Shown here one piece after another: positions 1 to 64,000 of a stretch of DNA of 64,000 nt; position 1 is the first letter of the stretch, and each line of letters begins with the position of its first letter. The notes beneath the pieces are model-generated. The model worked only from the letters and a program-made list of their open reading frames with translations. It was not told the DNA's origin and did not search any database. Source of the stretch: Actinomycetes bacterium (lineage in GTDB: Bacteria > Actinomycetota > UBA4738 > HRBIN12); assembly GCA_021155985.1 (NCBI GenBank), contig JAJNBA010000001.1, positions 10,700 to 74,699 of the forward strand, read 5' to 3'. The position numbers were made by a program, and so were the translations under genes.

Positions 1-263
1 GAGGGGTGATCCATGTCCTGGTCGAGGACGGGGCCGCTGCCCGTGCCGCGCTCGAGGGGGCCGGTCTCAACGTCGAGAGCGAGGCCGAGGCGATCGTGAG
101 CGCGATCCCGGGGGACGTGAGGACGCCGGGGACGTTGGGGAGGATGGCGCGCGCGGTCGCCGAAGCGGGGGTCAACATGCGAGCCGTCTATCTCGCCACG
201 GACAATCGCGCCGTTGCCGTGACGGACGACAACGCGAAGGCGCTCGCGGCCCTCGGGATGTAG
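1..263 (+). CDS. ACT domain protein, probably 5'-truncated by the window edge (paralog of the next gene)
   Basis: ORF 6..263 has no in-frame stop between it and the window start. Its product (IHVLVEDG...GTLGRMARAVAEAGVNMRAVYLATDNRAVAVTDDN) is collinear with residues ~45-128 of the adjacent 128-aa ACT-type ORF. Confidence 0.55.
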   Translation, partial: GVIHVLVEDGAAARAALEGAGLNVESEAEAIVSAIPGDVRTPGTLGRMARAVAEAGVNMRAVYLATDNRAVAVTDDNAKALAALGM

Positions 264-313
264 CTCACCGAGCGAGCGACGGAAGACGTTCCGACGAAGG
301 GAGGGATGAGCGG

Positions 314-700
314 ATGGCGACGGACCTGACCGTCATACTCGACGATCGCGCGGGCCAGCTCGCGCACATGGGGGAGGCGCTGGGTGACGCGGGGGTCACG
401 ATCGAGGGGATCAGCGCGACGACCAGCGACGGCGTCGGGATCGTGCACGTGCTCGTCGACAACGCGATGGTCGCGCAGAACGCTCTGATCCTGGCCGACA
501 TCAAGGTCGAGGGCGAGGCCGACGCGGTCGTGATCGATCTGACCGCCGAGGAGGCGGGCAAGCCCGGCGCGCTGGGACGGCTCGCCGGCAAGGTATCGAT
601 GGCGGGGATCAACGTCTCGGTCGCCTATCTGGCCACCCGTGACCGGGTGGCGCTCGTGACCAACGACAACGAACGGGCACGGGAGGCGCTCCAGGCGTAA
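314..700 (+). CDS. ACT domain-containing protein (small-molecule binding, function unknown)
   Basis: 128-aa ORF with a GGGAGGGA SD ~8 nt upstream. Two ACT-like halves (VILDDRAGQLAH..., PGALGRLAGKVSMAGINV...). Family-level call only. Confidence 0.6.
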   Translation: MATDLTVILDDRAGQLAHMGEALGDAGVTIEGISATTSDGVGIVHVLVDNAMVAQNALILADIKVEGEADAVVIDLTAEEAGKPGALGRLAGKVSMAGINVSVAYLATRDRVALVTNDNERAREALQA

Positions 701-746
701 GGCTCGCCCGGACCGACCGCGCCCACGGGCTCTCGCGCCCGCGGGG

Positions 747-2872
747 CTACCGCTCCGACGACCGCCCGTCGCCCTCGAACCGCAGCAGCATCAGTGAGTG
801 CGCGACCAGGTTCAGTGCCTCGCGTCGGATCACCCGCGTCTGGCCGGGGTTCGCCGTCTGGAGGATCTCGTGCCAGACGCCGCCCCCTTCGAAGCGGGGA
901 AGGGTGACCTTCTTCGAACGGGTTCCACCGTTCAGCAAGAGGAGGACGGTGTCGCCGCGGATCCGTCGCCCCCGATCGTCTCGCTCATCGGTGGCTCGTC
1001 CCGGGATCAGCATCCCGAGGACCCGGTTCTCCGGGTCCGCCCAATCCTCGTCGGTCATCTCCTCCCCGTCGGGCCGCACCCACATCACGTCCTTCCGGCC
1101 ACCGCCGTCGAACGTCCCGCTGAAGAACGAACGGCGCCGGAGCACCGGGTTCGATCGGAAGATCTGCAGGGCCGACCTGGTGAAGTTCAACATCGCCTTA
1201 TCGCGGTGCTCCCAGTCGAACCAGCTGACCTCGTTGTCCTGGCCGTACGCGTTGTTGTTGCCGCGCTGCGTCCGGGAGATCTCGTCGCCGCCGAGGAGCA
1301 TCCGGACGCCCTGGGAGAAGATCAACGTGGCGATCAGGTTGCGCTTCATCCGCTCGCGGAGCTTCACGACCTCCGGTTGATCCGACGGACCTTCCACACC
1401 CCAGTTCGCGGAGAAGTTCTCGTCCGACCCGTCTTCGTTGCCCTCGCCGTTCTCCTCGTTGTGCTTCGACTCGAACGTGACGAGGTCCTGCAGGGTGAAG
1501 CCGTCGTGCGCCGTGACGAAGTTGACCGAGGCGTACGTGTTCCGCCCGCTCGCCTCGTAGAGGTCGCTCGATCCGGAGAGCCGGAACGCGAGCTCCGGTA
1601 GCTGCCCGGGGTCGCCGCGCCAGAACCGACGGACGCAGTCCCGGTACTTCCCGTTCCACTCCGCCCATCCCACGGGGAAGTTGCCCACCTGGTAGCCGCC
1701 GGGACCGACGTCCCATGGCTCGGCGATCAGCTTCACCTGAGAGAGCACCGGGTCCTGCTGGATGATGTCGAAGAACGTCCCCAGGCGGTTCACCTCGTAG
1801 AGCTCGCGAGCGAGGACCGGCGCCAGATCGAAGCGGAACCCGTCCACGTGCATCTCCAGCACCCAGTGGCGGAGGCTGTCCATGATCAGCTGGATCGCGC
1901 GTGGATGGAGCATGTTGAGGCTGTTGCCCGTCCCTGAGAAGTCGATGTAGTAGCGCGGATCGTCGGGAGAGAGCCGGTAGAAGGCCTTGTTGTCGATGCC
2001 ACGGAGGGAGAGCGTCGGGCCGAGGTGGTTCCCCTCGGCGGTGTGGTTGTAGACGACGTCGAGGATCACCTCGATCCCGGCCCGGTGCAACGTCTTGACC
2101 ATCGACTTGAACTCGTAGACCTGCTGCCCGACGGAACGGGTGGCATAGGCGTGGTGCGGGGCGAAGAACCCGATCGAGTTGTAGCCCCAGTAGTTCGCGA
2201 GGCCGCGCTCGACGAGGTGCCGGTCGTCGACGAACTGGTGGACCGGGAGGAGCTCGACCGCGGTCACGCCGAGCGACAGCAGGTGCTCCACCAGGGGATC
2301 GTGCGCGAGCGCGAGGTACGTTCCCCGTATCTCCGGGGGGATCGAGGGATTGGTCTTCGTCATGCCCCGCACGTGCGTCTCGTAGACGACCGTCCGGTTC
2401 CACGGCGTCTCCGGCCGACGGTCCTCTCCCCAGGTGAACGCCCGGTCGATCACCACGCACTTCGGCATCGAACCCGCGCTATCGCGCGCGTCGAACGAGA
2501 TGTCCTCGTCCGCGTGGCCGATCTCGTAGCCGTAGACCGCGTCGTGCCATCGAACCGGTCCGCTGACCGCTCTCGCGTACGGATCGAGGAGGAGCTTGTT
2601 CGGGTTGAACCGGTGGCCCTCCCGCGGCTCGTACGGTCCGTGCACGCGGTAGCCGTACAGGCGTCCCGGTCGCACGTCCGGCAGGTACGCGTGCCACAGC
2701 AGGTCCGTTCGGTTCGTGAGCGGGATCCGCTCGGCCTCCACCGCGTCGTCGGGCCGCTCGAACAGGCAGAGGTCGACGCCGGTCGCGTGCTCGGAGAACA
2801 GCGAGAAGTTGACCCCTTCCCCGTCCCACGTGGCGCCCTGGGGATAGGGCGAGCCCGGCCAGACCCGGATCG

Positions 2873-2876
<4 letters not shown>
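747..2876 (-). CDS. glgX: glycogen debranching enzyme GlgX (GH13)
   Basis: N-terminus [29 protein letters not shown] plus GH13 debrancher blocks ([26 protein letters not shown]). Start moved from track 2903 to in-frame GTG 2876, which overlaps the glgB TGA (GTGA). Confidence 0.93.
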
Positions 2877-4764
<1,888 letters not shown>

Positions 4765-4768
<4 letters not shown>

Positions 4769-6861
4769 GGGGCTCCGCTCCCGCCGGATCCGTCGCCGCG
4801 GATCCGGTCGATCCGTTCCAGCGTCGGCGTGACCTCCGGTCGGTGTTGCAGTTCCTCGAGGGTCCACGGGTAGCGTCGGCGCCAGTTGGGCCGTTCGGGG
4901 CCGGTGCCCGGCACGTTCTGGGGATCGGGCTCCAGGAGGAGATCGCCGAGCGAGGTCGTGATGATCGCGGCGCTGCTGGCGGCCAGGCGTCCCAGCGAAG
5001 CCTCGAGCGAGGCTCGCGGGTTCTCCCCGTCGAGGTCGGCCCGGAGCCCGCTGCCGGGGAGCGAGGCGGGCAGCGCCTCGCGGACGTTCCGCCGCGCGAG
5101 GAGGATCTCCTCGGCCTGCGTCCGGTCGATCAGTCCGAGCTCCTGGCGGAGCGGGACGTCGGCCCCCCGCCAGAAGCCCGCCCACGTCGGCATGTCGTGG
5201 GTGTTCAACGCCGCCACGCTCTCGGCCGGCGGTTCGGGGAGCCCTCCGCTGCCTGCCTCGCGCTGCGCGACGTAGGTCCGGAGGATCCCGTGGGCTCGCA
5301 TCGCCGGGCGGACGGCTCCCGGCACCGTTCCGAGATCCTCGCCGACCACCACCGCCTGCGACTCGTTCGCCGCGATCGAGAGGAGCGCGTACCACTCTTG
5401 GGCCCGATACCGCACGTACACGCCGTCCTTGGCCCCGGCGCCGCGCGGGACCCAGTAGAGGCGATGCAGCCCGATCACATGGTCGATCCGCGCGATCGCC
5501 GCGTGGCGGAACAAGGTCCGGAATACCTCGTCGTGGTACCGGTAGCCGGCCTCGCGCGCCCCGTGCGGATGCGGTGGGGGCGCGCCCCAGTCCTGTCCTT
5601 GCGACCAGAACGCGTCCGGTGGGGCGCCGGCTGCGACGTCCGGCGCGAAAGAAGATCGTTCGCGCCAGACGTCGTAGCCGGCGCCGTTCACGCCGATCGG
5701 GAGATCGAGCATGAGGCCGCCGCCGGCGGCACCGGCCCCGTCGGCCGCCTCGGCCAGCTGCTGCGTCGCGACCCATTGGACGTAGAGGTGGTAGCGCGCA
5801 CGATCGTCCTCGAGCGCGTCGCCGGGGAGCGAGCCGTTGCGCTCCGCATCGGGCCAGGCTCCCCACCACGACCCGCGCCGTTCGACCTCGGCACGGAATC
5901 GCGCATAGTCGGCGGCGCGCTGATTCCGCGCGAACTCGGCGAGGCCGGCGGGAGGCGTCCCTCCGAACGCCTGCTGCGCGAGGGGGTCGAGGATCGTCCG
6001 CTTCGCCGCCGCCACGGCCGGATGGTCCGAGAGGTCGGCCTTTCGCAGCCGCGCGATCCGTTCGCGGAGAGCCGGATCGTCCAGTGCCTCACGCGCCGCG
6101 TCGGACGCCTCGAGGCCGGGTGCCCGGGTGACGTCGATGTAGGTCTCGTTCCAGAACAGGCGGCTCGCGGGCGAGTAGGGGCTCGGCTCGAGCATCGACT
6201 CCTCGAGGAACTGCGCGAACAGCGGGAGGGTCGCCGTCACCGACCCGCCCAGGCCTTCGACCCACCGCCGCAGATCGCCGAGGTCGGAGAAGCTCCCGAC
6301 CCCCCAGTCGTCCTCCGCGCGGAGCGCGTAGAGCGGAGCGAAGACCCCCCACCACCGGCCGGACGGCTGCGGACACTTCCTCGGCGCCGACAGGACGAGC
6401 GTCTGTACCATCGTCCCCTCGGCGTCGAGCCACAGGGTGTGTCGTCCTGCGGGAAGCGTGCGGCCGATCCCGATGCGCGCGGGGACGGATCCCGCCTCCC
6501 CTGCACCCGTCACGGTCGGCGTGGCTTCGTCCCATCGGTCGGGCTCCTCGCCTTCGGGCGCGAGCCCGACGCTGAGGGGGCGCGCGGAGCCCGACGCCGG
6601 GACGCGCACGGCGACCTCGCGGACCCGCCCGCCCCATGCGACGATCACCGGCTCGATCCGCCGACGGGCGAGCTCCTCCCGGCGGGCTCGGAGCGCCGCC
6701 GGCGCATCCCGGAGCGACATGATCGGGGCGCCCATCGCCCTGAGCACGGCGATCATGCTGTCCACGCTCGCGTGCACGCGCTTCCCGTGCACGTTGCGGT
6801 AGCTCTCCTGGACGTCGTAGAGACGAGCGAGCTCCCGCAACACGCGGCGATCGTCGGTCAC
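4765..6861 (-). CDS. malQ: 4-alpha-glucanotransferase MalQ (GH77, long actinobacterial form)
   Basis: GH77 blocks ([50 protein letters not shown]). In-frame GTG 6861 overlaps the upstream gene's TGA. The 294-codon extension in the track is Arg-rich shadow sequence. Confidence 0.9.
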
Positions 6862-9800
6862 GGGCCTTCGTCCAACAGATCGAGCAGGCCCCGCACCGGC
6901 ACCGGCAGCCAGTCGGGACGGTTGTCGAGCTCGTAGCCGACCTCGTACACGGCCTTGTCGAGCAGCTGCGCGTGCAGCAGCCTTCGGGTCTCCTCCTCGG
7001 TCTCCGGCAGGAGCGGACTGTCGCCCACGACGTCGAAGTAGTGATCGAGGTACGTGGCGGAGACCCAGTGGGTCCAGGCCTGCGCCCAATCGGCGAGCGA
7101 GGTCTTCTCCTCCTGGGAGAGATCCTGGACCCACGGCCAGCGCATCGCCGTGCGGGTCGCGTAGTCGAAGGAACGGAGCATCCCGGCCACGTCCCGGAGT
7201 GGGGAGCGCTTGATCCGCCGTTCGCTGAGCGGTCGGGCGGGCTCGCCCTCGAAGTCGATGATGATGAAGTCGCGGCCGGTCCACAGGACCTGGCCGAGGT
7301 GGAAGTCTCCGTGGATCCGGGTGCGCTGTCCGCTGATCCGTTCTCCCGTGATCACCGTGTACCGGGAGAGGAGCTCGTCCTCGCGAGCAAGCAGCTCCTC
7401 GACCTCGGGACCGACCTGATGCTGGCTGAGGCGGCGGAGCGTCGCCACCGCCTGTGAGCGCATCGACTGGTACATCGAGCGCTGGTACATCCGCGTGACC
7501 GGCTCGGGCGCGAACACGGGATCGTCGGGCCGCGAGCCGAGCGCGAGATGCAGCTGAGCGGTGCGGCGACCCAGCAGCCACGCCGATCCGAGGAACGGCC
7601 CGATCAGGTCGTAGGTGAGCAAGGACGGCAGCTCGCCCACCATGTCCATCACGGAGCGCTCCACGCGGGGGACCGGCTGGTCGGCCGGGAGGGCCAGAGC
7701 CCGTTCGAACGACTCCCGCACGGCATCGAGCGCGTAGGCCCACGCATCGCCCTCGTTCTGGATGAAGCCCTGCAGGATCGCGATGGTCGATCCCTTGCCC
7801 TCGTCGAGCATCTCGATCGCGCCGGCCGCGGGCGCCGCATGCCGGAAGACCGTGCGGTCGGTCAGGAAGCGGCCGACCTCGAGCTCCGGATTGATGCCCT
7901 CCTCGAGTCGACGGAACAGCTTCAGCACGAGACGGTCCTCGAACGTCACCGACGTGTTGCTCTGCTCACCCCAGCTGACCTGGGTCTCGAGCGGGCCGGT
8001 CCCGCGCAGACGGATGAAGCCCTCCGCACGGGTTCCGGCGATCCGGCGCCGTTGACCGCGCGCGACGCGCCGGCGCTCGATCATCTCCAGCATGGCGTCG
8101 GCGAACGCCGCATCGCGCAGCCCGTCGACCACCAGCCAGACGCCGTCGGCCGCTTCGACCCGCGCCACCACGTATTCCTGGCCGATGTCGTCACCCTCCC
8201 GCCTGCCGGCCAGGGGGAGGGCGTAGGTCGCCGGCTCCCCTTCCGTGAACGTCACGTCGACGAGCGCGATCACACCCTGGCCATCGCCGCCGCCGACGCG
8301 GATCGTGTCGGCGATCGTCACGGTGGACACCCGCCTGCCTTTGGCCCCGAACCAGCGCTGCCGAACCAGGAACCGGGGGAGGGATCGCTCGAGGTCGCCC
8401 CGCGCCGGAGGATCGAGCACCGCGTCCCACGACGTGGACGAGGTCAGGGTCGGAACGGGCGAGGAGAGGATCTCCTCCTCGCGCTCGTCCGGCTGGAGCC
8501 GGAACCAGAAGTAACCGTACGGACCCAGCGTGATGAAGTAGGGGAGCTGGCCGATCCGCGGGAAGTGGGTCGGGCCGAAGAGCTCGACCGGGATCTGGCC
8601 GTCGAAGCGCGACAGGTCCAGCTCCACGAACTGCGCGCTCCGAGAAAGGTTGGCCACGACCAGCGTGCGGTCCTCGCCGAACGTGCGGAGGAACGAGACC
8701 ACCTTGCGGTTCTCCGGATAGAGGAACTCGATGTCGCCGCGCGAGAGCGAGGGAGAGCGTCTGGCCGCGCCGATCAGTCTGCGCATCCACCACAGGAGCG
8801 ACGTCGGGTTGTTCTGTTGCGCCTCGACGTTCACAGCCGAGGGGTGATGCTCCGGATCCGCGACGAGGGGGAGGTACAGGCGCTGCGGGTTGGCGGCGGA
8901 GAATCCCGCGTTCCGGTCCTGGTTCCATTGCATCGGCGTCCGCACGCCGTTGCGGTCGCCGAGGTAGATGTTGTCGCCCATCCCGATCTCGTCGCCGTAG
9001 TAGATGACGGGGGTGCCGGGAAGCGAGAAGAGGAGCGCGTTCATCAGCTCGATCCGGCGCCGGTCGTTGCCAAGGAGCGGGGCGAGGCGCCGTCGGATCC
9101 CCAGGTTCACCCGCGCCTGCGGATCTCCGGCGTAGACCCGGTACATGTAGTCGCGCTCCTCGTCGGTGACCATCTCGAGCGTGAGCTCGTCGTGGTTGCG
9201 GAGGAACGTCGCCCATTGCCCGCTCTCCGGGATCGGGGGCGTCTGGTTCAGGATGTCGATCAGCGGGAACCGGTCCTCCATCCGGTTCGCCATGAACATC
9301 CGCGGCATCAGCGGGAAGTGGAACGCCATGTGGCAGCGGTCTCCGTTCCCGAAGTACGCGACGGCGTCCTCCGGCCACTGGTTGGCCTCCGCGAGCAGCA
9401 TCCGATCCTCGAACGAGGCGTCGACGTGGCGCCGCAGATCCGACAGGAACCGCATGGTCTCCGGGAGGTTCTCGCCGTTCGTGCCCTCCCGCTCGAACAG
9501 GTAGGGGACGGCGTCCAGCCGCAGCCCGTCCACGCCGAGCCCCAGCCAGAAGTCGACCACGTCGAACATCGCCGCGCGCACCCGCGACTCGTCGAAGTTG
9601 AGATCCGGCTGATGGGAATAGAACCGATGCCAGTAGTACTGCCCGGCCATCTGGTCCCACGCCCAGTTCGACGACTCGAAGTCGCTGAAGATCACCCGCG
9701 CGTCGGGGTATCCCTCCGGCGTGTCGGCCCAGACGTAGAAGTTTCGCTGCCAGGAGTTCGCTTTCGCCGACCGGGCCCGCTGGAACCACGGGTGCTCGTC

Positions 9801-10226
9801 GGACGTGTGGTTCATCACGACCTCGGTGATCACCCGCAGGTCGCGTCGGTGCGCCTCCTTGAGGAACGTCCGGAAGTCGCGCATCGTGCCGTATGCGGGG
9901 TGGATCGCCTTGTACGCGGAGATGTCGTAGCCGTCGTCCTTGAGCGGGGACGGGTAGAACGGCAGGAGCCACACGGCGGTCGCGCCCAGGTCCCGGATGT
10001 GGTCGAGGCGTTGCACGAGTCCCGCCAGGTCGCCGACACCGTCGGCGTTGCTGTCCTGGTAGGCCCGCACGTGGAGCTCGTAGATCACGGCGTCCTGGTA
10101 CCAGCGCGAAGGTGCGCCGAGGGAGGCGAGACCCGTCGCAGGTTCGGTCGTGGGGTCGGTCGCCGTGGTGGCCGCCGGGGTCTCGGATGCCGATGGCTCC
10201 GCGGTCGTCCGCACGCGAGGCGTCAC
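6858..10226 (-). CDS. treS: trehalose synthase fused to maltokinase (TreS-Pep2/Mak)
   Basis: N-terminal GH13 TreS blocks (WYQDAVIYELHVRAY, VMNHTSDEHPWF, GLRLDAVPYL, LRNHDELTLE) run in one frame into a C-terminal maltokinase domain (HGDFHLGQVLW, DFIIIDFEGEP). GTG 10226 overlaps the glgE TGA. Confidence 0.9.
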   Translation of the reverse strand: MTPRVRTTAEPSASETPAATTATDPTTEPATGLASLGAPSRWYQDAVIYELHVRAYQDSNADGVGDLAGLVQRLDHIRDLGATAVWLLPFYPSPLKDDGYDISAYKAIHPAYGTMRDFRTFLKEAHRRDLRVITEVVMNHTSDEHPWFQRARSAKANSWQRNFYVWADTPEGYPDARVIFSDFESSNWAWDQMAGQYYWHRFYSHQPDLNFDESRVRAAMFDVVDFWLGLGVDGLRLDAVPYLFEREGTNGENLPETMRFLSDLRRHVDASFEDRMLLAEANQWPEDAVAYFGNGDRCHMAFHFPLMPRMFMANRMEDRFPLIDILNQTPPIPESGQWATFLRNHDELTLEMVTDEERDYMYRVYAGDPQARVNLGIRRRLAPLLGNDRRRIELMNALLFSLPGTPVIYYGDEIGMGDNIYLGDRNGVRTPMQWNQDRNAGFSAANPQRLYLPLVADPEHHPSAVNVEAQQNNPTSLLWWMRRLIGAARRSPSLSRGDIEFLYPENRKVVSFLRTFGEDRTLVVANLSRSAQFVELDLSRFDGQIPVELFGPTHFPRIGQLPYFITLGPYGYFWFRLQPDEREEEILSSPVPTLTSSTSWDAVLDPPARGDLERSLPRFLVRQRWFGAKGRRVSTVTIADTIRVGGGDGQGVIALVDVTFTEGEPATYALPLAGRREGDDIGQEYVVARVEAADGVWLVVDGLRDAAFADAMLEMIERRRVARGQRRRIAGTRAEGFIRLRGTGPLETQVSWGEQSNTSVTFEDRLVLKLFRRLEEGINPELEVGRFLTDRTVFRHAAPAAGAIEMLDEGKGSTIAILQGFIQNEGDAWAYALDAVRESFERALALPADQPVPRVERSVMDMVGELPSLLTYDLIGPFLGSAWLLGRRTAQLHLALGSRPDDPVFAPEPVTRMYQRSMYQSMRSQAVATLRRLSQHQVGPEVEELLAREDELLSRYTVITGERISGQRTRIHGDFHLGQVLWTGRDFIIIDFEGEPARPLSERRIKRSPLRDVAGMLRSFDYATRTAMRWPWVQDLSQEEKTSLADWAQAWTHWVSATYLDHYFDVVGDSPLLPETEEETRRLLHAQLLDKAVYEVGYELDNRPDWLPVPVRGLLDLLDEGP

Positions 10227-12208
10227 GGTGTCCGGCCCTCGCCGGGTTCGATCGCGAGGACGTGACCCGGCTGATGCCCGGGATGGAGCTCGACGAAGTT
10301 CCGTGCTCCGGTCCACGAGAACGTCTCCCCCCCGAGGAGGTCACGCGCGGTGAAGGGCGCGTCCCACGCCATCCCGAGCTCCGGCATCCGGAGGTCGACC
10401 CAGCCGGATCGGGGATGCACGGGATCGAGGTTCACGATGACGACCACGGGGTCCTTCCCGTCGGGGAGCGTCTTGCTGTAGGCGAGCAGCTGGTCGCCGT
10501 CCACCGGGTGGAACCGGAGCGTGCGGTCGTGCTGCAGGGCCGGATGCCCGCGGCGGATCAAGTTGACGCGGGCGATCAGCTCGCGCAAGCCACCGGCGGC
10601 CGGGGTTCGGGGACGGATCTCGTACTTCTCGGAGTGGAGGTACTCCTCGGAGCCGGGCTCCCTGGGCTCGCTCTCCATGTGCTCGAACGCGGGTCCGTAG
10701 ACCCCATAGTTCGCGCCGAGGGTCGCCGCGAGGAGGAATCGGAGTCGGAACGCCGCGGGTCCTCCCTCCTGCAACTGATCCGTGAGGATGTCCGGCGTGT
10801 TCGGCCACAGGTTCGGCCGCAGGAAGTCGGGAACGGATCCCTGGGTGAGCTCGATCAGGTACTGGGTCAGCTCGTCCTTCGTCCGTCGCCACGCGAAGTA
10901 CGTGTACGACTGATCGAACCCGATCTTGGCCAGATGTTCCATCACCCGCGGGCGTGTGAACGCCTCCGACAGGAACAGGATGTCGGGGTGATCCCGCTTC
11001 ACCTCGGCGAGCAGCCACTCCCAGAACGCGAAGGGCTTCGTGTGCGGATTGTCCACACGGAAGATCGGGACGCCACGATCGACCCAGAACAGCACGACAT
11101 CCAGGAGTGCCCGCCAGAGCCCCTCCCGATCCTTCGTCTCGAAATCGATCGGGTAGATGTCCTCGTACGTCTTCGGCGGGTTCTCCGCGAAGCGGATCGT
11201 GCCGTCGGCCCGATGGCGGAACCACTCGGGATGCTGCTTGACCCACGGGTGGTCGGGCGAGCACTGGAACGCGAGGTCGAGGGCGAGCTCCATCTCGTGG
11301 CGCTTCAGCTCTGCGAGCAGGTGCTCGAGATCGTCGAACGTCCCGAGATCCGGATGGATCGCGGTGTGCCCACCGACCTCCGATCCGATCGCCCACGGGC
11401 TCCCCGGATCGTCGGGTCCGGCAGCCGCGGTGTTGTTCGGGCCTTTCCGGCTGGTGCGCCCGATCGGGTGGATCGGCGGCAGGTACAGCACGTCGAACCC
11501 GAGCTCGGCGATGTCCGGCACGAGCGCGGCGACGTCGCGGAGCGTGCCGTGCCGAGCGGGATCGGGAGACGCCGAGCGCGGGAAGAGCTCGTACCAGGCG
11601 CCGTGGCGTGCCCGTTCGCGGGTGGCGACCATCTCGAGCTCCTGCGAGACGGCCGCCCCGCGGCGTCGATCGGGATGCGAGGACATCAGCGCATGGAGGT
11701 CGTCGGACAGGGCGAGCGTGGTCCCCGCGGCCGTGTCCTTTCGGCGCATGACCGACGCGGCCTCTTTGAGCCGATCCGCATCGCCGTCGGCTCCCGCGGC
11801 GCGGGCGCGCCGCGCCGCGCCGCTCACGAGCGCAGCCCCTTCCTTGAGCTCGACGGCGACGTCCTGGCCGGCGCCACGGCGCTTCTCGAGATCCGACCGG
11901 AACGTCGCCCAGGTATCGATCCAGCCCTTGACGCGGAAGCGGTAGGTGCCGGGTTCCTTGATCGCGAGCTGGGACCGCCAGTGATCGTTCCCGAGGGGAA
12001 CCATCGGCGCCTCGTCCCAGTCGGCATCGTCATGGCGGATCAGGACGCACGCAGCCGGCAGGTCGTGCCCATCGGTGAACACGTCCGCCTCGATCGGCAC
12101 GACGTCCCCGACCGAGGTCTTCGCGGCAAAGAGCCCGCCGTCGACGGCGGGCGACACGTGCTCGATCACGATCCTCGTCAGCGTGGCGAACTCGACTCCT
12201 CTCTCCAC
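10223..12208 (-). CDS. glgE: alpha-1,4-glucan:maltose-1-phosphate maltosyltransferase GlgE
   Basis: GlgE blocks (IEHVSPAVDGG, YLPPIHPIG, FRVDNPHTKPF, SEAFTRP). The 5' end is uncertain: GTG 12208 is chosen, and the longest ORF reaches 12310. Confidence 0.88.
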   Translation of the reverse strand: MERGVEFATLTRIVIEHVSPAVDGGLFAAKTSVGDVVPIEADVFTDGHDLPAACVLIRHDDADWDEAPMVPLGNDHWRSQLAIKEPGTYRFRVKGWIDTWATFRSDLEKRRGAGQDVAVELKEGAALVSGAARRARAAGADGDADRLKEAASVMRRKDTAAGTTLALSDDLHALMSSHPDRRRGAAVSQELEMVATRERARHGAWYELFPRSASPDPARHGTLRDVAALVPDIAELGFDVLYLPPIHPIGRTSRKGPNNTAAAGPDDPGSPWAIGSEVGGHTAIHPDLGTFDDLEHLLAELKRHEMELALDLAFQCSPDHPWVKQHPEWFRHRADGTIRFAENPPKTYEDIYPIDFETKDREGLWRALLDVVLFWVDRGVPIFRVDNPHTKPFAFWEWLLAEVKRDHPDILFLSEAFTRPRVMEHLAKIGFDQSYTYFAWRRTKDELTQYLIELTQGSVPDFLRPNLWPNTPDILTDQLQEGGPAAFRLRFLLAATLGANYGVYGPAFEHMESEPREPGSEEYLHSEKYEIRPRTPAAGGLRELIARVNLIRRGHPALQHDRTLRFHPVDGDQLLAYSKTLPDGKDPVVVIVNLDPVHPRSGWVDLRMPELGMAWDAPFTARDLLGGETFSWTGARNFVELHPGHQPGHVLAIEPGEGRTP

Positions 12209-12246
12209 GTATACAGGTTCGGAGCCGAGACGGCCGCGATGGGAGG

Positions 12247-13044
12247 ATGGTCGGCGTGAAGCGGTTCGCGGCGGCGTCGATCGGCCTTTCCCTCGTGCTC
12301 GCGGCAGCATGCTCCCAGACCTCCGCCCGTGGCCCCACCGAGCGGTCTGCGGAGCCGTTCATCGAGGAGCGTGCGAGCGAGAGTCCCGCTCCCGGCATGA
12401 GCGACGATGCCGGGGGTGAGGAGGCCTCCGACCCGGCGACGGAACAAGGCCCTCCGCGCTTCGAGGGAGGCGTCTTCCGGATCGGGCCTACGCTCCGGGA
12501 CGTGCTGATCGGGAGGAACTGGACCCGGGGCTGCCCGGTGGCGATCGACGACCTCCGCGTGGTCCGAGTGAGCTACTGGAACTACCGCGGCGGCGTCGGG
12601 AGCGGTCCTCTCGTGCTCCACGAGCGCGTCGCGCGAGACGTGCTCTGGGTCTTCCACCGCCTGTTCCGCGCGAGGTTCCGGATCCAGGACATCGAGCTCG
12701 CGGCGAAGGACCGGCCGATCACGCGGGAGGACTACTGGAACAAGAACCGTCGGAGCGTGACGGCGTCGTTCAATTGCCGGCCCGCGACGGACAGCACCTC
12801 ACTGTCTCAGCATTCGTACGGCTGGGCGATCGACATCAACCCGCTGCAGAACCCCTACGTGCGCTCGGACGGGAGCACACTCCGGCACATCGCCCAGCCG
12901 TTCAAGGATCGATCAATGCAGCGCATGGGCATGATCCACGACGGCGACGTCGTGGTCCGATCGTTCGCCGCGATCGGGTGGGAGTGGGGTGGCCACTGGC
13001 ACACCCTGAAGGACTACATGCACTTCTCCCTCACCGGCAGATGA
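12247..13044 (+). CDS. M15-family (VanY / D-Ala-D-Ala carboxypeptidase-like) zinc peptidase, lipoprotein
   Basis: Lipobox LVLAAAC. LAS/M15 metal-ligand motifs SQHSYGWAIDINP and DYMHFS. A GGGAGG SD abuts ATG 12247, and GTG 12256 is a better-spaced alternative start. Confidence 0.8.
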   Translation: MVGVKRFAAASIGLSLVLAAACSQTSARGPTERSAEPFIEERASESPAPGMSDDAGGEEASDPATEQGPPRFEGGVFRIGPTLRDVLIGRNWTRGCPVAIDDLRVVRVSYWNYRGGVGSGPLVLHERVARDVLWVFHRLFRARFRIQDIELAAKDRPITREDYWNKNRRSVTASFNCRPATDSTSLSQHSYGWAIDINPLQNPYVRSDGSTLRHIAQPFKDRSMQRMGMIHDGDVVVRSFAAIGWEWGGHWHTLKDYMHFSLTGR

Positions 13045-13107
13045 GCGGAGGGAACTTCCGACGACCCTCTCCGGTCTTGCTGATACGGACCGAAGGAGGA
13101 GAGGTCG

Positions 13108-13704
13108 ATGCGGACACACGCGATCCGTCGGGTGATGCTGATGACCGTGGGGATGATGCTCCTCGTGGGTGTCACGCCCAACGTCGTTCTCGCCAGCGGT
13201 GGCGGCGGGTGTGGCCGCCTCGTGACGGACGCTGACGGCACGAGCGTGAGTATCCGCAACTTCTGCTTCGGCCCCACGATCCTGCGCGTTCCGGAGGGCG
13301 AGACGGTGACGTGGGTGAACAGAGACGACTTCCCGCACGTCGTCCTCGGGGCCAACGGCGCCTGGGGTGGCTACGGCAAGCTGCGAGGCGGGGGCGAGGT
13401 CAGCTACCGGTTCGTGAGTTCGGGCGTCTACCCGTACGTCTGCACGTACCATCCCGGCATGATCGGGGCCGTCGTCGTGGGGAACGGCAAGCCCGACGGC
13501 GGCGCGTACGCGGTTACCACGAACGCCGGACCGGTGACCCAGGCGGAGTCATCGCAGGATGCGATGGAGCCGCCGGTCGTGCCGGAGGCGGTGACCCCGA
13601 CATCGTGGGCGCCGGCCGCATGGGTGATCGGCCTGCTGGTCGTGGGCGCGGCCGCGATCGTGGCCTCTCGCAGACGCCGGCTGCAGGGAACCGTCGCGCA
13701 CTGA
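13108..13704 (+). CDS. membrane-anchored cupredoxin (type-1 blue copper protein)
   Basis: Strong SD (GAAGGAGGAG). Signal peptide. Copper-ligand pattern FPH ... C-TYH-PGM. C-terminal hydrophobic helix followed by RRRR. Confidence 0.8.
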   Translation: MRTHAIRRVMLMTVGMMLLVGVTPNVVLASGGGGCGRLVTDADGTSVSIRNFCFGPTILRVPEGETVTWVNRDDFPHVVLGANGAWGGYGKLRGGGEVSYRFVSSGVYPYVCTYHPGMIGAVVVGNGKPDGGAYAVTTNAGPVTQAESSQDAMEPPVVPEAVTPTSWAPAAWVIGLLVVGAAAIVASRRRRLQGTVAH

Positions 13705-13722
13705 GGTTCGTACCATCCTGGA

Positions 13723-14928
13723 GTGACTCCTTCGAGGCGCTTCAGGCCCACGCTCGAGATCACGGCGATGCTGTTGATCGCTGCCTGCGGGAACGCGGGA
13801 ACGCCATCGGTCACGACGAGTCCTTCCCCGACTGCTCCTTCCTCGACCGCCGGTCCGTCTTCACCCTCACCGAACCTCGCCGATGTGCGGATCCGTCTCG
13901 AGCGGGTGGCGTCGCTCGAGCAACCGCTGGCGATGGCGGTCCGGGAGGGTGACTCCGCGCTCTACGTCGCGCAGAAGACGGGCAAGGTCGTGGCGATCCG
14001 CGCCGGGCGGACCGTCGACAAGGTGCCCGTCCTCGACCTGTCCGACGAGGTGTCGCTCGGCGGCGAACAGGGGCTCCTCGGGCTGGCATTCGCGCCGGGA
14101 GGCCGCGAGCTCTACGTGAACTACACGGACACGGACGGCGACACCCACGTCACGGGGTTCGCGATGCGAGGCGATCGAGCCGATCCGGCCACGCGGCGCG
14201 ACATCCTCGTGGTGGAGCAGCCGTACTCGAACCACAACGGCGGCAACCTCGTGTTCGGTCCCGACGGCTTCCTGTACGTCGGTCTCGGTGACGGAGGGAG
14301 CGGCGGCGATCCGCTCGGAAACGGGCAGTCCCTCTCCACGCTGCTCGGCAAGATGCTCCGGATCGATCCGCAGCTCGCGGGCGAAGCTCCTTTCCGCGTA
14401 CCGGCGGACAACCCGTTCGTCGGGCGGGCCAACGCCAGACCGGCGATCTGGGCCTACGGACTCCGCAACCCGTGGCGGTATTCGTTCGATCGATCGACCG
14501 GAGACCTCTGGATCGGGGACGTCGGCCAGACCGAATGGGAGGAGGTCGACGTCCAGCCCGCCGGGTCGTCGGGTGGCGAGAACTACGGATGGAACATCCT
14601 CGAAGGGAGTCATCCGTTCTTCGGCGACGAGCTCCCGGACGGGGTGGCTCCGATCTACGAGTACTCGCACGCCGAGGGCGGGTGCACCGTGATCGGCGGG
14701 TACGTCTACCGAGGCGAGTCGATCCCGGCGCTGTCCGGCGCGTACCTCTTCGGGGACCTGTGCATCGGCGAGATCGAGGCGCTCGGCGTCGTGAACCGCC
14801 GGGTGACCGGACACCGCGCGCTGGGACCTGTCGTCGAGAACCTGAGCTCGTTCGGCGAGGACGCGGACGGCGAGCTCTACGCGATGTCGCTCAGCGGCGC
14901 TGTCTATCGCATCGTGCCGGCGAGCTGA
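13723..14928 (+). CDS. PQQ-dependent sugar (glucose/sorbosone) dehydrogenase, lipoprotein
   Basis: Lipobox LLIAAC. Beta-propeller blocks EQGLLGLAF, HNGGNLVFGPDGFLYVGLGDGG, NPWRYSFD, GENYGWN. TACCAT hexamer 6 nt upstream of GTG 13723. Confidence 0.85.
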   Translation: MTPSRRFRPTLEITAMLLIAACGNAGTPSVTTSPSPTAPSSTAGPSSPSPNLADVRIRLERVASLEQPLAMAVREGDSALYVAQKTGKVVAIRAGRTVDKVPVLDLSDEVSLGGEQGLLGLAFAPGGRELYVNYTDTDGDTHVTGFAMRGDRADPATRRDILVVEQPYSNHNGGNLVFGPDGFLYVGLGDGGSGGDPLGNGQSLSTLLGKMLRIDPQLAGEAPFRVPADNPFVGRANARPAIWAYGLRNPWRYSFDRSTGDLWIGDVGQTEWEEVDVQPAGSSGGENYGWNILEGSHPFFGDELPDGVAPIYEYSHAEGGCTVIGGYVYRGESIPALSGAYLFGDLCIGEIEALGVVNRRVTGHRALGPVVENLSSFGEDADGELYAMSLSGAVYRIVPAS

Positions 14929-14975
14929 GCCATCCGAGCCACTTCGCGGCAGCCTCGCGTGTACGATCCGAGCCG

Positions 14976-16154
14976 ATGTCCGGAGAAATCCGTCCCTCGC
15001 AGAAGGCCGTCTCGTTCACGGAGTCCGTGATCCGGGAGATGACGCGCCTGGCGATGCTGCACGACGCGATCAACCTGTCGCAGGGGTTCCCCGACTTCGC
15101 CGCGCCGGAGGAGGTCAAGGAGGCCGCCCGGAAGGCGATCGCCGACGACGTGAACCAGTACCCCATCACCTGGGGAGCCGAGGGGTTCCGGCGGGAGCTC
15201 GCCCGGAACTACCGGGTTCGCTACGGGATGGACTGGATCGACCCCGAGCGAGACATCACGGTCACGTGCGGATCGACGGAGGCGATGATCGCGGCGATGC
15301 TCGGCGTCCTCGACCCCGGCGACGAGGTCGTCGTCTTCGAGCCGTTCTACGAGAACTACGGCCCAGACACGATCATCTCGGGCGCCGTCCCGCGCACCGT
15401 GACCCTGCACGCGCCCGACTGGACGTTCGACGAGGCAGAGCTCGCGGGGGCGTTCAACGAGCGCACGCGGGGGATCGTGATCAACACGCCGAACAACCCC
15501 ACGGGCAAGGTGTTCTCGCGCGAGGAGCTCGACGTGGTCGCCGGACTCTGTCAGCGATGGGGCGCTGTCGTATTCACGGACGAGATCTACGAGCACATCC
15601 TCTACGACGGCGCCGTGCACGTGCCGCCCGGCGCGGTACCGGGACTCGAGGACCGGACGGTGACGATCAGCGCGCTCTCGAAGACGTACGCCGTCACGGG
15701 CTGGCGCGTGGGGTGGGTGGTCGCGCCGGCGCCGCTCTCCCGGGGCATCCGTTCCGTCCACGATTTCCTGACGGTCGCGGCGCCGGCGCCGCTCCAGGAG
15801 GCGGGCGAGGTCGCCCTCGGCCTCCCCGAGGAGTACTACCGGCAGACCGCGGATGCGTACCGCGAGCGACGGGACCTGTGGATCGAGGCGCTCCGGGAGG
15901 CGGGGTTCAAGGTCGAGCCGCCCGCGGGTGCCTACTACGTGATGGCGGACATCTCGGGCTTCGGGTTCCCGGATGACGTCCGGTTCGCCCGGCACATGGT
16001 CGAGGACGTCGGGGTCGCGGTGGTGCCGGGCTCGTCGTTCTTCTCCCGCCCGGAGCTCGGCGCGCACCTGGTCCGCTTCGCGTTCTGCAAGAAGCTCGAG
16101 ACGCTGGAAGTGGCGGGCGAGCGCCTGCGCGGGCTGCACCCGCGCGCGATCTAG
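14976..16154 (+). CDS. class I/II PLP-dependent aminotransferase (YbdL/MtnE/kynurenine-aminotransferase-like)
   Basis: Motifs NLSQGFPDF, NTPNNPTGKVF, SALSKTYAVTGWRVGW. Only the last 392 codons of track ORF 14472..16154 look coding. ATG 14976 follows TACGAT N8. Confidence 0.88.
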   Translation: MSGEIRPSQKAVSFTESVIREMTRLAMLHDAINLSQGFPDFAAPEEVKEAARKAIADDVNQYPITWGAEGFRRELARNYRVRYGMDWIDPERDITVTCGSTEAMIAAMLGVLDPGDEVVVFEPFYENYGPDTIISGAVPRTVTLHAPDWTFDEAELAGAFNERTRGIVINTPNNPTGKVFSREELDVVAGLCQRWGAVVFTDEIYEHILYDGAVHVPPGAVPGLEDRTVTISALSKTYAVTGWRVGWVVAPAPLSRGIRSVHDFLTVAAPAPLQEAGEVALGLPEEYYRQTADAYRERRDLWIEALREAGFKVEPPAGAYYVMADISGFGFPDDVRFARHMVEDVGVAVVPGSSFFSRPELGAHLVRFAFCKKLETLEVAGERLRGLHPRAI

Positions 16155-16479
16155 CGCTGCCCGGAGCTCTTCCCTTTGCTTGAAGTCTCAGTGGATCTAC
16201 GTACGTAGCCTGTTTCGAGGGGTTCATCCCTGAGAGAGAGCGATCGCCCGGTGAGGCGTCGAACGACCGGCATCGCGCGGATCTTGGGACGGGCCATCCA
16301 TCCGGGTCACGATGCAGGGGCCGATACTCCACCCGGAGCCGATCGCGGTCCTCGCGCACGGTGGCCGGAGCCCGACGGATCGATCGTCGGCGCCCGATCG
16401 ATCGGATCGATCCCGGCTGCCGGCAGGCGGATGCGTACGTATCGCGCGGCGGTCGGCCGATGGGCCTCCGGTGCGGGAC

Positions 16480-17526
16480 CTAGAGGCCGCCCCAGAAGCG
16501 ACCAGGGGACAGGATGGCGGAGGGGTCGAACGCGGTCTTGAGCCGGCGATGGACCTCGAGCGCGGCGACCGGCGCGTCGCCGAGACCGCCGGGACCACGG
16601 ATCACGGGTGCGATCCCCCCGGCCTCCAGGACGCGCCTCCGGAGCGACGCGAGACGGTCGCCGTCCGGGAACCCGACCCAGGCGATCCCGACGCCCATCA
16701 GGGCGCGCCAGTCCTCCGCCCCGTCGAGGACGGCGTCGAGCCGGGAGGGCGCGACGGCGACCTCCGCCACGATCGGTGTCGCCACCGCTTCGGGCCCGCC
16801 GACCGTCGTTCCCTCGTGGATCTCGACGTCACCGGCAGCCTTGCGGATCGTCGCCGTCTGCTCCTCGATCTCCTCGGGCCATCCCTCCAGCGCGACCTCG
16901 ATCCGATCCGGCGTCGCCACGACGGAGGAGGGGAGCGGGACGGCGTCGAGCAGCGTCCGGCCCGCGTCCAGACCGCCCGCCGCCGACACCACGAGCCGCC
17001 GCGCTTTCGGCAGCGGCCGCACCTTCACCGCGATCTGCACGATCGCGCCCAGCGTGCCGAGGGACCCTGTCGCGAGCCGGTGGAGGTCGTAGCCCTGCAC
17101 GCTCTTGACCGTCCGTGCGCCGCTCCGCACGAGTCGGCCATCTCCCGTGACGAGCTCCAGCTCCACGACGCTGTCGCGGAGAGGACCCATCCGGAGCCGG
17201 CGAGGGGAGGACGCGGCCACCGCGATCGTGCCGCCGACCGTGGCGTCGTCGGGCGCGTCCGACGGCCATTCCTGTCCGCCCTCGGCGAGCACCTGCCGGA
17301 GCGCGCCGACGCCGATCCCGGACTCCACGACGGCGAGCATCTCCTCGGGGTCGTACGCGATCACCCGATCGAGCCCGGTCATCGCGAGCTCCTCATCGAC
17401 CTCACACGCGTTCCCCTTGTCGGCGTGCGTCCGCCCACCCACGATCGCCACGCGCGCCCGTCGGTCGCTCGCGGATCGGAGCGCGTCTCCGACGCCCCCC
17501 TTCGACGTGGGGGCGATCAGATCCAC
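16480..17526 (-). CDS. glcE: FAD-binding oxidase subunit, GlcE-like
   Basis: PCMH-type FAD-binding domain blocks (VGGTIA, KSVQGYDL, GSLGTLGAIV). In-frame GTG 17526 overlaps the end of the upstream gene by 10 nt. Confidence 0.65.
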   Translation of the reverse strand: MDLIAPTSKGGVGDALRSASDRRARVAIVGGRTHADKGNACEVDEELAMTGLDRVIAYDPEEMLAVVESGIGVGALRQVLAEGGQEWPSDAPDDATVGGTIAVAASSPRRLRMGPLRDSVVELELVTGDGRLVRSGARTVKSVQGYDLHRLATGSLGTLGAIVQIAVKVRPLPKARRLVVSAAGGLDAGRTLLDAVPLPSSVVATPDRIEVALEGWPEEIEEQTATIRKAAGDVEIHEGTTVGGPEAVATPIVAEVAVAPSRLDAVLDGAEDWRALMGVGIAWVGFPDGDRLASLRRRVLEAGGIAPVIRGPGGLGDAPVAALEVHRRLKTAFDPSAILSPGRFWGGL

Positions 17527-18992
17527 GAGTCCTCCGGGAGGTTCCTCGCCGCATCGCCGACCCCGGCGGCATCGGTTCCGGCGGCCGCCACGGCGAAGTC
17601 GCCGCACCGCGCGCCGTCGGGCAGCACCTTCTGGGGATTCATCCGGCCCGAAGGATCGAACGCGCTCCGCACGCACGCCTGCGCCGCGAGGTCGTTCTCG
17701 GTGAACACGAGCGGCATGAAGTCCCGCTTCTCGAGGCCGATCCCATGCTCGCCCGAGAGAGAGCCTCCCGCGTCCACGCAGAGACGCACGATCTCCTCCG
17801 AGGTCCGCAGCACGCGTTCGAGCACTCCGGGTTCGCTCCTGTCGAAGGACAGCAACGGATGCAGGTTCCCGTCGCCGGCGTGGAACACGTTGGTGACCGT
17901 GATGGCCTCGCGACGGCAGATCGCGTAGACGCCGGTGAGGACCTCAGCGAGCTTCGTGCGCGGCACGACGCAATCGTGGAGGTGGTAATGCGGCGCGATC
18001 TGGGCGATCGCACCGAACGCCGACTTCCGACCCTTCCACAGGAGCGCGCGCTCCTCGGGCGACCCCGCCACCCGGATCGTCCCCACCGAGTGGTCCCGCG
18101 CGGCAGCTCCGACCTCCCGCTCCTCCGCTTCCACACCGGCGCGGATGCCGTCCACCTCGACGAGCAGCACGGCCGCGGCATCCGTGGGGTACCCGGCGTG
18201 GGCGAACGATTCCACGGCGCGGACGATCCCTCGATCCATCATCTCCAACGCCGCGGGCACCACGCCGCGCGCGATGATGTCGGAGACCGTCGCCGCGCAG
18301 TCTTCGACCGTGGCGAAGTCCAGCAGCATCGTCGTGATCCCCGGCGGCTCCGGCGTGAGCCGGACACATGCGGCCGCGACGAGTCCCACCGTGCCCTCGG
18401 AGCCGACGACCACCCCACGGAGGTCGTAGCCGGCTGCCTCCGGCCCCTCCGAGCCGAGGCGCACCAGGTTCCCGTCCCCGAGCACGACGTCGAGCGCCAG
18501 GACGTGCGCGGAGGTGACACCGTACGCCAGGCAGTGCGGGCCGCCGGCGTTCGTCCCGACGTTGCCGCCGATCGACGACACCTGCTGCGAGGACGGGTCC
18601 GGCATGTACGTGAATCCGGTCCCGCGGAGGGCGACGCCGAGATCGAGATTGAAGAGGCCGGGCTCGACCCACGCCAGTCGGTCCTCGGGCCTGATCTCGA
18701 GGATGCGGTGCATCTTCGCCGTGACGACCACGAGGGCGTCGCCGATCGGTGTGGACGCGCCCGCGAGCCCCGTGCCGCTGCCCCGAGGGACCACCGCGAG
18801 ATCGTGCATCGCGGCTGCGCGGACGCAGGTGGCGACGTCGTCCGTGGAGCGAGTGAAGACGACGAGACCGGCCGCGCCCTCGACCATCGACGCATCACGT
18901 GCGTAGAGGCGGAGCGCCAGGGGGTCCGATAACACGTCGTCCGGACCGAGCGCTCTCTCGAGTTCCCGCCTCGCCGCGTCCAGATCAGTCAC
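17517..18992 (-). CDS. glcD: FAD-linked oxidase, GlcD-like (glycolate/D-lactate oxidase family)
   Basis: Blocks VVPRGSGTGLAGAS, GGPHCLAYGVT, FHAGDGNLHP, LSGEHGIGLEKR. The first 40 codons of the track ORF are antisense to the neighbouring gene. GTG 18992 follows TACCCT N6. Confidence 0.8.
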   Translation of the reverse strand: MTDLDAARRELERALGPDDVLSDPLALRLYARDASMVEGAAGLVVFTRSTDDVATCVRAAAMHDLAVVPRGSGTGLAGASTPIGDALVVVTAKMHRILEIRPEDRLAWVEPGLFNLDLGVALRGTGFTYMPDPSSQQVSSIGGNVGTNAGGPHCLAYGVTSAHVLALDVVLGDGNLVRLGSEGPEAAGYDLRGVVVGSEGTVGLVAAACVRLTPEPPGITTMLLDFATVEDCAATVSDIIARGVVPAALEMMDRGIVRAVESFAHAGYPTDAAAVLLVEVDGIRAGVEAEEREVGAAARDHSVGTIRVAGSPEERALLWKGRKSAFGAIAQIAPHYHLHDCVVPRTKLAEVLTGVYAICRREAITVTNVFHAGDGNLHPLLSFDRSEPGVLERVLRTSEEIVRLCVDAGGSLSGEHGIGLEKRDFMPLVFTENDLAAQACVRSAFDPSGRMNPQKVLPDGARCGDFAVAAAGTDAAGVGDAARNLPEDSWI

Positions 18993-18997
18993 GTCGC

Positions 18998-19004
18998 TAG
19001 GGTA
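18998..19004. promoter_or_regulatory. shared bidirectional -10 element TAGGGTA for two divergent, apparently leaderless genes
   Basis: Top strand TAGGGT lies 8 nt before ATG 19012. Bottom strand TACCCT lies 6 nt before GTG 18992. The whole intergenic spacer is 19 nt and has no SD on either side. Confidence 0.5.
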
Positions 19005-19011
19005 GGCCGGG

Positions 19012-19488
19012 ATGGCGACCTGGGCCGAGTTCGAGCTCGCCGAGCCGGAGCTGGCCGCGTTCGGGAAGGAACGGCTCGACGGGCAGGTCTGCTTCCACGC
19101 GACGCTCCGCACCGATGGATCGCCTCGGGTCCATCCGGTGGAGCCGTGGGTCGCCGTCGGTCTGTTGCTGGTCCGATTCCGAGGCCATAGCCCGAAGGTC
19201 GCCGAGGTCCTCCGCGACGGCCGCTACGCCCTCCACTCGCCGATGGACAACCCCGACGGCGTGGGTGGGGAGTTCATGGTGCGGGGCTGGATGGAGCAGA
19301 TCGGGGACACGCATCCGGCCGTGCAACGGTTCGTCCACGACGCGTCGTATCCGCTCGCGTTCTACGCGATGTCCGTGGAGGAGGCCGTGGGGACGACCTA
19401 CGAGGGAGAGGGAACCGAGCCCGTCTATCGGCGGTGGCGCCCTCAGGCCACACGGCCGGGCGAGCCGTCGGGCGCGGAGAAGTCGTAG
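19012..19488 (+). CDS. pyridoxamine 5'-phosphate oxidase-like (split-barrel flavin/F420) family protein
   Basis: 158-aa ORF with PPOX-like N-terminal pattern (FHATLRTDGSPRVHPV). Family-level, moderate confidence. The last 46 nt overlap the convergent rhodanese gene. Confidence 0.55.
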   Translation: MATWAEFELAEPELAAFGKERLDGQVCFHATLRTDGSPRVHPVEPWVAVGLLLVRFRGHSPKVAEVLRDGRYALHSPMDNPDGVGGEFMVRGWMEQIGDTHPAVQRFVHDASYPLAFYAMSVEEAVGTTYEGEGTEPVYRRWRPQATRPGEPSGAEKS

Positions 19489-19778
19489 CCCGCAGCGGCC
19501 CACGCCTCCATCCCCCCCTCGACGTTGGTGGCGTCGTAGCCCCGCGCCTGCAGCATCATCGAGGCGAGCTCGCTCCGGTTGCCGCTCCGGCAGATGACGG
19601 CGACGGGCTTCGCGAGGTCGAGGACGTCGGCTCCGACGCCGGCCATCACGTCGTTCAGAGGGATGTGGAGCGCGCCCGCGATCCTGCCCGCGTCCCACTC
19701 GTACTGCTCACGACAGTCCACCAGCTGGACGTCGTCGAGCGACTCGTGGACACCCTCGACCGTGCTGAGATCTGCCAT
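19443..19778 (-). CDS. single-domain rhodanese sulfurtransferase
   Basis: Rhodanese fold with active-site loop CRSGNRS. ATG 19778 preceded by TAGCAT N7. Confidence 0.85.
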   Translation of the reverse strand: MADLSTVEGVHESLDDVQLVDCREQYEWDAGRIAGALHIPLNDVMAGVGADVLDLAKPVAVICRSGNRSELASMMLQARGYDATNVEGGMEAWAAAGYDFSAPDGSPGRVA

Positions 19779-19812
19779 CGGACCGATGCTAGCAGTGGGT
19801 CCGGCGAACGGT

Positions 19813-20325
19813 TCAGCCGGTCATCGCACGTGCGAACGCCGCATGCGCGGTCGCGTCGAACAGCACGAATCGCACCTCACGCGCGGACGTGTCGGCCGTT
19901 CTCACCGCCTCCACCGCGACACGCGCCGCCTCGTCGATCGGGTAGCCGTAGACGCCGGTCGAGATCGCGGGGAACGCGACGCGCGCCGCCTCGAGCTCGT
20001 CGGCGATGCGGAGCGACTCCGTATGGCAGCTCGACAGGAGCGTCGCAGGATCCTCCTCGCGCGCGTACACCGGACCGACCGTATGGATCACCCACCGAGC
20101 CGGGAGATCGCCACCGGTCGTCGCCACCGCACGACCGGTGGGGAGACCGTCCGGCCACTCGGTCGAGCGGATCCGCCTGCATGCCTCGAGGATCGCGGGG
20201 CCGCCGCGGCGATGGATCGCGCCGTCGACGCCACCGCCGCCGAGCAACGTCGGGTTCGCCGCGTTCACGATGGCGTCGACCCGCTGCGCCGTGATGTCGC
20301 CCTCGACCAGAACGATGCGAGGCAT
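19813..20325 (-). CDS. macro domain protein (O-acetyl-ADP-ribose deacetylase / ADP-ribose hydrolase, YmdB-like)
   Basis: Motifs GDITAQRVDAIVNAAN, GGGVDGAIH, ISTGVYGYP. Confidence 0.88.
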   Translation of the reverse strand: MPRIVLVEGDITAQRVDAIVNAANPTLLGGGGVDGAIHRRGGPAILEACRRIRSTEWPDGLPTGRAVATTGGDLPARWVIHTVGPVYAREEDPATLLSSCHTESLRIADELEAARVAFPAISTGVYGYPIDEAARVAVEAVRTADTSAREVRFVLFDATAHAAFARAMTG

Positions 20326-20330
20326 GCGTC

Positions 20331-20337
20331 TATCGTA
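20331..20337. promoter_or_regulatory. shared bidirectional -10 element TATCGTA centred in a 17-nt divergent spacer
   Basis: Top strand TATCGT N6 ATG 20343. Bottom strand TACGAT N6 ATG 20325. Perfectly symmetric geometry and no SD on either side. Confidence 0.55.
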
Positions 20338-20342
20338 GGTCG

Positions 20343-21281
20343 ATGATCGTCTGCCTCGCCGCGAACCCGTCCGTCGATCGGCTCTTCGAGGTCGAACGAT
20401 TGGTCAAGGGCGACATCCATCGGCCCTCCGGGTTCGTGCAGGTCGCGGGCGGCAAGGGATTGAACGTCGCACGGGCGGCGCGGTCGCTCGGCGCCGACGT
20501 GTGTGCGGTCGCACTGCTCCGGGGACACACGGGTCGGTGGTTGCAGGAATCCCTCGCCGCCGAGGGTGTGGATGGTGAGTTCGTCTGGACGCACGGAGAG
20601 AGCCGGTCCTCGCTTTCGGTCGCCGACCGTGAGACCGCCGGACTGACCGAGTTCTACGAGCACGGCGCCGTCGCGCCGGATTCCGCGTGGGTCGAGCTCA
20701 CGCACGCCGCCGCGACTCGATGGCAACGCGACGGCTGGCTCACGATCTCGGGCTCCTTGCCGCGGGGCGCGCCCGACGAGGGCTACCGGGACCTGATCGA
20801 GGAAGCACGCCGCGGCGGCGTCCGTGTCGCGTTGGATTCCGAAGGGGAGCGCCTGCGCCTCGCCCTCACCGCCGAACCGGACATCGTGAAGGTGAACGTC
20901 GCGGAGGCAGGAGAGCTCCTCGGCGTGCCCACGGCGCGCCGGGACGATTCCCTCGCGGCTGCCTCCAAGATCCGCGACATGGCGGGCGGCGAAGGACACG
21001 CCGGCATCGTCACGCGGGGAGCGGAGGGCGTGATGCTGGCAGCGCCGGACGGCACGCTCTACGAAGGGGTCCTCTACGTCCGCGGCCGCTACCCCGTGGG
21101 AAGCGGCGACGCGTTCCTCGCCGGACTGATCACGGCGCTCGAGCGGGGGAGTGATTGGGAGGACGCCCTCCGGGTCGCGCTCGGGGCGGGAGCGGCCAAC
21201 GCCGAGCTCGCGGGCGCCGCCCGGATCGATCCGTCGGACGCCGCGGCCCTCGCGAGGCAGGCGGACGTCCATCTCCTCTGA
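20343..21281 (+). CDS. pfkB: PfkB-family hexose-phosphate kinase (1-phosphofructokinase / tagatose-6-phosphate kinase type)
   Basis: N-terminal ANPSVDR and GGKGLNVAR blocks. C-terminal VGSGDAFLAG anion-hole motif. Confidence 0.82.
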   Translation: MIVCLAANPSVDRLFEVERLVKGDIHRPSGFVQVAGGKGLNVARAARSLGADVCAVALLRGHTGRWLQESLAAEGVDGEFVWTHGESRSSLSVADRETAGLTEFYEHGAVAPDSAWVELTHAAATRWQRDGWLTISGSLPRGAPDEGYRDLIEEARRGGVRVALDSEGERLRLALTAEPDIVKVNVAEAGELLGVPTARRDDSLAAASKIRDMAGGEGHAGIVTRGAEGVMLAAPDGTLYEGVLYVRGRYPVGSGDAFLAGLITALERGSDWEDALRVALGAGAANAELAGAARIDPSDAAALARQADVHLL

Positions 21282-21783
21282 TCCGGTCCGGGCCGAGCCG
21301 TTTCACGAGGACGACTGGGTCGCGTTCCGCGCGATCCGGCTCCGGTCGTTGATCGACAGTCCCGACGCGTTCGGCTCGACCTATGGGGAGGAGTCCTCGC
21401 AATCGGAGTCTGCGTGGCGGGACTGGGCCGCGGGGCGATGGCGCGGTGGAACCGCGATCGCGCTGGCGGGTCGAGATCCGACGGGAGCGGTCGTGGGGAC
21501 GGCGACCGGCGCGGCGTTCGACGCCGAGCCCGGTGTGGCGCACCTGTACGCGATGTGGGTCGCGCCCGACGCCCGCGGAGCGGGCGTCGGGCGAGCGCTC
21601 GTCGAGGCGGTCGTCGCCTGGGCCCGCGACCGCGGATGCGGTCGCCTCGTGCTCTCCGTCACCGAGACGAACCGACGCGCCCGCGGCTTCTACGAGGCCT
21701 GCGGGTTCGCCGACACCGGCGAGCGACGACCACTCCGCGAGGGCTCCGACCTCGACGTGCTGATCTTCGCGAAGACCCTGTAG
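21151..21783 (+). CDS. GNAT family N-acetyltransferase (start uncertain)
   Basis: GNAT core (MWVAPDARGAGVGRALVEAVV, FYEACGF). The only canonical in-frame start upstream of the conserved N-terminus is GTG 21151, which is 131 nt inside pfkB. Alternatives are ATC 21271 or TTG 21349. Confidence 0.7.
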   Translation: MIGRTPSGSRSGRERPTPSSRAPPGSIRRTPRPSRGRRTSISSDPVRAEPFHEDDWVAFRAIRLRSLIDSPDAFGSTYGEESSQSESAWRDWAAGRWRGGTAIALAGRDPTGAVVGTATGAAFDAEPGVAHLYAMWVAPDARGAGVGRALVEAVVAWARDRGCGRLVLSVTETNRRARGFYEACGFADTGERRPLREGSDLDVLIFAKTL

Positions 21784-21839
21784 GGCCGGCACGCGCACGT
21801 CGGGACGGCACGTCTGGGGGCGTCGCTACACTCCGCCGC

Positions 21840-23066
21840 ATGACGAGACGGACCGGCGCGGACATCTCGCCCGCGGCCGCCGTCCTCGGTCTGTTCCTCA
21901 CGTTCGGACTGATCGTCGCGTCGTTCTTCCCGTTCCTCTCGATCTACTTCGCCGGACGGGGCTTCGACCCGAGCCAGATCGGATTCCTCCTCGGAGCGAT
22001 GGCGGCGGTGCGGATCGTCGCGATGCCGATCTGGGGGCATGTCGCCGACACGCGGATCGGGCGTCGGCGGGCGTTGCAGCTGGGACTGCTGGGGATGGTC
22101 GTGTTCGCGGTCGTGGCGTCGGTGCTCGACTCGCTCGTGGGGGTGGCGTTCGGTGCCGTCGGGATCGCCCTGGCCATGGCGGCGTCGGGACCGAACATCG
22201 ACGCGCTCGCGTTGGTCCAGCTGGGTGAAGAGCGGATGGTGGACTACGGCCGCATCCGCGGATGGGAGAGCCTCTCGTACGCCGCGGGATGCCTCGCGTT
22301 CGGTTGGTTGCTCGACCTCTACGGCGTGTCCCTCGCCCTCCCGTTGTACGCGGCCGCCGGCGCGGTGATGCTCGTCTGGACGACCATCGCGGTGCGACCG
22401 GACCGTCCGAAGCAGCCTGCGCAGCACGGCCGGCTGGGAGCGGTCGGCGCGGTCTTCCGGACGGCGCCGCGGATGTGGGGCTTCCTCGTCGCGACGCTGC
22501 TCGTGTGGACCGGCTTCAACGGCGCCTGGAACTTCGTCGGCCTGAAGATCGAGGAGCCGCTGCTGATCGGCGTGGGCACCGCCTTGGGCGGTTTGACGGA
22601 GGTGGGTGTCATGCGGCTCTCCTCCCGCCTGCATCGCCGCATGGGCCTGCGCAAGGTGTACGCCCTCGGATGCCTGGTCTACGCGACCGGGTTCCTGCTG
22701 TGGGGTCTCGTCGAGAGTCGCACGATCGTGTCGCTGCTCGCCGTCTTCGAGGGCGCAGGATTCTCGCTACTGTTCACCACCTCGATCCTCGTCGTCGGCA
22801 AGCTCCTGCCCTCCACGCTCTACTCGACGGGCAACTCGATCGGTGCGATGGTCGGCTTCGGGATCGGTCCGATCATCGGAGCGGGGCTCGGTGGCGTCGT
22901 CTACGGGCGGCTCGGCTCCACGACCCTCTTCATCGGCTCCGCGGCCCTCGCCCTCCTCGGGGGCGTCGCGGCGCTGGTCGCGCTCCGGATCCCCCGACTC
23001 GATACCCCTCTGCGGGAGCAGCTTCCGACCGGGGACGCGGTCGCTCCCGAGCCCGGCCGGCTCTGA
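21840..23066 (+). CDS. MFS transporter
   Basis: 408 aa, about 12 hydrophobic segments, MFS-like loop GHVADTRIGRRR. ATG 21840 follows TACACT N7. The track's 142-codon 5' extension overlaps the GNAT gene. Confidence 0.8.
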   Translation: MTRRTGADISPAAAVLGLFLTFGLIVASFFPFLSIYFAGRGFDPSQIGFLLGAMAAVRIVAMPIWGHVADTRIGRRRALQLGLLGMVVFAVVASVLDSLVGVAFGAVGIALAMAASGPNIDALALVQLGEERMVDYGRIRGWESLSYAAGCLAFGWLLDLYGVSLALPLYAAAGAVMLVWTTIAVRPDRPKQPAQHGRLGAVGAVFRTAPRMWGFLVATLLVWTGFNGAWNFVGLKIEEPLLIGVGTALGGLTEVGVMRLSSRLHRRMGLRKVYALGCLVYATGFLLWGLVESRTIVSLLAVFEGAGFSLLFTTSILVVGKLLPSTLYSTGNSIGAMVGFGIGPIIGAGLGGVVYGRLGSTTLFIGSAALALLGGVAALVALRIPRLDTPLREQLPTGDAVAPEPGRL

Positions 23067-23177
23067 CGCACCCTGACCTGCGCGCTTTGCAGCGAAGCAC
23101 TCCGTCATGACACGATGAGCGTTCCGGAGACCCGCCGGCCGATCCACGGCCGGACCCCAAACCGGGAGGTGTGATCG

Positions 23178-23417
23178 ATGACGAGCAACCCGAACGGTTC
23201 CGACGAACAGCCGATCGCCGGCCTCGTGGACAAAGCGAAGGAGGTCGCGGAGACCGTCGCCGAGAAGGCAGGTCCCGCGATGGAGAAGGCCAAGGAGGTC
23301 GCGGGGACGGTGGTCGAGAAGGCCGGCCCCGCGATGGAGAAGGCCAAGGAGTCGGCAACGGAGCTCGTCGACAAGGCGAAGGAGCTCCTCGCGACCAAGG
23401 ACGACGACGCGAAATGA
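23178..23417 (+). CDS. small hydrophilic repeat protein (LEA/CsbD-like stress-protein appearance)
   Basis: 79 aa with a GGGAGG SD 9 nt upstream. Lys/Glu/Ala-rich helical repeats AKEVA-TV-EKAGPAMEK. Confidence 0.6.
   Translation: MTSNPNGSDEQPIAGLVDKAKEVAETVAEKAGPAMEKAKEVAGTVVEKAGPAMEKAKESATELVDKAKELLATKDDDAK
23235..23342 (+). repeat. 2 x 54-nt in-frame tandem repeat (18-aa unit) with a degenerate third copy to ~23390
   Basis: AKEVAETVAEKAGPAMEK / AKEVAGTVVEKAGPAMEK / AKESATELVDKAKELL. The DNA units are near-identical. Confidence 0.85.
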
Positions 23418-23445
23418 GGGGGATCTGCCGAAGGGGGAGCAACTG

Positions 23446-23679
23446 ATGGTCAGCGCCTACATCCTCATCCAGACCGAGGTCGGGAAGGCTGCGCAGGTGA
23501 CGCAGCAGGTCAGTGGCATCGACGGCGTCGTCGCCGTCGACCCGGTGACCGGCCCCTACGACGTCGTCGCCCGTGCGGAGGCGGACGACCTCGACGGACT
23601 GGCCAAGGGCACGGTCATGCCGATGCAGGAGCTCGACGGCATCACCCGAACCCTCACCTGCCCGGTCATCCAGCTCTGA
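23446..23679 (+). CDS. stand-alone Lrp/AsnC-type ligand-binding (RAM) domain protein, no HTH
   Basis: 77 aa. Pattern AYILIQTEVGK...V..V.GPYDVVARAEADD is typical of AsnC_trans_reg domains. GGGGGAG SD upstream. Confidence 0.7.
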   Translation: MVSAYILIQTEVGKAAQVTQQVSGIDGVVAVDPVTGPYDVVARAEADDLDGLAKGTVMPMQELDGITRTLTCPVIQL

Positions 23680-23704
23680 CACGCGGGCCTCGGCTCGCGG
23701 ACCG

Positions 23705-24412
23705 ATGACGATCACGATCCGACGCGACGCGGAGATCTCCGACGTGGACGGCGGGTGGTTCCGTGCGCGCTGGCACTTCTCGTTCGACACCTACCATGAC
23801 CCGGCGTACCTGCGGTTCGGATCGCTCCGCGTGTTCAACGACGATCGGCTGGTGCCCGGCGCGATCTGGCCGATGCACCCGCACAAGGACATCGAGGGCC
23901 TCACCTACGTGGTCGAGGGCTCCTTCCGTCACCAGGACGACGTCGGCGGCGCGCCGGGACCGCTGCCCGCCGGGTCCGTGCAGCGGATGACGCTCGGCGG
24001 AGGCGCATGGCACTCCGAGCAGAACGCGAGCGAGACCGAGCCGATGCGGTTCATCCAGATGTGGATCATCCCCGCGGAACGCGGCTTGGAGCCCGGCGTC
24101 GAGCAGAAGGTGTTCACCGAGGAGGACCGCACCGACCGACTCCTGAGGGTGATCAGCGGCGACGGCGGCGACGCCGTGCTCGTCAACCAGGACGCGCACG
24201 TCTTCGTCTCCAGGCTTCTCCCGGACGGCGACGTGACCCATGCCCTCGGCGAGGGCCGAGGCGTCTACCTGTACCTGATCGAGGGCGACGCCGACGTCGC
24301 CGGGGAGCGGATGACGACCGGCGATGCGGCCGAGATCGGGGAGGAGCCTTCGATCCGGATCCGCGCGAACGCGGTGACCGAGCTCATCGCCGTCGACGTC
24401 GCGCTGTCCTGA
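23705..24412 (+). CDS. pirin family protein (cupin; quercetinase-like)
   Basis: Motifs FRARWHFSF and PMHPHKDIEGLTYVVEG. ATG 23705 is in frame, 44 codons into the track ORF. Confidence 0.82.
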   Translation: MTITIRRDAEISDVDGGWFRARWHFSFDTYHDPAYLRFGSLRVFNDDRLVPGAIWPMHPHKDIEGLTYVVEGSFRHQDDVGGAPGPLPAGSVQRMTLGGGAWHSEQNASETEPMRFIQMWIIPAERGLEPGVEQKVFTEEDRTDRLLRVISGDGGDAVLVNQDAHVFVSRLLPDGDVTHALGEGRGVYLYLIEGDADVAGERMTTGDAAEIGEEPSIRIRANAVTELIAVDVALS

Positions 24413-24449
24413 GCTTGCTTCGCCCCTCGGTCGTGGGTACGGTGCGCCG

Positions 24450-26168
24450 ATGCGCGTTCACGCAACGACCCTGGTGGTCACATCGGCGCTCATCGCCTCG
24501 TCGCTCGTCGCGGGACCCTCGCTCGCGGCCCCGGAACCACGCGGCGACGTGGCCTCCCGGACATCGACGCAGGTCGTCGAGCCGCGGAGGCGACTACCGG
24601 CGCTGACGGCTCCGTCCACCCCGGATGCCCTGAGTCGTTCGCTCTCGCAGGGCAGGATCTCCGAGGCGGTCTACGCCCTCGAACGCGCCAGATCCCTGTT
24701 CGACCTGGCCGGGGTCCGTGCACGGTTCGGCCAGGTGTCGCGACCGGATCCCCGGTCCGCCACGTTGGTGCTGCGCGATCTCGCCGTCCGTACCGAGCAG
24801 CTCTCGGGACGGCCGCGAGCGACCGCCGACCGCATCCTCGCCCGCCCGACCGACGGCGGGGGCGATCCGCTCGGCGACGGGTACACGGTGTCGGAAGAGC
24901 CGCCGGAGTGCTCCGCGGACATCTGCGTCCACTACGTGGATACCACGGCCGACGCGCCGGATCGGGACGACCTCGACATGAGCGGTGTGCCCGACTACGT
25001 GGAATCCGTGGCGAGCGTGCTCGATCATGTCTGGGCCGAGGAGGTGGACGGGCTCGGCTATCGCGCGCCCAAGTCGGATGCCACCTCGGACAACGACGGA
25101 GGGAGCTCGCTCCTCGACGTCTATCTGGCGGACATCGGGGTCAGTGGGCTCTACGGGTACTGCGCCAGCGACGATCCCCACCTCGGGTCCTCACCCTATG
25201 ACTACTGGGACATGTCGGCGTATTGCGTTCTCGACGACGATTACGACATCTCGCAGTTCGGGTACCCGAACCCGATGCACCCGCTCAAGGTGACGGCTGC
25301 CCACGAGTTCTTCCACGCCGTCCAGTTCGCCTACGACATCGGCGAGGACGGATGGCTGATGGAGAGCACGGCGACCTGGGTCGAGGAGCACGTCTACGAC
25401 GCGATCGACGACAACCGGCAGTACCTCGCCAGCAGTCCGCTGGCGCAGCCGTCGATCCCCCTCGATCAAACCTCGGGCTTCCGCGTGTACGGCGCCTGGA
25501 TCTTCTGGCAGTTCCTCACCGAATACCTGGGAGGTTCCGCGCCCGACGGGAGCATCGTTCGCGCCGTCTGGAGGAGGGCGGACGGCAGCCGAGCCGGCCC
25601 GGACATGTATTCGACGCAGGCGCTGGCCTCTGCCGTCGGAGCTCGGACGATCGACGGGACGCGCTGGCGATTCCGATGGGCCTTCGCGGACTTCGCGGTC
25701 TGGAACGACCGCCCGGCGAGGTTCTACGACGAAGGGGATGCGTACCCTTCGGCGCCTGTCTCCAGATCCGCGACCCTCACGAAGGCCGCGCGGTCGATGA
25801 GCTCGACGGCGAAGCTCGACCACCTGACGAACCGCTTCGTGGTGGTGCGCCGGGGCTCGGGCCTCAGGGCCGACGCGAGGCTCCGCGTCGCCGTGAACGG
25901 TCCCTCGCACGGGACCGGTCCCGAGGCGAGCGTCGTGGTGATCCGGAAGTCCGGCGCCGCCAGCTCCAAGGTCGTCGCGTTGAACTCCGCCGGGAACGGC
26001 GCGGTCACGGTGGCCTTCGGCACCACGGTATCCAGGGTCGTCGTCATCACGACGAACGCGAGCACCCGCTACCGCGATTGTTATCAGAACCTCACGCCGT
26101 TCGCCTGCTTCGGAGGGGTGCCGCTCGACCAGAACCGGACCTACTCGTTCCGGGCCGAGGTCGTGTGA
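24450..26168 (+). CDS. secreted putative zinc metalloprotease with HEFFH motif, family not recognised
   Basis: Signal peptide (ALIASSLVAGPSLAAP). A single HEXXH (TAAHEFFHAVQFAYD). C-terminal ~150 aa look like a beta-sandwich. ATG follows TACGGT N6. Confidence 0.6.
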   Translation: MRVHATTLVVTSALIASSLVAGPSLAAPEPRGDVASRTSTQVVEPRRRLPALTAPSTPDALSRSLSQGRISEAVYALERARSLFDLAGVRARFGQVSRPDPRSATLVLRDLAVRTEQLSGRPRATADRILARPTDGGGDPLGDGYTVSEEPPECSADICVHYVDTTADAPDRDDLDMSGVPDYVESVASVLDHVWAEEVDGLGYRAPKSDATSDNDGGSSLLDVYLADIGVSGLYGYCASDDPHLGSSPYDYWDMSAYCVLDDDYDISQFGYPNPMHPLKVTAAHEFFHAVQFAYDIGEDGWLMESTATWVEEHVYDAIDDNRQYLASSPLAQPSIPLDQTSGFRVYGAWIFWQFLTEYLGGSAPDGSIVRAVWRRADGSRAGPDMYSTQALASAVGARTIDGTRWRFRWAFADFAVWNDRPARFYDEGDAYPSAPVSRSATLTKAARSMSSTAKLDHLTNRFVVVRRGSGLRADARLRVAVNGPSHGTGPEASVVVIRKSGAASSKVVALNSAGNGAVTVAFGTTVSRVVVITTNASTRYRDCYQNLTPFACFGGVPLDQNRTYSFRAEVV

Positions 26169-26172
26169 CGCT

Positions 26173-27381
26173 TCACTCGTCGGCCGCGGTCACCGGGAAC
26201 GGGAGAGCGATCGGATCGTAGGAGGGCGAACGGCCCTCCTCGTCGAAGCGATCCATGCCCCAGCCGGAGACGTCGGTGACCTCCGTCATGTCCGTGAGCG
26301 CGAGGTCCGCCCCGATCTTGGCCACGCCCGGCCCCCACATCATCCCGTGCCCGACGGCGGTGGCGACCGTGACGCCGGGGATCTCGTCGCCGGCCCGCGT
26401 CGAGACCGGCCCCACGATCGGGAGGTGGTCCGGGCAGTACTCGATCGTCGCCGCCCACGCCTTGCGGATCCCGAGACCTTCCGCGATCGGGACGTATCGG
26501 TGCATCCGCTCCTCCATCGCGTGCAGGTACGGCCAGTCGACCTCACGCGCTTGGCCCGGCGCCTCGTCCGGGTTGGACATCCCGAACAGGAGACCACCCT
26601 CCTCGAGTCGCCAGTACAAGCCGATCGCGTTCTCGAACACCATCGGCTGCCGTTCCACGTCGAAGGCCTCGTGGGGCTCCGTCACGGCCACCTGGTGCCG
26701 GACCGCGCCGACGAAGAAGCGAGCGTCCACGAGCGCGCCGACCTCGCGGAGCTTCGGTCCCCCGGTGAGGAGGACACGCTCCGTCGCGATCGTGCCCTCG
26801 GGCGTCTCGACCCCTGTCACCGCCCCGTCCGAGCCCGTACGGATCCCGAGGAACGATGTCCGTTCCCGGAGCTCCACGTCGGCTCGCTGCATCGCGATCG
26901 AGTACGCGCGCACGTTCCTCGGCGGGTCCACGCACCCGTCGCCCGGCGCGTACGTTCCGCCCCGGAACGTCGCCGGGTCGAGCGTGGGGTTCAGGCGCGC
27001 GGCCTCGGCGGCATCGATGTACCGGACGTCGCCGAGCCCGGCCGCGCGCTGCATCTCCACGCGGGCCTTCGCCTCGCGCTCCTGCACCTCGTCCGTGGCC
27101 AGGATCAGGTACCCGAGCTCACGGAACCCGCTGTCGGTTCCGTACCGCTCTCGCTGCGACCGGTAGAAGTCGATCGACCACATCCCGAGGGCGACCGTTT
27201 GGGGCGTGCCTCCCTGCGCCCGTACGATGCCGGCCGCGCGCGAGGACGCCCCCTGCCCGGACTCCCCCCTCTCCAGAACAACGACGCGTTCCGCGCCGTG
27301 CTCCGTCGCGAAGACCGACGCCCATCCGCCGATCGTGCCCGCCCCCACGACAACGAGGTCGGCGCTGTCTCGATTCGGCAT
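26173..27381 (-). CDS. FAD-dependent oxidoreductase (DAO family, sarcosine-oxidase-beta-like)
   Basis: Dinucleotide-binding start DLVVVGAGTIGGWAS. DAO-family length. ATG 27381 has a GGAAGGA SD. Confidence 0.8.
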   Translation of the reverse strand: MPNRDSADLVVVGAGTIGGWASVFATEHGAERVVVLERGESGQGASSRAAGIVRAQGGTPQTVALGMWSIDFYRSQRERYGTDSGFRELGYLILATDEVQEREAKARVEMQRAAGLGDVRYIDAAEAARLNPTLDPATFRGGTYAPGDGCVDPPRNVRAYSIAMQRADVELRERTSFLGIRTGSDGAVTGVETPEGTIATERVLLTGGPKLREVGALVDARFFVGAVRHQVAVTEPHEAFDVERQPMVFENAIGLYWRLEEGGLLFGMSNPDEAPGQAREVDWPYLHAMEERMHRYVPIAEGLGIRKAWAATIEYCPDHLPIVGPVSTRAGDEIPGVTVATAVGHGMMWGPGVAKIGADLALTDMTEVTDVSGWGMDRFDEEGRSPSYDPIALPFPVTAADE

Positions 27382-27434
27382 CGGGTCCTTCCGCTCGACG
27401 AGGCCGAAGTCTAGCGATGCGTACAGTGACGCCG

Positions 27435-28202
27435 ATGCAGCCCGACATGGACGTGAGTCCATCTCAGACGCCGGTCCCTTCGGCGCCCGCCGACCGCCGG
27501 ACGCTCGTCGAAGAGGTCCTCATCGTGCTGTCGCTCTCGGTGCTGGCACGGGCGGCCTACGCGATCCTCTCGGTCCTCGAAGCCCCGATCGCCGGCGTCG
27601 TCGTCGCGGCCGCCGACCAGTCGAACGCGTTCACCCGCCAGATCCTCGGGTTCGTCTTCGGCCTCGCGCCGGCTCTCCTCGTGTTCCATCTCGTTCGCCG
27701 GAGCGGCGAGGGTCTCCCGGCGATCGGGATCGAGGCGGATCAGCCGAACCGCGATCTGATCCGCGGCGTCCTCGTCTTCATAGTGGTCGGGATCGCCGGG
27801 ATCGGTGTGTACCTGCTCGCCGTGGAGCTCGGGGTGAACCGGTTCGTCGTGCCGACCCCGCCACTCGGTCATTGGTGGACGATCCCGGCGCTCGTCATGA
27901 ACGCGGTGGAAGCCGGCCTGGTCGAAGAGGTGATCGTGCTCGGGTACCTCGTCACGCGGCTGCAGCAGCTGTCGTGGCCGGCGGTGCCCGCGGTGGGCAC
28001 GAGTGCGCTGCTGCGGGGCTCGTACCACCTGTACCAGGGCTGGGGTGGGTTCCTCGGCAACGTCGCGATGGGGGCGCTGTTCGGGTACCTGTTCCTACGA
28101 TGGGGGAGGCGCACCTGGCCGTTCGTGGTCGCCCACGTGCTCCTCGACGTCGGCGCCGGCGTCGGGTTCATCCTGTTCCGCGATCGGCTGCCGGGCTTCT
28201 GA
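27435..28202 (+). CDS. CPBP-family intramembrane glutamic endopeptidase (CAAX protease / Abi)
   Basis: Polytopic. Motifs EAGLVEEVIVLGY, SALLRGSYH and FVVAHVLLD. ATG 27435 follows TACAGT N7, and ATG 27417 is an alternative. Confidence 0.78.
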   Translation: MQPDMDVSPSQTPVPSAPADRRTLVEEVLIVLSLSVLARAAYAILSVLEAPIAGVVVAAADQSNAFTRQILGFVFGLAPALLVFHLVRRSGEGLPAIGIEADQPNRDLIRGVLVFIVVGIAGIGVYLLAVELGVNRFVVPTPPLGHWWTIPALVMNAVEAGLVEEVIVLGYLVTRLQQLSWPAVPAVGTSALLRGSYHLYQGWGGFLGNVAMGALFGYLFLRWGRRTWPFVVAHVLLDVGAGVGFILFRDRLPGF

Positions 28203-28273
28203 CCCGACCGACCTGGCGGATCGTGACGGGACCGGGTATACTGAGCGCTCGGATATCCGAATCAAGACCGATC

Positions 28274-28305
28274 CCCCGGCCAGCGCGCCGGGGTTTCGTG
28301 TCTCT
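28274..28305 (+). terminator. hairpin plus T-rich tail between convergent genes
   Basis: 7-bp GC stem CCCCGGC / GCCGGGG with a 6-nt loop, followed by TTTCGTGTCTCT. It lies between the CPBP stop (28202) and the pmt stop (28315). Confidence 0.45.
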
Positions 28306-28314
28306 GGGGTCCTC

Positions 28315-29838
28315 CTACCTCCAGCCGGGGAACCAGAGGATCAGCTTCCAGCGGGTGTCCGAGATCACTCCCCAGCTCAGCACCGGCCAGAACCAGACGA
28401 AGAGGCCCACCGCAGCCAGGATCACGGTCCACGCGATCGGCCGGTACGGGTGCCAGACGGAGACCGCGGGTCGGCCCGTGGCCGGATCGGTGGCGACGGC
28501 GCCACCGGGCTCCCGGACGACGAGCCTCGCATCGGAGAGGTCGCGCACCATGTACACCATGCCCAGCACGAGGAACGGCGTGAACGGCGCGACGTAGAAG
28601 AAGAACTGCGGGCGCGATGCCAGGAACCACGGAAGGTACTGGAGCAGCACCGCCATCAGGAGGAACCCCGGGACCCAATCGCGCTTGCGCCACCAGGTCC
28701 ACCCGAGGTAGGGCAGCGCCCAGATGCTCCCCCAGAAGATGACCGGGCTGCCGATCGCCGTGAGTTGGCGGATCGACGGTCCGATGTCCTCCCAGGTGAT
28801 CGAGAGCGGCCGCTTCATGATCAGCCACGTCCACGGCCGCGAATAACCGTAGTGCGTCGGTGTCATCGCGCCCGTGTCCGGATCGAGCGCCGTCTCCTTC
28901 AGGCCGGACAGGTGATACGTCGCCACCCGCCTCTGCTGTTCGACCAGCTCGCCGACCTTCCAGTCGAAGTGATGCAGCCACGGGAGGTAGATCGCCAGGT
29001 AAAGGAGGAACGGAAGGATCACGAAGGCGACGAGCAGGGTGAAGCTCTCCCGGAACAACGCCCGCGAGAACGCTGCGCCGTGCGTCGTGCCGCTCCGGTG
29101 ACGCCTCGATGTCTCCCAGACCAGTGAGATCACGATCGCTGCGATGATCCCGAGTCCGCCGGACCACTTCACCGCGACGGCCGCTCCGAACGCGCTCCCG
29201 GCGGCGTAGCGCCACGGCCTCCACAGGGGCGAGGGCACGCGAGCTTCGCCCTCCGGTGGCGCCCGGGGGGTCCGCACGTCGATCCAACGCCGGTCCAGGA
29301 TCAGGCAGAGGAATCCCGCGACGGTCCAGAGCTGCACGTGAACGTCCAAGAGCGCCAGCCGCGACAGCACGACGCTCAGGTGCTCGAGGGCGAGGAGCAG
29401 ACCCGCGAGGAACGTCCAGAGCGGTCGTCCGAATAGGAGCTGCGCGATCAGGGCGAGGCCGGTCACCGCCAGCGTGCCTGCCACCGCCGAGCCGATCCGC
29501 CACCCGAAGGGGTCCATCCCGAAGGCCTTGATCCCGAGCGCGATCGTCCACTTGCCGAGCGGCGGATGGACGAACGAGCCGACGTCCCATTCCTGCTCGC
29601 GGAACGCGCGCTCGTTGTCCGACTCGATCCTGCAGACCTCGTCGGAGCCGCCGACGAAGATGCACGCCGCCTTCGCGTAGTAGTTCTCGTCGAAGACCAA
29701 CGAGGGGGGGTTCGACAGCCCCCACATCCGGACCACCGCGGCGACGGCGGTGACGGCGAGGATCGCGACCCACGGACGGTTCAGACGCCGGAGGAACGGG
29801 GCGTCCGCGCGATCGGCCACGCGTGCCAGCGTACTCAC
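28315..29838 (-). CDS. pmt: protein O-mannosyltransferase (GT39, polyprenyl-phosphate-mannose dependent)
   Basis: Polytopic. Motifs VFDENYYAKAA, VHPPLGKW, AVKWSG. Only the last ~507 codons of track ORF 28315..31113 are credible. Start GTG 29838, with 29820 as an alternative. Confidence 0.85.
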   Translation of the reverse strand: MSTLARVADRADAPFLRRLNRPWVAILAVTAVAAVVRMWGLSNPPSLVFDENYYAKAACIFVGGSDEVCRIESDNERAFREQEWDVGSFVHPPLGKWTIALGIKAFGMDPFGWRIGSAVAGTLAVTGLALIAQLLFGRPLWTFLAGLLLALEHLSVVLSRLALLDVHVQLWTVAGFLCLILDRRWIDVRTPRAPPEGEARVPSPLWRPWRYAAGSAFGAAVAVKWSGGLGIIAAIVISLVWETSRRHRSGTTHGAAFSRALFRESFTLLVAFVILPFLLYLAIYLPWLHHFDWKVGELVEQQRRVATYHLSGLKETALDPDTGAMTPTHYGYSRPWTWLIMKRPLSITWEDIGPSIRQLTAIGSPVIFWGSIWALPYLGWTWWRKRDWVPGFLLMAVLLQYLPWFLASRPQFFFYVAPFTPFLVLGMVYMVRDLSDARLVVREPGGAVATDPATGRPAVSVWHPYRPIAWTVILAAVGLFVWFWPVLSWGVISDTRWKLILWFPGWR

Positions 29839-29858
29839 GGGTGTCGCGTCGTCGGTCC

Positions 29859-30281
29859 TCAGCGCGGCCGGTCCCTGAGGCGAGTGACGAACTGCAGCCC
29901 CTGGAAGGTCTCCGTGATCGAGGCGCTCTTGTTGTCGACGAGCCCGGCGTCGAGTCCGATCCGCTGGACGGTGTCGAAGTCGAGGTCGGTCGAGAGCTCG
30001 GCGGCCTTCTTCGGCCACGCGACCCAGAGCCGCCCGGCGGGGTCGAGGCCGGCGGCGAGTGCGGCGAACCGGGATCGGAGGTCCCGCTCCTCGGTCACGA
30101 ACAGGAGGGCGACGTCCATCCGGGAGCCGGGCCGTCGGAGGCGCTGGACGCCGGTGGGCAGGGTCCCGAGTGCGGTGTCGAAGTCCTGGGGCGCGCCGGC
30201 GACGTACACCTTCGCGCCCTCCCGGACGCCGAGCTTCTTCGGCAGCGGCGTTCCGGAGTAGTCCTTGTGCGGCTCGGCCAT
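29859..30281 (-). CDS. DUF3052 domain-containing protein
   Basis: 140 aa with actinobacterial DUF3052-like pattern (YSGTPLPKKLG, LWVAWPKK, VDNKSASI). ATG 30281 follows TACCAT N6. Lies 20 nt upstream of pmt. Confidence 0.65.
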   Translation of the reverse strand: MAEPHKDYSGTPLPKKLGVREGAKVYVAGAPQDFDTALGTLPTGVQRLRRPGSRMDVALLFVTEERDLRSRFAALAAGLDPAGRLWVAWPKKAAELSTDLDFDTVQRIGLDAGLVDNKSASITETFQGLQFVTRLRDRPR

Positions 30282-30336
30282 CGGCCCATGGTAGGCGGGG
30301 GCGGACGTGGGACCATCCCGAGATGGCTGGCCGGGC

Positions 30337-31161
30337 ATGAGCGGCATCCTCTATCTCGTCGGCACGCCGATCGGGAACCTCGGCGACCTCTCCGACCGTG
30401 CCCGGGAGACGCTCGGCGCGGTGTCGGTCGTCGCGGCGGAGGACACGCGGCGGACCGGTCGCCTCCTCCGGTCCCTCGACATCCGCTCGCCCCTCGTCTC
30501 GATGTTCGAGGGCAACGAGGACCAGAGCGCGGCCGAACTGGTCGAGCGGCTCGATGCGGGGGACGACGTCGCGGTCGTCACCGACGGGGGAATGCCCTCG
30601 GTGTCGGATCCGGGGTATCGCATCGTCCGCCGTGCCGTGGAACGTGGGATCGAGGTTCGCGCCGTGCCCGGTCCGTCGGCCGCGATCGCCGCCCTCGTCC
30701 TCTCGGGATTCCCGACTGACCGGTTCGCGTTCGAGGGATTCCTGCCGCGGCGCCCGGGCGATCGCGGCCGCCGTCTCCAGGCGCTCCGGCACGACCCGCG
30801 GACGATCGTCTTCTTCGAATCCCCCCGGCGCGTCCGGACGCTCCTGCGCGAGATCGGCGCAGCCTTGGGCGATCGACGGGTCGCGGTGTGCCGGGAGCTG
30901 ACGAAGCTCCACGAAGAGGTCATCCGAGGCACCGTCCCCGACGTCCTCACGACGATCGAGGAGCGAGAGCTGAAGGGAGAGGTCACCGTCGTGGTCGAGG
31001 GCGATCATGAAGGAGCCCCGCTCGATCGGGCGGCCCTCCTCGAGGAGGTCCGCCGCCTGATCGCCGAGGGCATGCGCCCCCGGGACGCCGCTCGCTCCGT
31101 GGCGGAACACCACGGCGCGAGCGCCAACGAGCTGTACCGGGGGACGATCGACTCCGACTAA
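30337..31161 (+). CDS. rsmI: 16S rRNA (cytidine1402-2'-O)-methyltransferase RsmI
   Basis: N-terminus LYLVGTPIGNLGDLS plus AEDTRRTG and ESPRR blocks. Divergent from pmt, as in mycobacteria. Confidence 0.9.
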   Translation: MSGILYLVGTPIGNLGDLSDRARETLGAVSVVAAEDTRRTGRLLRSLDIRSPLVSMFEGNEDQSAAELVERLDAGDDVAVVTDGGMPSVSDPGYRIVRRAVERGIEVRAVPGPSAAIAALVLSGFPTDRFAFEGFLPRRPGDRGRRLQALRHDPRTIVFFESPRRVRTLLREIGAALGDRRVAVCRELTKLHEEVIRGTVPDVLTTIEERELKGEVTVVVEGDHEGAPLDRAALLEEVRRLIAEGMRPRDAARSVAEHHGASANELYRGTIDSD

Positions 31162-31204
31162 CGGCGGATTCCCTCAGGGGTTGTGCCCTCCCTACACTGG
31201 CCCG

Positions 31205-32083
31205 ATGGTGCAGGCGCCCCCTCCCCTCGGGCCGCAGCCGGTGCCCCCGCGCCCGGACGTCGGCGGGAGGGAGACCGATACGGCGAGCTCACGTCTCTTC
31301 GCCGCGTTCATCGCCACCTCGCTGGCGGCGATCATCCTCGGCGTGCTCGCGATCGGCGCCGTGCTACGGGAGCCTTCGCCGGTGGAGGCGGGCGCCGGCG
31401 GTCCGACGGCGGCGCCGTCGAAGACGACGGGCTCGCCGTCGCCCAGCGCCTCACCCACGGTCCGGGCGAAGGTCGACGGCGCGTTCAAGTTCCTCGAGCG
31501 GGTCGGCGGCGCCCCGGTCCGATGGAACCCGTGCGAGACGATCTCCTATGCCGTGAACACCGACGGCGCCAGGTCCTCGATCAAGCCGGACCTGGACGAA
31601 GCGCTGGCGCGGGTGACGCGCGCCACCCAGATCGAGTTCGTGTCCGTCGGCACGACGGAGGAGACGTTCCTGCGTGCCTATCAGCGGATGCGCTACAGGG
31701 GCGTGATCCGGAAGGCGGAGCTGATCATCATCTGGGTCGACCACGGCGACTACCAGGCGATCCTGCGGCGGCTCCACGATCCTCGCCCGTCGATCGCGTT
31801 CGCCAAGACGATGGCCGGGCTCTACGCCGACCAGGACCAGTACTTCGGGGGGATCATCGTGATGGATGCCGAGGCGACCTCCCAGCGGGGCTTCGGGCAT
31901 TCGTACGCGCACGGCTCGGTGTTGCTCCACGAGCTCGGGCACATCATGGGCCTGGACCACGTGAAAGACCCTGACCAGCTGATGTATTCGGGGCGGCACC
32001 CGAACTACGGACTCCAGGACTTCGGGGCCGGCGACCTCGAAGGGCTCAGACGCATCGGGATCGACGCCGGGTGTCTCGGATAG
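31205..32083 (+). CDS. membrane-anchored metzincin (matrixin/M10-like) zinc protease
   Basis: N-terminal Pro-rich region plus one TM. HELGHIMGLDH zinc motif followed by a Met-turn candidate (QLMY). ATG 31205 follows TACACT N6. Confidence 0.75.
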   Translation: MVQAPPPLGPQPVPPRPDVGGRETDTASSRLFAAFIATSLAAIILGVLAIGAVLREPSPVEAGAGGPTAAPSKTTGSPSPSASPTVRAKVDGAFKFLERVGGAPVRWNPCETISYAVNTDGARSSIKPDLDEALARVTRATQIEFVSVGTTEETFLRAYQRMRYRGVIRKAELIIIWVDHGDYQAILRRLHDPRPSIAFAKTMAGLYADQDQYFGGIIVMDAEATSQRGFGHSYAHGSVLLHELGHIMGLDHVKDPDQLMYSGRHPNYGLQDFGAGDLEGLRRIGIDAGCLG

Positions 32084-32145
32084 CGCCTCCTGGTCGATCC
32101 TCCTAGCACCCTGGCGAACGACGCGCCCTGGGTACGATGGCGCCC

Positions 32146-33693
32146 ATGGGCCGGGACGTCTTCTACATCACCACGCCGATCTACTACCCCAACGACGTGC
32201 CCCACGTCGGGCACGCCTACGATGCCGTGGCCGCCGACGTCATCGCCCGGCACCATCGGCTGCGGGGGGAAGAGGTCTTCCACCTCACCGGCACCGACGA
32301 GCATGGCCTGAAGCTGCAGCGCGCGGCCGAGGCAGCCGGCATGGATCCCCAACGATGGGTCGACGAGATGGAGCCCCGCTGGCGAGAGGTGTGGGCGCGG
32401 CTGGACATCGGTTACGACGACTACATCCGGACCACGGAGCCGCGTCACCAGGACGTAGTAGTCAAGGTACTTGACCAAGTCCACGAGAACGGACGTGACG
32501 ACATCTACCTCGACAGCTACGAGGGTCTGTACTGCGTGTCCTGCGAGCTCTACTACGTGGAGGGGGATCTCCTGGAGGGGCAGGTCTGCCCGATCCACGA
32601 GCGCCCGGTCGAGCTGATGAAGGAGCAGAACTACTTCTTCCGGCTCTCGGCGTACGCCGACCGCCTCCTGGAGCACTACGAGCGCACGCCGTCCGCCGTG
32701 GAGCCCGACATCCGGCGGAACGAGGTGCTGTCCCTGATCCGGGGCGGGCTCCGGGACTTCTCGATCAGCCGGACGAACTTCGACTGGGGGATCCCGCTGC
32801 CCTGGGACCCCGACCACGTCACCTACGTCTGGTTCGATGCCCTCACGAACTACCTCACGGCCGCCGGCTTCGGCGCGGACGAGAAGACCTTCGCGCGTCG
32901 CTGGCCGGCGAGCATCCACATGATCGGCAAGGACATCCTGAGGCAGCACGCGATCTACTGGCCGGCGATGCTGATGGCGGCCGGCATCGAGCCGCCCGCC
33001 CAGGTCTGGGCACACGGGTTCCTGACCGTCGGCGGCAAGAAGATGTCGAAGACGAACGCCACCGGGATCCATCCGTTCGAGCTGATCGACCGGTTCGGCG
33101 TCGACTCCTACCGGTGGTACTTCCTCCGGGAGATCCAGTTCGGGCAGGACGGTTCGTTCTCGCTCGAGTCGATGGTGGACCGCCACAACGCCGAGCTCTC
33201 CAACGGGATCGGCAATCTCGCCTCTCGCGTGCTCGCGATGCTGCGCTCCTACTTCGACGGCGTGCTGCCCGAGCCGACGTTCCCGGGCGCCGAGTCGGAC
33301 CTCCCGGAGGTGATCGCCACCGCGGTCCGCCGCTACGACGAGGAGATGCTGGCGGTGCGGCCGACAGCGGCGCTGGCCGCCGTCTACGACGTGGTGGTGC
33401 GCGCCAACCGGTACATGGTGGAGCGGTCTCCGTGGACCCTGGCCAAGGACCCGGCGAGGAGAGATGAGCTCGGGTCGATCCTCTACGCCTCGGCCGAGAC
33501 CCTGCGCTCGCTGGCGATCCTTCTCTCGTCCATCATGCCGAGCGCCGCCGGGCGGATGTGGGAACAGCTCGGCATCGAGGAAACCCTCGAAGCACAGCGT
33601 CTGGACCACGCGGCGGCGTGGGGGCGCATGTCTCCGGGCGCGCGCACGACGAAGGGTGAATCGCTCTTCCCGAGGGTCGACACGGCCGAGTAG
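32146..33693 (+). CDS. metG: methionine--tRNA ligase
   Basis: Motifs TTPIYYPNDVPHVGH (HIGH-type) and KMSKT. ATG 32146 follows TACGAT N7. The track start 32137 lies inside that hexamer. Confidence 0.95.
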   Translation: MGRDVFYITTPIYYPNDVPHVGHAYDAVAADVIARHHRLRGEEVFHLTGTDEHGLKLQRAAEAAGMDPQRWVDEMEPRWREVWARLDIGYDDYIRTTEPRHQDVVVKVLDQVHENGRDDIYLDSYEGLYCVSCELYYVEGDLLEGQVCPIHERPVELMKEQNYFFRLSAYADRLLEHYERTPSAVEPDIRRNEVLSLIRGGLRDFSISRTNFDWGIPLPWDPDHVTYVWFDALTNYLTAAGFGADEKTFARRWPASIHMIGKDILRQHAIYWPAMLMAAGIEPPAQVWAHGFLTVGGKKMSKTNATGIHPFELIDRFGVDSYRWYFLREIQFGQDGSFSLESMVDRHNAELSNGIGNLASRVLAMLRSYFDGVLPEPTFPGAESDLPEVIATAVRRYDEEMLAVRPTAALAAVYDVVVRANRYMVERSPWTLAKDPARRDELGSILYASAETLRSLAILLSSIMPSAAGRMWEQLGIEETLEAQRLDHAAAWGRMSPGARTTKGESLFPRVDTAE

Positions 33694-33819
33694 CCGGGGC
33701 CGGCCGAGCCGATCGAAGATCCGCGAAAGGCCCATCGACGGGTGACCGGCGGCTCAGGATGTTTCACGTGAATCTCCTCGGATGCACCGGAACTTGAGAC
33801 CGCCTATCATCGCGCGCCG

Positions 33820-34614
33820 ATGACCCGACCGAACCCTGAACTCCCGGTGCAGAGCGGGGTGGTGGACACCCACTGCCACCTGTTCTTGGTGGACCGGGAA
33901 CCTTCACTGGTGGTCGAGGCCGCGCGGGCGGCGGGCGTCGACCGCCTGCTGTGCGTCGGCGTGGACCCGGCGACGTCGGCCATGTCCCTCGAGCTGGCGG
34001 ATTCGATCTCCGGTGTCTTCGCCACCGCCGGGATGCATCCCCACGATGCCGGGCACTTCGACGAAGCGGCGGGCGCGAGGATCGAGGAGCTGCTCCACGA
34101 CCCCCGAGTGGTGGCCGTGGGGGAGTGCGGCCTGGACTTCTTCCGGATGCGATCGCCCAAGGAAGACCAGGTCCGGACGCTGCAGGCGCACATCTCGCTC
34201 TCGAACGAGTCCGGGAAGCCGATGGTCGTCCACGTCCGCGACGCGTGGCCCGAGGTCCTTCGAGTCCTGGATGAGGCTTCGGCGGAACGCGTCGTGATCC
34301 ATTGCTTCAGCGGCGACGCCGCGATCGCAACGGAGTGCGCCGAGCGCGGGTATTGGATCAGCTTCGCGGGCAACATCACGTACCCGAAGAACGAGCACCT
34401 CCGGCAGGCGGCGCGCGCCGTGGACGTCGACCGCATCCTCGTGGAGACGGACGCGCCGTTCCTCGCTCCGCAGACCCTCCGCGGGACCGACAACGAGCCT
34501 GCGAACGTCATCCACACGATCGCCGAGGTTGCACGCGTCCGCGACGAGGACGTGCGAAGCGTCTCGGAGGCGACGTCGCGCAACGCCGACGCAGCGTTCC
34601 CCGGTCTCTCCTAG
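33820..34614 (+). CDS. tatD: TatD family metal-dependent hydrolase
   Basis: Motifs VDTHCHL, GECGLDF, HCFSG, ETDAPFL. TATCAT lies 9 nt upstream of the ATG. Confidence 0.9.
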   Translation: MTRPNPELPVQSGVVDTHCHLFLVDREPSLVVEAARAAGVDRLLCVGVDPATSAMSLELADSISGVFATAGMHPHDAGHFDEAAGARIEELLHDPRVVAVGECGLDFFRMRSPKEDQVRTLQAHISLSNESGKPMVVHVRDAWPEVLRVLDEASAERVVIHCFSGDAAIATECAERGYWISFAGNITYPKNEHLRQAARAVDVDRILVETDAPFLAPQTLRGTDNEPANVIHTIAEVARVRDEDVRSVSEATSRNADAAFPGLS

Positions 34615-34640
34615 GCCGAACACACGTTCGCCGCTCAAGG

Positions 34641-34670
34641 TTGCAGTGAGAGTTGAGGGTTTGCTAGCGT
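34641..34670 (+). promoter_or_regulatory. candidate sigma-A-type promoter (TTGCAG - 18 nt - TAGCGT) inside a noncoding gap
   Basis: The locally AT-richer stretch GGTTGCAGTGAGAGTTGAGGGTTTGCTAGCGTGCGTTTT begins ~27 nt after the tatD stop. No start codon lies within 70 nt downstream. Confidence 0.4.
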
Positions 34671-35070
34671 GCGTTTTCCACAACAGCTTCCGAGGTCGCT
34701 CGCGTCCCGTGTGGGTACCGGGTCCTCGGAGGGAGCGGGCGGTAGATGCGCGACGTTCGGACGACGACTCGGCAGCATCTTCGGGTTCGGCGTGTGACGT
34801 CGTCATCGAACGAACGTCCCCGAGGTGTGGGGGACTGGTTGGTGGACGGAGCGGTGGTGCCCGGTTGGAAGCGCGTGGGCCTCACCGCCGAGACCTCGGT
34901 TTCCGCCGGCGGCGTCGGGACATCCTCGGCCGAGTCCGTGCGGGTTCTCGCGTTCGGGGAAGGTGCGCGAGGGCTCGACGACCACGGATCCGACCGGGGA
35001 GCTCCTCTCGGCCATGGGGATCGTGCCCTTCGCTGACGGCGTCCAGACAACAGCCAGCGCCCCCCTTCAC

Positions 35071-35103
35071 GTTCGGTCCCGGGCCTCCGGCCCGGGACCG
35101 AAC
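35071..35103 (+). terminator. perfect 15-bp GC-rich hairpin (possible terminator, processing or regulatory site) just upstream of rsmA
   Basis: GTTCGGTCCCGGGCC-TCC-GGCCCGGGACCGAAC. It ends 15 nt before the TACGCT hexamer of rsmA. There is no U-tract. Confidence 0.35.
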
Positions 35104-35130
35104 CCGTTCCGGCCCCGTTACGCTCCTCGC

Positions 35131-35997
35131 GTGAGCACCGCTGAACACGCATCGTTCGGCGCGGGCGCGTTGCGCGCCCTCGCCGAACGCCACGGCATCC
35201 GACCGAAGCGGTCACTCGGTCAGCACTTCCTGGTCGACCCGAACCTCGCGCGCGCGATCGCCGCGGATGCGGGGGTCGGGCCGGGCGACCGGGTCGTCGA
35301 GATCGGCGCCGGACTCGGCTCGCTCACGCGAGCGCTCGCGGAAGCGGGCGCCGAGGTGCTCGCGGTGGAGGTCGATCCCTCGCTGATCGCGGCGCTGGAG
35401 GAATCGGTCTCCGGGCTGGACCGGGTGCGGGTCCTCCATACGGATGCGACGGATCCCGAGTGGCAGGACGCCCTCGACGGCGACGGGTGGGTGCTGGCCG
35501 CGAACCTGCCGTACAACGTCGCCACCCACGTCGTGCTGGACACGCTGCGGGACGTCCCCCGGGTCCGGCGCCTCGTCGTGATGGTGCAGCGCGAGGTCGG
35601 CGAGCGTCTCGTCGCCGCCCCGGGCGAGTCCGCCTACGGGATCCCGAGCGTCCGCGTGGCCTACCGGGCCGAAGGCGCCCTGGTGCGCCGCGTGCCTCCG
35701 TCGGTCTTCTGGCCGCGCCCGAAGGTGGAGTCCGTGATCGTGCGGCTCGTGCGCCGGGACGAGCCGGCGGTGGCCGTCGACGAGCACCGGCTCTGGGCGG
35801 TCGTGGATGCCGCGTTCGGCGAGCGGCGGAAGACGATGCGGAACGCCCTCCGCCGGCTCGGCCTGGAGGGCGAGGTCGCGGACGAGCTGCTGGGAGCCGC
35901 CGACGTCGATCCCTCGGCCCGGGGAGAGACGCTCTCGCTCGAGGAGTTCGCGCGGATCGCCGGGTCCCTCCCCGAGGACACGGCGCCAGCGAGATGA
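35131..35997 (+). CDS. rsmA: 16S rRNA (adenine1518/1519-N6)-dimethyltransferase RsmA/KsgA
   Basis: Motifs LGQHFLVD, VVEIGAGLGSLT, ANLPYNV. GTG 35131 follows TACGCT N6. The 102-codon 5' extension in the track lacks homology. Confidence 0.92.
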   Translation: MSTAEHASFGAGALRALAERHGIRPKRSLGQHFLVDPNLARAIAADAGVGPGDRVVEIGAGLGSLTRALAEAGAEVLAVEVDPSLIAALEESVSGLDRVRVLHTDATDPEWQDALDGDGWVLAANLPYNVATHVVLDTLRDVPRVRRLVVMVQREVGERLVAAPGESAYGIPSVRVAYRAEGALVRRVPPSVFWPRPKVESVIVRLVRRDEPAVAVDEHRLWAVVDAAFGERRKTMRNALRRLGLEGEVADELLGAADVDPSARGETLSLEEFARIAGSLPEDTAPAR

Positions 35998-36914
35998 CCG
36001 GAGCCGAGATCCGGGGGCTGGTGATGCCTGCGCACGCGAAGATCAACGTGTTCCTGCGCGTGCTCGGCCGGCGCGACGATGGCTACCACGACATCGAGAC
36101 GATGCTGCTGCCGATCTCGCTCGCCGATCACGTGCGCGTGGAGCCGGCCGAGGAGCTCTCCGTGTCCGTTGAAGGATCCACCGCCGCAGGGCTGCCTGGA
36201 GGCGACGCGAACCTGGCGCTGCGGGCGGCGAGGGCGCTCGCCGCCGAGGCCGGCGGCGCGGAGCCGGTGGGCGCGCGCATCACGATCGACAAGCGGATCC
36301 CCGTCGCCGCCGGCCTCGGCGGCGGATCGGCCGATGCGGCGGCGACGCTGTTGCTGCTCGACGAGCTGTGGTCGACGGGGTTGGGCCGCGACGGCCTCTC
36401 CCGGCTCGCCGCGGAGATCGGATCCGACGTTCCCGCCCTGCTCCTCGGGGAGCCCGCGTACGCGAACGGACGCGGCGAGCGTGTAGCGACCGTCCTCGTG
36501 CAGTCGACGACCTGGGTCGTGAAGCCGTTCGCGTTCGGCGTGTCGTCCTCGGACGCCTACGCCTGGTGGGACGAGGAGCCGGTGACGGGTCCGGACGCCG
36601 GCGCCTTGATCGCTGCGGCGGAGGCCGGCAACGACGCCCTCGTCGGCAGCGCGCTCACCAACGACCTCCAGGGCCCGGTCGCCGCACGTCATCCCGAGAT
36701 CGCGGCGACGGTCGAAACGTTCGTCGACGCCGGTGCGCTCGGCGCCGTGATGACGGGGTCCGGTCCGACCGTGGTCGCGCTGTGCTCGTTCGCTGCGGCC
36801 GAGCACGTGGCGGGATCGGTCCCGGGAGCGTTCGTGGTGGAGGCGCCGCCGCGCGCGCCGGCTCCTGCCAGAATCGACGCCGGAACCGAAGCAGGTCCCT
36901 CCGGGGTGGTCTAA
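35994..36914 (+). CDS. ispE: 4-diphosphocytidyl-2-C-methyl-D-erythritol kinase IspE
   Basis: Motifs AHAKINVFLRV and PVAAGLGGGSADAAA (GHMP kinase). ATGA overlap with the rsmA stop. The last 15 nt run into tRNA-Gln. Confidence 0.9.
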   Translation: MTGAEIRGLVMPAHAKINVFLRVLGRRDDGYHDIETMLLPISLADHVRVEPAEELSVSVEGSTAAGLPGGDANLALRAARALAAEAGGAEPVGARITIDKRIPVAAGLGGGSADAAATLLLLDELWSTGLGRDGLSRLAAEIGSDVPALLLGEPAYANGRGERVATVLVQSTTWVVKPFAFGVSSSDAYAWWDEEPVTGPDAGALIAAAEAGNDALVGSALTNDLQGPVAARHPEIAATVETFVDAGALGAVMTGSGPTVVALCSFAAAEHVAGSVPGAFVVEAPPRAPAPARIDAGTEAGPSGVV

Positions 36915-36970
36915 CGGCAAGACACGGGCCTTTGGAGCCTGGTATGGAGGTTCGACTCCTCCCCCCGGAA
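36900..36970 (+). tRNA. tRNA-Gln (anticodon UUG)
   Basis: Hand-folded cloverleaf. Acceptor TCCGGGG/CCCCGGA, D stem GTCT/AGAC, anticodon stem CGGGC/GCCTG with loop CTTTGGA, T arm GGAGG-TTCGACT-CCTCC. CCA is not encoded. Confidence 0.85.
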
Positions 36971-36989
36971 CGGAACCTTCCGCCTCGCT

Positions 36990-37682
36990 CTATGCGTGCT
37001 CGTGCGTCCGCACGATGCTGCGGTCGGGAAGGCACTTTCGGTTGGGGGTGCGCTTCACCTCGATGATCGCCCGATACTCGCCCCTCCGATCCGGGAGCGC
37101 GACCTGGAACCGTCCCTCGATCCCTTCGCTTTCGTCATCGCCGATCGACGCGAACACACCAGAGATCTTCCGCTGGACCGTCACTAGGCGACCGACTCCG
37201 CACTCGAAGCGGGCTCGAGCGCCGACGTGCGGGAGTGTGACCCGACCGATCGCCTTCAGATGCCCCTCCAGGTGCATCTTGAGGACGACGCGATGGCGGA
37301 TGCGCCGGAACTGGAAGTCGGCGGTGGAGACGTCCTCACCCGTGGGATCCTCGACGCGGATCGGGCCGACGCCGGCTCCCGAGGGCACCCGGGCGGTGAT
37401 GGTCGCATCGGAGACCACGAAGAAGGGCGCCGCCTTCCCGTTGAACCGGACCGAGAACACATCGGTGAATCCTGAGCCGGTGATCGTGACGGTCGTTTTC
37501 CAGGGTCCGCCGTCCGGACTGAAGTCCGAGATCACCGGCACTCCCACACCCTGAATCAGGGCGACGGATGAGATCGATGGGGGCGCGGCCTGAGCGACTG
37601 CTGGGAGCAGGCAGAGCGCGATGAGGCTCAGCGTGAAGAACGTTCGCGGCACACGCGGGTGGGTTGCTTTGGGCGAGAACAC
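36990..37682 (-). CDS. secreted IPT/TIG domain protein with C-terminal beta-sandwich-like domain
   Basis: Signal peptide (LIALCLLPAVAQA). IPT/TIG pattern PVISDFSPDGGPWKTTVTITGSGF...RFNG. TACGTT lies 9 nt upstream of GTG 37682. GC looks visibly lower than in flanking genes. Confidence 0.65.
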   Translation of the reverse strand: MFSPKATHPRVPRTFFTLSLIALCLLPAVAQAAPPSISSVALIQGVGVPVISDFSPDGGPWKTTVTITGSGFTDVFSVRFNGKAAPFFVVSDATITARVPSGAGVGPIRVEDPTGEDVSTADFQFRRIRHRVVLKMHLEGHLKAIGRVTLPHVGARARFECGVGRLVTVQRKISGVFASIGDDESEGIEGRFQVALPDRRGEYRAIIEVKRTPNRKCLPDRSIVRTHEHA

Positions 37683-37805
37683 CGGAAGCGGAACGTATCA
37701 GGTAGCAACGCCGGACCTCATGGAGAGATCCGCGCGAGCCACGCGCGTTGGCGGTATGGGACCATGGCCTCGGCCTTCCCGCCCCCGACGGAGAGAAGGA
37801 CTGAC

Positions 37806-39227
37806 GTGGGCACGACACCCAAGCGCACCCCGCGATCGCTCGCCGCCGTGGTGCTCGCTGCCGGCAAGGGGAAGCGCCTGCGGTCGGACATCCCCAAGGT
37901 GCTTCATCCCGTCTGCGGCCGACCGGTCCTGTGGCACACCCTCCAGGTCGTGCGTGCCGCGAAGCCCGCGAGGATCGTCGTCGTCGTCGGCCACGGGGCC
38001 GACGACGTCCGCGAGGCCGTCGAGTCCTGGGGCATCGAGCCCGCGCCCGTCTTCGTCGAGCAGGCCGAGCAGCTCGGGACCGGACATGCGGTCCAGCTCG
38101 CAGAGGACGCTGTGGGCAAGGCCGCGGAGGTTCTGGTGGCGAACGGGGACTTCGATCCGATCACCGTCGCCGACGTCCGGAAGCTCCTGTCCTCGCATCG
38201 GCGTTCCGGCGCGGCCGTCACGCTCGGCTCCACGATCCTCGACACCCCCGGCGGCTACGGCAGGGTCGTCCGCGACGGGAGGCGCGTCGTCGACGTGGTC
38301 GAGGGCCGCGATGCGCCGCCCGCCGTCCGGAAGATCCACGAGGTCGCGACGAACTGGATCGCGTTCCGCAGGGATCTGCTGTTCGCGACCCTGCCGCTCC
38401 TCGACCGGGAGAACCGGCAGCGCGAGTACTACCTGAACCGGGCGATCTCGATCCTCCTCGACAAGGGCGAGCGTGTCGACGCCGTCGAGTGCGACACCGG
38501 CGGGGTGCTCGGCGCGAACACCCGCAAGGGCCTCGCCGGTCTCGAGGCGCTGATCCGTCGCCGGACGAACGACTCCCTCATGGCCGCCGGGGTCCGCCTG
38601 ATCGATCCCTCCGCCACCTACATCGATGTCGAGGTCCGTCTCGGCAAGGACACGGTCGTCTACCCGAACACGTTCCTGGAGACGGGGGTCCGGATCGGCG
38701 CCGGCTGCAGGATCGGTCCGTCCGCCGCGATCGCCCGCTCCCGGGTGGGCGATCGCTCGGTCGTATCGTTCTCGGTCCTCGAGGACGCCCGCGTCGGGAA
38801 GGACTGCGAGGTCGGTCCGTTCGCGCGTCTGCGGCCCGGGGCGGTCCTCCAGGACGGTGCCCACGTCGGCAACTACGTGGAGGTCAAGGGCTCGCGGATC
38901 GGCAGGGGCTCGAAGGCCAAACACCTCACGTACATCGGCAACGCTGAGCTCGGGGCGGGGGTGAACGTCGGGGCCGGGACCGTCGTCGTGAACTACGACG
39001 GGTACGACAAGCACACCACCGTGATCGGCGACGGGGCGAGGATCGGGTCGGATACGATGCTGGTGGCGCCGCTGAAGGTCGGCAAGGGCGCCGTCACGGG
39101 GGCCGGATCGGTGATCACCAAGGACGTGCCGGCGGGCGCGCTGGCCGTGGAACGGTCCGACCAGAAGAACGTGAAGGGGTACCGGGAGCGCGCCGACGCC
39201 AAGCATCGGTCGAAGGGCGAGCACTAG
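37806..39227 (+). CDS. glmU: bifunctional UDP-N-acetylglucosamine pyrophosphorylase / GlcN-1-P acetyltransferase GlmU
   Basis: LAAGKGKRL nucleotidyltransferase motif plus C-terminal hexapeptide repeats. GTG 37806 has a GGAGAGAAGGA SD. Confidence 0.9.
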   Translation: MGTTPKRTPRSLAAVVLAAGKGKRLRSDIPKVLHPVCGRPVLWHTLQVVRAAKPARIVVVVGHGADDVREAVESWGIEPAPVFVEQAEQLGTGHAVQLAEDAVGKAAEVLVANGDFDPITVADVRKLLSSHRRSGAAVTLGSTILDTPGGYGRVVRDGRRVVDVVEGRDAPPAVRKIHEVATNWIAFRRDLLFATLPLLDRENRQREYYLNRAISILLDKGERVDAVECDTGGVLGANTRKGLAGLEALIRRRTNDSLMAAGVRLIDPSATYIDVEVRLGKDTVVYPNTFLETGVRIGAGCRIGPSAAIARSRVGDRSVVSFSVLEDARVGKDCEVGPFARLRPGAVLQDGAHVGNYVEVKGSRIGRGSKAKHLTYIGNAELGAGVNVGAGTVVVNYDGYDKHTTVIGDGARIGSDTMLVAPLKVGKGAVTGAGSVITKDVPAGALAVERSDQKNVKGYRERADAKHRSKGEH

Positions 39228-39235
39228 GGGGGACC

Positions 39236-40216
39236 GTGGAGATCATCACCAAGAAGCGGATGATGCTGTTCTCCGGAACGATCCATCCGGCGCTGGGGAC
39301 TGAGATCGCCGAGTGCCTCGGCATCCCGGTGAGTCACAGCGAGCTTCGGCGCTTCGCGTCGGGGGAGATCTACTTCCGTGCCGAGGAGAGCGTGCGGGGG
39401 GCCGACGTGTTCGTGGTGCAGTCGCACTACGAGCCGGTGAACGAAGCACTGATGGAGCAGCTGATCATGATCGACGCCATGAAGCGGGCGTCGGCGAAGC
39501 GGATCAACGCCGTGATCCCGTTCTACGGCTATTCCCGCCAGGACCACAAGGCGCTGTCCCGCGAGCCGATCAGCGCGAAGCTCGTCGCCGATCTCCTGTC
39601 CACCGCGGGCGCCGACCGGGTGATCTCGGTCGACCTGCACTCGGGGCAGATCCAGGGCTACTTCGACTTCCCGTTCGACCACCTCACGGCGCTGCCGATC
39701 CTGTCGGACTACTTCAAGGACGAGCTGGCGCTGCACGGCGACAACCTGGTCGTGGTGGCACCCGACGCCGGGCGGATCAAGACCTCGGAGAAGCTCCGCG
39801 AGTATCTCCATGCGGACCTCGCGTTCCTCTACAAGCGTCGCTCTCGCACGGAGGCCCACAAGATCGAGGAGATGGCGGTCGTCGGTGAGGTCGAGGGCAG
39901 GCCGTGCGTGATCGTCGACGACATGATCGACACCGCGGCCACGATCTCGAAAGGTGTCCAGGTCCTCGCCGAGATCGGCGCCGGCCCGATCTTCGTGGGA
40001 GCGACGCACGGCCTGTTCAGCGGCAAGGCGCGTCAGCTACTGGAGGAGGCGCCGATCGAGCAGGTCGTCGTGACGAACACGGTGCCCATCCCCGAGGAGC
40101 GCACGTTCGCCAAGCTGAAGGTCCTCTCGATCGCGCCCTTGATCGCGAACGGCCTCCGAGCGGTCTTCGAGGACGCCTCGGTCTCGGAGATCTTCGGCGG
40201 CGACAACCAGGTCTAG
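39236..40216 (+). CDS. prs: ribose-phosphate pyrophosphokinase
   Basis: Motifs FSGTIHPALG, RFASGEIY, YSRQD, VIVDDMIDTAATI. Confidence 0.95.
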   Translation: MEIITKKRMMLFSGTIHPALGTEIAECLGIPVSHSELRRFASGEIYFRAEESVRGADVFVVQSHYEPVNEALMEQLIMIDAMKRASAKRINAVIPFYGYSRQDHKALSREPISAKLVADLLSTAGADRVISVDLHSGQIQGYFDFPFDHLTALPILSDYFKDELALHGDNLVVVAPDAGRIKTSEKLREYLHADLAFLYKRRSRTEAHKIEEMAVVGEVEGRPCVIVDDMIDTAATISKGVQVLAEIGAGPIFVGATHGLFSGKARQLLEEAPIEQVVVTNTVPIPEERTFAKLKVLSIAPLIANGLRAVFEDASVSEIFGGDNQV

Positions 40217-41139
40217 CCGACCGGGAGCTCGAGGCGCCGCAGCTCCTCTTCGGTGAGGGGGGTGAACAGCCAGTCGCGGAACGCCGGGTGCGGCACGATG
40301 CGATCGATCCGCGCGAGCCGAGTGTCGGTGACGAGGTACTTGTGGAGCCTCGCACCGGCGAGCAGCCCATCGAGGGCCGCCCCGTCGGCGACACCGTGGA
40401 GCACCTCGGACAGGATGTGTGGGCGGCAGGTCCTCAGGAACGTCTGGCCGAAGCGGAAGACCGCGTCCTCCGTTCCCTCCACGTCGACCTTCATCACGAC
40501 GCGGGCCGCCTCGGGGATCAGGGCGGCGACGGAGTCCAGCGATCGGAAGTCGACTTCCTTGCCGCCGTCGAACCGCATCCTCGACGAGTAGAAGGAGGGG
40601 AGCGCCGAGCCCCCTTCGCCCGACGGGACGCGCATCGTCTTGTTGGGATCGCCGATCCCTTCCCGATGGACCGCGACGCGGTCTTCCACGCCGTTCCGGC
40701 TCGCGTTCGCCTCCAACGCATCGGCCACAGCCGGGACGATCTCGAACGCGTGGACGTCGACGTTCGGCGCGTAGGCCGTCACCGCCATCGTGAACAGGCC
40801 CGTGTACGCGCCCACGTCGAGGAACGTGTCGGATCCTCGAGCGAGCGCGGCCACCGTGTCCAGCGCCAGGCGATCCTGGGCGTTCGGCCGGCGGCCGCGG
40901 CCCCAGAAGAGCTCCTTCGCGTTCTCGCAGCGCGCAGGGTCGAGCATCACGAACGGCACGCCCCCCACGCGACCACTCACTTCCTCGAGCCGGGCGGGCG
41001 CAGGAAGCCGACCCCCGCGGAGCGACGGTGCCGCCTTCGAAGCGAGCCGCAGGAACGCGTTCGGCACACGGAGGGCGAGGAAGCGCTTGACGAACCGCGT
41101 CAGGCCGAACCAACTCTGTCGGCGGGCGTGATCGTCCAC
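40213..41139 (-). CDS. FkbM family methyltransferase
   Basis: SAM-binding block FLDVGAYTGLF plus FkbM-type C-terminal region (VMKVDVEGTE). Its stop overlaps the prs stop within the palindrome CTAG. Confidence 0.7.
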   Translation of the reverse strand: MDDHARRQSWFGLTRFVKRFLALRVPNAFLRLASKAAPSLRGGRLPAPARLEEVSGRVGGVPFVMLDPARCENAKELFWGRGRRPNAQDRLALDTVAALARGSDTFLDVGAYTGLFTMAVTAYAPNVDVHAFEIVPAVADALEANASRNGVEDRVAVHREGIGDPNKTMRVPSGEGGSALPSFYSSRMRFDGGKEVDFRSLDSVAALIPEAARVVMKVDVEGTEDAVFRFGQTFLRTCRPHILSEVLHGVADGAALDGLLAGARLHKYLVTDTRLARIDRIVPHPAFRDWLFTPLTEEELRRLELPVG

Positions 41140-41171
41140 ACCGCCATCCTGCCAAACCGTGTGCGAGTCGG

Positions 41172-43169
41172 TCAGTCCAGGCAGTACGTCGTGACGCGCG
41201 CGATCGCGGGGTCTGCTTCGTGTCCGAGCAGTCCGGCTTGATGTGCGAACGCGTTCGCCTCATCCTCCGTTTCGAAGTACACGCCGATGCCCTGCTCCGC
41301 GTCCGTCCCTAGGGCTTCAGCAGCGCCTTCATCGCACGCAAGGTCGCCCGGGGATGCCTCGATACCGAACTCCTGGAGGAGCGAGGCGCTCACGTCGTCC
41401 GCCTCACGGGATCCGGGGGCGCCGACCCACGGGTACACGGCCCAGTAGGTGCCGCCGTGAACAGGGTTGACCGGCGTCGGAGCCTCAGGCTCGGCCGTTC
41501 CCGTTCCCCAGGCCATCCCCTCATCGGCAACGACGTTTCCCGCGGCGTCGACGTACTCGATCGTCCCGTAACCGCTTGTCGGCAGCAGCTGAACACAGAC
41601 CTTGACGTCCGGACCGGTCCAGCCAGACGGTCCCATCTCGCACAGGAAGTCCGTCGGGACGATTGCGTCGTCGTCGCTCACGAACCGGATCTCGACGACC
41701 TCGATCGGGACGGAGCCCGCACGGAGGAAGAACGTGCCAGACCAGCTCTCGAGATGCGGGGGGTACCCGCTCGCCAACGTGCTGTTCACTGGCTCGGGGC
41801 ACGTCTGCCCGAACACATCACCATCGATCAGGGGCTCGATGCAGGCGCTCTGATCGTCGAACCGGCCCGTGAACGCGACGCGCCATGTCGCTCCCTCGTA
41901 CACCCCCGACAGCTCGACGACCTCTTCCCTCGGCTCCCCGACGGGAGGTGCCGACGGGGTGGTCTCGGCGTCGACACCGAGGACGGCGACATCGCCGACG
42001 AGCTCCCCGTTCGGACCCGGAGGGTCGATGAAGAAGAGATCCAGGTCGAACGCGTCGATGGTCGGTGGCACCGGGACGATCGTGCCGGGGATGGGAGAGC
42101 CACCCAGCGCGACGAACGTCTCGGTCCCCTCCTGGGCCAGGAACTCGACGCCGGTGGCCCCCTCGACCACGGCGCCGAAGATCGGATCGGCGCCACTCCA
42201 CGCCACGGGCGCGGCGGACTCGTCGACCACGAGAACCTGGGGCGCCGGGCCGTCCTCGAGCGAGAGCCGGAGGGAATCCCCTTGGTATCGGAGCTCGAGG
42301 CGCCACTCGTCGCCGGGGCCGTATGCGCCTCCCGCGATCACGTAGGCAGGCGTCGTCTCGTTCGGTGGCGACGGCTCCCAGTCGGGGATCGCCGACATCA
42401 TCTCGTAGGAGGTCTCGACGATCTCCCGGTCCTCGGCGCTGACTCCGGTTCCGACGCCGATCCAGGTGAAGAAGGGCTCACCGTTGACCGTGAAGTGGGC
42501 GTATCGGCCGGGTCCGCACGGCCCGTCACCGACGGGGGGGATTCCGGGCTCACCTGGTGGGAACGGGTCGAGCCCGGCGCCACCGTCGGCGATCGACCGC
42601 TCGTAGTCCATCGCGACGTAGAGGACGGCGGCGTCGGGGCTGAGCCCGCCCTCGCATGCGTTCGCGCCCAAGCCCAGGTCGACGTTCGAGAGCTGGAGCA
42701 TCGGCAGGCCGTACGGCACCGGGATCGGAGACGACGTCTCCGCCCCCGGGGTGTCCTCGCACTCCTGGACCGTGCCACCCGGGACCGCGACGCAGGCCGA
42801 GGATGACCCGCCGCTTCCCTCGACGGCGATCAGCATCGACAACGGCCATCGGTTCACCAGATACCAGTCCGAGGGACTGCCCACGGTGAACGCTTCGACC
42901 GTGACGGTGCGTCGGAAGACCTCGGAGCCGCCGCCGATGTCCCGGTCACTCCCACCTTCGCCCAGGATGCGAGTGAGCCCGGCCACCGAGCCGACGATCA
43001 GGGCGACGACGACGGCCGCGGAGCCGAGGACCGTCCCCACCTGGTGGAGACGGCCGCGGCGCAGCACCTGCTTCGGCGCGGAGGCAGGGAGGCTCGGCCT
43101 GGCGAGCGGCGCCTCGCCCGCTTTCTCGCGGAACAGGTCCCGGAGCTCGTTCTCGAAGTCCGTGCTCAT
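41172..43169 (-). CDS. sigma-factor-coupled single-pass membrane protein (putative anti-sigma/sensor) with a ~590-aa extracytoplasmic domain of unknown fold
   Basis: ATGA overlap with the ECF sigma gene. ~45-aa cytoplasmic N-terminus (ELRDLFREKAGEAP...VLRRGRL), one TM (VLGSAAVVVALIVGSVAGL), then Cys-containing acidic sequence with no motif I recognise. Confidence 0.5.
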   Translation of the reverse strand: MSTDFENELRDLFREKAGEAPLARPSLPASAPKQVLRRGRLHQVGTVLGSAAVVVALIVGSVAGLTRILGEGGSDRDIGGGSEVFRRTVTVEAFTVGSPSDWYLVNRWPLSMLIAVEGSGGSSSACVAVPGGTVQECEDTPGAETSSPIPVPYGLPMLQLSNVDLGLGANACEGGLSPDAAVLYVAMDYERSIADGGAGLDPFPPGEPGIPPVGDGPCGPGRYAHFTVNGEPFFTWIGVGTGVSAEDREIVETSYEMMSAIPDWEPSPPNETTPAYVIAGGAYGPGDEWRLELRYQGDSLRLSLEDGPAPQVLVVDESAAPVAWSGADPIFGAVVEGATGVEFLAQEGTETFVALGGSPIPGTIVPVPPTIDAFDLDLFFIDPPGPNGELVGDVAVLGVDAETTPSAPPVGEPREEVVELSGVYEGATWRVAFTGRFDDQSACIEPLIDGDVFGQTCPEPVNSTLASGYPPHLESWSGTFFLRAGSVPIEVVEIRFVSDDDAIVPTDFLCEMGPSGWTGPDVKVCVQLLPTSGYGTIEYVDAAGNVVADEGMAWGTGTAEPEAPTPVNPVHGGTYWAVYPWVGAPGSREADDVSASLLQEFGIEASPGDLACDEGAAEALGTDAEQGIGVYFETEDEANAFAHQAGLLGHEADPAIARVTTYCLD

Positions 43170-43705
43170 CCGTCCTCACCTCTGATCCCTTCGCGGAGCG
43201 CCGACGAGGCGCGCGCGGTCAACGACTTCACCGCGGCGACCGAGCACCGCAGGGCATCGGCCGTCTCCCGCTCCGACAGGTCTTCGTAATAGCGGAGCAC
43301 CAGCACCGCTCGCTGGCGCGACGGCAACGTCTGGAGCCGGCGCCACATGTCCTCACGCGCGGCAACGTCAGGCACGCCCGACATCGACGTCCGCTCGACG
43401 CGGCCGGCCTCCTTCGACAGGAACTCGCGTTCGACGCGGACGCGGCGCAGCCTCGACGTGTGGAGGTTCACGATCGTGCGCCGCAGGTACGCGTCGAACG
43501 CCTCGTGCGCGCGCAGGTGACCGAAGCGCCCCACGCAACGGACGAACGCGTCGTGGACGAGGTCCTCCGCGTGGGAGCGATCACCGGTCAGGAGGAAGGC
43601 GAGCCGGTTCGCCGAGGGGACGTGCCGGACGTACAGATCCGCCAGCTCGCCCTTCGGCTCGGTCACCGCCGTTCCTTCCTGCACCCCCACGAGGATCCGC
43701 GTCAT
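43166..43705 (-). CDS. ECF (group 4) sigma-70 family RNA polymerase sigma factor
   Basis: Region 2 (EDLVHDAFVR, YLRRTIVN) and region 4 (LPSRQRAVLVLRYYEDLSERETADAL). Start ATG 43705 or GTG 43720. Confidence 0.85.
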   Translation of the reverse strand: MTRILVGVQEGTAVTEPKGELADLYVRHVPSANRLAFLLTGDRSHAEDLVHDAFVRCVGRFGHLRAHEAFDAYLRRTIVNLHTSRLRRVRVEREFLSKEAGRVERTSMSGVPDVAAREDMWRRLQTLPSRQRAVLVLRYYEDLSERETADALRCSVAAVKSLTARASSALREGIRGEDG

Positions 43706-43751
43706 ACCTCCAAGACGCACGAGGCGCCCGGAAGGTATCGTCGGAACCCGG

Positions 43752-45104
43752 TCAGTCTCCGTCCGCGGTGACCGGCTGAGCGAAGATCGGACCCTCGCAG
43801 TCCTCGCGCATCGGCAGCTCGAACGGCTCTCGCGGCTCCTGATCGAAGTCGAACAGGTAACTCAGGTTGAACGCATCACGGTCCCGATGGGTGAGCTGAG
43901 ACAGCCCCCAGTTGTCCTCGATGAAGCGGAGCACGCTCGAGAACTCGCCCAGCTGCGAGTCGATGTAGCCGGGCTTGGTGTAGGGGCTGATCGTGAGCAG
44001 CGGAACACGGAAACCGAATCCGAAGTCGTCGACCTGCGGCGGCGGCACGTGATCGTAGAACCCGCCGTAGTCGTCCCACGTGATGAAGATCGCGGTGTCC
44101 TTCCAGAATGGACTCCGCATGATCGAGTTCACGATCTCGGTGGTCCAGTTCTCGCCGTGGCAGAAGCTCCACTCGGGGTGCTCGCTCACCTCGTACCGCG
44201 GCGTGACCCACGTGACCGGAGCGAGCCGGCCGTCCTCGACGTCGGCGACGAAGTTGTCGACGGGGAAGATGTGGCGCTGCCAGACCTCCGGATGCATCCG
44301 CACACGCCGGATCGCGGAGAACGCGGACCACACGTAGCCACGCTGGTCGTTCCACGCCGCGTAGTACCCCCATGGGATCCCGGCGCGATCCAGGAGATCC
44401 GCCTCCGTCTCGAAATCGAAGCACGGCGGCACCTTCTCGAGTTGCCCTTCGCTGTCGACCACCTCGACGAATGCTTCCTCCAGCGAGTCGCAGCCCCATG
44501 ATTTCGCGAGCCCGGTCTCCTGCGTGAAGATCGTGACCCTCGATTGCTCCTGGGCAGGGTTGAAGTGGGTGCCTCCTGATTGCGCGGCGATCGTGAAGAG
44601 GTGATTCGGGAACGACGGGCCTTGCGCCGACGCGAAGAAATTGTCCGAGAGCGCGAACTCCTCGGCCCAGCGCCAATAGTTGGGGAGGTCCTCGCGGCCC
44701 TGCATCTGGGTGTAGGCGTAGAGGTCGCCCTGCTCGACCCTGGCGAAGTTGTTCATCCGACCCTCGTTCCACGATTCGATCGCGCACTCGTAGCAGTGCG
44801 GGATGTCGTCGGGGATCCGGTCGAGCGGGGGCGTGAGGGGGCGCAACCGATCGCCATCGTAGCCCTCGGTGACGCCGTTCACGCCCGGGAACCGGCCGAA
44901 CAGGTGATCCGTCGTGCGGTTCTCCTTGATCACGAACACCACGTGCTTGATGGGCCATCGCGTGTCGAAGACCGAGGCGTCGGTGCGCTCCGGCCTCCCG
45001 GGCGGGAGAAGGTCCGGCGTGTCCCTCGCACGGGGCGAGTCCTGACAGGTGGCCGTGAGGAGCACGAGACCGAGAACCGCAGCCACGGCGCGAGCGAGTC
45101 GCAT
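43752..45104 (-). CDS. phosphoesterase-family protein (phospholipase C / acid phosphatase AcpA type), lipoprotein
   Basis: Lipobox LLTATC. Blocks IKHVVFVIKENRTTDH, GPSFPNH, ITWDDYGGFYDHV, GFRVPLL. ATG 45104 follows TAGCAT N6. Confidence 0.82.
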   Translation of the reverse strand: MRLARAVAAVLGLVLLTATCQDSPRARDTPDLLPPGRPERTDASVFDTRWPIKHVVFVIKENRTTDHLFGRFPGVNGVTEGYDGDRLRPLTPPLDRIPDDIPHCYECAIESWNEGRMNNFARVEQGDLYAYTQMQGREDLPNYWRWAEEFALSDNFFASAQGPSFPNHLFTIAAQSGGTHFNPAQEQSRVTIFTQETGLAKSWGCDSLEEAFVEVVDSEGQLEKVPPCFDFETEADLLDRAGIPWGYYAAWNDQRGYVWSAFSAIRRVRMHPEVWQRHIFPVDNFVADVEDGRLAPVTWVTPRYEVSEHPEWSFCHGENWTTEIVNSIMRSPFWKDTAIFITWDDYGGFYDHVPPPQVDDFGFGFRVPLLTISPYTKPGYIDSQLGEFSSVLRFIEDNWGLSQLTHRDRDAFNLSYLFDFDQEPREPFELPMREDCEGPIFAQPVTADGD

Positions 45105-45219
45105 CCGGCGATGCTATTGGACGGAACGCGTCGAGCGATCCTCGCGCGCCGATCAGCGCATCGCCGCTGGTACGATGACCGGCCGGATCGACCCCTCCGA
45201 GAAGGACCTCTGACCTGCC

Positions 45220-45969
45220 ATGGAAGCCACACTTCAGGCCGAACCCCGCTCCGAGACCGGGAAGGGGCCCGCGCATCGTCTCCGCGCAAGCGGCCGCGTC
45301 CCCGCGGTCCTGTACGGCGCCGGCGTCGAAGCCACTCCGATCCACGTGAGCGCCCTCGACCTCCTGCACGTCTTCCACGCGATGGGTCAGGCGAGCGTCC
45401 TCGTCGACCTGAAGCTCAACGGGAACGAGTACCTGACGATCGCCCGCGAGATCCAACGCGATCTGATCCACAACCGTTTCATCCACATCGATTTCATGGC
45501 GGTCAACCGCGACGAGAAGATCACCGTGAGCGTCGAGCTGCACGAGGTCGGCGATTCCGAGGGCGTGCACGCCGGCGGTGTGATCGAGCATCACCTCCGC
45601 GAAGTGGAGATCGAGTGCCTTCCGGCGAACGTGCCGCCGCGGGTTGAGTTCGACATCTCCAAGCTGAGGATCGGCGATTCCGTTCGGATCGGCGACCTCG
45701 TCCCCCCGGAAGGCGTCGAGTTCCTCACGGACCCCGACACGATGATCCTCGCCGTCGTCGAACCCGCGGTGATGGACACGGAACTCGACCTGGCGGTCGC
45801 CGGCGAAGAGGTTCCGGAAGAGGCTGCCGAGGCTGCCGAGGAGGCGGAAGGCGAAGAGGCCGCCGAAGGCGAGGAGGCACCTGAGGGCGAGGGCGGCGAG
45901 GGTGCCGAAGGGACCGCCGGGACCGAGGGCGGCGGCGAAGCGCCCACCGAGGGGGACGGCGAGAGCTAG
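45220..45969 (+). CDS. rplY: 50S ribosomal protein L25/Ctc with acidic low-complexity tail
   Basis: Blocks GKGPAHRLRASGRVPAVLYG and HIDFMAV. The C-terminal ~55 aa are Glu/Ala/Gly-rich. Confidence 0.9.
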   Translation: MEATLQAEPRSETGKGPAHRLRASGRVPAVLYGAGVEATPIHVSALDLLHVFHAMGQASVLVDLKLNGNEYLTIAREIQRDLIHNRFIHIDFMAVNRDEKITVSVELHEVGDSEGVHAGGVIEHHLREVEIECLPANVPPRVEFDISKLRIGDSVRIGDLVPPEGVEFLTDPDTMILAVVEPAVMDTELDLAVAGEEVPEEAAEAAEEAEGEEAAEGEEAPEGEGGEGAEGTAGTEGGGEAPTEGDGES

Positions 45970-45972
45970 CCG

Positions 45973-46554
45973 ATGGCCTGGCTCGTCGCCGGCCTCGGCA
46001 ACCCGGACGATCGCTATGCGCGGACGCGCCACAACCTCGGCCGCATGGTCGTCGACGAGCTGGCACGCGAGGAAGGCGAGCGGTTCCGGAAGGTGCGGTT
46101 CCTCCCCGTCGAGTCCGCGGAGATCCGTGTGTCGGACGGACGAGTCATCCTCGCGCGCTCCACGCGGTACATGAACGAGTCGGGGCCGTCCTACGCCTCG
46201 CTCGCCAAGAAGCAGGGGATCGAACCCGCCAAGGTGGTCGCCGTCCACGACGAGCTGGACATCCCCGCGGGCACGATCCGGATCAAGCAGGGGGGCGGCA
46301 ACAGCGGTCACAACGGCCTCCGTTCGCTCGACCAGGCCTTCCGCACACCCGACTACCTGCGCGTGCGCGTGGGGATCGGCCGCCCGCCGGGACGCCAGGA
46401 TCCATCGGACTTCGTGCTCCAGCCGGTCGGGGCACGGGAAGAGAGGGACCTCGCGCCGCTCGTGAGCCACGCCGCCGATGCCGTCCGCGCGCTGATCACG
46501 GACGGGCTGGAGCGCACCCAGGATCGATTCAACCGCTCCACCCCATCCCCCTGA
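45973..46554 (+). CDS. pth: peptidyl-tRNA hydrolase
   Basis: Blocks LVAGLGNPDDRYARTRHNLG and GGNSGHNGLRS. Lies 3 nt downstream of rplY. Confidence 0.95.
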   Translation: MAWLVAGLGNPDDRYARTRHNLGRMVVDELAREEGERFRKVRFLPVESAEIRVSDGRVILARSTRYMNESGPSYASLAKKQGIEPAKVVAVHDELDIPAGTIRIKQGGGNSGHNGLRSLDQAFRTPDYLRVRVGIGRPPGRQDPSDFVLQPVGAREERDLAPLVSHAADAVRALITDGLERTQDRFNRSTPSP

Positions 46555-46683
46555 GCCGAGGGGGCCTTCCCCCAGGCGGCTGACACCGGCTCGGGAGGAC
46601 TACCCCCCCTCCCCTTCGGTGCGATAGGGGTTGGGCCATCGGCCTATCCGCATCACCCGCGTTGGGGGCCCATCCCCGACGAA

Positions 46684-46781
46684 GGTCGAGGGTGCCCGGC
46701 CGATGGAAACTCGGGACCGTAGCCCGATGACCCGACCCCCGTGCGCCGGTCATCCTCGACCTCGATAGACAAGGAGGTCGA
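46684..46781 (+). promoter_or_regulatory. candidate cis-regulatory RNA (nested helices with alternative pairing to the micro-ORF SD), class unknown
   Basis: GGTCGAGG (46684-91) pairs with CCTCGACC (46754-61), enclosing GATGACC (46726-32) / GGTCATC (46748-54). TCGACC (46756-61) can instead pair with GGTCGA (46776-81), which overlaps the SD AAGGAGG (46771-77). Confidence 0.3.
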
Positions 46782-46785
46782 CGAG

Positions 46786-46842
46786 ATGTGTACCGCTACG
46801 GTTCCCCAGGTCTCCGTCGACGTTCGCTGGAAGCCCTGCTGA
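46786..46842 (+). CDS. micro-ORF 1, 18 codons (MCTATVPQVSVDVRWKPC), possible leader peptide
   Basis: Canonical AAGGAGG SD 8 nt upstream of the ATG. TGA stop. Below the ORF-track length cutoff. GC3 ~78% by hand count. Confidence 0.4.
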   Translation: MCTATVPQVSVDVRWKPC

Positions 46843-46869
46843 CGCAGGTCCGACCACGAAGGAGAGAGC

Positions 46870-46953
46870 ATGCGACTCCGCAAGATCGCGTACTCGCTCG
46901 CCTGGCTGGCCGCCCTCGCGATGGCGGTGGGTGCCGGCTGGCGTCCGCACTGA
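46870..46953 (+). CDS. micro-ORF 2, 27 codons (MRLRKIAYSLAWLAALAMAVGAGWRPH), small hydrophobic peptide or leader peptide
   Basis: GAAGGAGAG SD ~5 nt upstream of the ATG. Basic N-terminus plus one hydrophobic helix. GC3 ~89% by hand count, which is gene-like. TGA stop. Confidence 0.45.
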   Translation: MRLRKIAYSLAWLAALAMAVGAGWRPH

Positions 46954-46970
46954 GGTAGTACGGGTTCCTC

Positions 46971-47008
46971 GCTCCCGGTCCTGTCCGATCCCGGATACGA
47001 CCGGGAGC
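46971..47008 (+). promoter_or_regulatory. perfect 10-bp hairpin sequestering the SD of the downstream gene
   Basis: GCTCCCGGTC (46971-80) pairs with GACCGGGAGC (46999-47008). The 3' arm contains GGGAG, 5 nt before ATG 47013. The 18-nt loop holds an inner TCCG/CGGA helix. An alternative 6-bp pairing is TCCCGG (46989-94) / CCGGGA (47001-06). Confidence 0.5.
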
Positions 47009-47012
47009 TTCC

Positions 47013-47630
47013 ATGTTGAGGGACGCTTCAGGCGTTCGGGAAGGGGTCGATACCTACACCATGAAGCTCGTCGCGATCGGTCTCGTGCTGGGCATCGCCG
47101 TCGGCTACCTTCACGGCGGGCGACTGTTGCAACTGTCCGAGCTCAAGCCCCGCTACGCGCCCCTCGCCCTGGCCGGTCTGTTGCTCCAGCTGGTGAACCC
47201 TCCCGGCTCGTGGCCCCTCGTGCTGCTGATCCTTTCATTCGTCCTGCTGACGGCGTTCACGCTCGCGAACATCCGGATCGTCGGATTCGCGGCGATCCTG
47301 GTCGGCGTCGTTCTCAACTTCACCGTGATCGCGATCAACGGCGGGATGCCGGTCGCCCGTGAGGCCATCATCGCCTCCGGCCAGGAGGGGACCCTCGCTC
47401 CGCTGCTCGAGCAACATGGGGTGAAACATCACCTCGCCGGGTCCGAGGACCGGATGCTGTTCCTCGGCGACGTGATCGCGGTCCCGGCACCGGTGAGCCA
47501 GGTGATCAGCGTCGGTGACCTGTTCACCTACGGAGGCATGGCGGTCGTGATCGCCGGATCGATGCGACGGCGCTCTTCGTCTTCTCTCCTGCCAACTCTC
47601 GCGGAGGCTCCCCGTGTCAAGGTCTCGTGA
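47013..47630 (+). CDS. DUF5317-like polytopic membrane protein
   Basis: About 5 hydrophobic segments. The N-terminal MKLVAIGLVLGIAVGYLHGGRL pattern resembles DUF5317, by my recollection of that family. ATG 47013 has the well-spaced GGGAG SD, and ATG 47061 is an alternative. Confidence 0.6.
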   Translation: MLRDASGVREGVDTYTMKLVAIGLVLGIAVGYLHGGRLLQLSELKPRYAPLALAGLLLQLVNPPGSWPLVLLILSFVLLTAFTLANIRIVGFAAILVGVVLNFTVIAINGGMPVAREAIIASGQEGTLAPLLEQHGVKHHLAGSEDRMLFLGDVIAVPAPVSQVISVGDLFTYGGMAVVIAGSMRRRSSSSLLPTLAEAPRVKVS

Positions 47631-49755
47631 TCGTCGCCGGAGCGACGGCGCGAAGGGCGACCTGCGAGAGGGGCGACGCTCGCTCCTGCGAGCGTACGAA
47701 CTCTTAGTCACGGTGCCGCTCCTGGCGTTCCTCGCGTTCGAGATCATGCACGACCCGTCCGCGTTCACGAGCTGGCGAACCCTGCTGCCGATCCTCGTGT
47801 GGATCGCGGCGATCATCGTCGTCGACCTCATGCCTGTGCCGATGGCGATGTCGTTCGACTTCAGCTTGAGCTTCCCGCTTGAGCTGTCCGTCGCCCTGCT
47901 CTACCCGCCGCCCATCGCCGCGTTGATCGTCCTGCTCGGCTCGGCCGACGTTCGGGAGTTCCGGCGACAGGTCCCGCCGCTGACCGCGGTGTTCGTGCGA
48001 GCGCAGATCGCACTCGCGGTGCTCGCGGAGAGTCAGGTCTTCCGCGGTCTCGCTGACCTCCACGCCAGCTGGCTCATCGTGGGCGCGACCGTCCTGCTCG
48101 CGGCTGTCGTCGGGTACGCCGTCAACACCCTCCTGGTCGCGGAATGGCAGTCGATCAAGAGCCGCACCCCGCTGGACACGATCCTGCGGCAGATGCACAG
48201 CGGCGTGCTCGGCGAGTTCGTGGTCTCCTACATGGGACTGGCGTTGTTTAGCGTCCTCGTCGCGATCACCACCGAAACGATCGGCCCCTGGGCGATCGCG
48301 GTATTCATCGCTCCGCTGGCGTTCGCATGGCAGATGCTCCACCGCACCCATTCCCTCAAGATCACGTCCGAGGAGCTCGCCGAGAAGCAGCGTGAGAACG
48401 AGTACCAGGCGTTCCACGATCATCTGACCGGGCTCCCGAACCGGCTCCTGTTCCGCCTGCAGCTCGGAGACGCGATCGAAGAAGCGGCCGCGAACGGAGG
48501 CCGCCTCGCCGTGATGCTGATGGACCTCGATCATTTCAAGGAGGTGAACGACGCCCTCGGGCACCACGTGGGGGATCGCCTCCTCGCCGCGGTCGGCCCT
48601 CGCCTCGCCGACACGCTTCGTGAAGAGGATCTGATGGCGCGCCTCGGCGGCGACGAGTTCGGCGTCCTCGTGCGCGACGTCGCGGATGACGCGACCGCGA
48701 TCGGGATCGCCGAACGGTTGATCGATGGGCTGCATCACCCCGTGACGGTGGACGAGCTGGACCTCGACGTTTCGGGCAGCATCGGCATCTCGTTCTATCC
48801 GGATCACGCGCTCGATGCCGATACATTGCTCCGCCACGCCGACGTCGCGATGTACACGTCGAAGGAGACCGGGACGCCGTTCGAGGTGTACGAGGAGTCG
48901 ATCGACACGCACAAGCCGGAGCTAGTCAAGCTCGTGAGTCAGGTGCGGCCCGCGATCGACGACGAGCAGTTCCGGATGTACTTCCAGCCGAAGATCCGGC
49001 TCTCCGACGGCCGGGTCGCGGGCGCGGAGGCGTTGATCCGCTGGCACCATCCGACCCTCGGACGTCTCTCGCCGGGCAACTTCATCCCCATGGTGGAGAA
49101 GACGGTGCTGCTCCAGCCGCTCACGCATTGGGCGCTGAACGATGTTCTGCGCGTCTGGCGCCGATGGTCCGACGAGGGGATCAAGATCCCGGTGGCCGTC
49201 AACGTCTCCCCGAGGACCCTGCTCGATCAGGACCTCCCTCAGGTCGTCGGGGACCTCCTGGCCCGATGGTGTGTGCCCCCCAAGTACCTCCGTCTCGAAC
49301 TGACCGAGAACTTCCTGGTGGCCGACTCCGGTCGCTCCGACACGGTCCTGAACGGCCTCTCTCAGGTGGGCGTGGGCCTCTCGATCGATGACTTCGGGAC
49401 GGGCTTCTCCTCGCTCTCCTACCTGAAGCGGCTGCCGATCGAGGAGATCAAGATCGACCGCTCCTTCGTGTCCAACATGATGGAGCGCGTCGAGGACTTC
49501 ACGATCGTCCGGGCAACGGTGGAGCTCGGGAGGAACCTCGGGTTGCGGGTGGTCGCTGAAGGCGTCCAGGATCGCGACACGTTCGATCGGCTCGGTGACT
49601 TCGGGTGCGACGAAGCACAGGGCTTCTACATCGCCCGCCCGTTGGAGCCGGAAGACTTCTGGCGCTGGCTGTCGCATCGGGAGATGTCCGGCGAGGCCCT
49701 CGATCCGTCGCTCGAGGACGCGCCGGCCGTCCGCGGAACGCTCCGCGCCGTCTAG
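47614..49755 (+). CDS. membrane-bound bifunctional diguanylate cyclase / c-di-GMP phosphodiesterase (GGDEF-EAL) with uncharacterised N-terminal ~250-aa multi-TM domain
   Basis: GGDEF domain with intact RLGGDEFGVL. EAL domain with EALIRW, ELTE, DDFGTGFSSLSYL. GGAGG SD 6 nt before GTG 47614. 17-nt overlap with the upstream gene. Confidence 0.9.
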   Translation: MSRSRDRRRSDGAKGDLREGRRSLLRAYELLVTVPLLAFLAFEIMHDPSAFTSWRTLLPILVWIAAIIVVDLMPVPMAMSFDFSLSFPLELSVALLYPPPIAALIVLLGSADVREFRRQVPPLTAVFVRAQIALAVLAESQVFRGLADLHASWLIVGATVLLAAVVGYAVNTLLVAEWQSIKSRTPLDTILRQMHSGVLGEFVVSYMGLALFSVLVAITTETIGPWAIAVFIAPLAFAWQMLHRTHSLKITSEELAEKQRENEYQAFHDHLTGLPNRLLFRLQLGDAIEEAAANGGRLAVMLMDLDHFKEVNDALGHHVGDRLLAAVGPRLADTLREEDLMARLGGDEFGVLVRDVADDATAIGIAERLIDGLHHPVTVDELDLDVSGSIGISFYPDHALDADTLLRHADVAMYTSKETGTPFEVYEESIDTHKPELVKLVSQVRPAIDDEQFRMYFQPKIRLSDGRVAGAEALIRWHHPTLGRLSPGNFIPMVEKTVLLQPLTHWALNDVLRVWRRWSDEGIKIPVAVNVSPRTLLDQDLPQVVGDLLARWCVPPKYLRLELTENFLVADSGRSDTVLNGLSQVGVGLSIDDFGTGFSSLSYLKRLPIEEIKIDRSFVSNMMERVEDFTIVRATVELGRNLGLRVVAEGVQDRDTFDRLGDFGCDEAQGFYIARPLEPEDFWRWLSHREMSGEALDPSLEDAPAVRGTLRAV

Positions 49756-49769
49756 AATCCTTCTCGATG

Positions 49770-49815
49770 CCCCGTCGCGACGCGACCGGGGCTGTTCGCG
49801 TTGTGTTCGCGTTTT
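49770..49815 (+). terminator. factor-independent terminator candidate (bulged 10-bp GC stem plus T-rich tail containing a direct repeat)
   Basis: CCCCGTCGCG-A-CGCGACCGGGG, followed by TGTTCGCGTT-G-TGTTCGCGTT-TT. It begins 15 nt after the GGDEF-EAL stop. Confidence 0.55.
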
Positions 49816-49827
49816 CGGGGAGGTGGG

Positions 49828-52800
49828 ATGTCGCTCCGGGATGTGCTCGATGTGCTCGTGGGCGCCGCACCGGTCGAGCGCGTCCTGCTGGAGCGAAAAC
49901 GACCGATCCTCGCGAAGGTCGACGCCGGCCAGGACGCGCTCCTGGCGGCGCTGGCGGTCGCGCTGGACGGCCCGCTGATGGTCGTCACCCCCGGCCCTCG
50001 CGAGGCAGAGGACCTGGCCCCCGAGGTCGGCGCCTACCTCGGTCCGGACCGCGTGGCGCTCTTGCCGACGTGGGATGCGTTGCCGTACGAGGGGATGGAT
50101 CCGGCGCCGGAGGTGGCGGCCCGGAGGGCCGACGCGATCGGCCGCCTCCGCGGAGCGTCGGGACCGTTCGTCGTCGTCGCTCCGTACCTGGCCGCGATGC
50201 AGGCGATCCCACCGACCCTCGGCACCGCTCCGACGGTGCAGCTCGCGGCCGGCGTCGAGCTCGCACCCGACACGCTCGCGGAGCGACTCGCGGAGCTCGG
50301 CTACACCCGCGTGGACGTGGTGGAGCACCGTGGCGAGTTCGCCGTACGGGGCGGGGTCGTCGACGTGTTCCCGGGCATCGCTCGGCGCCCGGCGCGGCTC
50401 GAGTACTGGGGCGACGAGATCGAGCGGCTCCGCGAGTTCTCTCCGTCGACGCAGCTGTCGACGAAGCAGCTCGGCGCGATCGAGGTCGCACCGGTCCGTG
50501 AGCTCCTGCCCGACGACGACCTCCGCGCGGTCGCCGAGGGCCGCGCGTCGCGCCTGCCCGACCGGTTCCGCGACGGCGTGCGACGGCTCGCCGACGGGCT
50601 CCGCTTGGAGGGAGCCGACGCGCTCGCACCGTTCCTGTTCGATCGGATGCCGGTGCCCGCCGAGCTGCTCCCCGCCGGGAGCTGGGTGGCCGTGACCCAC
50701 GTCCAGCGGACGCTCCAGCGCGCCGCCCAGACCTACGCGGAGGCGGAGGCTCTCGCGGAGGCCATCGGCTGGCCGGGACCCAGGGTGATCTCGCCCATCG
50801 AGGACGCGATCGCCGGCCACGTCCAGCTCCGCCTGACGGAGTTCACCGAAGGGCTCGACCTCGGCATGTCGGGATGGGGAACGGCCGAGGGCAATCCGGC
50901 CGAGCTCGCACGCCGACTCGAGCGAGCGTCCGCCGACGGGACCAGGATCCTGCTCGTCGGTCGCGGCCACGGCTCGCTCGAACGCGCCGCCGAGGTCGTC
51001 GGCGACCTGCCGATGGAGCTGATCGAGGCACCGCTCACGGCAGGCTTCCTGTTCGCGGCCGGCCGTCTCGCGGTGGTCACGGAAGAGGATCTCTTCGGCT
51101 CGCGGCGGCACACGCGAACCGCGCCTCGCTTCGCGAGCCGCGCGACCGTGTCCGTCGCCGACGAGCTCGAGCCCGGAGACTTCGCGGTGCACCGGATCCA
51201 CGGGGTGGGGCGGTACGGGGGTGTGGTCCACCGCGAGCTGGCGGGCGCGGAACGTGACTACCTCGTCCTCGAGTACGCGGGCACGGACAAGCTGTACGTC
51301 CCGACCGAGCAGGTCGGTATGGTGGCGAAGTACCTCGGCGGGGACGCCCCTCGCCTCCATCGGCTCGGCGGATCGGATTGGGCCCGGGCGACCGCGCGAG
51401 TGAAGCGCGCCGTCAAGGACATGGCCGGCGAGCTGGTCAGGCTCTACACCGCGCGGATGGCGATCCCCGGTCACGCCTTCGGCCCGGACACGCCGTGGCA
51501 GCGCGAACTCGAGGACGCGTTCCCGCACGAGGAGACCGCGGACCAGGTCACCGCGATCGACGACGTCAAGGGCGACATGGAGAAGCCGGTGCCGATGGAC
51601 CGGCTGATCTGCGGTGACGTCGGATTCGGCAAGACGGAGATCGCCGTCCGCGCGGCCTGCAAGGCCGTGATGGAGGGCAAGCAGGTTGCCGTCCTGGTCC
51701 CGACCACCCTGCTCGCGGAGCAACACTTCGTCACGTTCGCCGAGCGACTCGCCCCGTTCCCCGTGAAGGTCGCGATGCTGTCCCGCTTCCTGTCGCCCGC
51801 GCAGCAGAAGGAGGTGGTCACCGACGTCGCCGCCGGCCGCACCGACGTGGTGATCGGTACCCACCGGCTCCTCGGAGCGGATGTGTCGTTCCGCGACCTC
51901 GGGTTGCTCGTGGTCGACGAGGAGCAGCGCTTCGGCGTGGCGCACAAGGAACGTCTGAAGCGCTTCCGCGCGCACGTCGACGTCTTGACCATGACCGCCA
52001 CCCCGATCCCGCGAACGCTCGAGATGGCCCTGACGGGGATCCGGCAGATGTCGACGGTGGACACGCCGCCCGAGGACCGACAGCCGGTGCTCACGTACGT
52101 CGGCGGCTACGACGAGGGACTCGCGCTCGGCGCCGTGCGTCGCGAGCTCCTGCGGGAGGGTCAGGTGTTCTGGGTTCACAACCGGGTCGCGACGATCGAT
52201 CGACAGGCGTCGTGGCTGCAGCGCGAGCTCCCCGATGCCCGCATCGTCATCGCGCACGGGCAGATGGACGAGGATCAGCTCGAAGCCCAGATGATGCGGT
52301 TCTGGGACCGCGACGCGGATGTGCTCGTCTGCACGACGATCATCGAGTCGGGCCTCGACGTGCCGAACGCGAACACGTTGGTCGTCGATCGCGCGGACAT
52401 GCTCGGCCTCGCGCAGCTCTATCAGCTCCGGGGACGCGTCGGGAGGAGCCACGAGCGGGCGTTCGCGTACCTCTTCTTTCCGCCTGCCCATCAACTCACC
52501 GAGGAGGCGCACGAGCGGCTCGCGACGATCTCCACCCACCAGGCCCTCGGGTCCGGGTTCCGGATCGCCCTCCGTGACCTCGAGATCCGTGGCGCCGGGA
52601 ACCTCCTCGGGGCGGAACAGCACGGGCACATCGCGGCCGTTGGCTTCGACGCCTACTGCCGGATCCTCCAGCAGTCCGTCGCCGAGCTCCAAGGGCAACC
52701 GATCCCCGAGGAGAAGGAACTCCGGATCGACCTGCCGGTGCGGGCGTTCGTTCCTCCGGGATGGGTCGGACAGGAATCCCTCCGGCTGGAGCTGTACCGC

Positions 52801-53175
52801 CGGATCTCGCTGGCCGCGGACCAGGACGCGCTCGCGCGGATCCGGGACGAGACGATCGATCGATACGGGGCGCTCCCGGTCGAGGTCGAAACACTCTTCG
52901 CGATCGCGTCGCTGCGGATCACCTGCGCGGCGATCGGGATCGAGGAGATCTCCACCTATCGCGAGCAGGTGCGCCTCCGACCGGTGGATCTCGATGAGGC
53001 CATGCGGCTCGATGTCGCCGATCGGGTGCCGGGGTCGACGTTCCACGAGGCGAAACGAACGCTGAACCTGACCCCGGAGAGGATCGCCGGCGCCGATCTC
53101 CCCGCGTGGGTGGAGGCGAGGCTGCGGGAGGCGGTCGGGGAGACGGTCGCCGTCGCAGGAGAGGCACGCCGGTAG
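49828..53175 (+). CDS. mfd: transcription-repair coupling factor Mfd
   Basis: CarD-like block (GDFAVHRIHGVGRY), DEAD/H helicase motifs (GDVGFGKTE, VVDEEQRFG, TATPIPRT) and a TRG-type C-terminus. ATG 49828 has a GGGGAGGTGGG SD. Confidence 0.95.
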   Translation: MSLRDVLDVLVGAAPVERVLLERKRPILAKVDAGQDALLAALAVALDGPLMVVTPGPREAEDLAPEVGAYLGPDRVALLPTWDALPYEGMDPAPEVAARRADAIGRLRGASGPFVVVAPYLAAMQAIPPTLGTAPTVQLAAGVELAPDTLAERLAELGYTRVDVVEHRGEFAVRGGVVDVFPGIARRPARLEYWGDEIERLREFSPSTQLSTKQLGAIEVAPVRELLPDDDLRAVAEGRASRLPDRFRDGVRRLADGLRLEGADALAPFLFDRMPVPAELLPAGSWVAVTHVQRTLQRAAQTYAEAEALAEAIGWPGPRVISPIEDAIAGHVQLRLTEFTEGLDLGMSGWGTAEGNPAELARRLERASADGTRILLVGRGHGSLERAAEVVGDLPMELIEAPLTAGFLFAAGRLAVVTEEDLFGSRRHTRTAPRFASRATVSVADELEPGDFAVHRIHGVGRYGGVVHRELAGAERDYLVLEYAGTDKLYVPTEQVGMVAKYLGGDAPRLHRLGGSDWARATARVKRAVKDMAGELVRLYTARMAIPGHAFGPDTPWQRELEDAFPHEETADQVTAIDDVKGDMEKPVPMDRLICGDVGFGKTEIAVRAACKAVMEGKQVAVLVPTTLLAEQHFVTFAERLAPFPVKVAMLSRFLSPAQQKEVVTDVAAGRTDVVIGTHRLLGADVSFRDLGLLVVDEEQRFGVAHKERLKRFRAHVDVLTMTATPIPRTLEMALTGIRQMSTVDTPPEDRQPVLTYVGGYDEGLALGAVRRELLREGQVFWVHNRVATIDRQASWLQRELPDARIVIAHGQMDEDQLEAQMMRFWDRDADVLVCTTIIESGLDVPNANTLVVDRADMLGLAQLYQLRGRVGRSHERAFAYLFFPPAHQLTEEAHERLATISTHQALGSGFRIALRDLEIRGAGNLLGAEQHGHIAAVGFDAYCRILQQSVAELQGQPIPEEKELRIDLPVRAFVPPGWVGQESLRLELYRRISLAADQDALARIRDETIDRYGALPVEVETLFAIASLRITCAAIGIEEISTYREQVRLRPVDLDEAMRLDVADRVPGSTFHEAKRTLNLTPERIAGADLPAWVEARLREAVGETVAVAGEARR

Positions 53176-53188
53176 ACTGCCGGTCCCG

Positions 53189-54214
53189 ATGGCCCTCTCC
53201 CGCGGCTCCCGCGCTGCCCGCATGCTGCTCGTCGCGCTCGTCTCGTTCGCCGTGGCCGCGTGTGGGGCGGGCAAGCCCGAGGTGGCCAGGGTCGGAGACC
53301 GTGACATCGCCGAGGCGGACCTCCGTCACGCGGCCGCGTTGCAGCACGTGCTCGCGGACCTCCAAGGGACGCCGTGCGGGGGCCAGCCGCTCGCCGGTGA
53401 GACCGCGGATGCCGCGTGCGACCGCGCGGCGCTCTCGGGTGAGCTGATCTGGCTCGCCGTCTCCCCCTACGCGGAGGCGCACGACATCACCGCCGGCCAG
53501 AGCGCCGAGGATGCGGTCGTGCAGCTCGAGACCCAGGTGGGCGGCGCCGAGGAGCTGCGGCGGTCGCTGAGCGCTCGGGGCCTGACGCGGGACGATCTGC
53601 TCGAGCTGGGTCGTAAGATCCTCATGATCCGGGCCGTGCGAACGGCGATCGCCGAGGAACGGATCGGCGGCGACGAACTGCGATCCCAGTACGAGGACCG
53701 CCTCGTGGAGTTCACCACCGTCGAGGCCAACCACATCCTGCTCGCGACGCGGGCCGAGGCCGAGGACGTCTACCGACGGGTACGCGATGCGACGCGCGCG
53801 CAGTTCGCGGCCATCGCGCGGGAGGAGTCCACGGAGCCCGGAGCGGACGAGAGCGGGGGAGACCTGGGCAGCTCGCCCGCGACGCAGTTCGTGCCGGAGT
53901 TCGCGAACGCGGTGGCCGCGCTCGAGCCGGGGGAGGTCTCGCGGCCCGTCCGGTCGCAGTTCGGCTGGCACGTGATCTACCTCGCGGACAAGCAGGTCAC
54001 GCCGTTCGAGGAGGTGAAGGACGGACTGCTCGAGCCGCTCGCCGATCAGGAGTTCCGGGGATGGCTCGAGGAGCGCGCCTCCGAGCTCGGGGTCGAGGTG
54101 AACCCTCGCTACGGACGGTTCTCCGCACAGACCTTCTCGGTGCAACCGGCTCGGAGTACGGATCCGAGCGATGCGACCGTGCCGGAACGTGACGCCGGCT
54201 CCCCGTCGCCGTGA
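53189..54214 (+). CDS. parvulin-type peptidyl-prolyl isomerase lipoprotein (PrsA/SurA-like)
   Basis: Lipobox FAVAAC. PpiC domain (ANHILLATRAEAE, GGDLG, FGWHVIYL). Confidence 0.82.
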   Translation: MALSRGSRAARMLLVALVSFAVAACGAGKPEVARVGDRDIAEADLRHAAALQHVLADLQGTPCGGQPLAGETADAACDRAALSGELIWLAVSPYAEAHDITAGQSAEDAVVQLETQVGGAEELRRSLSARGLTRDDLLELGRKILMIRAVRTAIAEERIGGDELRSQYEDRLVEFTTVEANHILLATRAEAEDVYRRVRDATRAQFAAIAREESTEPGADESGGDLGSSPATQFVPEFANAVAALEPGEVSRPVRSQFGWHVIYLADKQVTPFEEVKDGLLEPLADQEFRGWLEERASELGVEVNPRYGRFSAQTFSVQPARSTDPSDATVPERDAGSPSP

Positions 54215-55026
54215 CGGCTCAGCACGCCGATCCGGTCCGGCACGTGCCCGACGGTCCGGTGCCGTCGTCGGAAGAGGGCCGGCGGCTCCTCGATCTCGTC
54301 AAGGTGATGGCCCGACTGCGTGGGCCCGGCGGGTGCCCGTGGGACCGTGAGCAGAGCCATGAGACTTTGGCTCGTCACCTCCTGGAGGAGTCGCACGAGC
54401 TCCTCGAGGCGATCGACCGTGGTGACTCCGACGCGATCCGCGACGAGCTCGGCGATCTGCTCCTGCAGGTCGTCTTCCACGCGCAGATGGCTTCCGAGGA
54501 AGGACGATGGGACGTCGACGACGTCGCCCGCGGGCTCGTCGAGAAGCTCGTCCATCGGCATCCGCACGTGTTCGGGGACGTGGAGGTCTCGGGAACCGAC
54601 GAGGTCCTCACGAACTGGGAGAAGCTCAAGGCGGAAGAGGGGTCGGGGCCTCGTTCCGCCGTTGACGAGGACATCCCGGTCACGCTCCCGGCGCTCGCTC
54701 GCGCGGCGAAGGTGCAACGGCGAGCCGCCGGCTGGGGGGTCCAGTGGCCGAGCGCCGAAGCGGCCATCGCTTCGCTCCGCGAGGAGACCGAGCATCTCGC
54801 CGACGCATCGGATGACGAGCGTGCGATCGGCGCCGTCCTGTTCGCCGCCGTCGCGGCGGCCAGGAACCTCGGAGTGGACGCCGAGTCGGCCCTCCGTCGG
54901 ACGACACGGGGGTTCGCGGAGCGATACGAGGTCTACCTCGCCGACGCCCGTGAGCGCGGGGTTGATACGGCGTCGATCAGGGAGGGGGAGCTCCGCGACC
55001 TCTTCGTCGGCGAACGTTCGCCGTAA
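54211..55026 (+). CDS. mazG: nucleoside triphosphate pyrophosphohydrolase MazG
   Basis: Blocks CPWDREQSHETL, EESHELLEAI, ELGDLLLQVVFHA, RHPHVF. GTGA overlap with the upstream stop. Confidence 0.9.
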   Translation: MTAQHADPVRHVPDGPVPSSEEGRRLLDLVKVMARLRGPGGCPWDREQSHETLARHLLEESHELLEAIDRGDSDAIRDELGDLLLQVVFHAQMASEEGRWDVDDVARGLVEKLVHRHPHVFGDVEVSGTDEVLTNWEKLKAEEGSGPRSAVDEDIPVTLPALARAAKVQRRAAGWGVQWPSAEAAIASLREETEHLADASDDERAIGAVLFAAVAAARNLGVDAESALRRTTRGFAERYEVYLADARERGVDTASIREGELRDLFVGERSP

Positions 55027-55036
55027 CGAGCGTCAC

Positions 55037-57089
<2,053 letters not shown>

Positions 57090-57092
57090 GCC

Positions 57093-57479
57093 GTGCCTCC
57101 GGCGGCCCCTTCCCCTGCCGTCGCGACCGGCCGGTCCCTCCGTGGCCGGGACGCGACTCGGCCACGATCGCGGCGCCGTCGGGGGCGCCTGACGGCGCGC
57201 GCGACCATCCTGAGCACGCTCGTGATCGGCGTGCTCGTGCTCTCGATCGCGCCCGCCCGGCTCTACTTCGAGCAGACCGCCGAGGTGGCTCGGCTGGAGC
57301 GCCAGGCGGCCGCGCTCGAGCGCACGAACCAGGCGCTCAGCGCCCGCGCCGACGAGCTCCGCGATGACGCGTTCCTCGAGCGGCTCGCGCGACAGTGCCT
57401 CGGGATGGTCAAGCCGGGAGAGGTCGCGTTCGTCGTCGTTCCGAAGGAAGGCGCACCGGCTCCGCCACCCGAATGCTAA
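57093..57479 (+). CDS. septum formation initiator family protein (FtsB/DivIC-like)
   Basis: Arg-rich N-terminus, one TM, coiled coil (LERQAAALERTNQALSARADELRDD) and a conserved GMVKPGE block. Lies 3 nt after eno, as in mycobacteria. Confidence 0.8.
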   Translation: MPPAAPSPAVATGRSLRGRDATRPRSRRRRGRLTARATILSTLVIGVLVLSIAPARLYFEQTAEVARLERQAAALERTNQALSARADELRDDAFLERLARQCLGMVKPGEVAFVVVPKEGAPAPPPEC

Positions 57480-57482
57480 GGC

Positions 57483-58349
57483 CTACGCCGCACCCCGGGC
57501 GTCGAATCTGACCTCTCGTGCCTCCGCGACCATCCGATAGCCGATGCGGCGGTAGAGCGCGTTCGACGTCGGGTTGTCGAGGTCCGTGTAGAGGAAGCAG
57601 AGCGAGCGGCCCACGCCGAGCAACCAGTGGCTCTGCTGCGTGACCAGGCTGGTCGCGTATCCCCGACCCCGGTGCTCGGGTGGTGTGTAGACCGGTCCGA
57701 TCCGGATGCCGTTCGGTGTCGATCCGCCGTAGCCGGAGAGCGAGACCGGACCTCCCCCGTCCTCCCAGAGCCAGAGCCCCCCGTCGCCGGTCGCGTGGAG
57801 TTTCGCATCGACGAGCCGGACGTGGCGTTCGCGATCCGTCTCCTCGGGGAGCACCTCGTCGGCGAAGGCGTGGGCCCAGGCCATGACCTGCTCGCGGTCC
57901 TCCGGCGTCACCGGACGCGCGCCGCCGGAGGCTGAGGGAACCTCCATCACCTCGCGAAGCTCGTAGATCCCGTGACGGAAGACGATCGCCGCATCCACGT
58001 CGTGCTCGGCGGTCCACGCGCCGACGAACGCCTCGACCTCGGGGATCGCGGCCACGACCCCGGGCAGGTCTTGCCCTTCGGCGATCATCCGGTCGAGGAG
58101 CGCATCGAGAGCGGGATCGCTCGAGGGCTGGGCGAGGACGAGGTTGAACGGCGGTGTCCTCAAGGCCGCACCGGTCACCTCATCCCCATCGGAGGCTACC
58201 CAGAGGTCGAACACCGGGTGGAGGTCGGGTTTCTGCATGAGGGTCGAGGAGATCCCGAGGATGAGGTTGTGCCGAGCCTCGTCGCGCACCAGATACGGCG
58301 TGGCGACCTCACGGAAGGCGGCGACCTCGTCGAAGCGGCGGACCTGCAT
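57483..58349 (-). CDS. GNAT family N-acetyltransferase (two-domain, ~288 aa)
   Basis: C-terminal GNAT core (PPEHRGRGYATSLV, NPTSNALYRRIGY). ATG 58349 follows TACCGT N6. Confidence 0.75.
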   Translation of the reverse strand: MQVRRFDEVAAFREVATPYLVRDEARHNLILGISSTLMQKPDLHPVFDLWVASDGDEVTGAALRTPPFNLVLAQPSSDPALDALLDRMIAEGQDLPGVVAAIPEVEAFVGAWTAEHDVDAAIVFRHGIYELREVMEVPSASGGARPVTPEDREQVMAWAHAFADEVLPEETDRERHVRLVDAKLHATGDGGLWLWEDGGGPVSLSGYGGSTPNGIRIGPVYTPPEHRGRGYATSLVTQQSHWLLGVGRSLCFLYTDLDNPTSNALYRRIGYRMVAEAREVRFDARGAA

Positions 58350-58398
58350 CGCCAGACGGTAACGCAGCGAGCCACCCGCGGGCGGTGGAGCGCACCCC

Positions 58399-58866
58399 GT
58401 GACCTGCGGGTTCGCGGGTGGGGCCATTGACGGTCCGGGCGGCTTCGCTCACACTGACGCCCTATCGCGCGGAACCCGCGCACCGAAAGAAGGGAACGCT
58501 CACATCGCAGAGATCGAGGTCGGCGCGGTGATCGACGGCACCGTGGCCCGCATCACCCCGTATGGGGCGTTCCTCCAGCTCGAGGACGGACGTCTCGGGC
58601 TCGTGCACATCTCGGAGGTCGATCGGAACTACGTCAAGGACGTCCACGATCACCTCCGCGAGGGCGACGTCGTCCAGGCGAAGGTCGTCGCCATCAAAGA
58701 GGACGGCAAGATCGATCTCTCGATCAAGGCGCTGCAGGATCCGGCGCCGCCGCGCGCGCGGCGTGGATCGGACCCCGAGTTCGAGCAGATGCTCAAGAAG
58801 TTCATGCGTCAGTCCGAAGAGCGACTGGTCGAGTACAAGCGCGCGGTCGAGCACAAGCGCAAGTAG
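58399..58866 (+). CDS. S1 domain RNA-binding protein (YugI/GSP13-like); start uncertain
   Basis: S1 fold IEVGAVIDGTVARITPYGAFLQL...GLVHISEV plus a YugI-like tail (FEQMLKKFMRQSEERL). Longest ORF shown. A TTGACG-17-CACACT promoter at 58427-58455 argues for a downstream start, either ATC 58504 (SD GAAGGGA) or GTG 58528. Confidence 0.75.
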   Translation: MTCGFAGGAIDGPGGFAHTDALSRGTRAPKEGNAHIAEIEVGAVIDGTVARITPYGAFLQLEDGRLGLVHISEVDRNYVKDVHDHLREGDVVQAKVVAIKEDGKIDLSIKALQDPAPPRARRGSDPEFEQMLKKFMRQSEERLVEYKRAVEHKRK

Positions 58867-58869
58867 TCC

Positions 58870-60255
58870 GTGAGCGAGGAGCTCCGGGAGAGCGATCTCG
58901 ACGCCGTCCGCGAACAGCTCGGCCGCGAACCCACCGTCCCTTTCTCGGTGATCGCGCGGTGCAGCGATGGTCATCCGCTCGTGATCCGGAACCGTCCGCT
59001 CGACGCCGACGGACATCCCTTCCCCACCATCTTCTGGTTGACCTGCCCCACCGCGGTGAGGTCGGTGTCGCGACTCGAGTCCGACGGATGGATCGGGCGT
59101 CTCGCCGACGATCCCGAGCTCGTGGAGCGGATCGAGAAGGCGCATGCCGCCTATGCGTCCGAGCGCGGCCGGATGGCGCCCGGCGCCGAGCGGTGGGGCG
59201 GGGTGGGTGGGACCGACCACGGACTTAAGTGCCTCCACGCGCACTACGCGTATCACCTCGCCGGCGGGGACGACGTCGTGGGTGCGTGGACGGCAGCGCG
59301 GGTGGAACCGGTGCACCCGCCCGAGCTCCGAAGGCGGGTTGCGGCGATAGACCAGGGCACGAACTCCACACGGCTCCTCGTGCTGCAGCCTCGCGACGGC
59401 GAGCCGATCGAGATCTGCCGCGACATGGTCATCACGCGGCTCGGGAAGAGCGTCGACGAGAAAGGGACGCTCGATCCGGCGGCGATCGAGCGCGCGGCGG
59501 AAGCGATCGCGTGGTTCCGACGCCGCGCGAGTGCGCTGCACGCCGAGGAGGTCCGGATCGGGGCCACGTCCGCGGTCCGTGACGCGAGCGATCGCGAGGA
59601 CTTCCTCTCGCGCGTGCGCGACATGACGGGGATCGAGCCGGAGGTGATCGAAGGTGAACGAGAGGCGGCCCTCTCGTTCCTCGGGGGGACCCGAGGCCTC
59701 GATCCCGCCGACGGTCCGTTCCTCCTCGTCGACATCGGGGGCGGATCCACGGAGTTCGTCACCGGGCGCACACCCGGCGTCATGGAGCATTCGATCTCCA
59801 CACAGATGGGGAGCGTGCGGCTCACCGAACGGGTGCGGCCTTCTGATCCGCCGACCGGTGACGACCTTCGGCGCTTCGAATCGCTCGTCCGCGCGCAGCT
59901 CGACGAGGTCGAGCGCATCGTGCCCGTCGAGGAGGGGCGCACGCTCGTAGCGGTCGCGGGCACCGCGACGACGCTCCAGGCGTGCACACTCGGGCTCGAG
60001 CGTTACGACCCCGACCTGGTCCATCGCTCGATGCTCACGCTCGCCGACGCCGAGCGCACGCTCGGCGAGCTCGCCGCGATGACGAACGAGGAGCGGGCCG
60101 CGATCCCGGTCATGCCGACTGGTCGCGGCGACGTGATCGTCGCGGGGGCCTCGATCCTCGTGCACGCGATGCGGCGGTTCGGGTTCGAGCAAGCCCTGAT
60201 CAGCGAGACCGACATCCTCGACGGCCTCGCCCTCGAGCTGTTGGGCGTCCGGTAA
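58870..60255 (+). CDS. ppx: DUF501 domain fused to Ppx/GppA-family exopolyphosphatase
   Basis: Residues 1-~155 match DUF501 (FPTIFWLTCP, GLKCLHAHYAYHLAG). Residues ~165-461 match Ppx/GppA (AAIDQGTNSTRLLV, VDIGGGSTEF). Single uninterrupted 461-codon frame. Confidence 0.85.
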   Translation: MSEELRESDLDAVREQLGREPTVPFSVIARCSDGHPLVIRNRPLDADGHPFPTIFWLTCPTAVRSVSRLESDGWIGRLADDPELVERIEKAHAAYASERGRMAPGAERWGGVGGTDHGLKCLHAHYAYHLAGGDDVVGAWTAARVEPVHPPELRRRVAAIDQGTNSTRLLVLQPRDGEPIEICRDMVITRLGKSVDEKGTLDPAAIERAAEAIAWFRRRASALHAEEVRIGATSAVRDASDREDFLSRVRDMTGIEPEVIEGEREAALSFLGGTRGLDPADGPFLLVDIGGGSTEFVTGRTPGVMEHSISTQMGSVRLTERVRPSDPPTGDDLRRFESLVRAQLDEVERIVPVEEGRTLVAVAGTATTLQACTLGLERYDPDLVHRSMLTLADAERTLGELAAMTNEERAAIPVMPTGRGDVIVAGASILVHAMRRFGFEQALISETDILDGLALELLGVR

Positions 60256-60267
60256 CCTCGACCGCCG

Positions 60268-61146
60268 ATGTCGAAGAGGAGCAGGGATCGTCAGCTCGCG
60301 AAGCTCGCCGCCAGACGACAGGCCGAGCGCACGGCAGCCCTCCGGCGCCGCAACCTGATCGTCGGGATCCTTTCCGGCGTCGTGGCCCTGTTCGTGGTGA
60401 TCGTGGGACTCAACGTGCTGCTGGGCGACGATACGGAGACGGCCGCTCCCACCCCGACGCAGGCGAGCCCCTCGGGAAGTCCGTCTCCGCCGGTGGAGCC
60501 CGGGACGAAGACGGGAACCGTCACGCCCACGGCGGCCAACGAGTCGGGCGAGGTCGCCTGCGGAGCGGACGAGCCGGCCAAGGCGGGCACGCCGAAGCCG
60601 CAGTTCGCCGGTCCGCCGCCGATGGACATCGACCGGGAGGCGACCTACACCGCCACGATGCAGACCTCGTGCGGCGCGATCGTGATCGAGCTCGATCCGA
60701 AGCGCGCTCCCCAAACCGTCAACTCCTTCGTGTTCCTCGCCAAGGAGGGGTACTTCGACGGGCAGTACTTCCATCGTCTCGACACCTCGATCGACGTGAT
60801 CCAGGGTGGCGATCCTTCGGGGAACGGGAACGGAGGGCCCGGCTACGCGATCCCCGACGAGCTCAACGGGAACGAGTCCTACACGCCGGGAACCCTGGCC
60901 ATGGCGAACGCGGGTCCCAACACCGGGGGGAGCCAGTTCTTCCTCATCACGGGACCGAACGGGACGAACCTCGACGGGAACCCGAACTACACGATCTTCG
61001 GGAAGGTGATCGAGGGCCTCGACGTTGGCCAGCGGATCCAGAAGCTCCCGATCGTGGACCCCGATTCCGGCGAGCTCTCCGGGCAGCGGCCTGCGGAGGC
61101 CGTCTACATCGAGTCGGTGACGATCAAGAGGTCCGGCGGCGGCTAG
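60268..61146 (+). CDS. membrane-anchored cyclophilin-type peptidyl-prolyl isomerase
   Basis: N-terminal basic region plus TM and a Pro/Thr/Ser linker, then a cyclophilin domain (FHRLDTSIDVIQGGDP, GTLAMANAGPNTGGSQFF). Confidence 0.88.
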   Translation: MSKRSRDRQLAKLAARRQAERTAALRRRNLIVGILSGVVALFVVIVGLNVLLGDDTETAAPTPTQASPSGSPSPPVEPGTKTGTVTPTAANESGEVACGADEPAKAGTPKPQFAGPPPMDIDREATYTATMQTSCGAIVIELDPKRAPQTVNSFVFLAKEGYFDGQYFHRLDTSIDVIQGGDPSGNGNGGPGYAIPDELNGNESYTPGTLAMANAGPNTGGSQFFLITGPNGTNLDGNPNYTIFGKVIEGLDVGQRIQKLPIVDPDSGELSGQRPAEAVYIESVTIKRSGGG

Positions 61147-61152
61147 GCGCTG

Positions 61153-62157
61153 TCAGGCAGTCGACGGTTCCGTCAGCCACGCCTCGATCCCCGCGAGGAT
61201 CTCCGCCTTGATCTCGTCGTCCGCGAAGGATGCGCGCACCCCCGAGCGGGCGATCTCCGCCAGATCGGCGTCGTCGAAGCTCCAGGTGTCACGTGCGCTC
61301 CGATAGACGTCGGTGAGCCACGCACCGAACATCGGCGGGTCATCGGAGTTGAGGGTGACGGTGACCCCGGCGTCCCGGAGCACCCGGAACGGGTGCTCCG
61401 CGAGCGAGCCGTAGACGCCGGTCGCGACGTTCGAGACCGGCGAGATCTCGAGCGGGATACCGGTGCCCGCCAGGTGCTCGACGAGCGCCGGGTCGTCGAC
61501 GGCCCGCACACCGTGTCCGATCCGATCGGGGAGATAGTGCTCGAGCGTCTCCCACACGTTGCGCGGTCCCGCCCACTCACCGGCGTGCGGGACGGATCGG
61601 AGCCCGGAGTCCTTCGCGCGCCGGAACAGGGGGCCGAAGGGGGCGATCCCGCTCCGCTCGCTCCCCGCGGCGCTGAGCGCCACCACGCCTCGACCCCCGA
61701 ACTTCAGCGCGACCTCCAGCGACCGTTCGGCCAGCTCGAGGCCCGCATCGCGCACGAGATCGGGCGCGAGCCTGGCTATCACGCCGAAGTCGCGCCGGCC
61801 CGCCTCGAGCCCGTCCAGCACGGCCTCGATGGGCCCGAACCAATCGTCGCCGAGTCGGGGGGCGTGGTTGCTCGGGGAGAAGACGACCTCGGCGTACCGG
61901 ACCCCCGTGCGGGCCTCGTCCTCGCAGAACTCGTAGGCGATCCGTCGGAAGTCCTCGATGGTCCCCAGCAACGCGCACATCGCCGTGTACTGCGAGATGA
62001 AGTCGTCGAACCCCGCGAACCCCCACCGGCCGTCGACGAGTCCGGACGGGATCGGCGCGCCCACTCGCTCCGCGAGCTCGCGGACGGTCTCGACGCGCAT
62101 CGCCCCCTCGAGGTGGACGTGGAGCTCCGCCTTCGGCAGGAGGGTGAGGTCGCGCAT
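61153..62157 (-). CDS. add: adenosine deaminase
   Basis: Blocks LPKAELHVHLEG, HAGE, NSDDP. ATG 62157 follows TAGCAT N6. Confidence 0.9.
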   Translation of the reverse strand: MRDLTLLPKAELHVHLEGAMRVETVRELAERVGAPIPSGLVDGRWGFAGFDDFISQYTAMCALLGTIEDFRRIAYEFCEDEARTGVRYAEVVFSPSNHAPRLGDDWFGPIEAVLDGLEAGRRDFGVIARLAPDLVRDAGLELAERSLEVALKFGGRGVVALSAAGSERSGIAPFGPLFRRAKDSGLRSVPHAGEWAGPRNVWETLEHYLPDRIGHGVRAVDDPALVEHLAGTGIPLEISPVSNVATGVYGSLAEHPFRVLRDAGVTVTLNSDDPPMFGAWLTDVYRSARDTWSFDDADLAEIARSGVRASFADDEIKAEILAGIEAWLTEPSTA

Positions 62158-62206
62158 CCGCGGATGCTAGCGCCGGAGAGGGAGGGTTCGAGGCGGCGCC
62201 GGCTCG

Positions 62207-62641
62207 CTACCAGCGCCGGGTGTAGACCTGGATGTCGGCGACCCCGCAGGCAGGGTCGGACGCGAACTCCGCCCCGCGGCCGTCGATCTCTCGCAGGTAC
62301 CAGCACGTGCCGGATGAGCTCATCGCGGACACGAAGAGCTCGTTCGTGAGGACGTGGTGGTGCAGGTAGGCCACATCCGTGACGAGGGGGGTGTCACCGT
62401 CCACGTACGTGATCGCGGCCTCGATGGCGGTCATCTCGGCGGGCACCGTCGTGTAGGTCAGGGTATCGGAGTAGTAGGCGCGCTCGGCCGCGAACGCGTT
62501 GCGGATATCCGACTGCGCGGCCCGGTCCCAGGCGCGCACCCGCGTTCCCAGGAACGTGGGCAGCGCGAGCAGGATCAAGACGGCGATGATCAGGATCACC
62601 GTCATCAGCTCGATCAGCGTGAACCCACGCTCGTTCCTCAC
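62207..62641 (-). CDS. type IV pilin / pseudopilin with prepilin N-terminal cleavage-methylation site
   Basis: N-terminus MRNERGFTLIELMTVILIIAVLILLALP (class III signal, G/F cleavage, E+5). C-terminal Cys pair. Confidence 0.85.
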   Translation of the reverse strand: MRNERGFTLIELMTVILIIAVLILLALPTFLGTRVRAWDRAAQSDIRNAFAAERAYYSDTLTYTTVPAEMTAIEAAITYVDGDTPLVTDVAYLHHHVLTNELFVSAMSSSGTCWYLREIDGRGAEFASDPACGVADIQVYTRRW

Positions 62642-62713
62642 CTGCCCACTATCGGCGCTCCGGGGGAGGGACCTGAGCGCCGGGGTTCCTACGGAGCGAT
62701 AGCATCGGACCGA

Positions 62714-62799
62714 GCCCGGGTGTCGGAACCGGTAGACGACGGCGCCTTAAAAGCGCTTGCCCCGGAAGGGGCGTGTGGGTTCGAATCCCACCCCGGGCA
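62714..62799 (+). tRNA. tRNA-Leu (anticodon UAA), class II long variable arm
   Basis: Acceptor GCCCGGG/CCCGGGC. Anticodon stem GGCGC/GCGCT with loop CTTAAAA. Variable arm TGCCCCGGAAGGGGCGT. T arm GTGGG-TTCGAAT-CCCAC. TAGCAT hexamer 8 nt upstream of position 1. Confidence 0.85.
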
Positions 62800-62872
62800 C
62801 ACGGGAGCACCGTTCCCACCTGCGTGGCCGCCTGCGCGAGCGGCCGTCTGGGCCGTCGTAGGATGCCGGTGC

Positions 62873-63772
62873 ATGGACGGTCAACCGGCGCCTGACTTCC
62901 CACAGCCGCCCGCGCCGCAGCCCTCGACCTCGCCGTCACTCCCACCGCCACCAGCACCGCTCGGAGGCGTTCGGGGCGATCGCCCGTTCAGCCTGCAACC
63001 GATGGGCGTCGGCGAGATCCTCGACGCGGCGATCAAGCTGTATCGCTCGCAGTGGAAGCGCCTGATGGCGATCGTCGCGATCGTCCTCGTCCCGATCACG
63101 TTCCTCCGAGGATTCACTGAGCGAAGCTTGGGGACCTCGTTCTCCCCGCCATCCACGGTGCCTGAGGATGTCGACACGACGCTGATCGCGGGAGGCGTCG
63201 TAGCACTGATCCAATTCCTCGTGGTGCAGCCGTTCCTCACGGCGGCGATCGCGAAGGCCTCCGCGGACGTCTACCTCGGCCACCCGGTGCTCGTCGGCCC
63301 GACGTTCCGGTTCGCGGTCTCGCGGATCCACTCGATCCTGTGGATCTCGATCTTGGCGGGTCTCGCGATGCTCCTCGGCTTCGTGCTCCTGATCGTCCCA
63401 GGCGTCTTCGTCCTGGTGCGGTTGTTCTTCGGGTCCACGGTGTTCGTCATCGAGGGGAAGAAGGGATCGAAGGCCCTCGGGCGGTCATGGCGGCTGGGGA
63501 AAGGGCACTTCTGGAAGATCCTCGGGACCTTCCTGCTCGCATCGATCATGGCCGCCGTGGTGCAAGCGATCCTCGCCCTCCCCGGGGAAGCGGCCTTCGC
63601 CGCGATCGGTCCGGCGGGGTGGCCGCTGTACGCGATCGGTCTCTCACTCGCCGCGATCCTCACCGGCCCCTTCACGACGTTGATCGCCGTGCTGCTCTAC
63701 TTCGACCTGCGCATCCGGAAGGAAGCGTTCGACCTCGAGATCATGGCCCAAGAGATGTCGTCGCAGCAGTGA
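62873..63772 (+). CDS. polytopic membrane protein with Pro-rich N-terminus (function unknown)
   Basis: 299 aa, about 6 TM. ATG 62873 follows TAGGAT N8. The upstream 173 codons of track ORF 62354..63772 cross tRNA-Leu and are not coding. Confidence 0.7.
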   Translation: MDGQPAPDFPQPPAPQPSTSPSLPPPPAPLGGVRGDRPFSLQPMGVGEILDAAIKLYRSQWKRLMAIVAIVLVPITFLRGFTERSLGTSFSPPSTVPEDVDTTLIAGGVVALIQFLVVQPFLTAAIAKASADVYLGHPVLVGPTFRFAVSRIHSILWISILAGLAMLLGFVLLIVPGVFVLVRLFFGSTVFVIEGKKGSKALGRSWRLGKGHFWKILGTFLLASIMAAVVQAILALPGEAAFAAIGPAGWPLYAIGLSLAAILTGPFTTLIAVLLYFDLRIRKEAFDLEIMAQEMSSQQ

Positions 63773-64000
63773 GGCGGATCGCGCTCCTGTGCGTCGTCCT
63801 GGCGATGGCACTCCTGCCGGTGGCGCCGGCGGCCGCGCAGCCGGGACCCGCGATCTCGCCCGAGGAGCTCCTGGATCGGCTGCGCGCGGCGGCGGCGCTC
63901 GCGGAGGAGGGGGTCGCCGATCCGTCACCGGCCCGGATGCGCGAGGTGGAGGAGGCGATGGGTCTTCCCACCGTCGTGCGCGTCGACGGCGTGGATGTGG
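63769..64000 (+). CDS. secreted hypothetical protein, 3'-truncated by the window end
   Basis: GTG 63769 overlaps the upstream TGA (GTGA). Signal peptide VRRIALLCVVLAMALLPVAPAAAQP. The frame is open to the window end and GC3 is high. Confidence 0.5.
   Translation, partial: MRRIALLCVVLAMALLPVAPAAAQPGPAISPEELLDRLRAAAALAEEGVADPSPARMREVEEAMGLPTVVRVDGVDV

Follow-up and report, generated by a model that had tools for sequence, protein, structure and literature searches.

The tatD-rsmA interval and its promoter

In the window analysed here, a stretch of 64,000 nt, metG and tatD (33820-34614, + strand; PF01026, E = 4.9e-74) are followed by a gap of 516 nt (34615-35130), by rsmA (GTG start, 35131-35997, + strand; PF00398, E = 1.4e-47) and by ispE (35994-36914, + strand), which carries the GHMP kinase N and C domains and overlaps rsmA by 4 nt. 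The initial annotation had described this gene order and had read the gap as a non-coding, promoter-bearing and structured interval without an Rpf-like ORF. All of this, and conservation of the interval as well, is borne out by the Pfam matches of tatD, rsmA and ispE and, for the gap, by diversity that is flat over codon positions, by covariation and by the fold z-score given below. The ORFs of the gap matched no Pfam family, and a profile search of the genome for the Rpf domain (PF06737) found none in the gap and one weak match elsewhere (C19, E = 0.003). An Rfam scan of the gap at E <= 10 returned only noise (HIV DIS, miRNA families, and mraW with 18.7 bits where the gathering score is 50), by which known riboswitches, 6S and ydaO were ruled out. 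The ydaO (c-di-AMP) riboswitch occurs upstream of rpf genes; ydaO-yuaA was absent among the matches in the gap at this threshold.

The gap begins with a LexA (SOS) box, CGAACacacGTTCG (34617-34630, no strand assigned), which ends 10 nt upstream of a -35 hexamer. The motif CGAAC-N4-GTTCG has 18 sites in the genome, against none for the reversed control, with one site upstream of recA and two upstream of lexA, and 14 of 18 relatives have GAAC-N4-GTTC equally far from the promoter block. CGAACacacGTTCG, which has the same motif as the recA and lexA sites and lies near the promoter, would place this locus in the LexA regulon. Repression by LexA is not assured, since the box sits upstream of the -35 element and not over the promoter, an arrangement that differs from that of recA.

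The promoter TTGCAG-18-TAGCGT suggested initially is present at 34641-34670 with its 18-nt spacer, within a conserved block (34631-34673, + strand) that comprises the -35 element TTGCAG (34641-34646), an extended -10 TGC (34662-34664) and the -10 element TAGCGT (34665-34670). A consensus promoter scan of the E. coli type did not flag it, because the -35 element fits that consensus at only three of six positions, and its support comes from conservation instead: the block is nearly invariant among 20 genus members (nucleotide diversity 0.10), retains 79-94% identity in other genera and families, and is recognisable across the order. Transcription would start near 34677.

Descent from a wall-hydrolase gene

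In relatives, the slot between tatD and rsmA is filled by ORFs of 330-405 aa which carry DUF348, G5 and DPBB_1 domains and whose stop codon overlaps or abuts the start of rsmA; in the rest of the order the intact DUF348-G5-DPBB_1 gene is translationally coupled to rsmA. With these intact genes as queries, tblastn gave one match over 34806-34961 and another, in the following frame, over 34957-35070 (E = 1e-9 to 1e-10). This homology, together with the same slot, the same promoter block and a colinear segment of about equal length, points to common descent, and the gap is a recognisable relic of the YabE/RpfB-like wall hydrolase gene that fills the slot in related genera. The initial annotation had held that a recognisable rpf pseudogene would speak against its RNA reading, and a relic of the slot's gene is what we found. 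As for its placing of the gap in the slot of rpfB, a homologous slot gene did exist, albeit one that encoded, judging by the domains of the relatives' ORFs, a DUF348-G5-DPBB_1 protein and not the Rpf-domain protein RpfB.

Of the old gene, only N-terminal codons and one frameshifted DUF348 segment survive, and the TM segment, the first DUF348, G5 and DPBB have been deleted. Instead of an intact ORF with DUF348 repeats, G5 and a C-terminal muralytic domain, only 34806-35070 can be aligned, across a frameshift. The alignment places the frame-breaking 1-nt insertion at about 34953-34955 ('CGCGTTCGGGG' vs 'CGTG-AAGGGG' of relatives), and tblastn places the switch of frame at 34957-34961. The relic peptide joined over both frames had no Pfam match, G5 and DPBB are absent from the gap, and tblastn of the genome revealed no second copy of the gene.

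Between the promoter and the conserved part of the relic lies a fast-evolving segment (34677-34822, + strand), all that is left of the former 5' UTR and the N-terminal codons, in which 'MRDVRTTTRQHLRVRRV' at ATG 34746 corresponds by peptide colinearity to 'M.VRPTRVRRLRIRK' of intact genes. Diversity of 34691-34822 is 0.308, near that of third codon positions of the flanking genes, and 26 of 137 columns are gapped. The imperfect hairpin proposed at 34752-34818 exists and falls in this segment, with a few compensatory changes; among the genus sequences (alignment A1 below), helices 1-3 of the segment hold a few compensatory pairs. Homology to the slot's gene, the frameshift, the large deletions and the about neutral rate of 34691-34822 all fit a plain decaying pseudogene of which only the promoter was kept for rsmA-ispE. 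We strongly disfavour this explanation on account of the part of the relic that follows.

A conserved and structured RNA core

The region 34823-35074 (+ strand, 252 nt) is a conserved structured RNA core, homologous to a segment of about equal length in intact genes (from 'VGVW' to 'TPLH'). The gap does hold a structured RNA, as first proposed, although the conserved RNA is the core rather than the whole gap, and is intragenic in relatives. Nucleotide diversity of the core is 0.091, or 0.090/0.106/0.078 by codon position, as compared to 0.095/0.088/0.355 in rsmA, and thus lies 3-4 times below that of third codon positions (17 genomes; 0.295-0.355 in tatD and rsmA). Gaps occur in three of its 283 columns, and L009 and L011 carry frameshifting single-base indels at unpaired positions. 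The core is conserved beyond the neutral rate without codon periodicity, and the flat diversity over codon positions, the frameshifting indels and the lack of a Pfam match together indicate that it is not coding. Both the promoter and the RNA domain are under purifying selection about as strong as that on non-synonymous sites of the neighbour genes.

A small protein under selection, either the product of a 96-aa ORF (34746-35036) or a frameshifted DUF348 product, is hardly credible against this background. ATG 34746 is invariant and has an SD-like GGAGG upstream, and the ORF is 96 aa long in 19 of 20 genus members, L011 being back in frame after three 1-nt insertions. Against it, no frame has a third-position excess, the middle 55 residues of L011 lie in a different frame, divergence is free over the 27 residues at the N-terminus, Pfam gives no match for the joined relic peptide, and G035, a second relic-bearing genome, has no equivalent ORF. 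Every + frame is open over the core, which makes an open frame uninformative here, and the 96-aa ORF, also without codon periodicity, was rejected as a candidate. An N-terminal extension of RsmA from ATG 35014 or GTG 34825 was likewise rejected, the frame being disrupted in L009, L010, L015, L020, L011 and L019.

The gap folds on the + strand with a minimum free energy of -167.6 kcal/mol (z = -3.32), and none of 200 shuffles was as stable; on the - strand z is -1.64. Covariation was assessed in 24 genus sequences (A1), in 27 sequences from the genus and other genera (A2), in 16 intact genes of other genera only (A3) and in nine held-out sequences (A4). The core is a domain of several helices, with two invariant hairpin loops (GGGGAAGG and UCGGCCAU), and is closed by a long-range helix, P1, in which the 5' strand (GGUGUGGGGGACUGGUUGGUGG, 34824-34845, + strand) pairs with the 3' strand (ACAACAGCCAGCGCCCCCCUUCAC, 35047-35070, + strand) in RNAalifold predictions on A1, A2 and A3. 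P1 contains compensatory pairs at A2 columns 17/247 (GC 17, AU 6, GU 2, UG 1) and further ones at 18/246, 20/244 and 21/243. Inside P1, the hairpin CUCGCG/CGCGAG with the invariant loop UUCGGGGAAGGUG (34947-34971, + strand) is unchanged in 24 genus members, and the hairpin UCCUC-UCGGCCAU-GGGGA (35003-35020, + strand), whose sequence reads LLSAMGI in intact genes, is better conserved than any other piece of the RNA, with two of its five pairs invariant in 27/27 A2 sequences and two more in 26/27. The self-complementary arms GGCCGAG and CTCGGCC listed in the initial annotation do exist, at 34928-34934 and 35007-35013 and so one base off the positions given there, and they do not pair with each other in the covariation-supported fold.

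The aligned regions of relatives support this fold in 24 genus members, 16 intact genes and nine held-out sequences. In A1, 98.1% of cells are paired, with 14 double-change pairs vs 2-9 in slid controls. The corresponding values are 94.0% paired (controls 46-51%) and 21 double-change pairs (controls 8-12) in A2, and 91.8% (43-54%) and 25 (7-15) in A3, while 93.1% of cells are paired in the held-out set A4 (43-52%); the covariation score of A2 is 0.351 vs 0.065-0.10 in controls. None of 500 shuffles reached the observed pairing values, except for one of 500 on one measure in the held-out set. Compensatory changes thus exceed controls, held-out sequences included. Much of the core is invariant within the genus, and many pairs are therefore uninformative in A1. 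In A2, some of the covariation distinguishes the genus from the other sequences and could go back to a small number of events, a point which A3 and A4 address.

Two other features were considered and rejected. For a pseudoknot between the GGGGAAGG loop and a CCUUC tail, the only informative variant, L030, alters both sides in a way that is not compensatory. A 10-mer, GGAAGGUGCG, also occurs at the actinobacterial 16S 3' end; as to mimicry of 16S helix 45, UGCG is not conserved in relatives, the flanks form no GGAA tetraloop hairpin, and the MAG is without a 16S 3' end.

The + strand is presumably the RNA strand, given the folding z-scores and 157 G-U as compared to 16 A-C cells in the + strand fold. 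Action from the opposite strand, as an antisense RNA, or as protein-binding DNA seems very improbable. It could be argued that both homologous loci, yabE of B. subtilis (with S25) and rpfB of M. tuberculosis, have documented antisense RNAs (PMC8464778; PMC6009663), that GGCCATGG is palindromic, and that the - strand has a weak match to mraW-RNA (E = 0.59). However, the latter is far under the gathering score (18.7 vs 50 bits), G-U exceeds A-C by about 10 to 1, 82% of cells pair on the - strand vs 94% on the +, the - strand fold is not unusually stable, and long-range covariation is unexpected for a DNA site. A 70-aa minus-strand ORF from the palindromic CCATGG was also rejected; it has an early stop in L018 and L036, is very short in L022 and L029, and is shifted in frame in L011.

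In intact genes the RNA domain sits inside the reading frame, and its synonymous sites are frozen. These include GTG GGG GTC TGG in the P1 5' strand, GGG AAG in the loop hairpin at 34947-34971, and, across 16 genera, CTC CTC TCG GCC ATG GGG ATC in the hairpin at 35003-35020, and the rare codon CTT of CCC CTT CAC is conserved in the P1 3' strand. A second relic was found in G035, which is short and has the promoter fused directly to P1, in a genus of which two other members (G433 and G262) are intact. The G035 lineage would thus have lost the gene independently and kept promoter and core, independence resting on the GTDB genus assignment; identities of 72-74% at the nucleotide level do not resolve the tree.

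All this bears on the plain pseudogene raised above: in a region free to decay one would not expect a core 3-4 times less diverse than third positions and almost free of indels, helices preserved by compensatory changes, a new covarying hairpin added after the core (see below), the same core retained in a second lineage, and the same nucleotides frozen at synonymous sites of intact genes. The normal divergence of the flanking genes also argues against recent gene conversion, or horizontal spread among genus members, behind the low diversity.

The distribution of the RNA is limited to a single uncultured order of Actinomycetota; all of its carriers are uncultured MAGs, recovered from soils (Microflora Danica 'MFD' and 'SMAG' samples). 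Among 32 genomes of the order, 20 contain the motif of the hairpin at 35003-35020; of 369 genomes from elsewhere 2 do, each with a mismatch. A covariance model (R1) scores 223 bits at the core, its sole strong match in the window. Of the genomes sampled, it detects the RNA in seven of nine from the order and in none of 112 from the rest of the phylum, one weak match of 27.6 bits (G063), inside an unrelated ORF, being excluded as a false positive. L085 and L086, outside the order, gave no match to the model.

The 3' end, possible roles and known systems

The perfect 15-bp GC-rich hairpin described at 35071-35103 (+ strand) is present, covaries, and lies directly 3' of P1. It is kept in the genus, with pairs 410/439, 413/436 and 414/435 changed on both sides (A1; also L010 and L045), and is absent in relatives, where the reading frame runs on. 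This genus-specific hairpin is a candidate 3' end, terminator or attenuator. It is without a U-tract, and the terminator scan of the gap found no U-tract terminator; terminators without a U-tract have been reported in Actinobacteria. Further downstream, the -10-like hexamer TACGCT noted before rsmA lies at 35119-35124 (+ strand; element to 35133), 6 nt before the GTG at 35131. CTACGCTC is conserved in the genus and the spacing to the start is 6-7 nt, while the surrounding 35104-35130 varies (diversity 0.266), as does the distance to the hairpin, and conservation of the frame does not extend upstream of the GTG. Such a placement is typical of leaderless mRNA, and TACGCT may serve as a promoter. 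The most reasonable transcript would be an RNA of ~430 nt from the predicted start near 34677 to the hairpin end at 35103, and conservation and covariation back the reading of a structured RNA.

We propose that the ancestral mRNA of the DUF348-G5-DPBB_1 gene carried a ~250-nt folded RNA domain inside its coding sequence, and that in this genus the protein was lost through domain deletions and a 1-nt frameshift, with the LexA-box promoter and the RNA domain retained. The locus would now be an RNA gene, transcribed from about 34677, whose transcript ends or pauses at the new 15-bp hairpin, and rsmA-ispE would have acquired its own leaderless promoter, TACGCT. We give a probability of roughly 0.65 to this reading, namely that the gap is a hydrolase-gene remnant whose RNA domain outlived the protein and that what acts is the RNA itself, without need of the protein. 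That it acts as an autonomous, DNA-damage-regulated non-coding RNA, e.g. by binding a protein or ribosome, is plausible but slightly more doubtful than not. Inside intact genes, ribosomes would unfold the RNA structure, which is at odds with an easy account of its action there.

A cis element setting read-through or processing into rsmA-ispE is possible, albeit rather unlikely. In a 5' leader or attenuator, the fold, perhaps in response to a ligand, to a protein (RsmA, for instance) or to the relic ORF being translated, would control either the passage of RNA polymerase through the 35071-35103 hairpin or the processing of the mRNA; we consider this explanation doubtful as well. The element is always upstream of, and co-oriented with, rsmA-ispE, the 15-bp hairpin abuts the P1 3' strand where the expression platform of a riboswitch is expected, and in G035 the core reaches ~35 nt from the rsmA ATG with no hairpin between. 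Moreover, rsmA in intact operons is translationally coupled and without a visible promoter of its own, and mycobacterial rpfB-ksgA-ispE is co-transcribed behind an RNA switch (PMC6009663). On the other hand, most genera have the element ~550 nt ahead of rsmA and within a translated frame, an odd position for a leader, and a TAnnnT hexamer 6-8 nt before the rsmA start in both relic-bearing lineages suggests an independent leaderless promoter. In addition, no alternative antiterminator pairing was identified and no known riboswitch class matches (Rfam, E <= 10).

Returning to the RNA domain that outlived its protein, a wider proposition, which we are as ready to doubt as to accept, is that it represents an undescribed RNA family of ~250 nt inside the coding sequence of the YabE/RpfB-slot hydrolase across one uncultured order, with a protein-independent function; that it has outlasted its host gene on two or more occasions; that in this genus it has turned into a non-coding RNA gene of its own, preceded by an SOS box and equipped with a newly acquired 3' hairpin; and that it may physically explain the linkage of the slot with rsmA-ispE across Gram-positives. 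Proof of conserved RNA structures in bacterial coding sequences is difficult, as constraints on the protein conceal them, and here two gene losses would remove the protein while the RNA stays selected, so that the two constraints are cleanly separated. The outcome would be a new RNA family, supported by covariation and served by a defined promoter that carries a LexA box, and one route to a non-coding RNA gene, in which the reading frame of a dual-function mRNA decays. It also suggests a specific reason why tatD, rpfB/spsB, ksgA and ispE are linked, an association long known but unexplained (PMC1084345), and warns annotators that the gap is not empty and is more than a simple pseudogene.

Among known systems, the B12-sensing 5'-UTR switch of M. 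tuberculosis rpfB sits at the same syntenic locus (tatD, hydrolase slot, ksgA/rsmA, ispE) and is likewise a structured RNA with a terminator-like hairpin upstream of rsmA-ispE (PMC6009663; 10.1101/2024.07.19.603033). That switch consists of a 5' UTR ~130-170 nt long and has a poly-U terminator, whereas the RNA described here is ~250 nt long, intragenic in a DPBB-type homologue and without a U-tract; it has no cobalamin or other Rfam match and is restricted to a different, uncultured order. Model match, 5'-UTR location and poly-U terminator, the marks of a cobalamin riboswitch or RpfB switch, are thus lacking. The RNA is not a counterpart of the mycobacterial rpfB 5' leader, which the initial annotation had brought up; the mycobacterial switch is confined to pathogenic mycobacteria (PMC6009663; 10.1101/2024.07.19.603033). 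At the protein level, the ancestral gene shares slot and DUF348/G5 N-terminal scaffold with RpfB and with B. subtilis YabE (SpsB; DUF348-G5-3D), in line with the tatD-spsB/rpfB-ksgA synteny with displacement of catalytic domains, its own catalytic head being a double-psi barrel (DPBB_1) and that of RpfB Rpf (PMC1084345). Unlike these genes, the protein is gone in this genus and an RNA-level element remains; the known RNA at B. subtilis yabE is the antisense S25 (PMC8464778).

Conserved folded RNAs within a transcription unit instead of a classical 5' leader, which could act on downstream genes or as processed stable RNAs, are also represented by EAR, the processive-antitermination element of the B. 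subtilis eps operon, and by sRNAs that derive from coding sequences or 3' UTRs. Unlike EAR-type elements, the RNA described here overlaps a translated frame, persisted after that frame died, and has no Rfam similarity. An RNA structure embedded in the gene is not known from yabE or rpfB. The locus has neither the synteny of Ms1 (HAD-IB hydrolase and oxidoreductase; PMC9130861) nor a match to 6S in the Rfam scan; what the core shares with these RNA-polymerase-binding RNAs of Actinobacteria is a size of ~250-300 nt, a highly structured fold with a long closing helix, and its occurrence in Actinomycetota.

A dead wall hydrolase gene between tatD and rsmA

In other genera, the slot between tatD and rsmA is occupied by an ORF of 330-405 aa encoding an RRLR-rich N-terminus, then a TM segment, one or two DUF348 domains and G5, with a DPBB_1 (RlpA-like) domain at the C-terminus. 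At the loci examined, the stop codon of this ORF either overlaps the downstream gene's start or lies right against it. The tatD, rpfB/spsB, ksgA, ispE synteny and catalytic-domain displacement are already known (PMC1084345). In the window, tblastn with the intact proteins matched two stretches in successive frames, 34806-34961 and 34957-35070 (E = 1e-9 to 1e-10), and nucleotide alignment with relatives places a 1-nt insertion immediately 5' of GGGGAAGG. The relic starts at ATG 34746, where 'MRDVRTTTRQHLRVRRV' is the counterpart of 'M.VRPTRVRRLRIRK' in relatives, and lacks the TM segment, the first DUF348, G5, and DPBB. The two tblastn frames, the insertion, and the relic start mark a pseudogene, so that the gap (34615-35130) is a dead gene, an outcome that the initial annotation had named as refuting its reading. 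What stood in this slot ancestrally, though, was not an Rpf-domain RpfB but a YabE-like DPBB protein. No second copy of the gene was found elsewhere in the genome, which is 91% complete. The only Rpf-like (PF06737) signal in this genome is a sub-threshold match (19.6 bits, E = 0.003) within a 438-aa open frame on contig C19 (27763-27960, minus strand), which may represent another transglycosylase.

The gap is flanked by tatD (33820-34614, with metG further upstream) and rsmA (GTG, 35131-35997), the latter followed by ispE (35994-36914). The promoter hexamers TTGCAG-18-TAGCGT (34641-34670), the imperfect hairpin (34752-34818), the perfect 15-bp hairpin (35071-35103), and the -10-like TACGCT before rsmA (35119-35124) are all present as annotated; the GGCCGAG and CTCGGCC arms are also present, but at 34928-34934 and 35007-35013, one base off the annotated coordinates. 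No ORF of the gap matched Pfam, an Rfam search of the gap at E <= 10 returned noise only, and a promoter and terminator scan of the gap with E. coli-type consensus returned nothing.

An RNA domain shared with living genes

The entire gap is 77-96% identical in 26 same-genus genomes. Two pieces of it, the promoter block and query positions ~209-457, extend beyond the genus to further genera and families of the order. The carriers, within the genus and outside it, are all uncultured soil MAGs of Actinomycetota. Over 17 genus members, nucleotide diversity of the core (34823-35103) is 0.091 (0.090, 0.106, and 0.078 by frame position; 3 of 283 columns gapped), compared with 0.084, 0.048, and 0.295 by codon position for tatD and 0.095, 0.088, and 0.355 for rsmA. 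Constraint on the core is therefore comparable to that on non-synonymous sites, yet carries no coding signature, and a neutral relic is disfavoured, even with a diversity of 0.308 and 26 of 137 columns gapped in the 5' segment (34691-34822). A small protein encoded here is likewise disfavoured: open frames are uninformative here, since the core can be read through in all three plus-strand frames, and two of the aligned loci (L009 and L011) have single-base indels within it, at sites unpaired in the fold.

RNAalifold on 24 genus sequences (A1) gave a multi-helix domain closed by a long-range helix, P1, formed by GGUGUGGGGGNCUGGNUGGUGG (34824-34845) and ACANCANCCAGCGCCCCCCUUCAC (35047-35070) and directly followed by the 15-bp hairpin. 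Within the genus, many of these pairs never vary; 98.1% of cells are paired, against 41.5-50.9% in slid controls, with 14 double-change pairs against 2-9. An alignment combining 11 sequences of the genus with 16 of intact genes (A2, n = 27) folds into 43 pairs in eight helices (94.0% paired against 46-51%; 21 double-change pairs against 8-12), and its covariation score of 0.351, assessed against shuffle and slide controls rather than by R-scape, compares with 0.065-0.10 in slid controls and was reached by none of 500 shuffles. Taken by themselves, the 16 intact genes (A3) led independently to the same architecture (91.8% paired against 43-54%; 25 double-change pairs against 7-15; covariation 0.331 against 0.05-0.11). 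A covariance model built from A2 (R1) picked up eight more intact-gene copies at 167-207 bits, and the held-out intact-gene sequences found by it retain the pairs (A4, nine held-out sequences: 93.1% paired against 43-52%; 14 double-change pairs against 4-8). The analysis shows that the RNA domain is already present inside the living gene elsewhere, and that in the dead gene this domain and the promoter are still under selection. The literature search turned up no structured RNA described within genes of the DUF348 family.

G-U pairs far exceed A-C pairs (157 versus 16 cells) and the folding z is -3.32 on the plus strand versus -1.64 on the minus strand, indicating an RNA read on the plus strand. 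The known RNA of yabE is the antisense S25 (PMC8464778), but this strand evidence argues against an antisense element here; such an element, or one acting at the DNA level, is disfavoured.

In intact genes, the core is colinear with a segment of similar length that begins with the VGVW codons and ends with the TPLH codons. Synonymous sites in this segment are frozen across 16 genera (GTG GGG GTC TGG; GGG AAG; CTC CTC TCG GCC ATG GGG ATC; CCC CTT CAC); in the DPBB domain of these genes, third positions vary in the ordinary way (0.17, 0.17, and 0.42 by codon position). Across the order, most of the protein (the first DUF348 and G5) diverges fast at all codon positions (~0.4-0.55; intact loci L021-L037 and L087-L099), the conserved parts being DPBB and the segment that carries the RNA. 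Given this divergence elsewhere in the protein, RNA constraint may hold motifs like VGVW and LLSAMGI as much as protein constraint does.

A second gene loss and a probable separation from rsmA

Of 32 sampled genomes of the order, 20 contain the invariant hairpin motif; of 369 from the rest of the phylum, two do, each with a mismatch and neither matching R1. In a scan of 121 genomes, R1 hit 7 of 9 order genomes; its sole hit elsewhere in the phylum (27.6 bits), inside an unrelated ORF, was rejected as a false positive. One genome of another genus, G035, carries a shorter relic of the same gene (L028, G035:C3:1490700-1492000, minus strand), in which the 5' strand of P1 follows straight on from the -10 hexamer and which R1 aligns end to end (66.9 bits). 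Since its congeners G433 (L087) and G262 (L099) have an intact gene of 384-405 aa, this loss appears to be independent of that in the window's genus, with flank identities of 72-74% leaving the tree unsettled.

The 35071-35103 hairpin is genus-specific and nearly invariant, with three double-changed pairs; at its position the reading frame of relatives runs on. Downstream, CTACGCTC (35119-35133) is conserved despite variable surroundings and a variable distance to the hairpin. In the genus, 6-7 nt separate the end of its -10 (TACGCT) from the rsmA start, as in a leaderless mRNA, and judged by this spacing rsmA appears to be leaderless there. G035 has TACCGT 8 nt ahead of the rsmA ATG, and in relatives with an intact upstream gene the rsmA start overlaps the stop codon of that gene.

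In this genus, a new terminal hairpin together with a new promoter for a leaderless rsmA seems to have divided the old operon, and the locus would now be an RNA gene. Such a split speaks for an autonomous RNA, at a probability that we put near 45%; a leader or attenuator acting in cis on rsmA-ispE is possible but less likely. The mycobacterial rpfB switch, a B12-binding 5' UTR of pathogenic mycobacteria only (PMC6009663; 10.1101/2024.07.19.603033), is comparable in locus and in the concept of RNA controlling rpfB-ksgA-ispE, but matches the gap RNA in neither model nor position. Ms1 differs from the gap RNA in synteny (PMC9130861).

LexA box and promoter block

Just upstream of the relic's promoter, CGAACacacGTTCG (34617-34630) matches the LexA box of this organism, CGAAC-N4-GTTCG, which has 18 sites in the genome versus none for the reversed control. 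At recA, one box (C111:9773-9786) occupies the space from the -35 to the -10, and two perfect boxes lie upstream of lexA (C68:3224-3237 and 3258-3271). Across the order, the relic's box is conserved in place: 14 of 18 relatives have GAAC-N4-GTTC equally far from the promoter block. The relic's box is placed ahead of the -35, which makes any regulatory effect uncertain. Further LexA-type sites with RNRY-type spacers (C36:9505, C40:16676, C70:45924, C77:61056, C77:65421, and C20:130) probably mark additional SOS genes.

Within 34631-34660, the promoter block also contains an inverted repeat, CTCAA-N14-TTGAG, across the -35. It is conserved well beyond the needs of a sigma-A promoter, which suggests a candidate site for a second regulator besides LexA.

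Follow-up and report, generated by a model that had tools for sequence, protein, structure and literature searches.

Gene content and layout of the locus

The locus lies within a 64,000-nucleotide stretch (64 kb, referred to here as the window) of contig JAJNBA010000001.1 from an Actinomycetes bacterium. Two very short open reading frames, ORF1 and ORF2, precede a gene for the polytopic membrane protein DUF5317, which is followed by a gene for a membrane sensor carrying GGDEF and EAL domains, associated with the bacterial signal c-di-GMP. The micro-ORFs are flanked by a conserved noncoding leader on one side and a GC-rich hairpin on the other, and a promoter-like element stands between the hairpin and the DUF5317 gene (Table 1). 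The initial annotation had read both frames in this gap, together with their Shine-Dalgarno (SD) sequences, which it ranked among the best in the window, and a shared ending of W-[KR]-P-x-stop. The two frames, their SD sequences, and the shared ending are confirmed as described. The shared ending is not a matter of chance, since of 1118 stop-to-stop frames of at least 15 amino acids in the window, only these two end W[KR]Px*. The GC content at third codon positions is 0.89 for ORF2, as the initial annotation had estimated, and 0.78 for ORF1, against an overall GC content of 0.694 for the window.

Table 1. Features of the micro-ORF cassette and the adjoining operon (window coordinates)
Position	Strand	Feature	Details
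46570..46785	+	Conserved noncoding leader of the cassette	Two GCCGAT[GA]-type boxes: GCCGATGG (46699-46706) and CCCGATGA (46723-46730)
46771..46777	+	SD sequence of ORF1	AAGGAGG, 8 nt before ORF1
46786..46842	+	ORF1, ATG to TGA, 18 codons; helix-less remnant of the A-type peptide	MCTATVPQVSVDVRWKPC
46858..46866	+	SD sequence of ORF2	GAAGGAGAG, 3 nt before ORF2; GGAG core 5 nt from the ATG
46870..46953	+	ORF2, ATG to TGA, 27 codons; B-type member of the peptide family	MRLRKIAYSLAWLAALAMAVGAGWRPH
46971..47008	+	GC-rich hairpin closing the cassette; terminator- or stabilizer-like, no U-tail	GCTCCCGGTC...GACCGGGAGC, with an inner GTCCG/CGGAT stem
47027..47053	+	Promoter-like element of the DUF5317 operon, resembling sigma-28/WhiG promoters	TTCA-N15-GTCGATAC, ending 7 nt before ATG 47061; no SD, placed for a leaderless mRNA
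47061..47630	+	DUF5317 polytopic membrane protein	Start at 47061, not 47013
47614..49755	+	Membrane sensor: divergent MASE9 N-terminal domain, GGDEF, EAL	MASE9 region about aa 24-251

Conservation of the two micro-ORFs

Are these frames actually coding? Conservation in relatives had been named beforehand as the test of this point, and both frames, with their start codons, SD sequences, and stops, are kept in 15 related loci whose DUF5317 protein is 64-89% identical. For ORF2, the ratio pN/pS is 0.17 in frame, against 2.26 and 1.08 out of frame, and variable columns by codon position number 3/2/14. Its length is constant at 27 amino acids in every relative, even in L010 (L numbers denote the individual loci that were compared), whose DUF5317 is only 49% identical, and its SD sequence is conserved in all relatives. 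ORF2 is therefore a genuine gene.

In the clade of the window, ORF1 is 17 to 19 codons long, with indels only in multiples of 3, and its start, SD, and stop are kept. The codons for ARWKP(C) change almost only synonymously while the flanking spacer diverges; in L135, L118, and L155, for example, the adjacent spacer has diverged, yet the ARWKP codons differ only at synonymous third positions. The N-terminal half, by contrast, shows no codon periodicity, with variable columns of 5/6/6. The L135 version, MDDTISNLFAAGARWKPC, matches the C terminus of the A-type peptides described below (..LLFAAGARWKP..). ORF1 is thus an A-type peptide that lost its helix but kept its N terminus (MRT) and its C-terminal ARWKPC, the latter under selection at the amino acid level.

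The same alignments bear on the neighboring gene. Relatives have a stop and no ATG at the position of ATG 47013, so the true DUF5317 start is ATG 47061, and the gap holding the micro-ORFs is longer than the initial annotation assumed.

A large family of micro-proteins

To look for homologs of such short peptides, metagenomes were scanned with degenerate DNA patterns. At least 137 distinct peptides of 20 to 36 amino acids share a basic N terminus, a hydrophobic helix, the motif G-A-x-W-[KR], and 0 to 4 further residues. Of 126 matches examined, 110 stop within 3 codons after W[KR], against a background of 13.6%. These members were selected with a pattern that forces the helix core, so the conservation of that core among them is partly by construction. 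In addition, 26 short predicted proteins match ORF2 at their very C terminus. The peptides usually occur as A+B pairs in 1 to 5 tandem cassettes, and ORF2 is a B-type peptide. The shared ending of ORF1 and ORF2 is accordingly a real homologous motif, because the two are paralogs. A22 is the only invariant residue, and G21 and W24 are each at least 90% conserved. Among the members collected, the stop codons are TGA (90), TAG (75), and TAA (28), and Pro is replaced by A, T, N, S, V, W, or F in about 40% of unique peptides.

Not all A-type peptides are intact. Fused helix-less A remnants appear in L042, L072, and L129, and in L042 and L072 the RWK[PH] motif is internal, fused in frame to the B peptide. 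A-type peptides are degenerate in L087 and L099 as well, and many loci work with a single peptide. Within the window, the family hidden Markov model hits ORF2 at an E value of 1.4e-16 and nothing else.

As the initial annotation had supposed, no described family covers these peptides. Neither ORF matches any model in Pfam-A or NCBIfam 20.0, and of 40 representatives scanned at E values up to 10, only unrelated singletons appear, at 0.0096 or more. ORF2 is a one-helix peptide with a basic N terminus and a hydrophobic stretch of about 19 residues, in line with the alternative reading offered by the initial annotation. Judged from its letters alone, it can be divided into the n, h, and c regions of a Sec signal peptide (MRLRK / IAYSLAWLAALAM / A-V-G-A | GWRPH), for which the criteria are a basic n-region, an h-region of 7 to 15 residues, A, G, or S at position -1, and a small or aliphatic residue at -3; the invariant A22 is at position -1.

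Genomic neighbors: DUF5317 and MASE9 sensors

The peptides lie next to DUF5317 and membrane sensors in three phyla and in every orientation. Of 103 metagenome loci, 76 carry DUF5317 and/or the sensor transmembrane domain, 74 of them within 500 nt, and 17 of the other 27 are cut short. As for their arrangement, 110 peptides are upstream on the same strand, 21 are divergent from DUF5317, 4 are downstream on the same strand, and 1 is convergent. A further 13 lie next to a sensor without DUF5317, and 10 peptides are divergent from a sensor gene. One cassette lies between pth and mfd with no DUF5317 or sensor beside it. The outputs of the sensors differ, being GGDEF-EAL, HD-GYP, or HisKA or HisKA_3 kinases, but they share the MASE9 input domain. 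Distant members sit beside MASE9-HD-GYP plus DUF5317 in metagenome-assembled genomes (MAGs) of Acidimicrobiia, Chloroflexota, and Clostridia and in a 1-Mb contig. A homology search with the HD-GYP protein of L035, one of these loci, returned only MAG relatives but yielded another, L156, that carries the micro-ORF.

In the window, the GGDEF and EAL domains of the sensor are recognized by Pfam, but residues 1-269 give no Pfam hit at E values up to 0.01, and the N terminus therefore does not reach the gathering score of the MASE9 model (PF20972). Its assignment rests instead on homology. Alignment of the window-type profile by hhalign against N termini of HD-GYP sensors from peptide/DUF5317 loci gives a probability of 99.6% and an E value of 1.6e-24 over 221 columns. 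Of the five sequences in that second profile, L023 (48 bits) and L034 (29 bits) pass the 24.3-bit cutoff, and L017 (22.9 bits) falls just below it. A tblastn search also links the window domain, at 35% identity, to the MASE9 kinase of L012, which scores 24.8 bits.

The downstream gene is a clear member of DUF5317 (PF17248; E value of 9e-24, 84.6 bits against a cutoff of 25). The family has invariant K-H-H, D, D, S, and G-D residues in a predicted extramembrane mini-domain. Its two GD motifs suggested a GxGD-type intramembrane aspartyl protease, but the AlphaFold2 model (pLDDT of 84) has no fold match in the PDB, with a best E value of 5.5, and the idea is unsupported. A tblastn search of plasmids found no match to DUF5317, and a literature search for the name found no paper. 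A search on MASE9 found one relevant paper, which proposes that this domain binds its ligand within the membrane (bioRxiv 10.1101/2021.11.05.467447).

The cassette as an autonomous unit

The leader is highly conserved at the nucleotide level, with nhmmer E values of 1e-18 to 1e-75 in 15 loci of the window clade, and indels break every reading frame within it. Could it be a structured RNA? Rfam searches, at gathering scores on the whole window and at E values up to 10 on 46400-47200, returned only spurious hairpin hits (mir-3622 and toga_FSE) and no riboswitch. RNAalifold on 11 clade sequences found compensatory changes in only 5 of 44 pairs, with an unfavorable covariation term of +1.73. It is therefore not called an RNA element here, and the conserved blocks fit promoter or operator boxes better. 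A [GC]CCGAT[AG] box is present in 92 of 121 unique cassette upstream regions, against 0.10 expected per 150 nt.

At the other end, the 80 nt after ORF2 fold at -41.6 kcal/mol (z = -3.9), and the stem is conserved with wobble changes in the clade. Across 119 unique cassette ends the median z is -3.5, and 77% have z below -2. Beyond the hairpin, the DUF5317 gene has its own conserved promoter-like element. Of 63 unique DUF5317 upstream regions, 31 have [CT]CGAT[AG] ending 6 to 10 nt before the start (0.24 expected), and 27 have the full T[TAC][CA]A-N15-17 element (about 0 expected). Only 2 of the 31 have an SD sequence.

These elements were compared with the published sigma-28/FliA/WhiG consensus, TAAA-N15-GCCGATAA, and with that of WhiG2, T(A/C)AA-N16-GCCGATAA (PMC8325347, PMC12871210), for which -35 and -10 boxes at the correct spacing and a transcription start about 7 nt downstream are expected. 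Single-peptide cassettes show T[ACT]AA-N15-17-GCCGAT[AG] in 13 of 48 cases, while the cassette of the window has only two -10-like boxes with poor -35 elements. A search of the window for further promoters of this type gave 1 match against 0.57 expected, which is not significant on its own. A simple scan of 46300-47300 for sigma-70 promoters and terminators found nothing. The resemblance to sigma-28/WhiG promoters is one of sequence.

What might the peptides do?

The comparative analysis establishes that ORF2 is a gene, that its product belongs to a large, unannotated family normally found as A+B pairs, that ORF1 is the helix-less A partner, and that the leader, the two SD sequences, the ORFs, and the hairpin form an autonomous cassette coupled genetically to MASE9 sensors and DUF5317. 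Function is a matter of inference, as are expression, membrane localization, and any interaction, since everything rests on comparative genomics. The explanation favored here, with moderate confidence, is that the peptide acts in trans, in or at the membrane, as a partner or ligand of the MASE9 input domain, with or without DUF5317, and so tunes c-di-GMP turnover. CCGAT-type boxes recur before both the cassettes and the DUF5317 operons, and full sigma-28/WhiG-like elements occur before DUF5317 and a subset of cassettes. This suggests coregulation by a sigma factor whose Streptomyces and Rubrobacter relatives are themselves controlled by c-di-GMP, which would make a feedback loop. Some observations sit less comfortably with this view. 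Up to 5 tandem pairs with perfect SD sequences imply high dosage, which is unusual for a modulator of a low-abundance sensor; a pure helix-packing model does not explain why helix-less ORF1 and the fused A remnants persist; the peptide also reads as a textbook Sec signal peptide, which fits processing; and some cassettes have no partner gene beside them.

The interpretation of the initial annotation, that the micro-ORFs might be leader or arrest peptides because Trp and a Pro close to the stop recall TnaC, is only partly supported: the frames, the homologous ending, and the hydrophobic helix of ORF2 hold, but the cis-acting role as a general function does not find support and is considered very unlikely. 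In such a role, translation of ORF1 and/or ORF2 would stall at W-[KR]-P-x-stop and so control transcription or translation of the downstream DUF5317-GGDEF/EAL operon, or ORF1 would control ORF2. In favor of this reading, the C-terminal motif of ORF1 is conserved while the N-terminal half drifts and keeps its frame, as expected of nascent-chain effectors. The ORF1 stop lies 27 nt before the ORF2 start, with the SD of ORF2 in between, so that a ribosome paused there could affect ORF2 initiation. A hairpin lies between ORF2 and DUF5317, and the minimum free energy fold pairs the ORF1 start region with codons 10-14. However, family members are found divergent from, downstream of, or without the DUF5317 and sensor genes, a hairpin and a separate promoter-like element intervene, all three stop codons are used, and the tail after W[KR] varies, leaving no fixed Pro-stop or RF2 geometry. 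The internal motif in L042 and L072 also speaks against it. A cis role for ORF1 alone cannot be excluded, though any stalling would be an inference from sequence. Alternatively, ORF1 might be merely a decaying pseudogene, persisting because the cassette is young or because its nucleotides serve the translation initiation region of ORF2, with only ORF2 functional. The lack of periodicity in its N-terminal half, the degenerate A-type peptides of other lineages, and the loci with a single peptide make this a possibility, but a tentative one, given that the frame, start, SD, and stop are kept across a clade in which DUF5317 falls to 64% identity and that ARWKP changes are synonymous. That both ORFs are chance frames inside a noncoding regulatory RNA is all but ruled out. 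The intergenic region is indeed highly conserved and folds better than shuffled sequence (z = -3.5), but substitutions in ORF2 are overwhelmingly synonymous, homologs with different nucleotide sequences occur in three phyla, and Rfam finds nothing.

A further possibility, judged unlikely, is that the peptide is the precursor of a processed or exported signal, essentially a Sec-type signal peptide followed by only 3 to 6 residues (x-W-[KR]-P-x). Cleavage by signal peptidase, or by DUF5317 acting as a dedicated membrane peptidase or exporter, would release a short W-K/R peptide or leave a signal peptide remnant, one of which the MASE9 domain would sense, in a pheromone-to-c-di-GMP circuit built like SHP, PrgQ, or AgrD systems. 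A-[VAG]-G-A stands directly before x-W in all subfamilies, including distant ones not forced by the scan pattern; the tail varies in length and sequence by subfamily, like a specificity determinant or a leaving group; the cassettes are multicopy and appear built for high expression; helix-less ORF1 keeps exactly A|RWKPC; DUF5317 has invariant residues and a predicted fold without a PDB match; and the weak singleton database hits include PhrK and AgrD pheromone models. Yet no peptidase, ABC exporter, or Opp-type importer is conserved in the neighborhood, the helix (SLAAL.MA) is better conserved than is usual for signal peptide h-regions, and ORF1 lacks any export signal. The module is, moreover, vertically inherited in a housekeeping locus (L25-pth...mfd), unlike typical patchy pheromone loci. 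The most far-reaching speculation, which the evidence leaves possible but does not make likely, is that the A/B micro-proteins are the missing input of the orphan MASE9 domain: a genome-encoded ligand, either remaining in the membrane as a helix or cut at the G-A|x-W site, possibly by DUF5317, to give a short W-K/R peptide or a signal peptide remnant. It would switch c-di-GMP synthesis or breakdown, or kinase output, across several phyla. Its production would itself be driven by a c-di-GMP-controlled sigma-28/WhiG-type factor, giving a self-contained feedback or cell-cell signaling circuit that annotation pipelines have missed entirely.

Why would such a peptide matter? What most membrane-embedded input domains of c-di-GMP enzymes sense is an open problem, and MASE9 has no known ligand. 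The Streptomyces MASE9 proteins HdgA and HdgB have no phenotype, “probably because the activating signal is missing” (PMC6205966). A conserved micro-protein, apparently built for high expression and, at 84 nt, too short to be called by gene finders, travels with MASE9 sensors and DUF5317 whatever their output domain, and is thus a concrete candidate for the missing input or partner. It gives DUF5317 a first context, adds a large family to the poorly charted bacterial micro-proteins, and suggests a link to the c-di-GMP-controlled WhiG sigma factor. For annotation, it shows that the DUF5317 start codon is miscalled and that a 0.5-kb “intergenic” gap holds two genes, a promoter-like element, and a terminator-like hairpin.

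Comparison with known systems

The gene layout of distant loci L023, L035, and L156, which runs micro-ORF, MASE9-HD-GYP, second HD protein, and DUF5317, matches that of the S. venezuelae hdgA-hdgB operon, which encodes a 6TM/MASE9-HD-GYP protein plus a degenerate HD-GYP (PMC6205966). MASE9 proteins such as T. maritima TM1467 (bioRxiv 10.1101/2021.11.05.467447) likewise have an input signal proposed to be intramembrane. Those papers describe no micro-ORF and no DUF5317 link, and the presence of the peptide in the Streptomyces and Thermotoga loci is a prediction.

Regulatory arrest and leader peptides (TnaC, SecM, MifM, VemP, and the ApdA/ApcA RAPP family; PMC10987492, PMC7897499) share with the window a short ORF with a strong SD, a conserved C-terminal motif containing Trp and Pro, an N-terminal hydrophobic segment, and a position upstream of, and codirectional with, an operon. 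By the criteria of Fujiwara et al. 2024 for Sec/YidC-type monitoring peptides (PMC10987492), ORF2, though not ORF1, has the N-terminal segment, and the C-terminal sequence is conserved among homologs. But the position upstream of, and cotranscribed with, a regulated gene does not hold across the family, and the required spacer of more than 30 residues between localization signal and arrest site is absent. The helix ends at W, 0 to 4 residues before the stop, and so cannot leave the ribosome tunnel during a stall. TnaC-type termination stalling requires an invariant Pro in the P-site at a specific UGA/RF2 stop and a fixed Trp-to-stop distance, whereas here Pro, when present, is two positions before the stop.

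Short hydrophobic pheromone precursors of Gram-positive bacteria (SHP/Rgg, PrgQ/iCF10, ComS/XIP, and AgrD) are also 20 to 45 amino acids long, with a basic N terminus, a hydrophobic body, and the informative residues at the extreme C terminus, are encoded beside the receptor, and are sometimes multicopy. The matches to such models are only weak singletons at E values of 0.01 or more, and processing of the present peptides is hypothetical. The receptor here would be a membrane MASE9 domain with a c-di-GMP or kinase output, not a cytoplasmic Rgg or PrgX regulator or an AgrC-type kinase, and no Eep, PptAB, Opp, or AgrB homolog is conserved nearby.

The closest parallel to the favored model is found in small single-pass membrane proteins that modulate membrane sensors, such as MgrB or SafA with PhoQ, and in other micro-protein partners, such as AcrZ, KdpF, and CydX. 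These are tiny (under 50 amino acids) one-helix proteins, encoded next to or coregulated with a polytopic or membrane sensor, that act in trans within the membrane and are routinely missed by annotation. There is no sequence relationship, and no counterpart of the conserved C-terminal G-A-x-W-[KR] motif is known among them. In the present case, the putative partner is a MASE9 input domain coupled to c-di-GMP enzymes or kinases, plus DUF5317, and the peptides come as paralogous A+B pairs in up to 5 tandem cassettes.

The two reading frames and their conservation

The observation made in the initial annotation, two consecutive short frames with strong Shine-Dalgarno (SD) sequences and a common W-[KR]-P-x-stop ending in the gap after pth, held up on inspection. 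Among 1,118 stop-to-stop frames of at least 15 amino acids in the window, only these two end in this way, and the shared ending is therefore not chance. ORF2 has a GC3 of 0.89, in a window of 69% GC. The genes surrounding the frames are, in order, L25/Ctc, pth, the gap itself, DUF5317, a GGDEF-EAL protein, and mfd. One correction is needed, however. The public protein with the DUF5317 sequence (205 amino acids, "hypothetical protein K0R20_55") starts at ATG 47013, but relatives have a stop codon (TAG) and no ATG at that position. The real start is thus ATG 47061, giving a protein of 189 amino acids that has no SD and looks leaderless, and the gap is correspondingly longer. The coordinates of all features are collected in the table.

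Coordinates of the features discussed. Positions are those of the window unless a locus is named.
Location	Coordinates	Feature	Sequence or remark
Window	46555-47060	Gap between pth and the corrected DUF5317 start	
Window	46570-46785	Leader conserved in blocks	ACCGGTTC, GGACTAC, GGGCC[AT]TCGGCCTATC, CGGCCGATGGAAAC, GCCCGATG..CCGAC, CATCCTC
Window	46634-46650	Recurring motif GRCC-(N)TTC-GRCC-TA	GGCCATCGGCCTA
Window	46699-46706	CCGAT-type box	
Window	46723-46730	CCGAT-type box	
Window		SD of ORF1	AAGGAGG, 8 nt before ORF1
Window	46786-46842	ORF1, ATG to TGA	MCTATVPQVSVDVRWKPC
Window		SD of ORF2	GAAGGAGAG, ending 3 nt before ORF2
Window	46870-46953	ORF2, ATG to TGA	MRLRKIAYSLAWLAALAMAVGAGWRPH
Window	46971-47008	Predicted hairpin after the cassette	z = -3.9
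Window	47013-47063	Region of the public and corrected DUF5317 starts	ATG 47013 (public), ATG 47061 (corrected)
Window	47027-47053	Promoter-like element before DUF5317	TTCA-N15-GTCGATAC, ending 7 nt before ATG 47061
Window	47061-47630	DUF5317	
Window	47614-48420	N-terminal membrane domain of the GGDEF-EAL protein	
Locus L045 (oriented)	1340-2330	A/B cassette between pth and mfd	Also L057, L065, L109
Locus L042	3815-3949	Helix-less A remnant fused to B peptide	Also L072, L129
Locus L106 (oriented)	about 2871-4391	DUF5317-like domain fused to a long polytopic part	Also L145

Are the frames genuine genes? A scan of one genome per species with the DUF5317 protein gave 33 loci (loci from this and the later scans are designated L plus a number). 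The nine with 49 to 89% identity, all of them Actinomycetota MAGs, keep the order pth, micro-ORFs, DUF5317. ORF2 is 27 codons in every one of these, including L010, in which DUF5317 is only 49% identical and the ORF2 codons differ mainly at synonymous sites. In 16 distinct sequences of the window clade, pN/pS is 0.17 in frame, compared with 2.26 and 1.08 in the other two frames, and the variable columns fall 3/2/14 on codon positions 1/2/3. ORF2 is clearly coding. ORF1 behaves somewhat differently. It is 17 to 19 codons long, with indels only in multiples of three and with its SD, start, and stop conserved, yet its N-terminal half drifts without codon periodicity (5/6/6). Its last codons, xARWKP(C), change almost only synonymously (GCT/GCC, AAG/AAA, CCC/CCG, TGC/TGT), and this is so even in the loci L135, L118, and L155, where the adjacent 27-nt spacer has diverged. 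In two of the loci, L008 (pth, mfd, and GGDEF-EAL) and L009 (DUF5317 and mfd), tblastn hits are split into adjacent pieces. These are long-read MAG contigs, which suggests frameshift assembly errors and not real pseudogenes.

A family of paired peptides

To find further members, metagenome contigs were scanned with a degenerate DNA pattern for the ORF2 core, L-A-[AS]-L-x-[ML]-A-[VA]-G-A-x-W-[KR], which returned at least 120 stretches. The pattern says nothing about what follows it, but even so, 110 of 126 matches meet a stop codon within 3 codons after W-[KR], against a background of 13.6% for any W-[KR] in these loci. Cataloguing all such ORFs gave at least 193 genes and 137 distinct peptides of 20 to 36 amino acids. 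They have a basic N terminus (MR.R[RK]), a hydrophobic helix, G-A-x-W-[KR], and 0 to 4 further residues before the stop, which is TGA in 90 cases, TAG in 75, and TAA in 28. Because the members were chosen with a pattern that fixes the helix core, conservation of that core within this set is partly by construction, whereas the stop position, the start and SD, the basic N terminus, and the neighborhood are independent of it.

Most loci carry an A-type peptide of about 28 to 36 amino acids, for example MRAKINWRHLLLTGATLATLLLAAGARWKPN, followed about 27 to 30 nt later by a B-type peptide of about 25 to 28 amino acids, for example MRKILYALASLAAVAMAVGAGWKPY. Each has a near-perfect SD, and there are 1 to 5 such pairs in tandem. 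L139 has at least 4 pairs with a period of about 430 nt. ORF2 is a B-type peptide. ORF1 sits in the A slot and keeps both ends of the A-type peptide, MRT...SV[ND].R at the N terminus and [AG]ARWKPx at the C terminus. The L135 version, MDDTISNLFAAGARWKPC, still has the end of the helix (compare the A-type ..TLLFAAGARWKPKN). ORF1 is thus an A-type peptide that has lost its helix. In L042, L072, and L129, a helix-less A-type remnant (..ARRWKP.. or ..GSRWKH..) is fused in frame to the B-type peptide, giving a single ORF of about 45 amino acids, a second, independent way of keeping the RWK[PH] motif without the A helix.

No Pfam or NCBIfam model covers the family. A phmmer search of 1.84 billion representative proteins found 26 short proteins of 25 to 93 amino acids, unnamed in that collection, that match ORF2 at their very C terminus.

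Association with MASE9 sensors and DUF5317

What do the peptides travel with? Of 103 metagenome loci with a family ORF, 76 also carry DUF5317 and/or a homologue of the N-terminal membrane domain of the window's GGDEF-EAL protein, and in 74 of these the partner is within 500 nt. Of the other 27 loci, 17 end less than 700 nt downstream of the peptide. The orientation varies: 110 peptides lie upstream of DUF5317 on the same strand, 21 are divergent from it, 4 lie downstream on the same strand, and 1 is convergent. A further 13 lie next to a sensor gene with no DUF5317, 10 of them divergent. One lineage (L045, L057, L065, and L109) keeps the A/B cassette between pth and mfd with neither DUF5317 nor GGDEF-EAL there and with an unidentified gene on the opposite strand in between, though the partner genes may be elsewhere in the genome.

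The output domain of the sensor varies as well and includes GGDEF-EAL, HisKA histidine kinases (as in L091; an H-box, SHELRTP, is visible), HisKA_3 kinases, HD-GYP, and GGDEF-HD-GYP. In L106 and L145, a DUF5317-like N-terminal domain appears fused to a long polytopic C-terminal part, near a sensor that by eye carries GGDEF and HD-GYP motifs, next to a family peptide (MLRLRTWVFRYSLLAAFVLAAGAGWKW).

A family HMM found divergent members in distant DUF5317 loci, namely Chloroflexota L012 (MRGLRRVMIALGSIVALLLAGGAHWGIG), Clostridia L034 (MSRIVKALMTIAMLLMVGGANFKIG), Acidimicrobiia L023 (MKTRIIVLLSSLAALVLGGGAGWRW), L035, L017, L027, L033, and a 1-Mb contig, L156 (MKRIAVLLASLAALVMGGGAHFRL), in which the peptide lies 50 nt before the HD-GYP gene. 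In those loci the adjacent sensors match Pfam MASE9 at or near the gathering score of 24.3 bits, with L023 scoring 48.3, L034 29.3, L012 24.8, and L017 22.9. The N terminus of the window protein, a membrane domain of roughly 250 amino acids, gives no direct Pfam hit. Nevertheless, an hhalign comparison aligns its profile to the N termini of the HD-GYP sensors from these loci, two of which pass the MASE9 cutoff, with 99.6% probability and an E value of 1.6e-24 over 221 columns. It is a divergent MASE9 domain. The invariant association is therefore micro-peptide plus MASE9 input domain, usually with DUF5317. The authors who defined MASE9 proposed that it binds its ligand within the membrane.

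DUF5317 itself is predicted by an AF2 model (pLDDT 84) to have 5 TM helices and a small beta-rich extramembrane domain (residues 94 to 150). This domain carries the invariant residues N-G-G-x-M-P-V, K-H-H-L, D130, D137, and S-x-G-D153. A Foldseek search found no PDB match, so it may be a new membrane enzyme or receptor fold.

Predicted expression signals of the cassette

The 80 nt after the last ORF of a cassette are predicted to fold into long GC stems. Across 119 unique sequences the median MFE is -44.5 kcal/mol and the median z is -3.5, with 77% having a z below -2, while U-tails are rare (3 of 119). Between the window hairpin and DUF5317 lies a promoter-like element with no SD, and the same element is found in many clades. 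[CT]CGAT[AG] ends 6 to 10 nt before the start codon in 31 of 63 unique DUF5317 upstreams, against 0.24 expected, and 27 also have the -35-like part, against about 0 expected. Only 2 of the 31 have an SD. In the window and among the DUF5317 upstreams of L003 to L153, the form TTCA-N15-[GC][TC]CGATAC, conserved in many clades, ends 7 to 8 nt before the start codon. This is the geometry of a leaderless mRNA, and the element resembles the sigma-28/FliA/WhiG consensus (TAAA-N15-GCCGATAA; WhiG2, T(A/C)AA-N16-GCCGATAA), although the assignment is a consensus match alone, without transcription-start data.

The cassettes have comparable boxes, likewise consensus matches without transcription-start data. 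A [GC]CCGAT[AG] box is present upstream of 92 of 121 unique cassettes, against 0.10 expected per 150 nt, and 13 of 48 single-peptide cassettes have a full T[ACT]AA-N15-17-GCCGAT[AG] element, against a background of 0.002. The window cassette has two such boxes, but their -35 parts are poor, making the promoter assignment there tentative, and the in-window motif count alone is not significant. The elements suggest that the DUF5317-sensor operon and the peptide cassettes share a c-di-GMP-linked sigma factor. In Rubrobacter, WhiG promoters precede DGC and PDE genes, and WhiG itself is held in check by c-di-GMP through RsiG (PMC8325347). Such a loop is plausible here but unproven.

The leader of the window cassette is conserved in blocks across the window clade, while indels break every frame. 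It has no Rfam hit and only weak covariation, and the blocks may be operators, promoters, or RNA. A recurring motif, GRCC-(N)TTC-GRCC-TA, marks the start of each cassette leader, directly after the preceding gene or hairpin. It follows cassette hairpins in L037, L104, and L139 and pth in L010, L036, L058, and L074, and could be a mini-hairpin or a direct-repeat binding site.

How the peptides might work

The evidence, all of it comparative and nearly all from MAGs or metagenome contigs, shows that ORF2 is a conserved coding gene of a widespread family, that ORF1 is its truncated paralogue, that the family is coupled to MASE9 sensors and DUF5317 irrespective of orientation and output domain, and that the cassette has its own expression signals, with the reservations on the promoters described. 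How the peptide acts is inferred. The reading considered most likely, though by no great margin over even odds, is that it acts in trans at the membrane on the MASE9/DUF5317 module, by analogy with small membrane proteins that modulate sensor kinases. The main rival, thought unlikely but not dismissed, is that the peptide is a precursor. It reads as a canonical signal peptide, with n, h, and c regions followed by A-[VAG]-G-A before x-W, and the only invariant residue, A22, is at -1. In addition, the tail is variable, gene dosage is high, and ORF1 preserves exactly A|RWKPC. In this view DUF5317, with its invariant K-H-H, D, D, and G-D residues and a predicted fold without a PDB match, could be the processing or export partner.

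What about the suggestion in the initial annotation that these are leader or arrest peptides? Its interpretation is only partly supported: the frames and their shared ending are real, but for the family an arrest or leader role is very unlikely. It conflicts with the variable orientation, the hairpin, the separate promoter-like element, the variable stops and tails, and the lack of tunnel-exit distance. For ORF1 alone, a cis effect on ORF2 cannot be excluded, since its stop is 27 nt upstream of the ORF2 start, its C-terminal motif is conserved, and its N terminus drifts. Simple decay of ORF1 is another possibility, though less likely than not.

Comparison with known systems

Searches of the literature and of protein family databases found no description of these peptides and none of any DUF5317 function. 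In the distant loci, the layout micro-ORF, MASE9-HD-GYP, degenerate HD protein, DUF5317 matches, going by its description, the S. venezuelae hdgA-hdgB operon. Micro-protein partners and short hydrophobic signal peptides are known kinds of element, while what is new here is the family itself, its A/B cassette architecture, and its link to MASE9, DUF5317, and c-di-GMP.
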